DNA of 63,128 nt, counting the filler, from Reticulomyxa filosa (lineage: Eukaryota > Protista > Foraminifera): assembly GCA_000512085.1 (NCBI GenBank). It is 16 parts of 16 records of this genome, joined end to end, with 100 filler letters (N's around TTAATTAATTAA, not from the genome) between each part and the next. Parts side by side here need not be neighbours in the genome. Positions count along the whole stretch, not along the records: positions 1 to 20,782 come from ASPP01008639.1; 15 more parts are not named here. One strand, 5' to 3'. This document shows positions 1 to 63,128 of this stretch, piece after piece. The position numbers and the translations under genes are program-made. Each line of letters starts with the position of its first letter. The stretch's first letter is position 1. Under the pieces are notes generated by a model that saw nothing but the letters and a program-made list of their open reading frames with translations, ran no database searches and was not told the DNA's origin.

Positions 1-378
1 AATATTCTCTGACCTGCCAGATCCAGCTTTTCTTTTAAAGTTTCATTACACTTATATGACGACAGCCAAATCAAAGCTATGCTTACACTAAATTTCTTTG
101 CTACAGATCAAATGCTAACTCCACCAACCAGCATACCAACAGAAACTCTTTTCTTAAAAGCAATTAAATGTTTCAATATTTTAAATATCGAAATGTCAAT
201 TAAAAATCTCAACAATAAAGAAAATTAGCAAAAAAAAATTTTAATATTTAAAAACTACAATATTAGTATATATATTTTTTAAAAAAATTAGTTTTAAATC
301 TTTATTTTTCATGGAGAAAATTGATTCTCTTCATATAGTGCCATTTAGGTATGGCGGATTTTTTTGCAATATACTGTA
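1..378 (-). mobile_element. Degenerate Tc1/mariner (IS630-Tc1) DNA transposon end: terminal repeat plus N-terminal HTH remnant
   Basis: Minus strand begins TA|CAGTATATTGCAAAAAA at 378 (TA target site plus CAGT terminus typical of Tc1). Minus 160-1 translates KKRVSVGMLVGGVSI*SVAKKFSVSIALI, then by frameshift KRKAGSGR, resembling the Tc1 HTH and GRPR-like linker. The same end recurs at 37475-37518 and 51040-51117. Confidence 0.6.
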
Positions 379-1099
379 TTCATATAATACATAAATTAAT
401 GTTATATTTTTTGCATAAAATTGTTTTTTAAAAAATTCAATAAAAAATATGTAAATCTACCTATATGTATAAATATTCTAAAATTAATAACATATATAAC
501 AAAAAAATATTTGTACATATTAATTATGCAAGCTGTAAATTCAATATATATCTGTTGCGTTGGTTTCAGCGCTTGTGTTGTATTTGTTTCCCGAACAGAC
601 GTTGGAAAGGAAGGCAATAGGGTATCTCATGGGGAATATCTGAGCAAAAGAGCATCTGTTGAGATGGATAATCGATGATCGGTCAAGCCTATCCCATTTT
701 CAAGGAAGGCGCACAATGGCCAATTGGTTTGTACTCCAACAAATAAAGTGGTGTGCTCGTTCAAGGGGTTTGAAAAAGTATTGAACAACAAATTAACCAA
801 AATATCTCTAAAAAACTAAACAATAAATTTAGTCTTAAACGCTGTTTTTGGACTCTTCAAAATTTTGTAAGTAGTTGTTGACGCAGAAAGAAAATAAAAA
901 TCAGGCTTATTAAGAAGAAATAAGTAAAGAAAACCAAAAATTAATGATTTTCTGCATTCGATACATATTGTGCAAATTTTTATGTCATGTGATACGCTCT
1001 CATGAACATATAAATTAAGGTATATTGTAGTGTTGCGCAGGTGTACAATGCAAGCAGTAAAAGTGATACTATAATATGTACTGCTGATAAGCAACATTA

Positions 1100-2575
1100 T
1101 CAACATGAATGGTTTTGTGTGTTCCCAGGTGTAACATCGTGCTTTTGGTCAATGCTAGATGTTTTTTTACAACCACCAAAAGATTCTTCATATTTTTTAA
1201 ATCCAATTTTCATTGAGGTGCCAGAGCCATCTTTGGTTTCCATTTTAAGAAGAGGATCCAATGCATCGAAATTCGAAGCTTTTGCAAAGGAAGAGGACAA
1301 GAGAGCGAACAATGGAAAGAAAATAATTTGATGTTTGAGACACAAAACATATACCCCTCATTGAGTGTTATGCATGGTAACGAGAACACACGAAGAGCAC
1401 CAGTGGTTTTGCAAAACTGGAATTGAGGGTATCTACTTTCTTTCGACTACCTTTCGGCGATCGAGCCGTTTTATTTTTTACTCCGGATAAGTCCGCAGCA
1501 TGATAGGCATAGTTGGCTAATGCTGCAACAAACATCATCTCCAAGCAAAATAACACGCCAGTCCAACGTGATGCACAATTCTCGCCAGATTGATCATGGG
1601 AGTCGTCGATCACTTGGATTTCCACCAAAAAATCTAATAAAATACATTTATTTGTTGTCATTGTTTGTGCGGTTTACAAAAATAAGGATTTGAAATACTC
1701 CAAAAAAAAAAAAAAAAAACAGAAACAAACCAATGACGGTTTGCTGTATTTGCAAGAGTGGTGCCAACAATTGAATAACGGCGAGTTTGGCTCTGTATCT
1801 CTGCATTCCTGACAAATTCGAGAGTGTGTTTGTAAAACATGAAATTGCTTGGGCTGGAACAATGGTACAGAGCATCACTAACATTCGCACAATCAGCAAT
1901 AAAGCTTTGTTCTCGTCATCTTTGTTTTCTGCCAATTGAACAAAGGACTGTGCATATGCGACAAATGGCTTCACGAAAATTAGATAACAAAACCATTGTC
2001 GATATTGCATACCATTCCATGCATTGTCTCTCATACAACAGCCACAGAGTCTCTTTTTCCGTTCACAACGAGGGAATCCACACTGGTCATCTGAATCCAG
2101 TTACAAGAGAGAAGAGGATTGAAAAACGAAGGGGAAAAAATATATTTATTTATTTATACGTACTGGATTCCCCACATATATGTACACATATTTATTTTTT
2201 TTTTAAATATTGTTTGTTTTGTTTTTGATACTTTTATTTCGTAGTATGCTTTGCACAGCTTTTTTCCCGCCGCATGATACGTACATCAATTGAATAAACC
2301 ATAAAAAAATTTAGAGCTAACACTATATTGGCACTTGGGAAAATCCAACGTCCTTGCGAAGGATTTTTCGCTCCATAACCTCCCACAGCACTTATTAGCA
2401 ATGGGATAATGGTGTTCAAATAAAAAAATCTTCGAAGTCGGATTTGGCTGTTATCATCCTTATCAAGTCCGTAGCGACGGAAACCCGTATATAACGTGAA
2501 TAAACTCACCGTTGTTATCAACAATGTTACACAAAATGATAAAAGCAAGATGATGTTAAGCCATAATTCTGTCAT
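1100..2575 (-). CDS. Organic solute transporter alpha / TMEM184-like multi-pass membrane protein (multi-exon)
   Basis: Hydrophobic segments across ORFs 2234-2575, 1648-2034 and 1368-1661. Motifs GMQYRQW..VKP and GVLFCLEMMFVAALANYAY resemble the family motif LICxEMxxxAxxxxYAF. The last exon (1100-~1280) is less certain. Confidence 0.6.
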
Positions 2576-3198
2576 CCCTGCCTTATTGTTGTCATAATGC
2601 TTGTCGTTATTGCCTTTGCTCTTCCACAGAACAAAGACAACTTGTACTTACCTCAAAGTTCCACATTGATAAAACAAGACAGAAAAAGTTAAAGATCTTT
2701 TAAATGCAAATGGAAACTGCAAATCCTCATCAACTTCACACAAATTATTATGGCAGGGGATTTTTTCCGTGAAGGAAAAAATCCCTTTCAGCCAGGACGT
2801 TTGTTTGGAATTTTCTATTTCGAATTTTACGTAAGAATGAATATAAAATCATTTTTTGTAACTGGCTTGTATGACCATCTTCTGAGTTATTAAAAAGATT
2901 TTTGGAATTATCAGAACGGAAAAAAGAAATTAAACGGCGACAGATTGGGCAATACAATCTTGGAAACCAACACTCAGCAAAATCAAAGACACAATAAGCT
3001 ACACAAAACGAGCACAACGTAATATAATTTAAAAACCAACATTTAGGATGTTACGCTAGTTTTTCGATTTACCTTCATTGGAAAAGAACACTGCCATTTG
3101 TGTCACAAAACCTATGATAGTGCCCTTTCTCAGACCGAAGAAAAAAAAGGAAAGAAAAAAGGAAAACGGGAAAAAAAAGGGGGAAAAAAAAAAGTATG

Positions 3199-4847
3199 TC
3201 AATGCATCATTTTGACATTGTCAAGCACATTTTTTCAAAAGCAAGCCAGTAATTGTCGCGAATAAGTTTTTTGATTTCCTTGTAAACAAAATCAAACATA
3301 TCTGGAGGAACAATAACTTCTTCTCCTCGATGAAATCTTGCGTTCAATTCTTTTACGTTCTTAGCGCACTGCAAAAAAAAGTTTTTTCTTTGTGTCCTAT
3401 CTCACTTCTCTCTCTCCAACAAAAATACAAACAAACCTCTTCTCTCATCTCGTATGAAATATTAATTTCAAAAGGTTCTCCAGGTGTCATACAACAATCG
3501 ACCATTTTTCGTGCAATAACTAATCGTTGTTTGTCGCTCATTGCGTATTCAAATTCTAAGTAAATTTTTAAAAACCACACGTATTCACTACAAGAATGAA
3601 CTTCTAAAAAACGACACAAGTATTGAAATCCGGTTGGATCATGAATGGTTTCCTCCTGGCTGTTCAGCCACTTCATATCACTTTTTGTTGCCTCTGACAT
3701 TGAAAATTTCATACAAAATTGTGGTAATTGATCCAATCCAAGGCCCATCATAAAGCCCATAGTTAATGTGAAAATTCTATCCATGCAATAGCGTACTGTC
3801 ACCGTATACGCCGACTCAAAAAATTCACCAAGGGCACCGTGTAGTACGTCCTTAGTTGCAATAAACAAAAATTTTTTTTTACGTATACTTAAAATTTTTT
3901 TTTTTTCCCCTCTCCGATTACCACAAAGATTTGATAATATTCTGGTTTCACGCCAATACTTTTGTGCATTGACGACAGTTTTCCCAATTTCGAATAGAGA
4001 GATGGCTCGTTAGCATGAAAAGATTCAAGAACCCATGTTATCTTTTTTTTACACAAACAAAAACACACAAAAAAAAATAATGCCTTTCTTTTGTGTGTTT
4101 TTGTTTCTCTTTTTGGTGACCTCTTTATTTCGCCTACCATTTTCATACATGTACATCCCATATTGTTGGCACCGTGTCTTAGCAACAGTTTTTTAGCAGA
4201 TGGCATCTATAGTGTAAGAGATACCGCATGTATGCTCAACCATGAAACTTGAAGACCCGTTTCGAAAACGTTTTGTAAAAAAAACAAAAACAAAAAAAAG
4301 GTATAATTAACTTTAATAAAAATTTTGGAAAAAAGCAATATTTGAAACTCCTATTTGAAAAGTGTTATTAAGTTTGATGTATTAGTTTCAGTTGGTCGAT
4401 TTCTCTCTCTTTGTGTGTTATGGTCTATCACCGTGCACTCTCATCTATCCTTAAAAAGTTAACTTCTTTTCGCCGAGGTACTAAGGCATTAATGTGCTCT
4501 GACCAAAAGTTGTACGCATGGCTAATTGTTGATTCCTTTATGAACACTCCCACTATGCGATCATCGGATTTTGAAGATGTGGACTCGGATATATCCTCCA
4601 ATTCTTGAATAAATGTTCCTGGCGAAGATAACACCATTTTTGACGAAATTCCATTGTAACTTTCACTTTGCTTGTCTGTTAACACCAGTTTATTGCTCGA
4701 TGTCGGTTCTAGCTGCAATGACTGTCAGACCGAAAAAACATAAACAATTTAAAACTGCAACACTCTAACATACAAAATTAAGTTAACTTTTCTGGCCATA
4801 TTCGTAGTAATATCTGAATTGATCACCTTTGGCTGTTTATTTCCCAT
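3199..4847 (-). CDS. Globin-RGS domain fusion protein (7 exons)
   Basis: GT-AG splicing gives MGNKQPK...TISHAYNFWSEHINALVPRRKE|EFQILLFSKIFIK|MPSAKKLLLRHGANNMGCTCMKM|ITWVLESFHANEPSLYSKLGKLSSMHKSIGVKPEYYQIFV|DVLHGALGEFFESAYTVTVRYCMDRIF (3/3 globin pattern, F8 His at 3964-3966). It continues ETIHDPTGFQYLCRFLEVHSCSEYVWFL...RLVIARKMVDCCMTPGEPFEINISYEMREE|CAKN...PPDMFDFVYKEIKKLIRDNYWLAF (RGS pattern). Stop at 3199-3201. Confidence 0.85.
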
Positions 4848-5548
4848 CTTTGTGCTCGTTAACCAAATGATTAAACTTAAAAAGTTTTTGAGAACTCCTT
4901 ATGTATGAATTCCAACTTTCACAGCGTTCAAAAGTTTCCAGCTACAAAAACTTTTTTCTAAAAAAAAGTTACACACAGTGCCAACAGTTTTTGTTTCAAG
5001 ACTATAATAATATTAATTTTAAGTCAAAAACTGACATTGATGTCATTTGTCGTTTTTTGTTACTTTCCTCAGTGGCAGCTCGTTAGTATTTGCGTTTGAG
5101 TATAATGAAAAAATCAAAGGTAAAAGTAATTGATATTTGTTTGAAATATTAAATTTTTGTTATCATGATTTTCTTGTTGTTCATTTTTAGAAATAGCCAA
5201 CGAAACTTGATTCAATAAAAAATGCTAAAAACTTTAAGTTAAAAAAAATAAATGAAAAAGATGTTTTGCTTTTCCAGTGAAAATTAAAAAAGTAAAGATA
5301 AGCAAGCGTGTTCTTCAACACAATCAAACAACATTTCTTCAATTTTTTATTATCAAAGTTATTTTTGCACTGTTCATGAGAATGATGTTACAAAAACTCT
5401 TTTAAAATACGAATATTCATAACAAAAAAGTAAATTTTTAAATTTCAGGAAATGATGTTCGTGTGCTGAACTAAGAAAAATTATTTTTTTCCAAGTAAAA
5501 TCGAATTAACAGAATCGCCATACATACTAACAAATAAGGAAATTGTAT

Positions 5549-8500
5549 ATGCTCACAAGGTCATCGTTTAGAAAGCGTGTAAACTTTCAAAATGATACAA
5601 AAAACATTTGATATATAATTTAACAAACAGCGAGATAAAAAAACAAATAAAAAAAGAGGCATCAATAAACAAAGGATATCCGAGATCATACTATATTTTA
5701 GATGTTTTGATCAGAGACCGCCTCTGTTTGGCTGCTTTTTGGAAAAAACTCAGTCAAAAAACTCTTCCAAACAAGTCAAAAAAGGGCTATCCATGTCAGA
5801 CATTCGAAGCGCTTTGCGAACTCGTAGGCCAATTTCGTATGATGAACGAGCACAAGACAGAGAATTTGAAAGGAGACTTCGCTTGTTAAATGGCATTACT
5901 TCACACAGTGCACGTAAACGTTCTCGACGTGAGTTTGCAGATGAAGGAGCGGATTCTGAGCCAGCTTTGAATGATATCTCCCCTCCACAGACAAAAAGAA
6001 AGAGAAGTTTGTTATAAATCTCAATTTAATCTCGAACCCAATGATTTTTTTTTTTATCCTCTCAAAAAACACAAAGCAAAACGAAAAAAAGCATTGAAAG
6101 AAAGTTGGTCTATATTTGTACAGACACTAATGATTTGAATGACAAAGCGCTCCGTCGATCGGTGCGACTTGCAAAAAGTATGAATTCAAACTTGGAGTGT
6201 TTTTGATTGGAGTGAGAAACTAAAAAAACAAACGAAAAAAAAATAGTCGAAGAAATGAGACAAAAAAAACAATACACTATAAATATTGGAATAGTGCAAA
6301 GCAGCACAAAATGGACCCCGGATGAAGAGGATTCAAATCATACAAAACAGCAAACAGAAGTGTGTTGGGAAAGAAAAAAAAAAAAAAAAAAAAGGGAAAA
6401 CAGTACCAATCAAAGTAAAATAATAATGATAAAAAAAATAAAAATAAAAAAGAGTGCTGAGTCGAATAACGATGGTTCAATTGATATATCGACAGACAAT
6501 GACATGAATCACGACGAAAATGAAAAAAATGGAAATGAAGAGAGCGAAAAAGAAAACGGACACCAACGAAAACGGCCGAGAAGACATCAAGAACAAAAAA
6601 AGGGAGAAGAAGGAAAGAACCTAGAACAAAAACAAGAACAAGAACAAGAACAAGAGCAAGAAAAAAAACAAGAACAAGAACAAAAACAAGAACAGGGACA
6701 AGAACAGGAACAGGAACAAGAGCAAAAACAGGAACAGGAACAAGAGAAGAACCAAGAACAACAAGAAAAAGTTCAAACTCAAGAAGAGGAGGAAGGAGAG
6801 GAAGAAAACAGTTCGTATGGTGTTAACAAAATACGACAATCGAAACGACTGAAAAATAAAAATCAGAAAAGGTATATTTTTTTTGTATGTTTGCATTTTG
6901 CAATATAATAACAAAAAAAAAAAAAAAAAAAAGGGTTAGAATTAGTCCGTTCTTAGTTTTTCATTTTTTTTTTTTTTTGGCTGAATGTGTGAAAAAAAAG
7001 ATACTTTGAAGCAAAGAAAAACCAATTGATGGCAATAAAGAAAGACAATGACAACTTGCCAATAGCCCTTCGTCGAAACAAACGCACCACAAAAAAGCCT
7101 CAAAATAATACATTGCAATACAAATCGATCCCGTACCAGAACAATGTGTCCGCGGACGAAGACGATAATGGAAACACTTCAAGTTCAACCGACGAATGCT
7201 TTGAACTACGGCAAGCAAGGAGAATAGCAAGGGATCGCATTCAAATCAAACCTATCAACATGCATGAACTTGGATTGTACAACGAAGATATGGCACCCAG
7301 TTTTGTTACGTTTAGCTTTTTTTTTTTGTCTACAAATGTCTTTCATTTATTTGTGTTGTCTTCTCTTCAACAAACGATTGCAATATTTGAAGCATTGCTA
7401 TATGTGCCTTGATAGGTCATAAGAAAACAACAAGTGCAGATATTACCCCAATGGATATTGATTTGAAGTTTTGTTTTTTTTTTTTTTTTTAACACATTTT
7501 ATATATACATACACATATATGTGTGTATGAATGTACATGTGTAATGTGTCTATGTGTTAAATACAGCGTGGATTGGACAATGGTCGGTGGATTGGAACAT
7601 CACATTGAAAAGTTAAAAGAAATGGTTGTATTGCCGCTTTTATATCCGAAAGAGTTTGCACAGTTCCGAATGAGCCCACCCAAAGGTGTCCTGTTTTATG
7701 GCCCTCCAGGCACTGGAAAGACTTTGGTCGCGCGTGTGTTAGCAGCTCAAGTTTAAAAAAATCACTAACTTTGTCACCCAATCAACAAATCAACCAATCA
7801 ATACAAATTTTTGGGGTTGTCTTTTTTTTTTTTTTTTTTTTTTTGGTGAAAATTCTACCAATTGGCTAGTGCTCCCGCCCAGGACAAAAAATGGCATTTT
7901 ACATGCGCAAAGGCGCGGATTGCTTGAGCAAATGGGTTGGTGAAGCAGAAAGGCAGTTGCGGCTTCTCTTTGATGAAGCTCACAAACACCAACCCGCCAT
8001 TATTTTTTTTGATGAAATTGACGGATTGGCCCCTGTTCGATCATCGAGACAAGACCAAATTCACTCCAGTATTGTGTCCACGCTGCTGGCATTGATGGAC
8101 GGTTTGGACTCACGGTATTTTATGTATTTCATTGATGTGACGTGTCATGTCGACACTCAATATTGTACGATATACACGTCATTTTGTTTATATGTGTGTG
8201 TGTGTGCCAACACTTGTCAAGTGGACAAATTATAGTAATTGGCGCAACTAATCGACCCGATGCCATTGACCCTGCTTTGAGGAGACCAGGACGATTTGAC
8301 CGCGAATTGTGTTTCACATTGCCATCCAAGCAAGCTCGCAAGCGCATTTTGCAAATCCACACACGCACTTGGTAACTTTGTGTGGCTTCCATTTCTAGAG
8401 TCCTTTGTGTTGTCTTGTGTGTGTGTGTGTATATGTATATGAAGTTTTGTTTTTTTATCCAAAAAAAAAAAAAAAGGCCTCAGGCAACCGACAAAGATCT

Positions 8501-10815
8501 CTTGGACGATTTGTCCAGAGAAACGGTCGGGTATTGCGGTGCAGATTTGGAAGGATTGTGCAGAGAAGCATTCTTGATTTCCGTGCGTCGGACTTTTCCT
8601 GAAATTTACGTGTCCAACACAAAGTTGCAAATTAACACGGGATTGTTGAAAGTAGAAAGACAAGATTTTGAACAGTTTACTTATTTGTATATGCATTTAT
8701 ATATTTATATATTTTTATAGTATCATCCGTCTTATTACTTCAAATCTTGCTTTCTTCTCTGCTTTGAATGTGCTGAACATCAGGGCTTACAAAAATATAG
8801 TTCCCTCTGTACATCGCATTTCCCTAGTGTACGCTCAAGCCCTGCCAGAGTTAATTCAACCTTTGCTGCAGAATGAGTTAGAGGGTATGCAAATGAAAAA
8901 AAAAAAAAAAGATTGAGGTAAATGCAACAGGTGTTGAAAAAAAAAAAAAAAATAAATGATAATGTCAATGGAAGAAATTGGTCGTGATATCCACAACCTA
9001 ATTGGACTGACGAAAAACGAACAATCTTCACAGAAACATAACAAATGTGTCAAGTACGTAATTTATGGGGATAATGAGACATATGGACAAACTATGTTGG
9101 GATGTGCTGTTTTGCATATGCTGGAGGAATATTCCACTTATTCTCTCGACCTGCCGTCTTTGTATGGAGACTCGACTGCCCGCAGTGCCGAAGGAGCTTG
9201 TCTGCAAGCGTTTCGAGAGGCCACCTGTAACGCGCCGGCCGTCTTGTTTTGGCCACACATTGTTTTGTTACTTTTCTTTGGTTCAAGGAGTACGAACCTA
9301 GAATGACGCAACAACAAATCATAACAAAAATAGGATCGATGGTGGCAAACCGCACACAAAGCATTGCGCACTTCCGTGTCCTTACTTGTTCGTGATGTTT
9401 CAACTTACTCGACTATCTTTCTGTTGGTAACGGCTGACTGCACATTTCAAGTTTGATTTTTCTTTTTTTTTTTTTTTTCCTTCCTAAAAAAAAAGTTTTG
9501 TTATTTGATGATTTATTTGAATGGGGGGGGGGGATCATGAACAGAACTTGAACGAAGAGTTGCGAAGTATATTACAGGATGCATCTCAACACAGTGTGAA
9601 AAAAACGTACAATGAAGATCAATTGAAAAACTTTTGGAATCAGCTTGCTACTTACTGTCGTGAAACACCGAGGTCTAAACCCGTGTCTGTTGAGTCACAC
9701 TCGATACTGCCTGCCACTGCCGCACCTTCCCGTTTCGTTTGTCTCTTGATACAATCTCACGTGTATTTCCATTTTGCTTTTCCAATGATACATATGTTGT
9801 ATATTTATACATGTACATATATGTATGTATATGTAATTATATGCGTGTTTGTGATGTTGCTACAGTGCCGTCACACGAAGTGGAAAAAAAAGATTACACA
9901 TTTGAAAATAAAGACATAACCAATCTGCGTTGTTACATTCGGTCGGTGTGCAGTCGACTGTGTAAACAATTTGTTCATTTTGTTGAACCCATACTCAAAA
10001 AAGATCAACTTACCTTGGTTACCATTCGCGAGAATCACAATCAACGAGACATTCCAACTGTCAATGCTTTTCTTGAGGACATTGACCGATTGGTTGACGA
10101 AATTAAAGTTTCTGTTTACTTTTATTTTTCCCCCTTTGCGTTCCATTCATCTGGGACAACTTCAAAACATTTTTTTTTTTTTTTTTCCGAATAGCAATTA
10201 ACTAATCCTCAATTCTTGAAAGATAGATTACTTTTAAATGAAGCATGTTTGTTACAAGATACAGCGCTATCAATGGTTTATCAAGTTGATCGAGGCTTGG
10301 CAGACAGATGCCTAATGATGGAACAAGCCGCAAAGGAACGTAAATTAAACAAACTCAATCCACGAAATTATTGCTCGACTATGTACAGCAACTCATCAAT
10401 CCTACAAGAAAACAAAACTGTTAGTAATACTTCACCTCCTTGTACTGACCTTCGGCCGCAAGATACAGATACCCAGGTCACATTCAAGGAAAATACGTTG
10501 TCTGAAAATATCAACTTAGAAAAAGTTCCTGACATTGCCACGAAAGCAGATTTACATTGTTGTGAAAATTTTGATAACGTGGATGATGTAACACTTGAAA
10601 AAGATATCTCGCAACATTCTTCTAATGTTCTTGAATTGGATAATGAGAGATTACAGAATATAATTAACAAGTTGGTTCAAATAGCTTACGGACATCACAT
10701 CAATTTTAATGACTTGCAAGACCAAATGTATCAGTTACTGAAAACTGTTTACAAGCACAGTTATGAATGGAATAAAGACGAACTGTTAGAAGATTTGGAA
10801 AAAACGTTCAAATGA
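5549..10815 (+). CDS. ATAD2: ATAD2/Yta7-family AAA+ ATPase histone chaperone with divergent bromodomain (multi-exon; start approximate)
   Basis: [22 protein letters not shown], Walker [34 protein letters not shown], Walker [44 protein letters not shown], a degenerate second AAA module and a C-terminal bromodomain-like segment. Confidence 0.95.
6620..6800 (+). repeat. (GAACAR)n low-complexity repeat encoding an EQ/KQ tract in the ATAD2 N-terminal region
   Basis: Tandem gaacaa/gaacag/aaacaa units translating [10 protein letters not shown]... Confidence 0.85.
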
Positions 10816-11121
10816 ATAATGAAAGCCTTAAGCAAATTTTGCGTTACAAATGCCCGGTTGTCGTTGTTTTTTGTATTGTCTTTGTGCTGTTGCAGCATTT
10901 ATTGTGTGGTTATTTGTTTTTCCATCCTATTTAAGATATATCACATCACACAACATTGCAAAACAATGACATAATACATATTTTTTTATGTTTTCTTTTG
11001 CGGCAAAGTCTGGCAATCACGACTGGTCATGAAAACAATTTTTTTGAGGTTTTTTCGTTCAGTGAACCCCAGAGACAGGGACCATATTAAAAAAAACCTG
11101 CATTTAAAACTATTTTTCACA

Positions 11122-11841
11122 ATGTCTAAAAACAGAAAACAAGGATCCAATGGAACAAAAAGTGGAGATGAAACACCGAAAACAGAGACAAAACAACCAT
11201 ATGACTACTTAATTGACCAAATCGCGTTTTACGGAGCCTACCACAGCACCCTGGGAAACCAGATCATCCATATCATATTTGTGCCAGTGATATTGATCAC
11301 TGCATTGTCGATGCTGTCATTTGTGAAGATATTGATGCAGCCAGTAAATTTTTTGTGGTTTGGTGGTGAAATCTTACACACCAACACGCCTCTCTTCATT
11401 ATTTTTGTATTAATGTATCCTGCTACCTATGTCTACATTGACTTCTATTCCGGTTTGAGTTGGTTGCCAATGGCTTCATTTGTATGGTTTGCGGCTATGT
11501 TCTTGGTTGACAGTTAATTGTCAATAGTAAAAATTTTTGGACAATCTGAAAAAAGTAGTTTTTTTTTACATGTATTGCGAATAGATTTGAAATGGCCAAT
11601 AAGCTCGCTGCTGTTACTCCACTCTGTGGCTTGGATTTTTCAATTTATTGGACATGGGGTCATTGAAAGAAGAAAGCCAGCATTGCTCGACAATTTGTAT
11701 CAGTCAATTGTCTTGGCGCCATTTTTTGTATGGTTTGAAACTGTGCTTTTTCCTTTGGGTTACGGAAATTCAGTTGGCCTGAAAAGGAATATTACAAGAA
11801 AAGTCAAAGAACTGCAAGTGAAACTTGACAACAAACCATAA
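11122..11841 (+). CDS. MPO1: Mpo1/DUF962-family membrane protein (2-hydroxy fatty acid dioxygenase-like), 2 exons
   Basis: FYGAYHSTLGNQIIHIIFVP and WIFQFIGHGVIERRKPALLDNLYQSIVLAPFFVWFE motifs. Intron at about 11513-11585. Confidence 0.88.
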
Positions 11842-12001
11842 TTTTCACAAACCACGTGGCTTGACAATTTGTCAGAATTAACTTTTGTGTGTTAGGTCTA
11901 ATTAAAATTAAGCATTAGGTAAAGGAATTTTCTTTTGTTTTTCTAAAACGTAAATCAGACTTTTCGCATATGTTCGGTCTCCAGCCTCAATCTCTTAAAC
12001 T

Positions 12002-15000
12002 TTAATTTTGTGGATAATACATCCTCACTTTGGAATGCCCTTGTGCATCTTTAAACACTTGATAAGCACCATCCTTTTCGTCTTTGATCATTTCTGCAAA
12101 TTTTACATCATGTGTAATTACTATCAGTTGAAAGTTTTGATCTCTTCGTCTCTTAATAACTGTTTTTAGTGCAATGGCTAATGATTCAATGTTTTTTGTA
12201 TCTAAGTTTGTCGTAGGTTCGTCAAGGGCAATTACTCCGCAGTTAATACATAAACACTCTGCTAATGACAATCGTATTAACAAACTTGCCAATACTTTTT
12301 GTCCAGCTGAGCATCGTCCACGCATGTCTAACATAGTATTTCTTTGATACATTACAACCGAGTAATTGTAATTTCTTCTTTTGTCTATCGCTTGTGTCGA
12401 TTGGATTTCGATAAAATCAATGTCCCCTCCATGATAGGTTTGTTGCCATAATTCTTTCAATACAGCATTAATTTCTCTCATTTGTTGTGTATGAAATTGG
12501 ATTAATGAGTGATCCAACGCGTTATGAAACTTAGCTGTGATTGGTACAGTAGACAAAGCAAAGTCAACACAAATATAAATAAAATAATGTTATTTTTTTC
12601 TTGTCATACATCCCCGCTATGCATTCGTTTGCTTAGAGAGTGACACAAGCATTTTCTTGATCAAAAGCCCAAACTTAGATCTTTAATTGCCAACTTAGTA
12701 GTTTCTGCTCGAATTGTTTGTTCTCGAAAATTGTTTTCTATGTTTACGTATTTTTCTGATTTTAATTGTTGCATCAACTCACACGCTTTACGTTTTTCAG
12801 ATTCAATCATCCCTTCCGCTTTGGACTTACGGGATCGAATATCATTAATTTGCCTTTTTTTGTGTGTTGCACATAGAAAGTAGAACGAGAGATAAGGTTA
12901 TAATTTCAACAAACACAAAATTTGAAGTATTTTGTTAACTGACAAATGGTACTTATTTCGGTTTGAATTGCCTCCAAATCTCCGAGCGATGTCGCTTTCT
13001 GCTGTAGTTCTTGGATATCCTTCATAAACATGAAAATGGGATTCGATTATTAGTTAAAAAAAAGATCAAAGAAAAACAAAGAGGGATAAGTCTTTCAAAA
13101 CTGTTCGTTTTTCTTGTCTTTTTTTTTGAAGATCTCTGTATTCCAAATTGGCTTTAATATCCCGAACACTAGTTTCAATTTTTGACAAATATGATTCCTG
13201 CTCTTTAATTTTAATAGTGAGTTCATTTTCCTGTGCTTTCAACGTTTCCAATGCAATTTTAATTTTTTCAACAGAGTCAGTGACTGATCTGATTTCGGAC
13301 AATTGTTGCTGCAATCGTTGATATTCACCATAAATGCGCTGCAATTTTTCACTGTCATTTCGAGTTTGTTGTTTTTTCGTCATAAAGTCTTGTATATCTA
13401 TTTGCAACGTTGATCAGTATTAACAACAACAACAACAATAAAAAAGCAGGCTTTTGTTTTATGTCCTTCCCGGACGACAAAAGACATACTCTTTTCGCTC
13501 AATTCTTTTTGTTCTTGTTTTTGGTTGTTTAATTGAACAAGTATTTCTTCTATCGGATCAATTGTGAGCTGTAAGGTCTTGAGTTCCGCTTGAATGTCAC
13601 TATTGCCCATCAAAGTCAACCAATCACCAATCAACAAATTTTTTTAAAAAAAAATGGACAAACAAAAATGTGACACACAAAAAACAAGCCAAACAAACAA
13701 AATAAACTTTTCTTTTTGAATGCAATCTTGGATGGAGCTTTCAAATTTATTTTTTTTTGCAATGGAGTGAGAAAGATTATTGGCCTGTTCATGCAGCTGC
13801 ACTAAACGCGAAGTCAAGCGTTGTGTTTCTTCCTCAATGCAACGGATCTCCTTGGCACGCTTTTCGATCTCTTGAGTCAATTCATTGCACTCCTTTTCTG
13901 CTATTTTGTATTCGCCTTGTAGCCGACTAATACTTTTTGCTTCATCCCCTTCGGTATTTTCATTATCCAGCTGCGCCCGCAATTGCGCTAATTCCTTGGA
14001 GATCCTATCCATTTGTGCAAGTTGCAAAGATATCGCGGCTGTCTTTTGAAGCAGTGCCTGAGTAATTGCAAATTTTGCCTGTGACTCGTTTTGACAAGTT
14101 TGGAGCTCATGCAGCTTGTCACTCGCCTGTATTTGTATATCATAACAACTTGGTTTCATTTATTTATGTTTATTTTTTATTTTTTTTTTTTGTGGTAAAA
14201 ACATTAGACTTTAGCATAACCTCCTTTTGAGATTGTCTTTTTTCCATTATTTCTTTGTCAATGCTTTCTATCTGTTGTTGACTTCTATTGATTCGTTCGA
14301 GCAGTGGTCTTTTTGCTTCCAAGCCTTCCAAGTGTTCTTTATCTTTCCTCATTTCTTCTCAGAGAGTGCACATTAAACAAAATTATTATTATTATTGTTT
14401 AATACCCCTTTAAACTGTTGTATAACATATAAATGTTGGCAAGTACGTACCTTTTTCATGTGCATTGATCACATTGTTTTGTTCCAACACTTTCATACGG
14501 TTGTCATTCTCACTAAGGAAACGATTCAATTCATCATCATCACCAAATTTGCGACGGCAAACAGGACATAAATGTTTTTTTTTTGCAATCTGTCAACGTT
14601 CAGAAAGGTTGGAGGAATGGTGTCATTTTCACATACAAAAAAGATGCTAAGCATATGTGTATGTGTGTGTGTTAATTCATAACGCTGTTAAATTGAATGT
14701 ACATTGTCGTCGCACTACTACTTATTGCAAACTGATCAGTTGATTGCTTAAGTTTTTCCTTTGCTTGTTCAATTTCTTGATCCAAATCCTTCCCCATGTA
14801 ACATCATTGTTTAAAACAACAAAAAATTTAAAAACTACCATTTTGTTGTTTTATTGTCTTTGTTTGTGTTTTAAGTTTTGCAATATGAAGATAATCATAG
14901 CATGGCAACAACAGATTCAAACTTCTGCTTGTTTAGCATCCGAAGAGTTACAAATTTCCATATCACGAGTAATTTGCTCTTTCAATTTATTTTTTTCGTC

Positions 15001-17987
15001 TTCCATCCTCTGTGTTCATTTCATTGTCATTGCCAGTATACATATATATACATTTTTTTGTTTGGTTTTGGTTTTTGCAAAGAAAAAGAAAAAGAAAAAG
15101 AAATGAGAAGATTATCTACAAACTGCGATGGTAGATTCATAACCAGCCAGTTTATGCTTGATATCTTCGACATTTTTGTATTGTTGCTCGATACTCGTTT
15201 TCAATGAATCATATTGAACCCTGAGATGTTTATCCAATTCTTCGATGGGAGGGCAATCATCTAGTACATTGGCAACATCTCCTTTAATGTCGTTCCATAT
15301 TTCGTCCAACTCTTTCTTCATTCGCTCAATGTTTTCTTCTTTTTCGCTCAATTTGCCAGCCAAGGTTGACTAGTCATGTTTTATTTTTTATTTTTCTCCT
15401 TTCAATTTCCCTTGCTTGACCAATTTTTTTTTTTAACAAGCAACCTCATTTTGTAAAGTCTGCATTTCCCTTAATAACTCTATCATCGATTGCTGGGATT
15501 GTTGTTTTTTCTTTTCCAGGTCTTTCATCTCGTTTTTGAGGTCTTGGACAGCATTGGTTGCATTGTGCTCCTTTTGTTTGATGTTCCAGGTATTGTATTT
15601 AGCTTTTGCTATCATTCTTGTTTTTCTTAGTGTAAAACGAAAAAAAGTGTTTTTCTCTGCAAAACATCAAATTTTGATTTGGTGGCAGCAATGGCATTGT
15701 CAATATCTTCATTTCCTTTCAAAAGAGCTTCTACAGCTTTCAATTCAGTTTCAAATTCCTTTTTTTTATTCACGTTCTCTTGAGCTTGAATTTTTCTGAA
15801 ATCGACACAACAGTATTATTTGCACTTCTCTTTGGCAACCAATCAGTTTTGTGAGTTTTTTTATTTTCCTTTAAAAAATTAAAAATCGAAACAGAAATTG
15901 TAGTCTCGCACGATGCTCGTCTCTCTGTTCAGTATTAGTTTGTATTGACGCTTGCAGAGATTTACCGCGCTCAGCGTGTTTTTGCTTTTCCGAGATTATC
16001 ATCGTATCGAGTGATTTCAGTAGTTTGGTCAAAGCAGTTGAAACTTCTATCACAACATCAGTCCTCTCATCAATGTTATTACTTTTTTTTTTTTTTTTGT
16101 GTTTATTACTGAAATAGGTATTTCTTTGTTGTTTTTTTTTAAAAGAACGCATCAAACTTGGAGTGAGGTTTGGAATTGAGTTCGGTGTGCTTGGTGTAAG
16201 AGTATCAAGAGGCTCGTCACTGAAGTTTGTCAATTGATTGTTTGTTATTATGCTATTAATGATTGACCTCAATTCCTCTTGTTTTGAATTGAAATCATTT
16301 TGAACGTGCATCAACTGTCCTTCTTTTCGTATTATATCTTCCCACTTTAAGTATTAATTTAATAATTGTGTCATATTTTTTTTTTTGGTTTTATATTGTT
16401 TGATTTTTTTTTTTTAGAAGACAAACCTGGTTTTTCATAGAGGCAAGTTTGGATGCAACTTGCTCCCTTTCCGTGATTATTCCATTCACTTCGTGGGTCT
16501 TGGTTTCTTTCCCCATTGAGTTATTAGCCAAAAATTCTTCCAATTCATCATCTTTTTCTGTGTTTGGATCAAAACAGGAAACAAATAAGTAAAAAGCAGC
16601 TAAGCAGATAAAAGAAGCAAAAATGGTCAAAATACCATCATATTCAGACTCCATTCTGTTGTAAGCTGCTTCCGCCGCTTTCTTTAAATGATCAAAATCT
16701 CTTTTTGCGGTATCAATTTTATTACGAATCTCTTGTAGTTTTGCTTGTTTTTCACGTAACGGCCTGAAGTATAAAAAAAAGTTGTTTATTTTCAAAAATA
16801 TGTACGCAAGTGCAAAGAGTGTTATGTTTCCAATTTGTTTAAGCAAAACTCCAAAGAGCTTTCAAGTTCGGCCAATTTTTCATCACATTTCGTGATTATT
16901 TCGTGAGAGCTTGCCATTCTGGTTTTGGTTTCGTCCAGGTCACTTTGCAACTGTGTTCGTCCCCAAAGTAGTCATTACAACATCCTTACTCCTCAAAAAA
17001 AAAAAAAAAAAAGAAAGGATTCATTAAAGCAAATATTGTAATAATATACTATCGAACAACAAATAAGTGTTTGGAAAGTTACACAAGTGATGGCTCACAA
17101 CAAACCTTGTGTGCGTGATCTAGGTTGTTGGTGATGACTTTCAAATCAGATTCAACATCTTTTAAGTCAACATTTAATTTTTTCTGATACTCTGACACTT
17201 GTGTCAATGCCTTACTCCATCTATTTTCCGATTGGTTTTAAAAAAAAAAAAAAAAGAAATATAACAGAAGTATGCTGCTCAAATGTTCACAATTGGAGGA
17301 TTGCAACTTTGACAAATGGTCATTCTTCAGATCAACAAAAACAAAAAAAAAACCTGGTTGTTGCAAATATTTCGTCAAATCTTTCTTTCAACTTTTGAGA
17401 TTCTGTCAAAGGCCAGCATGAATCCTCCTGTTCATTGCGTCAACATGCAGACAAAAGTTATCGGTCTTCTTTTTTTTTTTCCTCTCTTCCTAAGCAAGTA
17501 AAGTGACTTGATGGCAAAACAACACATTTTCCAAAATAGCTTTGGAAACACCCATCAATTCTGGAATCATTTTTTTCATGTCGGCGCATTTTTGAGACAC
17601 AGACACAATTTTTTGAGTCCCTTCGTCCCACTTTTTTACAACACTGTCCAGCGTTTTGAATTCGGACTTGGTTTTTTTATTTGTCAATTGTAAACAGTGT
17701 ATTCCTATCACTGGCTGACCATCCCTCAATTTCAACCCAATTTTTATTTGTGCCTTCACAATACTTTCGTTACAGTGCTTGGGGTCATGCAAAAATGTTC
17801 TTCCACGGTCAGTTAGTGGTGGAGGCTCACCAGTACATGCATACTTCAATGCTTCAATTATTGTTGTTTTACCACTGCCGTTGTGACCAATGATCATTGT
17901 CAACGGGTGGAAAAAACGAATAACTACAGGAGATTGAGAATCATAGGAACGAATTCCTGAAATTAAAAGTTTATCAATTGTTGTCAT
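12002..17987 (-). CDS. RAD50: DNA repair protein RAD50 (multi-exon)
   Basis: N-terminus [12 protein letters not shown], Walker [25 protein letters not shown]|EDSCWPL, zinc hook [10 protein letters not shown] (~14550-14575), long coiled coils, signature [10 protein letters not shown], Walker [19 protein letters not shown]. Confidence 0.97.
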
Positions 17988-18556
17988 GGGATACTACGCA
18001 ATGCAAAGATGAACTAAAGAAAGCATGGAATATTACAAGGAAATTTGAGTTTTTTCAAGAAGCAAAAACCAGTGCTTTTTGTGAACGTTTTTTTACAATA
18101 TTTATCTTCTATGTATGTATAAAATGAACTCACCAGTGTTGTCTTTTTTTGGAAGAGACCTATAGCCATAATTTAAGTGGATAATTTACTCCAATTTTTC
18201 GAAAAGGTTGGGTTCGCACAGCAAATAAAGGGATGTTGTTATTAATTGTCTCTATTTTGACGTAGAGTGTTTTATGTCCTTCCAAGATAGACAAATTTTG
18301 GTTCGCAATAACAAAAAGTTGTGGCCAATATCTAAAAATATTTAACAAAATAACAAATAAAAAAGACAATGTGTTTATATAATATGAAAGATTTAATCTG
18401 TGATTTCAAAACTTCTTCAAAAATTACACGAGTTGTGAAGTTATGAAGTGTTTAATGTTAAGTTTTTGTCATTTGAAAAACGGCACCGGGACAAAGCTGT
18501 TGACAGTTGTACCTTGTTTTTTGAAAATTGTTTAATAGAAATTTCTGTATTCTGAA

Positions 18557-19216
18557 ATGGCCAAAGCTGAAACCAAATCAAACAAGCAAGCGATACCAAT
18601 TGAACAACTTCCTCCTGTTCAATTACTTCAGCTGAAAGAACAAGTGGAGCAGGCATGTTTTCCCTCTTACACTGCCCTGTCAATGTATACAAGAAGTAAA
18701 CAAACAATAAACAGCAACAACAATTTCACGAACAAAACTATCAAACCTTAGTGATGGCTAAAAATCGCTATCAAGCATCAAAAGATGTCTTGGATAGAAT
18801 GAAAGCGGACAACAGCAACAAACAAACTTTGATACCATTGACTGACAGCTTGTACATCCCGGCCAAGCTCACCACAAGCAAAGTATTAGTGGACTTGGGA
18901 GTAGGATACTTTGCAGAGAGAACTCCGAAACAGGCCCAAGGATATTTTGAGAGAAAAATAGTCGTTTGGTGTACTGCGTTCTTTTTATTTATTCTTGTAT
19001 ATGTGTATAATTTTTCGGGACACGTTTCAAGCTCAGTATGATGTTTGTGTTTTAAATGGTTGTTCACAGTTGGTTGGAGAAAAAATTGAACAAGTTCGAA
19101 AAGCAATCGACCAAGACGAAAATAGTATTGCCCAGATTGACGGAGTGTTGTTGCAAAGACAAAAAGAACTCATGGCAGTACGTAATATTCAAGAAAATGC
19201 TAGTGTCATCAATTGA
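18557..19216 (+). CDS. PFDN5: Prefoldin subunit 5 (alpha type), 3 exons
   Basis: LIPLTDSLYIPAKL...VLVDLGVGYFAE...AQGYFERKI. First intron is best modelled as GC-AG, 18653-18714. Confidence 0.9.
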
Positions 19217-19772
19217 TGGTTGGCTTTTGCTTTTTCTTTTTTTGTCAATTAAGAATTATTACTCTTCTTTGAAGATTTGCCATTCAGCCAATTTTTGTTT
19301 GGGAGATTCTTCGTCGCTCACTTTGTTTGTCAAACCTGTTTTGACATATTCCTTCAACCCAACTGATCTTAAACATAGTTAGAATTGCAAATTTTGATCT
19401 TTTTCAAATTTAGATCGCATATTCCATTACTGAAGACTTCTTCAGGAGAGACAGGGATGACTCTAGAACCTCTTATTTTTAAGCATAAACAAATATTTGT
19501 GCCCTCTGTCTTTGTTCTGTTTTACTTTATGTGTAAGCCAGTCATAACCAATTGTTTTTTGTAGTACGAGTAAAAAATATTTTGAACGTTTAAAAGAGTG
19601 TAGTGGGGGGGACCTACGACAACAAAACCCTACAAAGTTCCTTGTTTTTTTCCGTGAAACTTGTTTCAGATCATTCTGGGAATAGTCTTTTGTGTTGAGC
19701 TCAAAACGTTTAATTTTGTTAGAGCAATCCACATCAACTCATTTTTATTGTGTAAAATTGTATTGAATCGAA

Positions 19773-20782
19773 ATGAGCACCAGTTCAAAACATGAGAACG
19801 CATTAGTTGACGGGGAATACGTTGACGTGAACCCGGAAGTGTTAGAAGCGAGCATGGTAAATGGCACTCGCAATACTCGACGAAAGTCGATGACAGAGCT
19901 GAAGCGCCTCAGCCAAAGCAGCCGCAACAGTGAAAAGTCGAACAAAATGGAGGACGTTGACAGGCAAGAATTGCGTGAAATGTTGGAATTGAAGCACTAC
20001 CACGAGTACATGCGTGAGTTGATGACAATATGGAAGAATACATTGTCAAAGAAGCGAGTCCAAATCGGCAACGACATTTTGGAGTGTGTAAGTCAAAATG
20101 AAAGCAAAGTGGAAATTTCATCGAACGACGTGGACAATACAAAAGAGGAATTGGGAAAGCAGATACTGTTTTGGTTATCAAGTTGCATATCTCGAATAAA
20201 TGAGCCTCATCAGTTTAAAATGTTTTTTATATTACAAAAAAACATTTTAAAGAATGCATAAAAAAAATAAAATAAATAGTTTATTGCGAGAAATTGAAAA
20301 ATTAAAGCAAGCAGGATTGAACGAAAAACAGTTGGACAAAATTTTGAAACGAATATTAAATCATTTGTCTGACCACAAGTTGTTTGATTTCAAAATTAAA
20401 GAGATGTTCGATGAAATTTGTTTCCAGCTGCTGATTTTATTTAGTGTATGCTATTTCTTCTCTCCTTGCATTTGTGTGCAACAGCCAATAAATAATAATA
20501 ATAATAAAAAGCACTTATTTTTTTGACATATGCATGTGCTACTAAACTTTGTAAAAAAAACAAAAAAAAAAAAAAAAAAAAACAGCCTCCCAAATGTGAA
20601 AAAATGCCCAATACAACTGGTGGCGATTGTACCCAAGGATGTAAAACCAAGCAACACTCAAAATCCTTTTCATGGGTTCGTTCTTGGAAAACAGACACGT
20701 GACGACCCCATTCCTGTTTGTGAGTCGTGTCAACAACGACTGATATTGGAAGATGTTTACTTTCAATGTCCACAGTGCGGAC
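19773..20782 (+). CDS. Uncharacterised protein with a C1-like (PKC-type) zinc-binding domain, truncated by gap
   Basis: HGF-x13-CESC-x12-CPQCG just before the spacer fits the first part of the C1 domain H-C-C-C-C pattern. Confidence 0.5.
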
Positions 20783-20882
20783 NNNNNNNNNNNNNNNNNN
20801 NNNNNNNNNNNNNNNNNNNNNNNNNNTTAATTAATTAANNNNNNNNNNNNNNNNNNNNNNNNNNNNNNNNNNNNNNNNNNNN
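20783..20882. other. Artificial contig spacer N44-TTAATTAATTAA-N44 (first of 15)
   Basis: Identical 100-bp spacers with stops in all six frames start at 20783, 22212, 26069, 30720, 35888, 37375, 39590, 41766, 46031, 47343, 50938, 53288, 55174, 56674 and 58635. Confidence 0.99.
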
Positions 20883-21688
20883 TGCCTCATTCGCTCAAGT
20901 AGTTCAATTCATTGAAATAACTACCGCGAAAAAAAGAAAGTAACTTTTGGAAGTCTTTTTTAAATGCCCTGTTATATACATATAAAATCAATTTGTATCT
21001 GAATGATACAATAATCCCAATCCTCTCGCTATTACAAAAGCTTTATCACACAAAAATATCAAATGTGTGAGTGAAAGAGGGAGGAGAGTAACGTGGAAAA
21101 CAACAGGTTATTAATTTAATTGAAATTTTTTTATCTATTTCACCTCAAACAGTAATGATACTTTTGTTTTTGCTTTCATTAAAAGAAAGAAAAACATCAT
21201 TTCCTGTTTTATAAACGAAGAAAAAAAGGAAACACAATCACTTTTGGTAAGTCTTTCGTCACATTTTATAAAATATCAAAAATAAAAATCAGAGAAAGAG
21301 ATAAAAATAGTTATTCAAAATTGGATTTAGCTTTCTCTTGTTAAATTTGTATCTAAACAGAATTATTGCTAAATATATTGAGTATTTTGTTATTTTTTTT
21401 TTTTGGATAAAATTGAAATGCTTTATTGTAATTAATACATCACTATTCAACATAGGGCAAAAAATTTAAAATATTAAAAATCTTACAATGATTTTTACAT
21501 TAGAACAAAAATGGATGAACGAAAGCTGAAATAATAGCTAAAAAAAGATCGATTGCAAGTTTCAAAAGCCAAATATCATTCTTTTCAATCGTTGCGATCG
21601 GATACTTATATTTATTTTGTATTGAACAAATTTACTATTCTTTTTTAGATATTTTAATGCCAATACAATTTGGCATCAATACATTATT

Positions 21689-22180
21689 TCACATTGTCGA
21701 ATTTTTAGATAGAGTTAATTTATCCCTACAAATGACATTTTTATTATCATTATTATTATTATAATGATATGACGAAAATGTCACACAATTCACCAAATTT
21801 GGACATTCATCAAATAATTGAATTTGTTTGTTGTTATCAACATCATATACACAAACTGTTATATCACATGATTCAGAACAAATCAATTGACGATCATTAA
21901 ATGTTTTGTAATCAATACTTTGCAACGATCTAGTATGTACAGTCAATGTATTTAATAATTTTGATGATGCACAAAATATATTGAATATGGACATAGTATA
22001 CTGTATTATAATTATTTTATATTTTGATTTATATTTTAAAAAAAAAAAAAAAAAAGAACAAATAAAATAACATATCTGATAACAAGTTTATCAAATTCAT
22101 TAATCCAACCAAATGTAATTTGTAATGTTTGTATCCAATATCGTATGATGAATGCGATCCTTTCCATTTCTTCAAATTCA
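21689..22180 (-). pseudogene. Truncated member of the expanded WD40-repeat family
   Basis: IRYWIQTLQITFGWINEFDKLV leader, then SKLLNTLTVHTRSLQSIDY...VCVYDVDNNKQIQLF. Homologous to 59840-61225 but degenerates after about 2 repeats. Confidence 0.75.
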
Positions 22181-22379
22181 TCACCTTTATCATCACCTTT
22201 ATCATCACCTTNNNNNNNNNNNNNNNNNNNNNNNNNNNNNNNNNNNNNNNNNNNNTTAATTAATTAANNNNNNNNNNNNNNNNNNNNNNNNNNNNNNNNN
22301 NNNNNNNNNNNAAAAAAAAAAACAACATAATTATTGAATTTTGTTTTTTTCGTTTGTCCTCATCTACCTTCTATATCAA

Positions 22380-23880
22380 TGACAATTGACCAATAGATAA
22401 CAAACCTGCAGTTGAAGTATTACATTTGCCCACCGGTATCTTCAGATATTCTTTCTAACTCCAATGCAGTGTACGTCGTCTCCTTTCGTGCCTTTTTCAA
22501 TGTACGGTATTGTCTATTTTTTCAAATTTCAAAGTTCAACATTATACGTCGTTTGAAAAAAAAAAATGGTCAGATTAACTTTCTTTTCCCGCACTCGCTG
22601 TTCAATACTGGATTCTTCACTTTTGTCGTCGCTGTAGTCTGTTGCTGTCGTTTCCGGAATTGATTGAATCTTGAAAATTATCTTCGTTTGGCGAACGTAC
22701 CTTTCTCTTTGAACACTACTTTTACATTCGAACCAGGCACTCTCAATTGACATGCATCTTTTGACTACAAGTAAATATCGCACAACAAAAAAAGACAAAA
22801 AAAATCTGAAAGTAGCGGTATTGATTGGTCGTCGGGAGCCCATACGTCTATAAAGAAAGCACAAAATATCATCATATACTTAAAAAAATCATTTCTAAAC
22901 AAACAAACATTCTTATTCAATGCCAATGCTTTCTCGATCAGTGATTTGACCCGAACAAATATATTTGATCACTCTGGAATGATTCTTGGCTGGATTGAAC
23001 TTTTTCTTCAATTTTCAACTGCCTCTTTGCCTTTTCCAGCTTCTTTTTTTCTGGTTACAATCTTTTGCCTAGAGCGAAGTTGTCGGTGTTGAGTTGGATG
23101 ATTTGTCCGCGAACGCTCACGATGGCAGCACCAACGACGATATCACCTTTCAAACGTTACCTGGACGCGGTATATTTGCAAGACGATACGAAAGCGAAAA
23201 GTTTGATCCAATCTATCCAATGCAACCTGCCGCCACTCCGTTGACGAAAGCTATACGATTGTTGGGCTTGAATTGGAAGTCGCATTTGATGTTTTCGGAT
23301 CCACCACTTGAGAAATGAAGTAACCACTGCGTACGTTGACTTCAAAGTATTCTTTCTTCGCAATGTGCCATTGTGCCGCAAGAATTCTATTTGTCCAAAC
23401 CCAAACCAACGATCTCTCCTTTCGTGAAACCAGTTTCTCCTTAATATCTTTCTCTGTTGTCTGCCGTTGAACGTCGACGCCACTATTTTTTTCACACTGT
23501 ATTGAAACAAACATAACTATGATAATACAAAGTAATGATAACTGTTTTTTTTTCTAGTGAACTTATTCCATCATGACAAAGTCAGCCACTCCAATTCATT
23601 TACTAACACCTTTACGACCGCGAGCCAATTTAACACTGTCGCCAACTTTGATCTTTTTTTTCTCAATCGATCATATCATCGTGGTCATCGGCACTCCTTG
23701 CCATTCACACTACATTGTTTGCAGACGGCTGCCACTCATCCAATGCAATCCAGTCCCAATCGCGCCGTTTCTTGTTCCAGTCCAGCTCGCTCCAATCAGC
23801 ACATATCTTGAAATTTCCACTGGTCCAATAAAGCGCTCGAATTTCTTGGGCATTTTTCACGTCATTCTGCCCACTTCTTC
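22380..23880 (-). pseudogene. Multi-CAP-Gly domain pseudogene with an internal inverted segment
   Basis: Minus-strand fragments RFIGPVE, IALDEWQPSANN, KIKVGDSVKLARGRKGV..IGVADF, GEIVGLGLD, HNGTL..KEYF..GYFI and VIKYI..SIGIE are interrupted by stops and frameshifts. Plus-strand EVVGVELDDLSANAHDGS...GRGIFARR lies at about 23076-23190. Confidence 0.7.
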
Positions 23881-24474
23881 TTGAACAGTGCGCTCATGCG
23901 CATTCAACGTTTATGGGACAAAATCCCATTTTTTCTTTTTCAATTCCCCTCCCCCTTCTAACATTTTCTTCATCTTTTTTTTTATCTTTTACTTTTCTTT
24001 TTTTTCTTTTTTCTCATTGTCTTTTTTTAATTTTTTTTTTCTTTTTCATTTCTAACTTTTTTTTTTCTTTTCTCATTCTTCACTCTTATTTTTTTCATTT
24101 TTCTTAACAAAATTTTTTCCCCCCTTTTTAATATCTATTTTTTCCCATCCTTTTTTTTCAATCATTTTTTTCCCCATCCTTTTTTTCCCCATCCTTTTTT
24201 CCCCCAAATTTTCACCCTCTTAAATAAAAAAAAATATACTTTTGCCGATGAGCTAAAAGCTCAATTTCCAATCAACATATAATTTTTTTTTTCTTGTCAC
24301 GGGAAAGGGGGAACAAACAATTTTTTTTTTTATTGTCATGCATATTGACAAACAAACATCTTATTAAAAAAAAACACAAGAAAAAAAAACAAGCAAATCA
24401 TTTTCTTTTTTTTTTCAATGTGGTGTGGCTTCAACTGAAGTTTTTTCTTTGGTCGGGGACGTATATTTTTTATT

Positions 24475-24825
24475 TTTTTATAGATGGGGCTGCGGCTGTA
24501 ATTGAAAAAAACACAAAGTTAATTCGTAAAAAAAAATTTATATAAATATATAACATACCTTTACTTCTCCTTGCGGAGACGGGGGGCCTTACCCCAAATT
24601 CAATTTTTTTTTTCTTTTGCTTAAGGATGCAAAGCATCCAAATGAAAATTTTTTTTTTTGATAGATGGGCTGCGGCTATTATCAAAGAAAAATAAAGTTA
24701 ATTTGCAAAAAATATATGTAATAAATATATAACAAACCATTATTTCTCCTTGCGGAGACGGAGGCCTTGCCCCAAATTCAATTTTTTCTTTTCTTTTGCT
24801 GAGGGATGCAAAGCATCCAAATAAC
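24475..24825. repeat. Tandem direct duplication of a ~180-bp unit containing short hairpins
   Basis: Copies at about 24478-24643 and 24660-24823 share tagatgg(g)gctgcggct...tctccttgcggagacgg..gcctt.ccccaaattcaa...ggatgcaaagcatccaaat. Confidence 0.9.
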
Positions 24826-25724
24826 AAAATCATTATTTTTTTTACAAAGTGGACAGTCTGTGAAAAAAAACAAAACCGCTTTTTTAAGTTGAAAGTTATT
24901 TAAAAAAAAAACAAAAAAGACGTACTAGTGTGAGAGGGCATATATCACCCCAATTTGGAGCTGGTACGAGAAACAACCAAAAAAAAAAGAAAAAAACCCT
25001 TTTTTTCGTTAAGACGTAAACGCACAACTCATAAATGTTTATAAAAAAAGAGTCCAAAATTGCAATTTTTGGAGTATTTTGACATTTTTAACAAAACAAC
25101 TTGTAAAAAAGAATTATTAAAATTTTTGTATATTATTTCATTTGTTCTACAATTGTGATTCCAAAAACAAATTAACCATAGATAATTAAAAATTTTAAAT
25201 TTTATTTTTTGGAATGGATCATTACTTTTTCTTGAATAGTAATTTTTCTCTGGAAGAGAAAAAGTTTTCCCTTTTTAGAAAAATTCTCTTGGACATTACG
25301 AATATGATTTTGGTCCTTCTCTCTTCAAACAACATAACAATCTAAATGTCTACAACATGGAGAGTTCCTTCAGCATTGCACTCCTTTGTAAAATTACAGC
25401 AGCTACCAAAAAAAGAAAGGAGCTAGTCAATGTGAACACAAGACACTCAAAATAACAACATCATTTGAAAAAAAGGTGCTGTCATCGCGACCCAAACAAA
25501 TACGCTTGTCTATTGTGTCTCTCCTGACATTGGCAATATTCTTCACAGCCAATTGAGGATACCAATTTTATTGTTGTTTGTTTGGAAAGCGCGCAATAAA
25601 TGAAATTATTAATAATTAAAAAAATAAAAAAATCAGATATTCGATTATATACCCTTCTTTTGTTTATCGATCGAAATTGATAGTTTATAATAATCAGTAC
25701 GTAGAATTGCAAAAAATTATCGCA

Positions 25725-26068
25725 ACAGTGGGTGGGTCAATTATTATAACGAAGTTTCTCAACAGCAACGTATTAGCTCGAGCAATATATTTATATATAT
25801 TTGTATGTTAATTTACAACTTCACAATTGCACAGTGAAGACACTCTTTTATAATCTAACTTGTAGATTGTTTGAAAAAATGATGGTTAGGCTCCGGGATT
25901 TGGAGATGTGCGAAAAAACAGCTTGCGTGATATGGCGATATTAACTGGCGGTCAAGTTGTGAGTGAAGACCTTGGACAGAAAATTGAAGATGTGCAATTG
26001 GGTGACTTGGGTCGTTGTGGACGTATAACAATAACAAAAGATGATACAACGATATTAAATGGATCTGG
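25725..26068 (+). pseudogene. HSP60: Chaperonin 60 (Hsp60/GroEL) fragment with internal deletion, probably a pseudogene
   Basis: [29 protein letters not shown]...[15 protein letters not shown] at 25890-26068. Frameshifted remnants of earlier cpn60 motifs (TA[T]VLARAIY) sit only about 100 bp upstream. Confidence 0.7.
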
Positions 26069-26249
26069 NNNNNNNNNNNNNNNNNNNNNNNNNNNNNNNN
26101 NNNNNNNNNNNNTTAATTAATTAANNNNNNNNNNNNNNNNNNNNNNNNNNNNNNNNNNNNNNNNNNNNACCTGAATTTATAATAACAAAACAAATAAAAG
26201 CAATTATTGTTGTTGTAATCTTTAAATAAATAAAAACAAATAAAAAAGC

Positions 26250-27386
26250 TTGGATTTAATGTTGGGAGGCGATTTAAAGCTTCATTTGAGCAATGATGCT
26301 CGTTTTGATGAACAAAGAGCACGATTTCATATCGCCGAAGTGTTGTTAGGATTAGAACATCTTCATGGAAAAAATGTTATTTTTCGAGATTTAAAACTGG
26401 AAAACGTTTTACTGGATGAAAAAGGCCATTGTAAAATTAGTGATTTGGGGTTATCTGTTCAATTGAAAAACAAAACAGATCAAATCAGTGGCTATGCTGG
26501 AACTCCAGGTTATACTGCACCTGAAGTTGTATTGGGATTAGACTATAGCTTTACAGTCGACTTTTTCAGCTTGGGAGTAATGATTTATCGCTGTCTCAGT
26601 GGAAAAAAGCCTTTTGACTCGAAACAAGCAAAAGATGATGTTTTGTTTGCTTTTTATTTATGCTGATTTGCTCAACAGTTTTTGAAAAAATTGAAATGAT
26701 ATAACGGTTTAGACTTCGCAGTTAGATCGAAATGTCATCGAGTTAGAACCTGATTACTCAAAATACTTTTTCCAATCACAAGCAAAGTCTTTGCTAAAAG
26801 GAGTTTTGCTTCATGCTTTTTTTTTTTTGTATGCTGTTACCTTTTTAATGGATTTGAAAGCGGAGATTTGCACTGCGAACAGCTGTTGTGCAAAAATCCA
26901 AAAAAACGGTTGGGAGTTCATGGCATTGAAGAAATTAAAAACCATCCATGGTTTGAAAGCATTGATTTTGGGCTACTTGAAGCTGGATATTTGAGTCCTT
27001 TGTTTGTTCCACGAGTTCAGTTGTTTTTAGTTTTTTTTTTGTTTACTTGTTAAGAACTTTTTTTTTTGGAACAGCTGGACGAAATTCACTCATCATGTGG
27101 AGACAATGAACCCCCAAAAAAAGATGGTGAATATGAAGAAGTAAAATTAAAAGCTGAATTTGAAGAGTCTGTTAAAGATTTTTCGTTTATTTCGAAAAAG
27201 GCAATTCAAGAAGAGCTGGTTGACATTTTAAGTGAAAAAGATCGTGCCAGGCATTTGAAAGGAGAGCCTATAACCGCATATGAAACCGAAGAGGAAGAAT
27301 CAGAGGAACAATGTAGTGAATCGAAAAGTGGATTGTTCGACGGATTAATAACTTCAAAGTGTTCAAACGGATGCCAAACTATGTGA
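26250..27386 (+). CDS. G protein-coupled receptor kinase (GRK)-like AGC kinase, 3' part, ending in CaaX motif
   Basis: LMLGGDLKLHL, ARFHIAEVLLGLEHLH, FRDLKLENVLLDEKGHCKISDLGL (GRK-type DLG), GYAGTPGYTAPEV, AGC tail HPWFESIDFGLLEAGYLSPLFVP. C-terminus CSNGCQTM*. Confidence 0.85.
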
Positions 27387-27744
27387 TACACAAGGAAAGT
27401 TGTTGCACTGTGTCAATATTCGCATTGTTATAAACTTTAATAATTTAGCTCTAGTATCATCACAGAATAAATGAAAAATTGTACTTTTCTGTTTTAGTCA
27501 AAACAAAAAAATTTAAAAGAAATCATTAAGCTAAAACTTTTGTTTCAACGGAATTTTTCAATGTGACTTCTGGTAAAAATAAAAAAAATCGGTCATGATA
27601 TCAAAAATTTTTAAATCAATAACTGCTCGTGATAATATGAATATCCAAAAATACATCTTCCAGTACTTGGGGTTATATCATTGCTACTTGATTATATGAC
27701 TATAAATGAAATATCGAAATTGTTACAGTTTGAAAAAGCAAAGT

Positions 27745-28896
27745 AAGCTACTTTCGATCGCTACATTGATACAATATCTTATTTATATTTAATTTAGCAT
27801 TTGTGGTTGATCTATTCGAAGTGCACACAAATAATCCCGACTGATCATAAAAAAAATGAACAAGGCACAAAACTTGATTAATGTAAGTTTGCAAAGCTCA
27901 TTAATCAGCCAAACGAAGTATTTTGATCTCTATCTCTAACAAATATACTGTCGTGTATAACTTGTAATGATTCTGCTATCTCATTTCTATAATGATCATC
28001 AAATCAGACAAATTACTAATCTCTCAATTTGTATAACTATTTTAAAAAATAATTGTTTGTTTATCATTTTATTTCAAATAATAATAATAATAATGATAGT
28101 TATTTATTTGACTATGAAACTAAAGTCATGCTTATTGTGATAAGATTTTAACTAAATTGCTTTATAGATAGCGTAATTTGATGTATTCATCAATATTAAT
28201 AAGAAATTTAATGTTTTGGTTCTAGTGTATTGTCCACATTTGTTATTTTTTTGTTGTGTTGTATTGTATAAGTATGTTTTATTTTTAGTGTAATAGATTT
28301 GATCCTTAACATCCAAATCTTCAAATTCAAGAAGTTCAATTTCAGTGTGAAATGCCTCTTGTTTGTTCTTCACTAACAAAAACATTAAATATAAGCCTTG
28401 CAAGTATTGTCGTTTTGTTGATTGTTTCCTTAATTCTCTTTTTTTTATTTATTTGTCATATGTCATAGCACAGAACAGAAATATACAGATTTTTCCAACT
28501 TTAAAATACAATGTAAATAAAATAAAATAAAATAAAAACTTTGATGAATAAAATTGCTTCAATTGTTGCAAAACACGTTCAAATAATTCCAAATTTTTGT
28601 TTGATATTGCTACAATGGCACCACATTCAAGTCCTTCCACTATTTACAATTTGATTGATACAATCAATGCTCTTCTTCTTTTTATCACTTTTCTTCTTTT
28701 TACCCTCTTTCATAGTGTAAGGATATATATATATTTAACTGGCAAGCTTTAAATCGCTATTGGATTTTACATGGTGATGATTTCTTAGAAGATACGATTG
28801 AACTTCTCGAAAAGCTTTTGACGTGTCTCCATGGCTGGGGTCTTTGTCACAAAGAGATTTCAAATGTGCTACAAGTTTTGCAAGAGGTTCGGACAT
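27745..28896 (-). pseudogene. PSMD8: 26S proteasome lid subunit Rpn12/PSMD8-like, 3' half apparently disrupted
   Basis: DLKLA|..GLECGAIVAISNKNLELFERVLQQLKQFY, LQGLYLMFLLVKNKQEAFHTEIELL and YRNEIAESLQ match Rpn12. Stops and frameshifts follow; these could be unresolved introns. Confidence 0.6.
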
Positions 28897-30079
28897 TGAC
28901 AGAATAGTGAAGTAAGTAAGTTGAGTAAATGAGTGAAGATGACAGCAAGGAGAAATGTTAACAAACTAAATCTTAGTAAAGATACGTTCAGCAAAAAAAA
29001 GGTTTGTGTCACAAAGATTTTTCGTTCTCCATTGCTGATATGATCAAACTTCTTTTTTTAAAAAAAAGAATAATTTACAAAATTTAATAGTAGTATTAAA
29101 ATTTTTGTGTAAGATTTGGAAGAACAGAAAACTAGTGAACGAAAACTAACCCTAAAAAAAGGATCAAAAGAAAAGAAAACCAAAACTCTCTCATTTGTGT
29201 TTTCTCACTTTAATTTAAACCACTCGTGTTAAAACTCTAAGAAATGTTGGTGAAATATCAAGTAAAAGATATTCCTAAAAAAGGAAAACGCTTGGCTGCA
29301 GCACAAGCAATCAAAAAGGGCACACAAATATTGAAGGAAGAGTTTATGACAGCAATCAGATAACACGTTCCAGATATAAATAAAGAAAAAGTTATGGAAT
29401 TCATGTTCCACCTTTATACAGGCAACGATGGAAAACAGTTTATCCTTGCCTATGAAATTGGTTCACATTATTTCAACCAGTTTTGTTTCACACGATATTT
29501 CGCTTTTTTTTTTTTTTTTTTTTTTGCACAAATGTTTATACAATTTATTTGATATTTTTTTGTTATCCACCACAGGTCACGAACATCGCCAAATGGCACG
29601 CTTATTTGAGTTTCCTGACTGGTTGATGGAAATTAAAAAAGAATACTGAATGGCAAGCACAGAAGGATTGGCTAGTTATAAGTTTTCAAAGTTTATTTTT
29701 TAAACGTATAATTAAATTTTGGGGGGTGAAACAAAACACTTGGTGCCACTCGAAGTGGCTTATGTATAATTTAAAAATAATAATTAAATTATATATGGAT
29801 GTATGGGAATAATTGCAGTTTAGTCAAGCTGCTTTTATTCACATACAGCATATATTTTTTATTTTTATTTTTATGTTATATATTCGGCACATCGAGTTTC
29901 TCGAGGTCCGCCTCGTGTTTTGTTGTTTGGTTAATAAAAAAATTTTAGGTGCAATATTGTCGAGCGCGGAGGCTGCAAACGATTCTTGCAATGTTGCTAT
30001 GCTTTACAAGCAGGTGTGTTTTTATTTACCTTTATTTTTAAGTTTTTTTTATTAGCAATTTTTTTTACTTTCGATATGT

Positions 30080-30545
30080 TCATTGCTGTCATGATTTTAT
30101 TTGATCCAGCTGTCAATCCTTGTTATTTTCTTGAGATGTTCCTGCTGTTTCACTGATAGCTTTGATCAATGTCCATGCGCGCTCGTTGTTGGTGCCATGG
30201 TTTTTAGTTGTTGTTGGCAGACTTGGCGCTGCTTCTTGTTAATTTTTTTTTTTTAAACAAAAAGTTTAACTTGTTGAAAGTTTTATCCAATTTTTGAGAA
30301 AGTTTCATTGCGTGAGATCGAACGCTTTCAGCATGATCATTGACTTGTGCGATAATTTGCCATCCAAAAGAAAAACGATAACAGGAATTTTGTTAAGCTG
30401 AGCATATTTCAGACCATTGGCTCTGATCAATGCCATACAATGAATATTTGACAAATTGCGCTCACATGATCGATTACTCTTTTCACTGGCATCGGAGTGT
30501 AAAAAAGTATTTTGAGAAAGACATGTACGAATCTTTGTTCATTTG
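30080..30545 (-). pseudogene. Degraded coding remnant, weakly Nup54-like
   Basis: Fragments YGIDQSQWSEI and VKQQEHLKKITRID among multiple stops. Similarity judged by eye only. Confidence 0.25.
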
Positions 30546-30828
30546 AATTTTGGTGACAGCTGTCGAAAGTTGGTTTCTGTGATTGACGCCACGCAATGGT
30601 TGTGTTTGTTCTATTGTTTAGATTTTCTTTTTTTCTTAATTTTATTTAAATTGAACCTTTTTACTTTAAATATTATGAATAATTCTGCGTAGTAATAAAG
30701 GAAATATTCTTATCAAATANNNNNNNNNNNNNNNNNNNNNNNNNNNNNNNNNNNNNNNNNNNNTTAATTAATTAANNNNNNNNNNNNNNNNNNNNNNNNN
30801 NNNNNNNNNNNNNNNNNNNTGTCCATTA

Positions 30829-31210
30829 CAATTCAGTCAGGTCAGCCTCTTATTAACTCAATCACCACTTTCAGGCTCAATTATTATTATTATTTTTATC
30901 GAGATCAATTATATCCAACCTATTCCAACTCAACTCACTCCACTCAACGCAGTACACTTCAACACAGTCCAACCTAGCCCAATTCAACATAACTCACTCC
31001 AACTCTCCTCAACCCAACTCAACCCAACCCAATACATTACACCTCGACACAATGTAACTCAATCCAACCAAGCCATACTCAATACAGCGCAACCCAATCA
31101 CGCTACATCTATATCAACATAACCCAATCCAATCGAACCTAACGCAATTCAAATCGCACCAATTCGATCCTACTCAATCCGCCTTGATCAATTGCAACAC
31201 AATTAAATCT
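30829..31210. repeat. Degenerate pentanucleotide satellite, consensus CAAYY
   Basis: caacc tattc caact caact cactc cact caacg cagta cactt caaca cagtc caacc ... largely in 5-nt phase over about 300 bp. Confidence 0.85.
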
Positions 31211-31349
31211 TAATTAATATGAGTCGATTCAATCCAATGATTAAATTAATTTAATGCTTCCACAAATTGTCTATATAAAATAACACAACAATTACGTATT
31301 TGTCATATCCTCTTTTTTTTGTTGTTGTTCATATCTAAAAACATTAAAT

Positions 31350-32760
31350 ATAGATTACATTGAAATGTCGACACGTGGCTACGTTTTCCAATTTATCAAT
31401 CAAGTTAAATGTATTCGTCGACACATCAATTCGCCCAATCAATTGCCTTCAGTGTGATATCCTCCAATTCCGGCAGCAAAATCAGAATTTTAAGAAAATG
31501 TGGCATTGCTCGCTTTCTTCGCGCATTAAGTCTCTAAAATCTTTTTTGCTATCTCTTTTGCCTTTTGTTCTGCAATTCTTTCTTTACGCTCTTCGTCTTC
31601 CCACATTTCTTTCGGTGTTTTGTAGTTTTTCCCCATTGACATCATTAACCTTTGAAAACTATTTGTTGGTTCCAGTTCCGATTGCTGATCTTGCTGCTGT
31701 GTCTGCCCTTGTCGCTCTTCTACTTGATCTGCTTGCTGCTGCTGCTCTGATTGTTTGTGTTCATCTTCCTCTTGCTGTTGATGTTCGTCTTCATCTTGCT
31801 GTTGGCTTTGTTGAACCTGTGCTTCAGAGCGAAACTATTTATATATGTATATATGCAAGCGTCGACGATTATCAAGAAAAATTTATATATCACATATTAC
31901 AAATTGGCAATGAACACTACATTATAACACATGTTATATAACTTGTTTCTTAATGCAGCTAATTATTCTTTTCCAATAGCTGCCCAACGTACTCGCTATT
32001 CCACCAATGCGTGTATGCAAGTTTGTGCAAACTTGTGTCAACTATTTTTATTTTCAATTATACTGAATTACATTTTTGTTCATTATTGTATGCAATGTAT
32101 AAAACAAAAAAAGGAAAATTAACTCTTGAGCGTTTTGGGGCTGGTTCATCGTTTCGAGATTGATCATTATCATCACTCATTTCTCGAATGCTCCTTTTTG
32201 CCGCAGTTCGTCGTCGTCGTCGTCGTTGACCTTGTGGTTGCACGTGATCTTGACTTTGATCGCTCTCTTCCTTCACATCCAACTCTTCTTGCACTTGTGT
32301 TGGCGCTTGTTGCACTTGTGTTGGCGCTGGTTGTACTTGTAGTAGTACTTGCTGTGGTTGTTGAGCTGCGGAACTTGTTGGACCTGCTGCACTGGTTGAG
32401 CATGTGCTTGTTGTGTTGCTGCACTGGTTGGGCTTGTTGAGCTTGCACTTGCTGAGCTTGCACTTGTGGGACTTGCTGCACTGGTTGTGCTTGTTGAGCT
32501 TGCACTTGATGTGCTTGTAGTTGTTGGACCTGCACTTGTTGTGCTTGCTGCATTGGTGGGGCTTGTTGGATCTGCACTTGTTGGGCTTGTGCTTGTTGCG
32601 CCTGCACTTGCTGAGCTTGCACTTGTGGGACTTGCTGCACTGGTGGAGCTTGTTGGACTTGTTGGGCCTGCTGCACTTGATTTTGTGCTTGGCCTACTCC
32701 GTGCTGGTGTTCATTATTCGCCTGTTGCCGATCCATCAATTATTATTTATAGTGTCAATT
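31350..32760 (-). CDS. Gln-rich repetitive protein of unknown function (frameshifted, possibly a pseudogene)
   Basis: QAQQVQAQQAQPVQQVPQV repeats at 32400-32680. A frame change near 32410 leads into QQAPTQVQEELDVKEE...EPAPKRSR (NLS-like). Downstream exons contain stops. Confidence 0.45.
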
Positions 32761-33733
32761 GTTATTCTACATATATCATTGAAATAAATTAATAATTATT
32801 CGAAAGAAGAAAAAACAGACCCTGAATCTCTTGTTCGGCAGCAATGTATCATCAGCAAAGAATGGCCGTCCTCTCTTTACTGCTCTGCTTCTAAAGATTT
32901 CGTCTATTGTTCAATATATTTATTTCGTATGTTTGTTTTTTTGTTTGTCTGTTTGCCTCCAAAAAACACAGCTAATGCACACAAAATGAACCATAAAAAA
33001 ATTTTGTGTGAAAAAAAAAGTATTGCACCGGTGGGAACAAAAAAAGGATGAAGCATGAAAAAATCAAAATGGAGCTGTCACAAGAAATGATATTGAGCAC
33101 AGAACAAATGGTACAAATTGGTGTTATAACAACAAAGCATCCATTTTTAAACTCTTTTTTTTGTTGTTTGTTGTGTTGTGCAAGTGTGTTTTTTTTTTGT
33201 TTACAATTGAAAAAGCTTGATGCTGATTCGTCATTATTTTGTCCGTTATTTTGCATTTTCTGTTTTTTTTTTCAAACTTTTCAACAGTTGTACTAACTTG
33301 AAACTAAGGGGACCAGTGAACGCAAACTTGGCTATGTTGATCGAAAAGAAAGATTGTCACTTTTGAATGTAAAATAAATATCACATATTTTGATCTTTTG
33401 AAAAAAAATGAAATGAATGTCACGTTGCTTCACTGCAGACAAATAAATTCATTCAAGTGTTTGTTCAAATCTCTAATATTTTTTCGTGAACCTTGTGTGT
33501 TTGTTTTTTGTTCATCAATGTTTAGAAAAGAAGTATTAAAAAGTTTTTGTTTATTGACAGATAAGACTTTTTCACTAATAGTTTTTTAAACATATACACG
33601 TTTTGTTTGAAACAAAGCTACTTTTTTTTTTCAATTAATTTATTCTGTAGCTTGAAATGAAAAAAGTGTTTCTTTAGAAAACAAAATGAAATACTTTTGC
33701 CATTGGAAAAATTCAAAAGAAACAGTAAAGCAG

Positions 33734-35833
33734 CTAATATATTTTTTTTTTACGACTATTGAGCCATCCTCTGCGAATGATCAAAGTATAAGTAGTGGCA
33801 GATCCAATGAGCATAAGAGTAACAACGATGAGAAATCCAAGGACATTAAGATCGGGATCCCATGTGGAAGGTTCGATTAATTGAAAAGGGACGTATACGT
33901 TCATTCCCCACAGCCCGGCGACAAGCGTAGCTGGCAACGACACAGCGCTAAGAACGGACATTTTGCTGGCAATTTCGCTGAGAATGTTACTTTGTTGATT
34001 CATTTCTAAAGACACGTTGGCAACAAATAGGTTTTGTAAAGACTCTAATTTTTTTAATCCGACTTCGATGATATCCACCATTCCAGACAAATGATCATTG
34101 ATATCTCTCCAATAAGGCTCGGGAACATCTTGTAGAAAGGCACGCCATTCCAAGTTATTTAACTGATCCAACAAAATAGATTTGGGCGATAATCGATGGC
34201 GATAAATTCCGAGCCACGACCGTGCATTCAAAAAGCGTTTCAGCAGCTCGTGTTGGCTGTTCACGCCAAGCATTGGCACGATATGTTCCAAAGCCTCTAC
34301 TTCTGTTACGGTACGATTCACATCCGGGATCAATGAATCAATCACCCCATCAATCACGGCATGACATACCCAGCCCGGGCTAGGGCAATTCCATTTTGCG
34401 GTTAACCCCGGGAAGTGCCTCTATTTTTTTAAATATATATATATATGTATACGTATATGTATACGTATATAACAAGAAACTCGTTTTAATAATTTTTCTT
34501 GTTTCTTCCATGACAATTCCGGGCTGTTCATGATAAGTGAGAATGATAGTCTTGAAGACAATAATGGCAATGCGCTGTGTTCGTTCACGATCGTAGGTGG
34601 GCGCACGAATGCAAATGAACAGATAGTGGTCAAAGATTTCCAGCTTTTCGCGACAGTCTCGACTAACACAGTCTTCGGTGGTCAAAGGATGGATTTTCGG
34701 ACGAATGTGAGAAGCGATCATTTCAAAGGTGTCGCGATCGCAACACATATCGACCCAAACAGGGTGTTTGTGCGTGTGTTTCAATTTACTCAATTGTCTC
34801 AACACCTGTTCGGCGTCATGCAATTCGATATGCGTCTCACCATTTGTTGTGACCGGAGAAGAGACAGCAGACGCAGAAGACGGAGGAGGGCCTACAATTA
34901 TAAATTGGTTTTGTCGATGCTCTTGTTCCATGTCTCGTCTCACTTCGGACATTATTGTGCTCTGAATGAATCTGGACGTATCTCCAGTTTGTGGTGAGAA
35001 CATTGTGGAAGATGTGGCTTTGGTTTCATTGGACTGCGGAGGAGGACTTTTCTTTTTTTTTTTTTTTAATTTTTTTAAGTATTTTGAGAAAAAAAACAAG
35101 TCATTCCATTGTTTATATATATATATATACGTATAACTAGAGGGATCGAAAGAATCCGCGACAGGACGTTGCGAAACAGAGGGGAAATTGGTAGTATTGG
35201 TGTCAGTGACAACGGAAGAAGAGGGTACATCAAATCTCGTCGACGGCAAACGTGCGCCTGTTTGCCACGCCACAATCAATCTTTATGCAAATGAACATAC
35301 ATACATACATACATACATACATACATCGACGGACAGAAAGAGACATAACGCAAATTGAGCAAATTGGGAACAGCGGGATGACTTTCGACATCGTTGGATA
35401 CTGTTCGTGTTAAGTCTTGTTTTGTCGCAGTGGACGTAGGAGCGACTTTTCTTGCACTTGCACCTGCACCTGCATCGTCGTCACTGCTGCTACTCTCATA
35501 ACCACGTGCCGATAACATCTTTGGCTCGTCGTCCTTCTTTTTTTTTTAATCGTCTTTTTTTCCTTGTTTTTACGTCGCTTTTCTATCGTTGCAACAGGTT
35601 CACGCTGCGTATGACTTCGTTGTTGCTCTTGCTGTTGCTGTTGCTGTTGCTGTTGCTCTTCCTTTTCTTTACTATGCTTTTGCTCCGGAACGAGCAATGA
35701 ACTCGATTGATACAAAGTGTCGTCCTCCCATTTGGGCATTTCGGATCCTCTTCCAATCATCACTGTCTGTGTCACCACCACTTTATTCGGTCGTCCCGTC
35801 AGTCCATTCGTCCACGTACTTTTTCGACGACTC
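33734..35833 (-). CDS. CorA/Alr1-family Mg2+ transporter (5' end lost in gap)
   Basis: VWVDM...IHPLTTEDC...REKLEIFDHYLFI, then MSVLSAVSLPATLVAGLWGMNVYVPF (GMN signature) followed by a second TM helix. Confidence 0.92.
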
Positions 35834-35987
35834 CTGTTTTTTTTTTTTTTTTTTATTATTGCTTTGTAAAAAAAAAAAATAAAAATANNNNNNNNNNNNN
35901 NNNNNNNNNNNNNNNNNNNNNNNNNNNNNNNTTAATTAATTAANNNNNNNNNNNNNNNNNNNNNNNNNNNNNNNNNNNNNNNNNNNN

Positions 35988-35988
35988 C

Positions 35989-36026
<38 letters not shown>

Positions 36027-36594
36027 CATTGCCATTGATATTTGGATTGGGTGCAAATTCAAATAATAATTGGGTGAGCACTTCTGCACCACGACTAAAG
36101 CCAATCAAATGGAGTGGATATTTGTTCATTCCCAGATATGTCAATAACTCCAACAAATGATTGATACACTTGTATCGCACTTGTTTTGCATTGTTGCCGT
36201 TATTATACGTAGGGTCGTTTTCTCCAGTTCGCTTATTCACTTTGTGCAAGAAATTTTCATACACGCTGAAATAATTGTTGATTGCGCAAGGACGAACTAT
36301 TGCAATCTTGCTTTTACCAAACTTTTCGCTCAGCTGCATTGCTGTTGACTCCAAATTGTAGATCAAAAACTGCTCGTCTGATGTACCTTCATACTCCTTC
36401 TTCATTCTTTCATATTTGTCTTGCACGTCGCCGCCAAAATACACTACGTTATTCACTTTCGCCGAGTCTGGTTTGGATACTGTTTCTGACACTGTTTTGC
36501 TTTCCGCGTCTTGCGTTATGTCCACAACCAACACTTCGTTTGTCCCAATCGACGTTGTTATCTTTTGCCAAGAGAGCTTTTTCGTCTTTTCCAT
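35988..36594 (-). CDS. C2orf69/UPF0565-family alpha/beta hydrolase-like protein (3' end in gap)
   Basis: VVYFGGDVQD, YNLESTAMQLSEKF, FSVYENF, LIGFSRGAEVLTQLLFE. Confidence 0.82.
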
Positions 36595-36939
36595 TTTATT
36601 TTTATATTTTGTTTTATTTACCCCTTTTTTTTTTTCTGGTGTTCCCAAAAATTTTCAATTGTTGGTACAATTGCAGTTTTTTGTTTAGCTTTTCTTTTAT
36701 GTTATAATCGAATGGATTTTGTTACTTAAAAAAAACAGAACTTCGTTATACTTTTTTAATAAGTAAAACACAAATTATTTTACTTCATTTCAAAGAAAGC
36801 CTGTTTATTCCTTAAATTAACACAATAACAATGAAAACCAATTTAAATGTAACGTCAACTCAAACAAGCAGGAGGGAAAGGGAGCAAGTGAAAACGCACT
36901 TAAAAAAAAAAAGGAAAGAAAGAACAGACATTGTGAAAA

Positions 36940-37280
36940 ATGTTGTGGTTGTTATTTAGTCTTTTTGTGTCAGTGGAAAGATCACAGGGGCAATCATCGT
37001 CTCTAGTGACAAATTGGAACAGTGGTAATTTGGTGTTACCAAATGACGATGAATGGACCGTTCTTGGCTACGATACGTCGCTAAATCCTAGCGAGGTCCA
37101 CATTTTTGGCGGCATACAAAACCCGACACAGCACTACTCCTTCAATTTAAAGACAATGGCAGTGAGCCATTACAACGAAATATCAGTCCCAATGAACTGT
37201 CACGTGCAGCCTATTTCTTTGAACCGTCGAACATTTGTCATGAATGATAAAGACAGCACTTTTTACTCCATTGATTTGGG
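36940..37280 (+). CDS. Secreted or surface protein with Kelch-like motif (first exon, partial)
   Basis: Signal-peptide-like MLWLLFSLFVSV; VLGYD...EVHIFGG motif. Confidence 0.4.
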
Positions 37281-37474
37281 TACTTTTTTTTTTTTAAAAA
37301 AAAAAAGGGGGTCAATTGTTTTTCAAAAAAAGTTTTTTTTGAAAAATCAAATTAAATTTAAAAAAAAAAAAAAANNNNNNNNNNNNNNNNNNNNNNNNNN
37401 NNNNNNNNNNNNNNNNNNTTAATTAATTAANNNNNNNNNNNNNNNNNNNNNNNNNNNNNNNNNNNNNNNNNNNN

Positions 37475-37518
37475 AAGATATCGTTTTAAGCGTTCAGTTT
37501 TCTTTGCAACATACTGTA
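37475..37518 (-). mobile_element. Tc1-like terminal repeat copy
   Basis: ...ttttctttgcaacatactg|ta matches the ends at 361-378 and 51098-51117. Abuts a spacer. Confidence 0.55.
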
Positions 37519-39821
37519 ATTTGAATGCTATAGAAAATGATAAAAATGTTTGTAATTGACAAAAAACTGTAGAAAAAATGAAATAAATTTCGAAACACTT
37601 GAAGATTCTTAGATATTTTTTTAAAAAAGATTTTGTTGATTTTTGACTTAGAAAATCGATCATTTTCATATGTGCCATTTCAGTGTCAAAACTTTTGTCA
37701 CTGCATGTATATCTATCAAACTGTACTTAATATCTTTTTTTTTCTTTTAGACTTGATTATGAAATTTTTGAAAATTGCTTAAGCTGACCCGTTGATACGA
37801 ATATCAAGCTGATGACAATGTTTGAATAATATTGGAGCAAACTCATCGACGCATAATGTTTGAGATTTTTTCTTAGTCTATTAGTTTTGTGTTAGATATA
37901 AAAAAAGGAGATTTGTCCAATTTGGTGTTATCGTTGTCCTTTTGACAACTTTTATAAATTATTAAGTTTTTTGTTAGGCTGTGCCCCTTTGGTATGATAT
38001 CCTTACACCGCTTTAAAAAAATCTACATTCAAAAGCATTACTCAGATTTAAAGAATATAAATGATGTTCCAGAATAAAGGGAACCAAAGAATAAAATTAA
38101 ATTAAAAAATAAAAACGAAAGAACAGCAAATTGAAAAGGGAAAAAATAGACACAATTTCGGCTCCTCCACAAATACAATAAACAAGAGTTTGCTACAATT
38201 GTACTAACACGCTTATATAAATTGAATGTACTTATTAATTTCTTAATTTTGTTGATTAACAATTATTGAATTATTTTCTATTTGTTTTTTAAGAAGTATA
38301 GGATAATTGTTGCATATATGAAGTTGTTAAGTTCTAATTGAGATCTTGACATAAGACAATAATATTTACATAATACGACCATTTTGGACAAAATGATAAA
38401 AATCAATATCGAACACCTAAAAAAAAAATAAAAAATAAAAAAAATTGTTTAAAAAAAGATTGGCAAATTTCATGACTACGAGAAAAATACTATTGTCAAC
38501 TTTTTTTAAGAAATTTTACCAAATCAAATGAAAGATTAAAATTTTTGAAAAAATTAGAAAGACTTAATAAAAAACCAAAATGATATTTAAAAACTACACG
38601 ATTTGTATATATTTTTTTTAAAAAAATTTTGATTAAATGTTCTATTTATCATTATTGGTTATCTGTTTGAGCAATGGTAATTTATTTTTTGCCAATAGTG
38701 ACGTTTGATTTTATAATAGTTTATAAAAAATATTCAAGCAAAATTTAGTTGACTGTAAATAACATTTAAATTTTTTCATATTAATCTTTTGGTTTTTGAC
38801 AATTTTTTAATCATTATTTAAATTACCATAATATTATTCGGATTAACTTTAATATATAATTTTTATAATACTAAATTATACAACGAAAGTTCAACATATC
38901 AAAAATCGAATGTCTATATATGTAGCATATAATAGTCAATTTTTAAAATTATTTTGGAGTAATTTTTTAACAAACTTTGACCTGTTACTGACAAAACGAT
39001 TTGTGTCTCCCCGAATATCTAAGCACGTTTGACAATTACTTGCTCCAATCACGCGAATGTGCTTATTATAATAATAAGCATCTCCGCATTAAGTATTGTA
39101 TGATGTTACTGTACAATTTGTGACTCAGTATTATGTGAATTTTTAAAGGACGATTATCCTTTTTTCAATTTCAAATCTTTTTTGGTTTGTGTTTTGACAA
39201 AAATAAATAATTTGTTCAAAACAACACGTAACAATAAAACGATGGGTTAAACTTCAAGATTTGTTGAATTTGATGCTATAAAATTTTGATGATAATGAAA
39301 GAAGATATCAAAAAATAACAAAAAACGTCAATAATTTGTTTTGTTTTTTTTGCAGCTGCTGTAATTTTCAAAAAGATAACAAGAAAAACTAAAATCAACT
39401 TTGTGAGGATGGATCTATTGAATGAACACGTGAATGTGCATTTTTGTTTTTTTTTGTCAAAGAAAGTAATGAATTTGTACTTATTCTATTGTCTACACCG
39501 AAACGACCATCAATAAAGAATTGATTTATACATACAAAAGAGGTATCAAGACAGCAGTGTGTATGTAAAACAACAATAAAAAAAAAAAANNNNNNNNNNN
39601 NNNNNNNNNNNNNNNNNNNNNNNNNNNNNNNNNTTAATTAATTAANNNNNNNNNNNNNNNNNNNNNNNNNNNNNNNNNNNNNNNNNNNNCATAACTTGTT
39701 TTTTTTAAGTAACTATTTTTTTTTAAGCTTAACTTCTTTTTTTGCTAGTACACCTTTTTTTTACAAGTAGTAATTTTTTTTTTTTCTGAGTGGTAAATTT
39801 TTTGTTATTGTGAACAAAATA

Positions 39822-40006
39822 GTTTTGTGAAGACTTTGACGGGAAAAACAAGCACGTTGGACGTGGAACCCCCAACACCATCAAAAACCTTCTAAAACAG
39901 CAACGTTTAATCTTTGCATTAAAGTATTTGGAAGACAGCCGCACTCGACAAAAGGAACGCACGTTGCATTTGGTTCTCCGTTTACGAAGTGGAGCAATGC
40001 AAAATG
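39822..40006 (+). pseudogene. Polyubiquitin pseudogene fragment with Rhizaria-type junction
   Basis: FVKTLTGKTSTLDVEP, QQRLIFA, LEDSRT, TLHLVLRLRSG-A-MQ, with internal deletions and frameshifts. Confidence 0.85.
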
Positions 40007-40229
40007 TAAGTAGTTGTTTTTATTTTTTATGCATGAGTTGGTTTTTTTTATACGTAATGTGTGTTTCTTCCGAGATTGCGTTACGTATTGATTTTGCTAA
40101 AGGTGGATCGTAATTGCTTTTTACTTAATTTTAAATTGGTTTTTTTGCCTTTGAAATGGCCCCAATTGAATGCTTTCTTGTATAACGATTTGCACAAACT
40201 TACTGTTCCACAAAAAAAATAAGACCATA

Positions 40230-40570
40230 TCCAAAGTATAAAACTTGGAAAATTTTGCTCTATAATCAACAAGTGCATTCACTTTTGCTTCTCTTGCATT
40301 TCTGAGCACTTCATCAGAAACTAAGTTGGTTAATTGATCTGAGCCTTTCTCCGAATTGATTTCTAATTTCTTGCATCGACCATTTGAAGCACGAGCAATC
40401 TCTTTAAAATTTTGCTTAGCTCGCATATCTACAAAGAAAGCATGCACATTGATTTTTTTTCTTTCAGGTATTACATGTTTAAAAAATTGTGTCTGATGTT
40501 GTTTTTTCATGAAAATCAATCATCTCTATAATGTGCTACTTTAGGTATCAACTTTGTTTTGCATTCTCCT
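40230..40570 (-). pseudogene. Fragment of a VWA-like domain protein C-terminus
   Basis: INVHAFFVDMRAKQNFKEIARASNGRCKKLEINS resembles the last beta-alpha-beta elements of VWA domains. Upstream sequence is degraded. Confidence 0.45.
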
Positions 40571-42751
40571 GTAAAAATAACAGCTAAATTTGACATGTTA
40601 ATTTATCAAAGCTCAAAAAAATAAAAATTAAAAAAATTTAACATCAAATAAAATTACAAAGCTAGAATTTAATTTCACAAAAAGAAAAAAAAATAAATTT
40701 TACTTCTCGTTTTTTTAAAATACAAAATATACAATGCTAGTTCTTTTTTAAAGAGTATCTACGTGACTTGAAGATTCCTAAAAAAGAAACAAAAGATTTA
40801 AATATTTGTTTTTGATAATACAATTTTGATTTATATGTATTATTGCGAAATTTTGAAATCATATTTAAAAAAATGTTTTTGATCAATCTAGGAAAAAGTT
40901 ATTATAAAAACAATTTCATATTTAAAGACTACAATATTTGCCTATATATTTAGAAAAAATTAGTGCTAAATGTTTATTTTTCATTTTTTTCATCTTTTTC
41001 TTCTGTTGATCACAATCATATGATCATTTTTTCTTTTATCACTACTGTTAGTATATTTATAACTTTTTATTAAATTTACAGTTATAATATCAATTTGATT
41101 AACTTTAATAAATATACTTGACTGAATTTACCTTTTTAATTGAATAATCTAATATTCAAATTTCTGAAATGTTGTTCGTCATCATTTACAATCTTTTTGA
41201 TTTCTTTTAAATCAGTCCATTCAAATTATATCTTTGATTTTAGCAATGTCTAATCATTTTTCATTTTAATTTCTTTTTTTTGATAAATTATTTGGTTTTT
41301 TAATCGGACATATTTAATTTAGTTTTCCGTTACTATATATTTTTCTAATGTTGTAAAATGCTTTAATGTGGGCCGCATTTCTACATAACTTGTGTTCTGT
41401 AATATATAATTTAAAATTGTGAAATCGATTGTGTCTATAATTGCCTATTTAAATATCTTTATTCATTCTCATTATCTTTGGATCTCCAATGATAATGATT
41501 TAAGTTGTAAAGGTTATTACATCTTTCTATTTAAAAAATTTGATATTTTTTGATTTTTGAAAATTTTTGAGAAAAGTTGATAATCGTGAATTTATCGTAC
41601 CATGAAATTTGCCAATATTTTTTAAGCATTTTCAAAAAATGTTCCATCATAAATGTTTTGCATCAATATTTTTCAAAAAATAAAAGATTTTGCAATGGAA
41701 ATGAATAACAAAAACTTGTTGAAAAATGGATTAAACAAATATCATCAATAGAGCTAAAAAAAAACNNNNNNNNNNNNNNNNNNNNNNNNNNNNNNNNNNN
41801 NNNNNNNNNTTAATTAATTAANNNNNNNNNNNNNNNNNNNNNNNNNNNNNNNNNNNNNNNNNNNNTCAAGACAAGTTAGACGAATGAATCTAGTTCTTTA
41901 CATGGAAACAACACTAAAAAACAAAAAAATCAGTACGAATACGTTTAAATATACATACAAACTCTTTTTGCAATAGAACATGCGCAAATCAATGCACTTG
42001 CAACATGAACCTCTTTTGTTGTGCAAATAGTGATGGGAAGAATGACGACCAGACAGAAGAAATAACACAACAACTGACATTTGATTTGTTTTTTGTACAT
42101 AAAGCAAACAAAGAAACAGAAATGAGACAACGTTATGTATTCTGTTGTAATAGTTGCATATTGAATAATACTTAATACAAAAAGATCATTCAAACTGACA
42201 TTAACATTTTGAAAAATGCATGGTATCTTTCTTTTTGAATATATTCATAGCATATCAATTTTTTCTGTTGATTTGTAGAATGGCAGATGATATAGCTACG
42301 ATGAAAATATCATTTTTTTTAATGTAATGTCTATATGATATGATTACATTAACAGAAATCACTCAGGAACAGATATTGATGAAAATGATTACAATATTAA
42401 ATGGCAACTAAAATTGCATCGAGATTATAAAACAAAGTGTACTAATGAATGATTGACATTGGCCAAAAGATCAAATCTAACATAATGGATTTTGTAAAAA
42501 TATTTTTTCAGACATGTTTACACTAAAAGAATGTGAATAATTGATTTTTTAAAACGAACGATGTTTAATGCTTTTGACAAGATTTATTCTTACAAAATAG
42601 AAATATTACAAAAATATTTGCTAATTCGCAAACAAGTAGCAAATTTGCTTTGTTTTTTTTAAAAAAAGGTGTAGTCATCGTTTCTTATTATATACAGTAA
42701 TGTGAATTCGAAACAAAATAACTATGAAATTAAAACAAGTGTACAAAATAT

Positions 42752-43432
42752 CTACCCTTCGTTATCATCACTTTCTTCATCGTCTTCCCAAATACCTTTA
42801 ATGGGTTGTTGAACCTGATTTTGAGCTTCAACAGGAGCAGTTTTAGAAGACTTTTCATCTCCGTCTTTGTGTTCACCATCATTGCTATTGTCATCATCAT
42901 CGCCGACATTTGACTCGGTTCTCACATTGCTTCGATAAAGTTGTCTTCGTTTTCTTCCATCGTCACTGTCTTCATCATCCGAAAACCCATACGATGCCAT
43001 CTCTTCCTTTGTCAACTCTGCCTTTTTTTTTTTTTTTTTTGTTGTTAATTTTTCAAAAAAAAAAAGATTGTAACGAGTGAAAGACAGAAAGATAGATAGA
43101 AGAAACAAAAAAAAAGAGAATGATACAATAGCTTCGACAGGAGAAGGAGCCTGATAATTGGAAGCCGCTCCTTTTCTCTCTTCAGTTCCACGTTGTTTCC
43201 CAAACATTGTATTAATAATCTAACTCCCCCCCCACCCCACCCAATGCATACACATACACATTTATATGATTTGTGCAAGATAAAAATCTCTTTCACACAC
43301 GCACACACGTGACATATAAAAACTGAACCAAAAGTACACCCACATAAAAATACGAACGGATTTCATGTCCCGATTGGACAAGGCTTGGTTTTGAGAGTTA
43401 TTTTGAGATGCACGTGCATTCCCATCTGTCTG

Positions 43433-43467
<35 letters not shown>

Positions 43468-43958
43468 TATTGTTGTTATTGTTGGAAGTGCCAATTTGTT
43501 GAATGTGCAAGAGTAGTATGGAGAGATCGAAATCAAGTGGTTTCATTTGAATATTGATATCGTACATATCGGGCACTCGTGCAAGTGCCTCTTTCACAGT
43601 CTTTACCACTTCATTTCCTTCCTTTTCTTTGCACAATTCCATTGTCTATTTTATTATTATTATTATTATTATTTAAAACATCCATTTGATTAGCTTTATT
43701 TAAACAAGTAAAATAATATAAAGGATAAGATGACCTTGGACAAGGCGTCAATAGTACTTTGTGTCAATGCTGTTTGCCGATGAATCTCATCGAGTTTTTG
43801 CTGATACACGACGCCGACATCTTGCTTTAGACTCGACTGTCTGTGTTTCAACGCTTCATACAACTCTTCAAATTTGTCGTCGATTGCCTTTGTCTTCTCT
43901 TTATATGCTTCTGTCCACTCTGTTTGTTTATTTTGCACATATTTTGTCATCCCAGTTT

Positions 43959-44007
<49 letters not shown>

Positions 44008-44637
44008 GAAACTGGCTTCCAATCCAACAAAATTACCAAGTTCTTGATTACACTCGAATATGTATTCTTTGAGCTCTTCAACAGCGGCGTTTGGATTGGA
44101 CGAGGCTTTGTCAGAGAGGTGGTCGCTATGTTGTGGTGTCGCCTTCGCAAGTGTTGTGACTGACGGCTTGGGCTGGATTTCAATTCTGGACGATGGTTGC
44201 AACGCATTGGCATTGTTGTTTGTACTCACTTTCGGCTGCGTTGTTGTTGTTGCGTCATTCGAAAGTGGCACACGTGACATTCGATTCGCCACGGATATTC
44301 GCTCATCTTTTTCTCCTTCTTTTTCTTTGTCTGGTTTGTTGGCTGAAGAAGAAGAAGAAGAAGAAGAGGAGGTGCTGAGACCTTGTGATGGAGCAAGTGT
44401 CTTCTTCTCTTCGCTTTTTTGTTCTTTATGCTCGGTCTCATTGCTGGACAATTGCTTCGTTTGGACTGCTGAAACTTGCAATGTTTGTGGACTCGCTGCT
44501 GTTGGTAAGGAGTCCTTCGTGCCTAATGTCTTCAGCTCATTGTGCTGTCCTTGTGTATGACCGCAATCACATTTTGTCACTTGCCAACGAGAGGACATAA
44601 ACTGCTTGCAGGTACACTTTGGAACACGACAAGCCAT
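42752..44637 (-). CDS. Protein with N-terminal Cys/His zinc-binding motif, low-complexity linker and BBC-like coiled coil (multi-exon)
   Basis: MACRVPKCTCKQFMSSRWQVTKCDCGHTQGQH; KAIDDKFEELYEALKHRQSSLKQDV coiled coil; acidic tail GIWEDDEESDDNEG. Confidence 0.6.
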
Positions 44638-44863
44638 TATACTTTTATAGTTTTTTTTTTAGGCACATATCTTCACTCCCAAAACCAATTTTTAGACGAA
44701 ACTACTTACAAATTTTTTCATTTGGAACAGAAAACTTTTTAAAAACACTAAAACAAGGAAATATCTAAAAAATAAAATTTGAATTCTTGAAATGAAACAT
44801 TTTAAAACTAGAAAAAAAAAAGCAGATGTGACTTACCCCTTTTGCGAAGAAAGAGCATAACCA

Positions 44864-46030
44864 ATGGCAGTGGTGAAAGAAGGTTGGATAGAGAAATGTG
44901 GGCCAGTATGGAGTCCTACATGGCACAAAAGGTTTGTTTTTCTCCATTGAGACAATATCATTTTTTGCCCTTTTTTTTTTTGAGCAAAAATCCCGCGATT
45001 CTATGAAGTACCTTTTTGGAACTTCTTCCTTTTTTTTTTTTAATGTGTATGTTAGATGGTTAGTGTTATATGAAACCCGTGTGATGGAGTATTTTTCCAG
45101 TGAAACCAAAAAAGACCTGAAAGGGATGATCGAATTGATAGGAGCAGAAGCGGTGAAGCCAAGCGAGGCAGATCCTGGAAAGCTCTTTAAATACGGGTAA
45201 GCAGTTTGAGCAACAGACAACAGCGTCCTCACACACACACACATACACACATATACATGTACATATATAAGCCAAACGGAACAACAAATGACATTAGGTT
45301 TTCCCTAACGACAAAGGGACGCGCATATCGGTTCGCAGCAGACACGGAGACAGACCGAGCAGAATGGTGTGAGAAGCTACAAAAGGCAATTGCAGGAACA
45401 CTGCCAAAAAGGAGAAAAACCACCAAAGTGTTACCAAATCATCAACGATCCACCACCTTTGGAAGTAAGCCACAATTGTTACAAGACAATTCTTTAAACA
45501 GGGTGCAATCGCTCAACGCTGAATCAAGTTACATATATGCATATATGCATATATGTATATATGTATATATATATATATGTATATATATAATAAAATGAGC
45601 GTAGTTCTGGATACGGAAGAGGTGAAAGAAAAAGACGACGAGAAGGAGAAAGACAAGGACAGAGAAAAGGAGAAAGTAGTGGAACAGATACGGGAGCGCT
45701 CGGCGTTGGAAAAGGTGGGACCAGCGGTTTGGCCGGGGATAATGTCGTATTTGACGACATTGGAAGTCGCGACGCTGTTCATCACGAGCAAGTTCATGCG
45801 CGATGAATGTCTCAAGTCGCTGAGCACGGAAGCCTTCTTCCAATTCTACACCTTCAAAATCTTCCCTTTGAAAACCTTGCGAAGGTACTCGGCCACCAGG
45901 CAGCCTAGATTCCCTTGGATCTTTGCCCACGATTACAAGCAAATCTGGGTTTTTGGAAATTGTCCCGAGGTTTGTACTTTGAATACACATGCATATATAC
46001 ATATATATATATGTATATATATATATATAT
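44864..46030 (+). CDS. PH-domain protein with a downstream F-box-like motif (3' end in gap)
   Basis: MAVVKEGWIEKCGPVWSPTWHKR|WLVLYETRVMEYF...LKGMIEL...FSLTTKGRAYRFAADTETDRAEWCEKL (PH). VGPAVWPGIMSYLTTLEVATLFITSKFMR is F-box-like. Confidence 0.8.
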
Positions 46031-47477
46031 NNNNNNNNNNNNNNNNNNNNNNNNNNNNNNNNNNNNNNNNNNNNTTAATTAATTAANNNNNNNNNNNNNN
46101 NNNNNNNNNNNNNNNNNNNNNNNNNNNNNNTGATGCACTCCTGGACAACTCATTCTTATTCTTCAATCCAAGGAACTTAATCACCGATTTTGCTGACTTG
46201 AGTTCTTTGAACTTGATTGGAGTAACGACAATCGTTGGTGTATTTGTACACATAAATTGTCGTCGAACTTTTATGTTTTTCTTCCACACGTTTTCAATTG
46301 TAATTTCACCACTTTTCTTTCTTCGTTTTATTGCATACTTGAAAAACTGGATATTGATTGATTCTTTGATTTCTTTGCAATGTCATCCGTTAATCCACTA
46401 TCTGGCTTCTTTCGTTTTGTGACCGTTCGTCTGCCATTTGTGTCGACGTATCATTGCTCGACATTATTTTGGAGTATCGTTGTTTGTTTTTGCCTTCACA
46501 AACCTTGTTATAATTGGTTTTGCTCGAAGTTTAGTAGAAGTTATCCGACCCTCGAAGTCCAAACAGAAAATGCCAAATATTTACCTCGATATTGCCAATT
46601 TCTCAAAGGCTTCTAACACTTTTAATGCAAGCAAGGTTCGACCTTCTCCCGCAAGCCTCCCGTTTCCAGTAAAAGGGTTACTATCCAGTTACCATTAGTT
46701 TGCACATCGGGAAGTTTTAAAAGCACAATTATACACAAAAAGTCTTGCTGAACGAAAAGACGTTAGAATATTTGGTTCGATTTTCAAAATTTTCAAAACT
46801 TAATAGATGCCAAAGTATACAACTTTTTTGAAAAGTTAATATTAATGATGAATGATATAAATATTAATTTATTTTTTTTAATCGCACTGGCTTTATATTA
46901 TCAATGTCTTCTTCATGTCCAATCCCCTTCACAAATACTTTTTTCATCTTGTATTTGCTATCTGATACACGACAAATTATATGTTTATCGGATCCTGCAT
47001 TAATATTTTGTACAATGCCTTGTACTATTTCTGTTAAGGCACAAGACCAACTTGTTAACCTTTGTGATTTGGATGTATGCATCATTTTCAATAATTGTTC
47101 ATATGTTTTTCCAATATTTTTTTGAAGATCTCGTGACAATTTAATTGTAGTCTTTTGATTTACAACAATGTTCGATCGCTTTGTAAATGTGAATACCACT
47201 GTTGGAAGCTTTTCCAGCTGACACTTTTTGTTTTGCTTGGTTGGTTCAGTTGTCATTTTAAGATATCTTAATCTTGGCGTCTCGATATTGAATTTGATCT
47301 TTTTGAGGTAATGACGTATCTTGAAGTTTTACACCTGCTCTANNNNNNNNNNNNNNNNNNNNNNNNNNNNNNNNNNNNNNNNNNNNTTAATTAATTAANN
47401 NNNNNNNNNNNNNNNNNNNNNNNNNNNNNNNNNNNNNNNNNNAACATTTTGTGGGGGGGGGGGAAAATACTTTATGG

Positions 47478-48176
47478 TAGATTCAAGGGTATTGCCAGAG
47501 CAGAAGGATACCCTTGAAAAATACGGAGTCACTACGTCACAAGAATACGTCCTCTCCACAAATGTACAAACACATGCGGTCCGTGAACTCAATGGTGACG
47601 GCTCTGTCTTTCAATAAACATGTTCCAAACAATTTGCTCGCGTTCTCTTTGTTGAACAAAAATATCGTCGAAATATGGGACTTGGAAAAACAAACTACTG
47701 CACACTACTTTGAAGGCACATTCAAAACCATTCGCGACATCACTTGGTTCTCACACGGTGATGTGCTGAGTGTGTGCTCGGAGGACCATTGTGTGTATTT
47801 GTTGGACGGTCGCTCCAATGGAAAATGTTTAATGGTGCAACTATGTGGACATGACAGTGGAGTCACATCCAGTGATTTTTTAAATAATCGCTATTTGTGC
47901 TCTGCGTCTCAAGACGAAACTATCAAGATTTGGGATTTGAGCTATGCCAATAAACCATTGTACAGCATTGGCAGTGGAAAACTTCGCAGTAAAAAAGGAG
48001 AAAAACACAACGCCAATGACGGAGAAACAGAAAAACCAACAACCACTGTCACAGAGCCAGCACTGGAAAAAATCCATGAAGATGAAATATGGAAAATTCG
48101 AGCCAACTCAAAAAAAAATGCCTTCGCCACAATTGGAGACGATGGAAAGTTGTGCATCTATCCGGTGTACACTTGA
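47478..48176 (+). CDS. WD40 protein, WDR61/Ski8-like (3' part)
   Basis: VEIWDL...FEGTFKTIRDITW...CSEDHCVYLLD...LCGHDSGV...SASQDETIKIWDL...HEDEIWKI...TIGDDGKLCIY. Confidence 0.65.
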
Positions 48177-48419
48177 GTTATTGTAACAACAGACAAATGA
48201 GATCCAATCTCCCTTCTCCCTTCATTTGCTTATTTTCTTAAAATTTTCAATCAAATTTAATCTATAGCTTGATCTAAAAAAATTATTCTCATTTAAACAT
48301 TTTGAGTTCCGAATTTCTTGAGCAGAAAAAAAAAATATGAAAAGGTCCACACTTCACAGATCATTGTCATTTGTTTATAACAAAAGGCAAATGAATCTTA
48401 AAAAAAAAGCCAGTGTTAT

Positions 48420-50900
48420 TTATCTATTTGTTCCTTGTGAATTGGCTTTTCTTTGCCAGATTTTTGCGCTGCAATGCGTGCACTTCTTCGTATGCCTTGT
48501 AACGACGAGCGGACTTTTGTCAAATCTTTTTCGTTCTTTGTCGCTGCTGTGGTTGATGGATCCAGTATCTGTTGTTTCTGAAGTTGTTTCTGGTTTTTCG
48601 TTCGAGACGGGTGTTCCTTGTTGCACTGAAGTCCGTTTTAATATCTGCTGTTTCCTCAGTAAAGTATCACTTTTGCGTTTGTCTTCAATGGTTTTGTGTC
48701 TTCGTCTATTTCTTGTAATGGCCGTCGATTTTTCAACATTTTCTTCACTTGCAATATATTTAGTTGCATTTCCCAGAGCCATCGTGTCGTATGGTACAGA
48801 CTCTTTTTTTCCATTGTTTTGAGTGTGTCGTCGTATGCGTTTATTTGGCTGAGACATTGAAACGGGTGTGTCTTTGGTTGATCGATCTTGAAAAGGCAAC
48901 TTTATTTCAATTGCCTTCGTATCTGGTAGTGATTCGTCGATTACTGTTGCTTGCAATATCTCATCGTTGAGTCGTCGTCGTTTTGTGACAAATGTAACCT
49001 TGCTTGAGTCCCTTACAATATTACTTCTTTTGAGGGCTGGCCTCCTTCTTTTCACAGCGTTTTTAATTTGAGAATTTTGGGACTGTTGTGGCGTCTGTTC
49101 ATTTGGAGATATTGTTTGGGGAGTTTGTTGAGACTCGGGATCACTTGTTGTGTTCATATGCAATTGTTCAGTTTGCGGAGCAACTTTTTGCAATGACACA
49201 TTTTTAACGGGTGTGATTTCTTCACTTTTTCTGTGCGACTCAGTGTCTGTTAAGACATTTTCATTTTTGCCTCTCTTGTTGTCGGCCAAGTCTGTTTCTT
49301 TTTCATCTTGATTTCGATTTGTTTGGGCTCTCTTCGAAAACTCATTGACCGATGTTTGCTCTTGGCATTTTGTCTCTTTGCAAGGGTCTATTTTGGCGGT
49401 CGTTTGATTATCTTTGGCTAATTCGGGTCCTACAGAAATCAATGCATAGCCTTGCCCAGATTTCTTATGAAGTCGAATTCTTGTGGAAAAAGCAGACACG
49501 TCACTCTGTTGTTTGTTTGATTATTGTTACATTCTTTACATGTTGAGGACATATTCTTATTTTCTATTTATAAAGCAAACCTTTGAGATATTGCGTAGAC
49601 CCAACGGATCATCTGTTTCACTCCTGATCGGTTTGTCGATATATGTGTTCATCGTCAATGACAATTCAGCTCTACTTTTCATTTCATTCAATATCACTCC
49701 ATTGTTTTTCGTATCGTCGTCGTCCAAATTGATTGCGATCTTGAGTCCTTTTGATGCTTTATCCGCACTTTGCAGATGAGCTTTCTCTTGACGTGGCTTT
49801 GTCGCGGGTGCCTTTGTGGGATCACACCTATCGGCTGTTTCGCCTTGTATGACACGCTTGTCGATATCAACTCCAGCCGTCATACCGGGACAGACGGGTG
49901 GGGCAGACAAGCTCAGTGCCCTTCTTTGCATTCGATACTTTATGATTTGGTCGTTGTTGTTACTGCCCAATTGCTTGTACAGGTAGTTGCGTTTGTTAAC
50001 CCGATGAAAGTGCTGCATCGCATCATCGATCTTGTCCCAAGCATGATTACGAGTTGGCGTGCCTAGAACGGAGCAGCAATACCTTTGATTTGGATCGGCC
50101 ATTTTTCCCATTTCATGGCTATCACTCTCTTCCTCATCTAACGTCAAGTTTTGGGAATACTGGTTTTTTTGTGTTGAAGCATTAACTCCAACGACACTGT
50201 TCTCTTCTTCTTCTTCTTCTTCTTCTTCTGTTTCTTCTTCGTTTTCTTTGTAGCTCTTACCAAAGCTAGTTACAGTGAACGTTTGCATCCCCTCTTTGAT
50301 ACAAAGACCTGCTTTTTTCCCGACATTGGCGAACATGCCCGTGTACGGGAATATTTTGTGATACAATGTGTTGGTATGCACACTCAGCCCAGTGTGATTT
50401 TGAGTGGAAAACGTGTGAGGGTTTGCTTTATTGTTGTCGTTATGAATATGTTTATGCATAACAAGGCTGTCACTATTGACAGACAGAGTAGCATTTTCAA
50501 ACACAGGTTGTTTCGGCTGTTTGTCAGTTTGCTTTGTTTGGGGGTTGTGTGCCAATAGCCGTTCTTTGATGCATCGGACCGTCCGTTCGTAGTTTGTCTC
50601 TTGCAAGCTCAGCTGCGTGCATTCGACCGCCTGATACCTCGACACCTTGTCCAGCAAATCCTGTGTCAAGTACTCGCCCCTCATCATATCAGCTGGCGCT
50701 TCCCCACCATCATCACCGATCGAGTCCCGTACATTACCATGTGTCGAGTAAAGAGTCATCGGGTCAAAATCGCGTTCCAGTCGCGTCATCGTCTTTTCAA
50801 TTTCCTCTTTTTTCAATAGCTCCTCGATCACAGCAGTATAGAACGCACGTTGACTTTTCGGGACATTTTGATTTGTTCCAAGTGACATGTCTGGCAAAGA
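48420..50900 (-). CDS. Large low-complexity or disordered protein of unknown function (at least 2 exons, partial)
   Basis: Long ORFs 49557-50897 and 48420-49499 separated by a short intron-like stretch. Basic NLS-like clusters; no recognisable domain. Confidence 0.6.
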
Positions 50901-51039
50901 GTTATCACTTCTTTTTCTTCTTCTTTCTCTTTCTCTTNNNNNNNNNNNNNNNNNNNNNNNNNNNNNNNNNNNNNNNNNNNNTTAATTAATTAANNNNNNN
51001 NNNNNNNNNNNNNNNNNNNNNNNNNNNNNNNNNNNNNAT

Positions 51040-51117
51040 GTTTGTTTTTCATTAAGAAAATCTATCATCTTCATAAAGTGGTATTTTTGGTGTTAAGTTT
51101 TTTTGCAACATACTGTA
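51040..51117 (-). mobile_element. Tc1-like terminal region copy
   Basis: About 78 bp colinear with 301-378 (ttt.tttttcat..agaaaat...tcttcata.agtg...ttttttgcaa.atactg|ta). Abuts a spacer. Confidence 0.65.
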
Positions 51118-51825
51118 TAATCACAAATATATATATTATACGATCCACATAAGTGGACCGCTGCCTTTGTTAATAAAAAAAATTATTAACAACTTAAAAA
51201 ATTATACGTACAAACGAAAATGTGTACACGAAACTAGTTGTATAATTCAAATAAAAATCAAAATAAAAAAATTATCATTGATTTATACGAACTAGTCAAC
51301 AACTTTTAATTGAATAGTCTACATTAATATAATTCAATAAACCAAACAAATTGTAAGCATACCAAAGAAAAAACGCGAAATATGGTTAGAATAAAGCTAA
51401 GTTCTTAATTTTGCATAAATACCAATTGACCACTTTCACGATACTTATATATTTGTCACTTTTGTGATCGGCTTAGCTTCAACTAACATTTACCTTTTTA
51501 GTAAATGTAATAAGCTGTAAATGTGCAAAATCAGTTGGAAAGAGGATTGCAGTATAGAGTACTCTTTTGGTTTTTTTAGCAGTGATTATCTTTTTAGGAG
51601 AGGAAGTGGTTCTATTTGAGAAAAAAGAAAAGTCAAAGCGTGATAATAGAAACAGTCACACGAAATCCAACAAGGAATGAAGTCAAACAGAAGTCAATCC
51701 TCTTAGAATAAAGAAATGGGCGAGCACGAGTTTATTGTGAGCATCTCACCAAGTAAAAAAAAGTCAAGGAATAAAAGTTGCAATTGACTTTAAAAATTTG
51801 TTTATTTTTATTAGAACATTTTTTT

Positions 51826-53287
51826 TTAAGGACAATTATTTTCTTGTTGTAAGACATGGCTAGTAACGACTTGAACCATTTGTGAGTATCCAATGCTCAA
51901 CGTCACGCCTTTTTTCTCTTGAGCAGCTACAGAGACTCCATTGGCTGGCGGCAGATTGTGGACATTTGCGTCCTGACCTTTGTGAATGTCGACATTGATC
52001 TGTAAGTTCCTCAAGCACCTTCCATTCTGTTCATCAAAAGCGCCATATTTGAAGCACTGATGACAAATCAATTGCATAATTTCCAGATAGTCGGCTTTGG
52101 AAATATTTAGAAGATCGCAGAGTTTTTGTGTGGGCATTTGCATGTCATTGGCATGATAGCGCGACGATGCATTGAGAGTGCATGGATATTTGATCATATT
52201 GTTGGAAGCGTGAGTGGTTTTCCCAGTGCCAGAGCTATCTTCTCCGACAAGACTAGAAGAGCCAGTGGTAACACAAGAGGAAGAGCCATAAGGAGGAAAA
52301 GCAGCGGCAGCAGAAGCAGAGGCGGAGGTAGTAGCAATAGCATTTGGAGTGCCTCCACTTCCAATGGTGTTATTATAACTAAGACCGGCCTTTGCGGACA
52401 AATCACAAAGACTAAGATTGGGAGCAAAGGTAGACGTAGAGCTTTGAGACAATGCGCGAAATAGATATGCCGAAATATCCGTCACTTGCAGCTGACTAAA
52501 AAAGTTTTCCCCATGCTTGTTGAACAAATAAGAGATACATTTGCTGGCGGTATCACTTATTGACAAGTTGTAGCAAGCATGTTTTCTGAACTTGGATTTT
52601 TTGATATCAATAAACGCATTTTTGCTTTCGTGAATTTTTGTGTCTTTGTAATTGCGGTTGTATTTCCAGTTTGTGTACTTGTGGGCCAAAGCAGAATAAA
52701 ATACCTCGAGTTTGTCAATTTCACTTAAGTTTGTCACTCCTTTTTTTTTTTTTAAAAAAAAAAGGAGTGACAAAGACAAATATAAATACATATACATATA
52801 CATATATGTGTATACATATACACATATATGTATGTGTATACAAACCATTCAATAAATAACATTGCAATCGGTCAATCTGTTGTCTCAAAATACTTTCTTC
52901 ATAAATGCCATTAATGAATTGTTGGAAAAGGGTCTTTCCATCGGAGGAAGAAGAGTCTTTGCAAAAGCGCATAAGTGCACTGAAATGATCGACAAAGGGC
53001 TGCAGTTCGTACTTGACTTTGCCCATTGGCTTCTCTCCATGTTTCTTTAAGAGTTCTTTTCGTTGCATTCTGCCATTCAAAACTTGATCGTTGTAATATT
53101 TGGCCAATGCGAATTTCAACTTGCGTTCTTCGACAGTGTCCAATTCACTCATTGTCAAGCCCGTCAAATAATTTTCCGCGTCATTGAACCATTCCACTTC
53201 ATATTCTTCGCGCTCTTTGTTATATCCAATTTCATTGTCCTCTTTCGATCTATCCTTTTCTTTTTCTTTTTCTCTATCTCTATCTCT
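51826..53287 (-). CDS. ADA2: Transcriptional adapter ADA2 (SAGA/ATAC), 3' part with SWIRM-like region
   Basis: IGYNKEREEYEVEWFNDAE, LKFALAKYYNDQV...RKELL, FINGIYEESILRQQIDRLQ, GVTNLSE, KLCDLLNISKADYLEI. Confidence 0.82.
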
Positions 53288-53432
53288 NNNNNNNNNNNNN
53301 NNNNNNNNNNNNNNNNNNNNNNNNNNNNNNNTTAATTAATTAANNNNNNNNNNNNNNNNNNNNNNNNNNNNNNNNNNNNNNNNNNNNTATATATATATAT
53401 ATATGTATACGTATATAGATCTTTATAACAGA

Positions 53433-54190
53433 AGCGACTGAAAACCCGGAGCAAAATTATATTTTTCATTATGGAAACCACGGAAACAAACGCATTGTAT
53501 TGGTGGACAAATTGATAGAGCAAGCGAACACTGAAGAAATTCTAGCGATACTCGCTGGAGAGTTATTTCGCTGGAAATATTTTTTTGTCGTCTTTGAAGT
53601 TGTTATGGATGAGGCTCTCTTTTTCATTGCCTTTGTCATCTTTGTTTTCATTTACAATAATGAGTATGTTTGTCTTTTTTTGTACATGCATTTTTTCTCT
53701 ATTTATCTGCTTATTATTATTATTATTATTATTATTGTTGTTGTTTTATTTTTGTTTGTTATTCAAAAAAAAAAAAAAAAAAGAATATTGCTATCAGTCA
53801 TTTGGATTCACAAAACCAATTCCTATTATTGGACTACGGCTATCGATGCTCATTTTTTCCTTTGTGCTCGCTTTATGGACGTTCGTGCACAATTTTGTTA
53901 CAAGGTACCTTCTTCCTGTCATCAACTCCCTCCTTTTTTTAATCCTCTTTTTTTTTCACACAAAAAATATATATATAAAAAAAAATAGGCAGTTCCAATT
54001 TTGGGCAGACCGCTTTACCGTGGAATTAGGGTTTGGAGAACATATTTATTATGGTCTAATTAAAATGTCAAAAAAACAAAGACAAACAAACAATCCCGAC
54101 TGGCTTTACTCCGTCTATCATTTTTCTTCTATTCCTTTGATTGAAAGATTACAAATGGTTGAACTGTTTGTAATTCTTAAAAAGAGATAA
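53433..54190 (+). CDS. Ste24/ZMPSTE24 (peptidase M48A)-like protein lacking zinc ligands (3' part)
   Basis: YGNHGNKRIVLVDKLI...EEILAILAGELFRWKY, YQSFGF, FVTR|QFQFWADRF, GLIKM, NPDWLYSVYHFSSIPLIERL. Confidence 0.8.
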
Positions 54191-54577
54191 TCTTTTTCAT
54201 CTTTCTCTTCTCAATTTTCATTTACCGCTATGTGTTGTTCGCTGAGTACTTTGAACTGTCATATTCATGCTCTTTGACGTGCCAATTCCAAATCAACACC
54301 TATTTGCAAAATACTTTTTTGCGTTGCGTAAATACAAGCAAAACTTTTTTTTGTGTTTTTTTTTTTTTTCGAAAGGGGCTATACAAATTAAGTTGAGAAT
54401 ATATTATATATAATAAAGCGAGACATTTGTTGGCTGGTTCTAGTTTTGTTGTTATGTCCATTGAAACAACTACATCACCTTTGGACTTTACATGAGCAAT
54501 TGTTTGCAACAATCTGTCTTGTTTGGCGTGTGAAAAAAAAACAACAACAACAGAAGAAGAAAAGTGAGCGAACAAAA

Positions 54578-55120
54578 TGGACCAACAATCAGTTGTGTAT
54601 TTTGTCAACAAAAAAGGACTTTTGAAAAAAAAAAAAAAAAAAAACTTGTGGATAAAAAGGTAGTGAACGCGCGTGTTGGGGGGGGAGGGTAGGACATAGT
54701 GCCAGCGGGGCACCCTTATTTTGTAAAAGACACGTTGCCAATGGCGGAAATGTTTATACAATACTTGACACACGCAGTGCAAAACAAAAGCAACGCAGTG
54801 AGCGCAGAGTGTAAGAAATACATGGAGACATTGCAAATGGATGGAGTGAAGAAGGACGAGTTTGTGTTGTGCGCATTGGACTGCGGCGCAGGCTGGGATG
54901 TGGCGTCTCGCGATAGCATCGCTTCTCAGATTGACATTATTGGCGATTTCAAAACGATGCCAAAGGCATGTCTTTTGTTCTTAAGATTGCATCAAAGATA
55001 CTATCGCTTACTCACCACGGCCGAAAGTGAGGACAACAAAGATACCGCCAATGACATACGTCCTGTCGATGCTTCTGTGCCTCCTATGTATGGGGACAAA
55101 TTCAAAAGTTGAGTAGTTTT
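54578..55120 (+). CDS. Hypothetical protein (partial)
   Basis: Coding-like composition in ORF 54699-55112, flanked by intron-like sequence. No recognised domain. Confidence 0.45.
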
Positions 55121-55687
55121 TTTTTTTTAAATTCCCCTTTTTTTTTTTTTTTTTTTTTTTAATTTTTTTTTTTNNNNNNNNNNNNNNNNNNNNNNNNNNN
55201 NNNNNNNNNNNNNNNNNTTAATTAATTAANNNNNNNNNNNNNNNNNNNNNNNNNNNNNNNNNNNNNNNNNNNNAAAAAGATCTACGTAAAAATGCTGCGG
55301 AGACTAATTTAATAACTTCACATTTTTCAGTCGTTGAGAGACAATTTTCTTTTTAGCATTGTGTTTTTTTACATTGCGATCTCCTTTGCGGTGCACCAAC
55401 GAAACAAGTTTGAAAGGAGATTCCAAAGATATTTAGTCAAACTAGAAAATCATTAAAAAAAATCATATGACAAGGAGAGAAAAGAGATAAAAGAAAACAA
55501 TAAAGAAAATGATTGCTACACAAAAAATACAACACAAAAAAACTTAACCAAACAACATGGTGTTTTTCCAGATCCCTCCTCTCCCAGAAAAAAAGAGTGG
55601 GGAAAAAAAAGAATGTGAACAACAAGGGAGAAAAGAGAAAGAAACGAGGAGCGACAACTGCTGACTGGCGAAAGCAGTTGGTTGATA

Positions 55688-56673
55688 TCATGAGATCTGC
55701 ACACTGTACACTTCATAGTCAGTAACCTTGAATTTTTGAGCACCACACAAGTAATCAGGTCTATCTTTACTCATAAACACGCTGTAGCTAGATGGAAAGT
55801 TAGACCAAGAACGTTTGCTTGTATTGGCAGCATCTTTTATCACGATATCTCGACCATAACCAAAAGTAGGGCCTGTTTTTTTTTTTTGTCAATTAAAAAA
55901 AAGGAATGTACAAAACAAGAAGAAGGAGAAAGAATAAACAAACCACAAATAGGTGAATGAAAGACAGCCCCATGGGTTTGATCAGATCTAATTCTAAACA
56001 TCTGTGGTGAATCATTGTATTTCAAAGCGGCTTTTTGACCAAAACGTAGCGCATAAACAAATGCATAAGGATCGGAGTGATGTCCCATATTATCACAAGT
56101 CCAACTAATGCTCGTGTAGCCTTTTTTTATAGTAAAAGCGTTGCATAAAGAAGAGGTGCAACAATTGAGATTAAAAAAAAAAAAAAAAAAGACACAAACA
56201 GAACAAGACCTCCAAAAACATGATTTTCTTCGGATTGAATGATGCACACTGTCGGCCCTTGATTATCACAGAGCTGATGGAAAGCCTTGCAATCAAAGCC
56301 ATCTCGACTAGCCCGATAAAGCAAACGAGCACGAAGACGAAGTTCAGAGAAAGGGAGGACGTGAGGAGCGCCGTTATTGTTATTCCAATTGGTGAGAGTA
56401 TGAATAGCAGAGAGTTGAGAGATGAGGAATTTCACCAGCGTGTCATTTTCAACCTCATTTAAAATTTGCGACTGCAAATGCGAGTATCGAGCATAGCTAT
56501 GAATGAGAGAAAACAGGGCTTGTTCGTGGCCGACCGTTTTGCGAGAGTCGGGTTTGAACAAGTGGGGTCGTCCAAAGCATATCCGAGTCCAGTATTTGCA
56601 AAGGATCGTGGTCGGGTTCATTTTTGCGGTGAAGGATTGATATCCGGCGGAGCCCCCTCCTCCTCCTCCTCCT
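55688..56673 (-). CDS. TLDc-domain protein (3' part)
   Basis: RLLYRASRDGFDCKAFHQLCDNQGPTVCIIQSEENHVFGG|YTSISW...GPTFG...YLCGAQKFKVTDYEVY. Confidence 0.92.
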
Positions 56674-56773
56674 NNNNNNNNNNNNNNNNNNNNNNNNNNN
56701 NNNNNNNNNNNNNNNNNTTAATTAATTAANNNNNNNNNNNNNNNNNNNNNNNNNNNNNNNNNNNNNNNNNNNN

Positions 56774-57170
56774 ATCATCAAATGTTGAATAATCAATACT
56801 ATACACCAAATTAGTATTTCCACTGAATGTATTGATTAATTTTGATGATGAACGGAATGTATCAAACATGAAGATAGTATACACCTATGTTAAATAATAT
56901 TAGAATGTTTTAATTGCATTTAAGAAAAGAAAGAACAAATGAACTGACATAATTGACAACAAGTTTGTCAAAATCTTTGATCCATCCTAATTTAATGTTT
57001 AATATTCGAATCCAGTGATGAATAATGATTTTGGCCTCTTCTTCTTTTGACTGTTTCAGTCGTAAAGCAAAATGAGAAAAACAAGAAGAAGAAAAATCTA
57101 AAAAAATAACTTAAACGAAACTTTCATTACTTAGCTAAAGTATCTTTTTTTTTCCTTGAGATTAGCTTTG
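56774..57170 (-). CDS. WD40 expanded-family gene, 5' part (cut by gap)
   Basis: EEEAKIIIHHWIRILNIKLGWIKDFDKLVVNY|...FMFDTFRSSSKLINTFSGNTNLVYSIDYSTFDD. Confidence 0.75.
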
Positions 57171-59839
57171 ATGATGAAAATGATTCTTTTTAAATTTTTT
57201 TTTTAAGATCATGAAGGGTCAATAAAAAATCGAAATGTTTCTTTTATTTAATAATATAAACTTTGTAGTGAGAAATAAGTATTTTATTTTGTAAAATATT
57301 AAGATAACAAGAATTTTTTCTCTTAATTTTAGTTTACTCAAAATTATATGGAATGGGTAATTTGAATGCATAATTGAATATGAATTATTATTTTTGAAAA
57401 TTCATTTCAAACAATTTCCATCAAAGTTTACGAACCATTTCTGGTCAAAAAGTGTAAAAGAAACTTTTCAAATTAAAAAAAGGATGAATTAATGTTACAA
57501 ATGAATTCCACTCAAATTTAGAAAATTGCCTGCAAGTGGATTGCCATTTTTTTACAAATATTTAGTTTCTATTTTAAAAATAACAAAAACTTAATCAGTA
57601 TACAAATTTATTAAACTATTTCCAATTAATTGTAAAAACGTACAATTTATGCAATTACATGCTTGTAATCTATTACGCATAAAGTTTTCATAAATATGCA
57701 ATGAATGATCTAATTACTAGTCAAATGTTCAAGTGTGGTACTCAAATGGACAATACAATAAAAAGCTATGTGGAATGTTATCTCATAGTTCTAAAATTTC
57801 GTATTCTTTTTTTTTTAGTTAAAAAAAATTGTATACAGTATCAGAAACGTATTTGTATGTACTCATTTTCAACTGGCTAAATGAAACTTTTTGACGTTAA
57901 CAATTTAAAGAATTTTTCACAAAAGAATGACTAGACTGGAACCGCATAGTGAAACTGGTAGATACGATAACAAGAATAAACGCAATTTTTAGTTTCGTTA
58001 TTTTCTTGACCACAAATTTTCTCTTCGTTTTTTTAATAATTATTTATAAGGTATATTTGGCGACTGATTACCAAATCATTGTCTTGATTGTAACAAATGC
58101 GTGGATTAATTAAAAATATTTTACTTACTTACATTAACAGTTTTTTATTACTTGTAAAAATCTTTTTTGGGTTGTTTCGTGTTTATAAAAAGGGTTTCAA
58201 ATTCTCTTTTGCATGAAAATGCTCAAAATTCTGTCAAATAAATATATTATCTAAACAACGTTGCTTAAAAAAAATTTAAAAAAATTCATTATGTTCCTTT
58301 TTTCTGCTGGAAAAAAACACATTTCCAACGTGAACTGAACAAAACAACAATAACAATAATACATAAAACAGACAATTTATCATGCAATATTCAAATGCTT
58401 TAATTTAACATTTCATTTTCAATCAATTTAATTTTTATCAGTCAATTTTTTTATTTGTAAATTTCTAAATAAGTTTCTAAATCTTCAAAATAAAAAAAGG
58501 TTTGCTTTAAAGTTTACATCATTATGCTTGCACAACTTCAACAACAGTTTCCCAAAATAGGTGAAAAAAATGTTTTAAAGGCATGGACACTTTTTTTTGT
58601 TTCGTAGAATTTCATAGAATCATAATGCATGAGTNNNNNNNNNNNNNNNNNNNNNNNNNNNNNNNNNNNNNNNNNNNNTTAATTAATTAANNNNNNNNNN
58701 NNNNNNNNNNNNNNNNNNNNNNNNNNNNNNNNNNAAAAAAAGGGACCAATTTATCTACTCCACATTATTGTTGTTACTTAAACTTAAAAGATCAAAGTAG
58801 TTTGTGTGAAATCCTTTTAAAAAAAGACAAACAAACAAAAAAAAGTAATTAGCAATAGCAATATCTCCAATTTTAATTATGTTTTGACTAATATTTTGAA
58901 AGCACAGGAAAGTTGCCAAATGATGAATACAGTTGTGTTTAAAATTTTACATACATTCTTTATTTTTATCCTTCAAAATATTTTCCATACAATAATACAA
59001 AGAGATAGGGACAGATATTTTGAACAAAAAAAAGGACTACATCAATTAAAGGTTAGTACAGTCCTTTGTTGCAACAAAAATTTTAATGAACCAAATTTTT
59101 TTTTTAATCATGGACAAAAAAAAGCAAGAAAATTATGATAATCCAAAATTTTATTATTTTGATAAGCAATTTTAAAGATAATTTTTTTTAGAGATTACAA
59201 ATTCAGTGGACGATCATGTTTCGATAAAGAGTGGATTTTACAATTGAATCAACAAGGACAAATGGATTAAAAAAATAACTTGTTGTTGAAATAAGATGAT
59301 ATTCACAATTAAAAGTACAAATAAAATCAAATGAAGAGAAGAATGAAGAAAACAGATTTTTGATTAATGGATAAAATAAAGAAATAATAAAAAAGAATTG
59401 TCAGAAAAAGACAATAAAATGAAAAAATATAAAAAGAATCTCAACAAAAATTACTTAAACTACGTACTGATATCGAAATAATTAAAAGAGGTTTCAATGA
59501 AAAGTAAACTAAACAACAATCACATTATAACAAACTTATTAAGTTAGTGTAAGAAAAAAAAGAGAAACTCTTCAACAAAGACGAACAAAAAGAAAACGAT
59601 AATATTTTATCTTCTAATCCCTGACATATCATACTTTTGATTTATTTCATTCTACTTTTAATTTAACACCAAAAGTCTTATTGTAGTATCAATTAAATAA
59701 CATACTACCTTCTTTTATCTGAAAAATATATTTTTCATATTATTAAAGTAGTTCGACAACCCTTTTACTGATTTCGAAAAAAAATTCAAATATTTTTCAT
59801 CTTGCATCACTAACTCAATCTCAAAAAAAGTACGAAAGA

Positions 59840-61225
59840 ATGACTACATCTATCAATGAAAAACAAACTTCAATACAACAATCATGGGTAAGATTCTTTT
59901 ATTAATCCTTGATGAGTTGTTTATCTTGACTATATAAATTGTGTGATTGTTGATAAATCAGTTAGAAGAAAAAGAGATTCGAATTGTTATTGCATATTGG
60001 ACTCGAAAATTAAAAATTAAATTAGGATGGATTTGTGAGTTTGATAGACTTGTCGTCGATTATGTTATGTTTTTTTGTTTATCTTTTTTTATTCAATATA
60101 AAGCATGTTTAAATATTTATTATTTAAAATTATAATTTAACGCAGGCAATTACTTTCTTCCTACTTGATACATTCCGTTCATCTAAATTACTTAATACAT
60201 TAACTAGACATAGTGGTTGTGTATATAGTATTGATTATTCAACATTTGATGATGGTAAATTCATTTGCACTGGATCAAATGATAAAACAGTTAGTGTATG
60301 GGATACTGAGAATAACAGACAAATTCAATTATTCAATGGACATTTAGATTGGGTTCATTGTGTAAAATTTTCACCATATCATTATTATATTTATCGTCGT
60401 AATGTCGTTTGTTCTTCATCAAATGATAAAACCATTCGTTTTTGGGATATCAAAGATAATCGACAATTGAAATTATTCAATGGGCATGCAAACAGTGTTT
60501 ATGGCATTGAATTTTCATCATTTAGTGGTGGTCGATATTTGTGTTCTGGATCTACTGACAAAACTATTCGTTTATGGGATGTTGAAAAATCTAAAACATT
60601 ACATTTTTTCAATAGACATGAATTTGTTGTTTGGTGCGTTGATATTTCACCATTGCAAAGCAATAATAACAATAAACAAAATAGTATTGGTGTAATTGGT
60701 GGAAATGGATATACAATTTGTTCTGGCTCAAGAGATAAAACCATTCGAATATGGGATATTGAAACAACTAAACAATTGATTGTATTCAAAGGACATGAAG
60801 ATTTTGTGAGAAGCGTAAAGTATGGATCAAATAAATTAGTAAATACAATATTATCTGGATCAGATGATAAAAGTGTTCGCTTGTGGGATATTCGATCTGG
60901 TAAACAAACTCAAGTGTTCAATAAACATAAAAATTATGTATGGGCTGTTGAATATTCACCATTTGTAGTAAATAATAATAAAGTTGGTGGTATTTCAAAT
61001 GTGATATGTTCTGGGTCGTTGGATAATACAATTCGTTTTTGGGATATTCGATCAAATAAAAAAGATTTGTTTACAATTAAAGGTATTGAAAGCGATCAAG
61101 GGATAACATGTTTTAAATTTGCACCGTTGAAAAAGAAGGGAAATGACAAACAAAAATTAAATGATGATTGTAATGTTAATTTATGTTATTGTTCATATAA
61201 TGGTGCAGTTCGTATTTTGGGATGA
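59840..61225 (+). CDS. WD40-repeat protein of the lineage-expanded family, apparently intact (3 exons)
   Basis: Leader EIRIVIAYWTRKLKIKLGWICEFDRLVVDY, then a continuous frame from about 60146 with about 7 repeats of FNGH...CSGSxDKTIRxWD. Confidence 0.92.
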
Positions 61226-61857
61226 ATATAAACGAATGAAATTTTGCGAAGCAAAAAGACAATATAAAAAATGAATTTACTTGATTTCCGTTTTCCAACT
61301 CATCTATTTTAAAATTTGGAGTGTGCTTAATTTTTTTTTTTGACGATATTTGTAATTAAAAACATCGCAACTGCGCACAGCATTTTGAGAATTGAAAAAA
61401 GGGCTACTATTACTTAGCTAAGACAAAAAAAAAAAAAAAGACTTGGCAATTGCAGTGGAAGATTAGCACGTATCATAGATACAGCAAAAAGTTCAATTGT
61501 TGAAATTCACAGCCTCTTTACAACAACAACAAAAATTGTGTAGCTTATAAACCAGAGTCATTAGCTCAAAAAACTTTAGGTTTTGAACGATGCATTAACT
61601 TTTGACAACAAAAAAATTGTTTGCTCTTATTTCTCCTTATTTACTTGATGTTCTGTTTTCTCGACAGTCTAAAAAAGATAAAATTTTTTCATTGTTAAAA
61701 TAGCATCTAATTGGATGTTATTTCTACTTGCACTTGTATCGTGAGATACATATTTTGGTAAATTAACGTAAGCATTAAATAGGATGTTTTTTTTAATTAT
61801 GTATCATTTCATTGCAAATTACAATCATTTATCTTTACTTTCAAATCACTTTGTTTA

Positions 61858-63030
61858 TTACAGATCCCAAACATTTGGACAAAATAAATTGAGGATCCAG
61901 CTAGCTTCGTCGATATCAAACCACTTTTGGTACTCTTTCACTTTAGTGTTATCGATTCCCATAGCTTCGACAATGTTTTGAAAAAAAGGTATTGGTCTCT
62001 TTATAATGACATTTTTTTTTTCAGAGTAATAATCATCATCGTTATCAGTTAATTCTTCGGTACTCTCATCATCACTGTAATCGACATCTGTGCTTTCGCG
62101 ATCAAATTTCACAACGCCTGTGTCACGGCATTGTAAAAATCGTTCAGCATCTCTGTAATATATTCCTGGCTGTTTAACAATGGTTTTGCTGGTACAAAGG
62201 ATCGATTAGTGAGAGTAAATATCGAATTATCAGACGTCAAATCATATATAATCATGTTTGACAGAACTGCACAAAGTTGCACATCGCAACGTTTTGTGGG
62301 CGACGATAATAAATCATCCCAGAATTTAATATCATCTAAATGTCCAATATTCAACCAATCAATTTTTAGCATTGTTTCCGTCGGCCATTTGACAAAAGAA
62401 GGTCTCCAACCTTTTTTTTTTTATTTATTTATTTTTTTTTTTTAATACAAAAATAAAAAACTTAAACTTAATCCATTGATATGTTTGCATTGACTCAAAT
62501 CTAATCGAACAGAGAATGGTCCATTCCACATTACATCTCCATGTATTGTCAGCCATTCCAAAGTGGCAGGAATTTTGAGTGTCTCCTCTGATGTCCTGTG
62601 ACTGCCAAAGTAATAAAGTGCCAACAAATTTGGACAAGAGAGTAGCAAATGATTAAGAAATCTAATTTCAACACAGTCCTGATTTTGCAGAAACCAAGAT
62701 GAAGAGTGAGAAAAAGGTGTCAACAAAGATGCATTGTCGTCGTTGAAATCACACGCTTCAACTGCTTCGAGCACTTGTTTCCAATTGCAATACTTACACG
62801 ATCCCATCTGCAATCTTTCAATTTCTAGCGTTTTCAATTGTGGCATCAATCCTTTCACATTAACGGATGTGAAACAGCTGCTAATTTTGGTGTTTTGCAG
62901 ATTTAAATGTACCAAATTTGGAAATATTGGAAAAGCAGTTATTTGATCAAATTCATTTGTTACTGTCAATGCTCGAATCGATTTGTGTGCTTTATTCAGC
63001 ATTGCAATAAATGAATCTAATTGTCCCTTT
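61858..63030 (-). CDS. Leucine-rich-repeat (RNI/F-box-type) protein, partial
   Basis: FPNLVHLNL, MPQLKTLEI, CPNLLALYY and IPATLEWLTI LRR-like motifs. Confidence 0.55.
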
Positions 63031-63065
63031 GCACATTTCTATATATATATATATATACATATATG

Positions 63066-63116
<51 letters not shown>

Positions 63117-63128
63117 ATATTATTATTA

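What the first reader, a model, noticed from the sequence alone, without database searches (positions are those of the whole stretch)
3199..4847. Globin-RGS fusion: candidate heme/O2-sensing regulator of heterotrimeric G proteins
Seen in sequence: six GT-AG introns join an intact frame, although the ORF track splits the gene into four pieces and misses three exons. The frame holds a complete 3/3 globin (A-helix Trp in AYNFW, C2 Pro in KMPSAK, proximal F8 His in LGKLSSMHKSIGVKPEYY, G/H helices DVLHGAL...AYTVTVR). About 25 residues later comes a complete RGS domain (DPTG...RFL...SE...FL, GEPFEINIS, DMFD...EIKKLIRD). The globin H helix and the RGS start lie in one exon (3437-3850), so the fusion is not a splicing artefact. 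Established: globin-coupled sensors attach globins to signalling outputs, and RGS domains bind or deactivate G-alpha. I do not know of a characterised globin-RGS architecture. Inference: gas or redox state could tune G-protein signalling directly, without a GPCR, which would suit a sediment protist living across O2 gradients.
Basis: partly seen in the sequence, partly recalled or inferred. Interest (0 to 1): 0.93.

Follow-up and report, generated by a model that had tools for sequence, protein, structure and literature searches.

The report
Globin-RGS fusion protein family of Foraminifera
A seven-exon gene of the foraminiferan Reticulomyxa filosa encodes one protein that joins a haemoglobin-type domain to a domain that switches G proteins off. 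It belongs to a large family, apparently undescribed, found in at least five foraminiferal genera, which may let oxygen, nitric oxide or redox state act directly on G-protein signalling.

Summary
On the minus strand, 4847-3207, seven exons joined by six GT..AG introns give a 357-residue open frame. It runs: MG start, low-complexity stretch, globin (about residues 64-202), 22-residue linker, RGS domain (about 225-351). Spliced contigs of a public run support four junctions. They differ from the window almost only at synonymous third codon positions (19 of 20).

One exon (3850-3437) holds the globin G and H helices and two thirds of the RGS domain, so the fusion does not depend on splicing.

The organism is Reticulomyxa filosa. 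NCBI's model RFI_11832 starts inside the H helix and is named RGS only.

The gene is not a singleton. At least 7 loci in this genome, and 76 of the 152 proteins held (150 best hits plus 2 cluster members), carry both domains. Every named one is a foraminiferan (Ammonia, Elphidium, Nonionella, Bolivina). Pfam calls both domains in several of them.

A family profile hits Hell's Gate globin I (E 9e-15) and RGS2 (E 2e-14). An AlphaFold model of the Ammonia homologue matches both folds.

Heme binding, the sensed ligand and GAP activity are inferred, not shown. I found no paper describing this architecture.

The parts
4827..4847 (-). Exon 1: start codon and MGNKQPK. Gly2 is a candidate N-myristoylation site.
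   Evidence: ATG followed by a GT donor. An MG start is present in 35 family proteins aligned at this column. The junction to exon 2 is not covered by transcript contigs.
4464..4712 (-). Exon 2: low-complexity N-terminal stretch, then the pre-A segment and globin A helix (AYNFW).
   Evidence: X1 contig records 3 and 4 cover 4632-4463 and splice on to exon 3. Trp is conserved in 60 of 64 family rows.
4312..4350 (-). Exon 3: globin B helix (EFQILLFSKIFIK). B10 is Phe and B14 is Phe.
   Evidence: Both flanking junctions are seen in two spliced contigs. Aligned to the family.
4138..4206 (-). Exon 4: C helix (C2 Pro), a short CD region (CD1 Leu) and the first half of the E helix (E7 Met, E11 Cys).
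   Evidence: Contig record 3 covers it and continues with 9 letters that equal the start of exon 5. It matches residues 108-130 of P0007 over 23 residues without a gap.
3922..4041 (-). Exon 5: end of the E helix, the F helix with the proximal His F8 (codon 3966-3964), and the FG turn.
   Evidence: Pfam Globin 15.1 bits, profile positions 54-83. His is in 80 of 91 family rows.
3437..3850 (-). Exon 6: globin G and H helices (to about 3743), a 22-residue linker, and RGS helices 1-6 (from about 3676). The Asn equivalent to RGS4 Asn128 is at codon 3463-3461.
   Evidence: Pfam RGS profile positions 3-74. Contig record 2 covers 3851-3506 and carries 11 letters that equal the end of exon 5. Paralogues match across the whole exon.
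3207..3368 (-). Exon 7: last RGS helices (DMFDFVYKEIKKLIRDNYW) and the TGA stop.
   Evidence: BLASTP matches to the C-termini of family proteins. The spacing fits P0018 exactly, whereas NCBI's model adds 12 residues. The junction itself is not covered by contigs.

Best explanation
Shown: this is a real, expressed, selectively constrained gene of Reticulomyxa filosa. Its 357-residue product has an MG start, a disordered stretch, a myoglobin-fold globin with the proximal histidine, a short helical linker and an R4-like RGS domain. It is one member of a family found so far only in Foraminifera.

Inferred mechanism:
1. The N-terminal glycine is acylated and holds the protein at the membrane, next to the equally acylated G-alpha subunits.
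2. The globin binds heme through His F8.
3. Binding of a diatomic gas (NO or O2), or a change of iron redox or coordination state, shifts the F, G and H helices. The H helix runs through the 22-residue linker straight into RGS helix 1.
4. This changes how well the RGS domain binds G-alpha-GTP and speeds its GTP hydrolysis. Gas or redox state would then set the lifetime of active G-alpha without a receptor.

In logic it works like a globin-coupled sensor whose output is an RGS domain.
For: Gene and transcript.
- Six GT..AG introns and an intact frame.
- Spliced contigs join exons 2-3-4, and loose ends reach into exons 5 and 6.
- 19 of 20 differences lie at third codon positions and 18 of 19 are synonymous, p about 1e-8.

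The fusion is not an artefact.
- One exon spans both domains.
- At least 7 loci in the genome carry the junction.
- Transcriptome proteins of Ammonia, Elphidium, Nonionella and Bolivina have both domains in one frame.
- A metagenome contig encodes a member as one 775-residue ORF.

Domains.
- Pfam gives Globin 36 bits plus RGS 36.7 bits in P0007, and both domains also in P0006, P0018, P0022, P0030 and P0100.
- The family profile against PDB gives 3s1i E 8.7e-15 and RGS2 E 1.6e-14.
- The AlphaFold model of P0007 has pLDDT above 90 over residues 70-360 and pTM 0.72.
- Its globin part has Z 17.0, rmsd 2.1 A, with 131 of 131 residues aligned to 3s1i.
- Its RGS part has TM 0.82-0.87 to RGS1, RGS2 and RGS8.

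Key residues in the window copy: F8 His, C2 Pro, and the RGS Glu and Asn that correspond to RGS4 Glu87 and Asn128.

Partners exist: more than 150 G-alpha exon matches in the genome.

A hint of coupling: all 5 full-length members that lack F8 His also lack the RGS Asn, in 3 independent lineages.

Precedent for a globin acting on G-alpha: neuroglobin acts as a GDI for G-alpha-i (PMC4842972).
Against: - No heme binding, ligand binding or GAP activity has been measured.
- The window copy lacks the nearly universal CD1 Phe (it has Leu). Its distal pocket is apolar (B10 Phe, E7 Met, E11 Cys), so stable O2 binding is doubtful.
- The residue equivalent to RGS4 Asn88 is Tyr and the one equivalent to Arg167 is Ala.
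- Position 6 of the N-terminus is Pro, which does not fit the usual myristoylation pattern.
- The His/Asn co-loss rests on only 3 independent events (sign test p 0.25), and in one of them the Asn was already lost in the sister group.
- The exon 1/2 and exon 6/7 junctions have no transcript support.
- The complex prediction gave no verdict.
Confidence: 0.55

Rival explanations
1. The globin is an enzyme or scavenger (NO dioxygenase, nitrite reductase or peroxide handling), not a sensor. The RGS domain only targets it to G-alpha at the membrane, or the two domains act independently.
For: The nearest solved globins (Hell's Gate globin I, phytoglobins, neuroglobin) are not classical signalling sensors, and globins of this kind are usually discussed as NO- or O2-handling proteins (my knowledge, not tested here). 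The MG start recalls membrane-bound globins such as globin X (my knowledge). The RGS contact residues are only partly canonical.
Against: No reductase partner domain is fused. The order globin, short linker, output domain is kept through a large family. Loss of F8 His goes together with loss of the RGS Asn, which suggests that the two activities are maintained together.
Confidence: 0.2
2. The globin fold no longer binds heme and serves as a regulatory, dimerisation or ligand-binding module for an RGS protein. This would parallel the non-heme globin domain of RsbR in the bacterial stressosome.
For: In the window copy CD1 is Leu. In the family E7 and B10 vary widely, and 10 of 91 rows have Tyr at F8.
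Against: F8 His is kept in 80 of 91 rows and in the window copy. The family profile matches heme globins at E 9e-15 over nearly the whole domain.
Confidence: 0.15
3. The RGS domain is not a GAP. It would be a G-alpha or other-protein binding scaffold, like the RGS-homology domains of GRK2, axin or sorting nexins.
For: The residue equivalent to RGS4 Asn88 is hydrophobic in most of the family, and the Arg167 equivalent is variable. Axin also appears among the profile hits, at E 4e-8.
Against: The best sequence and fold matches are GAP-competent R4-family domains: RGS1, 2, 8, 16 and 18. The Asn128 equivalent is kept in the window and in 41 of 56 full-length members.
Confidence: 0.2
4. Artefact: two neighbouring genes, an assembly chimera or a pseudogene.
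For: NCBI annotates only the RGS half. The globin Pfam score on the window's exons alone is below threshold.
Against: One exon spans both domains. Spliced contigs exist and show a synonymous-only pattern of differences. The same architecture is found in four other genera and in unspliced form.
Confidence: 0.02

Closest known systems
Bacterial and archaeal globin-coupled sensors (HemAT, EcDosC, AfGcHK and others)
   Same: An N-terminal heme globin sits directly upstream of a C-terminal signalling output domain in one chain. The presumed logic is that ligand or redox state controls the output.
   Different: Their globin is of the sensor (S) lineage, related to protoglobin. Here Pfam Protoglobin stays under its cut-off (best 21.6 bits against 25) and PF00042 fits better. 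The outputs of known sensors are MCP, diguanylate cyclase, kinase or STAS domains, never RGS. This family is eukaryotic and has an MG (acylation-type) start.
[quoted passage not shown]
   Same: A globin that acts on a heterotrimeric G-alpha subunit in a redox-dependent way. Neuroglobin is among the best fold and profile matches of the globin domain.
   Different: Neuroglobin is a single-domain globin that touches G-alpha itself, as a GDI. Here the G-alpha-directed part is a separate, covalently fused RGS domain.
R4-type RGS proteins (RGS1, 2, 4, 8, 16, 18)
   Same: The same nine-helix domain. The Glu87 and Asn128 equivalents are kept. Asn at the Asp163 position also occurs in RGS2 (my knowledge).
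   Different: R4 proteins have only a short amphipathic N-terminus. None carries a globin. The Asn88 equivalent is Tyr here.
Hell's Gate globin I (3s1i) and related single-domain M-family globins
   Same: Best sequence match (E 8.7e-15) and best fold match (Z 17.0). Both are compact 3-on-3 globins with a short CD region. B10 is Tyr and E7 is Gln in many family members, including P0007.
   Different: It is bacterial, stand-alone and soluble. The window copy has B10 Phe and E7 Met.
Other sensor-fused RGS proteins, such as plant 7TM-RGS1 (my knowledge)
   Same: A sensing module is fused to an RGS domain, so a signal acts on G-alpha deactivation rather than on nucleotide exchange.
   Different: There the sensing module is a seven-transmembrane domain, not a heme protein.

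Membership tests
Globin (Pfam PF00042, 3-on-3 M family) | Profile match over the gathering score | tested here: inconclusive
   The window's exons had to be searched one by one. Exon 5 gives 15.1 bits against a cut-off of 22. The 72%-identical paralogue P0002 (partial) gives 19.4 bits. Full-length relatives pass: P0007 36 bits, P0100 36.3, P0030 32.8. The family profile that includes the window's exons hits 3s1i at E 8.7e-15.
Globin (Pfam PF00042, 3-on-3 M family) | Proximal histidine F8 | tested here: met
   His at codon 3966-3964 aligns with the family's F8 column, which holds His in 80 of 91 rows.
Globin (Pfam PF00042, 3-on-3 M family) | Phe at CD1 | tested here: not met
   The window has Leu. 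In the family the column holds F 35, L 14 and M 12.
Globin (Pfam PF00042, 3-on-3 M family) | Helices A to H in the 3-on-3 fold | tested here: met
   Tested on the Ammonia homologue P0007, not on the window protein. Z 17.0, rmsd 2.1 A, 131 of 131 residues aligned to 3s1i. Myoglobin residues 1-145 are aligned.
Globin (Pfam PF00042, 3-on-3 M family) | Binds heme | not testable with these tools
   Needs purified protein.
RGS domain (Pfam PF00615) | Profile match over the gathering score | tested here: met
   26.1 bits against 23.9 in the six-frame scan of the genome. The window's annotated product P0001 carries PF00615. Exon 6 alone scores 23.7 bits.
RGS domain (Pfam PF00615) | Nine-helix RGS fold | tested here: met
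   On homologue P0007: TM 0.82 to RGS1, 0.86-0.87 to RGS8 and 0.83 to RGS2.
RGS domain (Pfam PF00615) | G-alpha contact residues (RGS4 Glu87, Asn88, Asn128, Asp163, Arg167) | tested here: inconclusive
   The window has Glu, Tyr, Asn, Asn and Ala at these positions. The most critical one, Asn128, is kept.
RGS domain (Pfam PF00615) | GAP activity on G-alpha | not testable with these tools
   The complex prediction gave no verdict.
Globin-coupled sensors (S-family globin plus transmitter) | N-terminal globin followed by a C-terminal output domain | tested here: met
Globin-coupled sensors (S-family globin plus transmitter) | Globin of the sensor/protoglobin lineage | tested here: not met
   Protoglobin PF11563 scores only 13.8-21.6 bits, under its cut-off of 25 and weaker than PF00042 wherever both families score. 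The nearest solved chains are M-type globins.
N-myristoylated proteins | Met-Gly start with a small residue at position 6 | tested here: inconclusive
   Gly2 is present, and all 35 family rows aligned at that column have Gly. Position 6 is Pro in the window. Paralogues have MGNC or MGLCC, a dual-acylation type. Acylation itself was not tested.

The most novel reading that the evidence does not exclude
Foraminifera possess a lineage-specific, expanded family of membrane-anchored heme-globin-RGS proteins. These would act as receptor-independent gas or redox sensors (NO from their own denitrification, O2, or the redox state of the iron) and directly set the lifetime of G-alpha-GTP. That would give these protists a way to steer pseudopodial behaviour and metabolism across oxic-anoxic gradients. 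It would be the first eukaryotic globin-coupled sensor class with a G-protein output.
Probability: 0.35. Interest if true: 0.9.

Novelty: new variant of a known kind. Interest (0 to 1): 0.78.

Why it matters
Heme-based gas sensors are well known in bacteria, where the outputs are chemotaxis, c-di-GMP and kinases. In eukaryotes the link between globins and signalling is thin. The neuroglobin/G-alpha-i story is the main example and is debated.

A conserved covalent fusion of a globin to an RGS domain, in organisms famous for living across oxygen gradients and for denitrifying, would make a direct gas or redox input into heterotrimeric G-protein signalling testable with a single recombinant protein.

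The finding also corrects the public annotation, where RFI_11832 is truncated and called RGS only. It defines a family with dozens of members for comparative work.

Tried and rejected
1. My first model of the third exon (4310-4242, reading through a T-rich stretch) was out of phase with exon 4. Transcript contigs showed it to be wrong.

2. Complex prediction of the Ammonia G-alpha P0211 with the RGS domain of P0007 (residues 222-362) scored 0.01 and gave no verdict. It is no evidence either way.

3. The protein-atlas search on P0007 gave no usable hit.

5. Nine literature searches found nothing on this architecture. They covered globin, hemoglobin, RGS, Reticulomyxa, foraminifera, Rhizaria and globin-coupled sensor. 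The library lacks most subscription journals, so this is not proof of novelty.

6. The profile of the partial alignment A1 gave only weak globin hits in PDB (E 0.07). The full-length alignment A2 was needed.

7. Joined step left out. Exons were searched one by one by reference, and full-length database relatives served as proxies. The fold evidence is therefore for a 38%-identical homologue, not for the window protein itself.

8. NCBI's alternative last intron adds VCLTQRKNFFLQ. I rejected it because the family spacing from INIS to the next conserved Phe is identical to my junction.

Full report
WHAT IS THERE

The gene lies on the minus strand. Reading 2900-5200 in three frames and testing boundaries gives seven exons: 4847-4827, 4712-4464, 4350-4312, 4206-4138, 4041-3922, 3850-3437 and 3368-3207. 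They are separated by six introns of 114, 113, 105, 96, 71 and 68 nt. All six introns begin GT and end AG, and they have 24-34% G+C against 37% in the exons. The frame is intact: 357 codons plus TGA.

I first placed the third exon at 4310-4242, which did not fit the phase of exon 4.

TRANSCRIPT EVIDENCE

One public run (coded X1, 2015, kept as Logan contigs) holds pieces 95-99% identical to the window.
- Two contigs join 4632..4463 to 4350..4312 to 4206..4138, exactly at my exon ends.
- One of them goes on with 9 letters that equal the start of exon 5.
- A third contig covers 3851-3506 and begins with 11 letters that equal the end of exon 5.

Four of the six junctions are therefore seen in spliced form, which also shows that the run holds cDNA. 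The exon 1/2 and exon 6/7 junctions are not covered.

Of 20 listed differences inside the exons, 19 fall on third codon positions, and 18 of the 19 with a single alternative are synonymous. The chance probability is about 1e-8. The frame is under purifying selection.

ORGANISM AND ANNOTATION

The window is contig C8639 of a 101.9-Mb assembly in 50,809 contigs. The exon 6 product is 100% identical to NCBI's 'hypothetical protein RFI_11832 [Reticulomyxa filosa]', 181 residues, which UniRef names 'RGS domain-containing protein'. That model starts at a Met inside the globin H helix and uses a different last intron that adds 12 residues. The public annotation therefore misses the globin entirely.

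DOMAINS ON THE WINDOW ITSELF

- Exon 6 matches Pfam RGS positions 3-74 at 23.7 bits. The six-frame genome scan gives 26.1 bits against a cut-off of 23.9.
- Exon 5 matches Pfam Globin positions 54-83 at 15.1 bits, E 0.034.

On its own the globin call is therefore weak. It becomes strong through relatives.

PARALOGUES

The exon 6 protein finds C39049 (72% identity over all 138 residues), C11748 and two contig-end fragments. The Pfam scans showed globin and RGS matches in one frame on C1535. Searching with that copy found C3886, C25321 and C16115.

A profile of these copies (A1) finds the globin-RGS junction at 7 distinct loci, plus 2 fragments and 1 weak match.

The paralogues start with MGNCY, MGNCL or MGLCCSG. 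The window copy starts with MGNKQPK.

THE FAMILY OUTSIDE THIS GENOME

Profile A1 against 1.84 billion cluster representatives gave 393 hits at E of 1e-3 or better.
- Of the 152 proteins held (150 listed hits plus 2 cluster members), 76 align over both the globin and the RGS part. Their typical length is 350-450 residues.
- Apart from one fish protein that matches only globin-like repeats and has no RGS part (see the side observations), every one of the 30 looked up that carries a name is foraminiferal: R. filosa, Ammonia sp., Elphidium margaritaceum, Nonionella stella or Bolivina argentea.
- JGI's pipeline calls two of them 'hemoglobin-like flavoprotein'.
- A 21.9-kb metagenome contig encodes one member as a single 775-residue ORF, with a second member on the same contig.

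The fusion is thus independent of any splicing model.

Pfam calls both domains over threshold in P0007 (Globin 36.0, RGS 36.7 bits), P0006, P0018, P0022 and P0030. In P0100, Globin passes (36.3 bits) and RGS (22.7 bits) falls just short of its 23.9 cut-off.

FAMILY PROFILE AND FOLD

Alignment A2 holds 32 full-length members, two R. filosa proteins and the window's six longer exons as separate rows. Searched as a profile against PDB sequences, it hits:
- Hell's Gate globin I (3s1i) at E 8.7e-15 over chain residues 20-135;
- RGS2 at E 1.6e-14;
- phytoglobins and neuroglobin at 1e-6 to 1e-5.

The AlphaFold2 model of P0007 (Ammonia; 38% identical to the window's main exon) has mean pLDDT 82, above 90 over residues 70-360, and pTM 0.72.
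- Foldseek's top rows alternate between globins and RGS domains: 3s1i TM 0.84, RGS1 0.82, RGS8 0.86, RGS2 0.83.
- VIA-align gives Z 17.0, rmsd 2.1 A, with 131 of 131 residues for 3s1i on model residues 69-208. Myoglobin residues 1-145 also align.

The family's N-terminal domain is thus a complete 3-on-3 globin with a short CD region. The best neuroglobin match is the CD-less mutant.

KEY RESIDUES OF THE WINDOW COPY (and the gapless 23-residue match of exon 4)

Globin:
- A-helix Trp is present.
- B10 is Phe, B14 is Phe and C2 is Pro.
- CD1 is Leu, where it is usually Phe.
- E7 is Met and E11 is Cys.
- F4 is Leu and F8 is His.

RGS, using RGS4 numbering from my knowledge of that protein:
- Glu87 is Glu and Asn88 is Tyr.
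- Asn128 is Asn.
- Asp163 is Asn, as in RGS2.
- Arg167 is Ala.

In protein coordinates the globin runs from about residue 64 to 202 and the RGS domain from about 225 to 351, with 22 residues between.

A HINT OF COUPLING

In a maximum-likelihood tree of 56 full-length members, F8 His was lost three times: in the P0003/P0004 clade, in P0104 and in the P0085/P0086 clade. All five His-less proteins also lack the RGS Asn, against 10 of 51 His-bearing ones. The uncorrected Fisher p is 8e-4, but three independent pairs cannot reach significance (sign test p 0.25). In one case the sister group had already lost the Asn. I count this as suggestive only.

CONTEXT

The genome has more than 150 G-alpha exon matches. 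One example begins MGSCTC, so partners are plentiful and are themselves built for acylation.

The neighbours in the window are ordinary: a RAD50/SbcC-like ATPase at 12005-17987 (-), an AAA ATPase from 7891 (+) and an Mpo1-like protein at 11029 (+).

INTERPRETATION

Shown: a real, expressed, constrained gene for a globin-RGS protein, belonging to a foraminiferal family.

Inferred:
- acylation at Gly2;
- heme on His F8;
- gas or redox control of an RGS GAP activity on G-alpha.

The logic is that of a globin-coupled sensor, but the globin is M-type, not S-type. The family is therefore not a member of the bacterial GCS family and arose independently.

The apolar distal pocket of this copy argues against a stable oxy form. 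NO, CO, redox or a His/Met or His/Cys coordination switch are at least as likely. Many relatives, P0007 among them, have the B10 Tyr / E7 Gln pair that favours tight O2 binding in other globins (my knowledge).

The rivals cannot be excluded without protein work. They are a targeted globin enzyme, a heme-free regulatory globin fold, and an RGS domain that only scaffolds.

NOVELTY

Nine full-text searches found no description of a globin-RGS architecture or of foraminiferal globins. The nearest theme in the literature is neuroglobin as a GDI for G-alpha-i (PMC4842972). The library lacks most subscription journals, and I could not query InterPro architectures.

I rate it a new variant of a known kind: a heme-based sensor with a new output, or equivalently an RGS protein with a new input.

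Noticed in passing
window 3207-3868 (-): NCBI's model RFI_11832 (181 residues) starts inside the globin H helix. It also keeps 12 extra residues through a different last intron, so the gene needs re-annotation.
   Followed up: yes
L012 (C3886), L014 (C16115), L013 (C25321): One R. filosa subfamily of the fusion has Tyr in place of the proximal His, and Glu or Asp in place of the RGS Asn. These may be heme-free, GAP-dead members.
   Followed up: partly
L014:1975-2025: The C16115 copy changes frame inside the RGS domain: ...EKHQKFI, a stop, then HFSLGAG in another frame. This is either a pseudogene or a homopolymer assembly error. NCBI's RFI_19592 skips over it.
   Followed up: no
L019 (ENA ERZ893790 k147_1348310, 21.9 kb): A metagenome contig carries two family members (775 and 340 residues) as uninterrupted ORFs, so some foraminiferal or related genome has intron-less copies. 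The source organism is unknown.
   Followed up: partly
P0039 (Pseudorasbora parva XP_067298588.1, 3209 aa): A fish protein matches positions 21-59 of the globin part of profile A1 sixteen times. It may be a repeat protein or contamination. I did not look at it.
   Followed up: no
P0110 (JGI contig, 1029 aa): A protein with seven tandem Pfam Globin domains (499 bits) turned up among the hits. It is a multi-domain globin of unknown origin.
   Followed up: no
G000, many contigs; L021:835-2193: The R. filosa genome has more than 150 exon-level matches to G-alpha and at least 41 to RGS, a large expansion of heterotrimeric G-protein signalling. One G-alpha starts MGSCTC.
   Followed up: partly
window 12005-17987 (-), 7891-8232 (+), 11029-11514 (+): The neighbours are a RAD50/SbcC-like ATPase (AAA_23 and SbcC_Walker_B), an AAA ATPase and an Mpo1-like protein. 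They have no evident link to the finding.
   Followed up: partly
G000:C11514, C8350, C8718: Three further loci match Pfam Globin more strongly (about 51 bits) and show no RGS match on the same contig. They are probably stand-alone globins of R. filosa.
   Followed up: no
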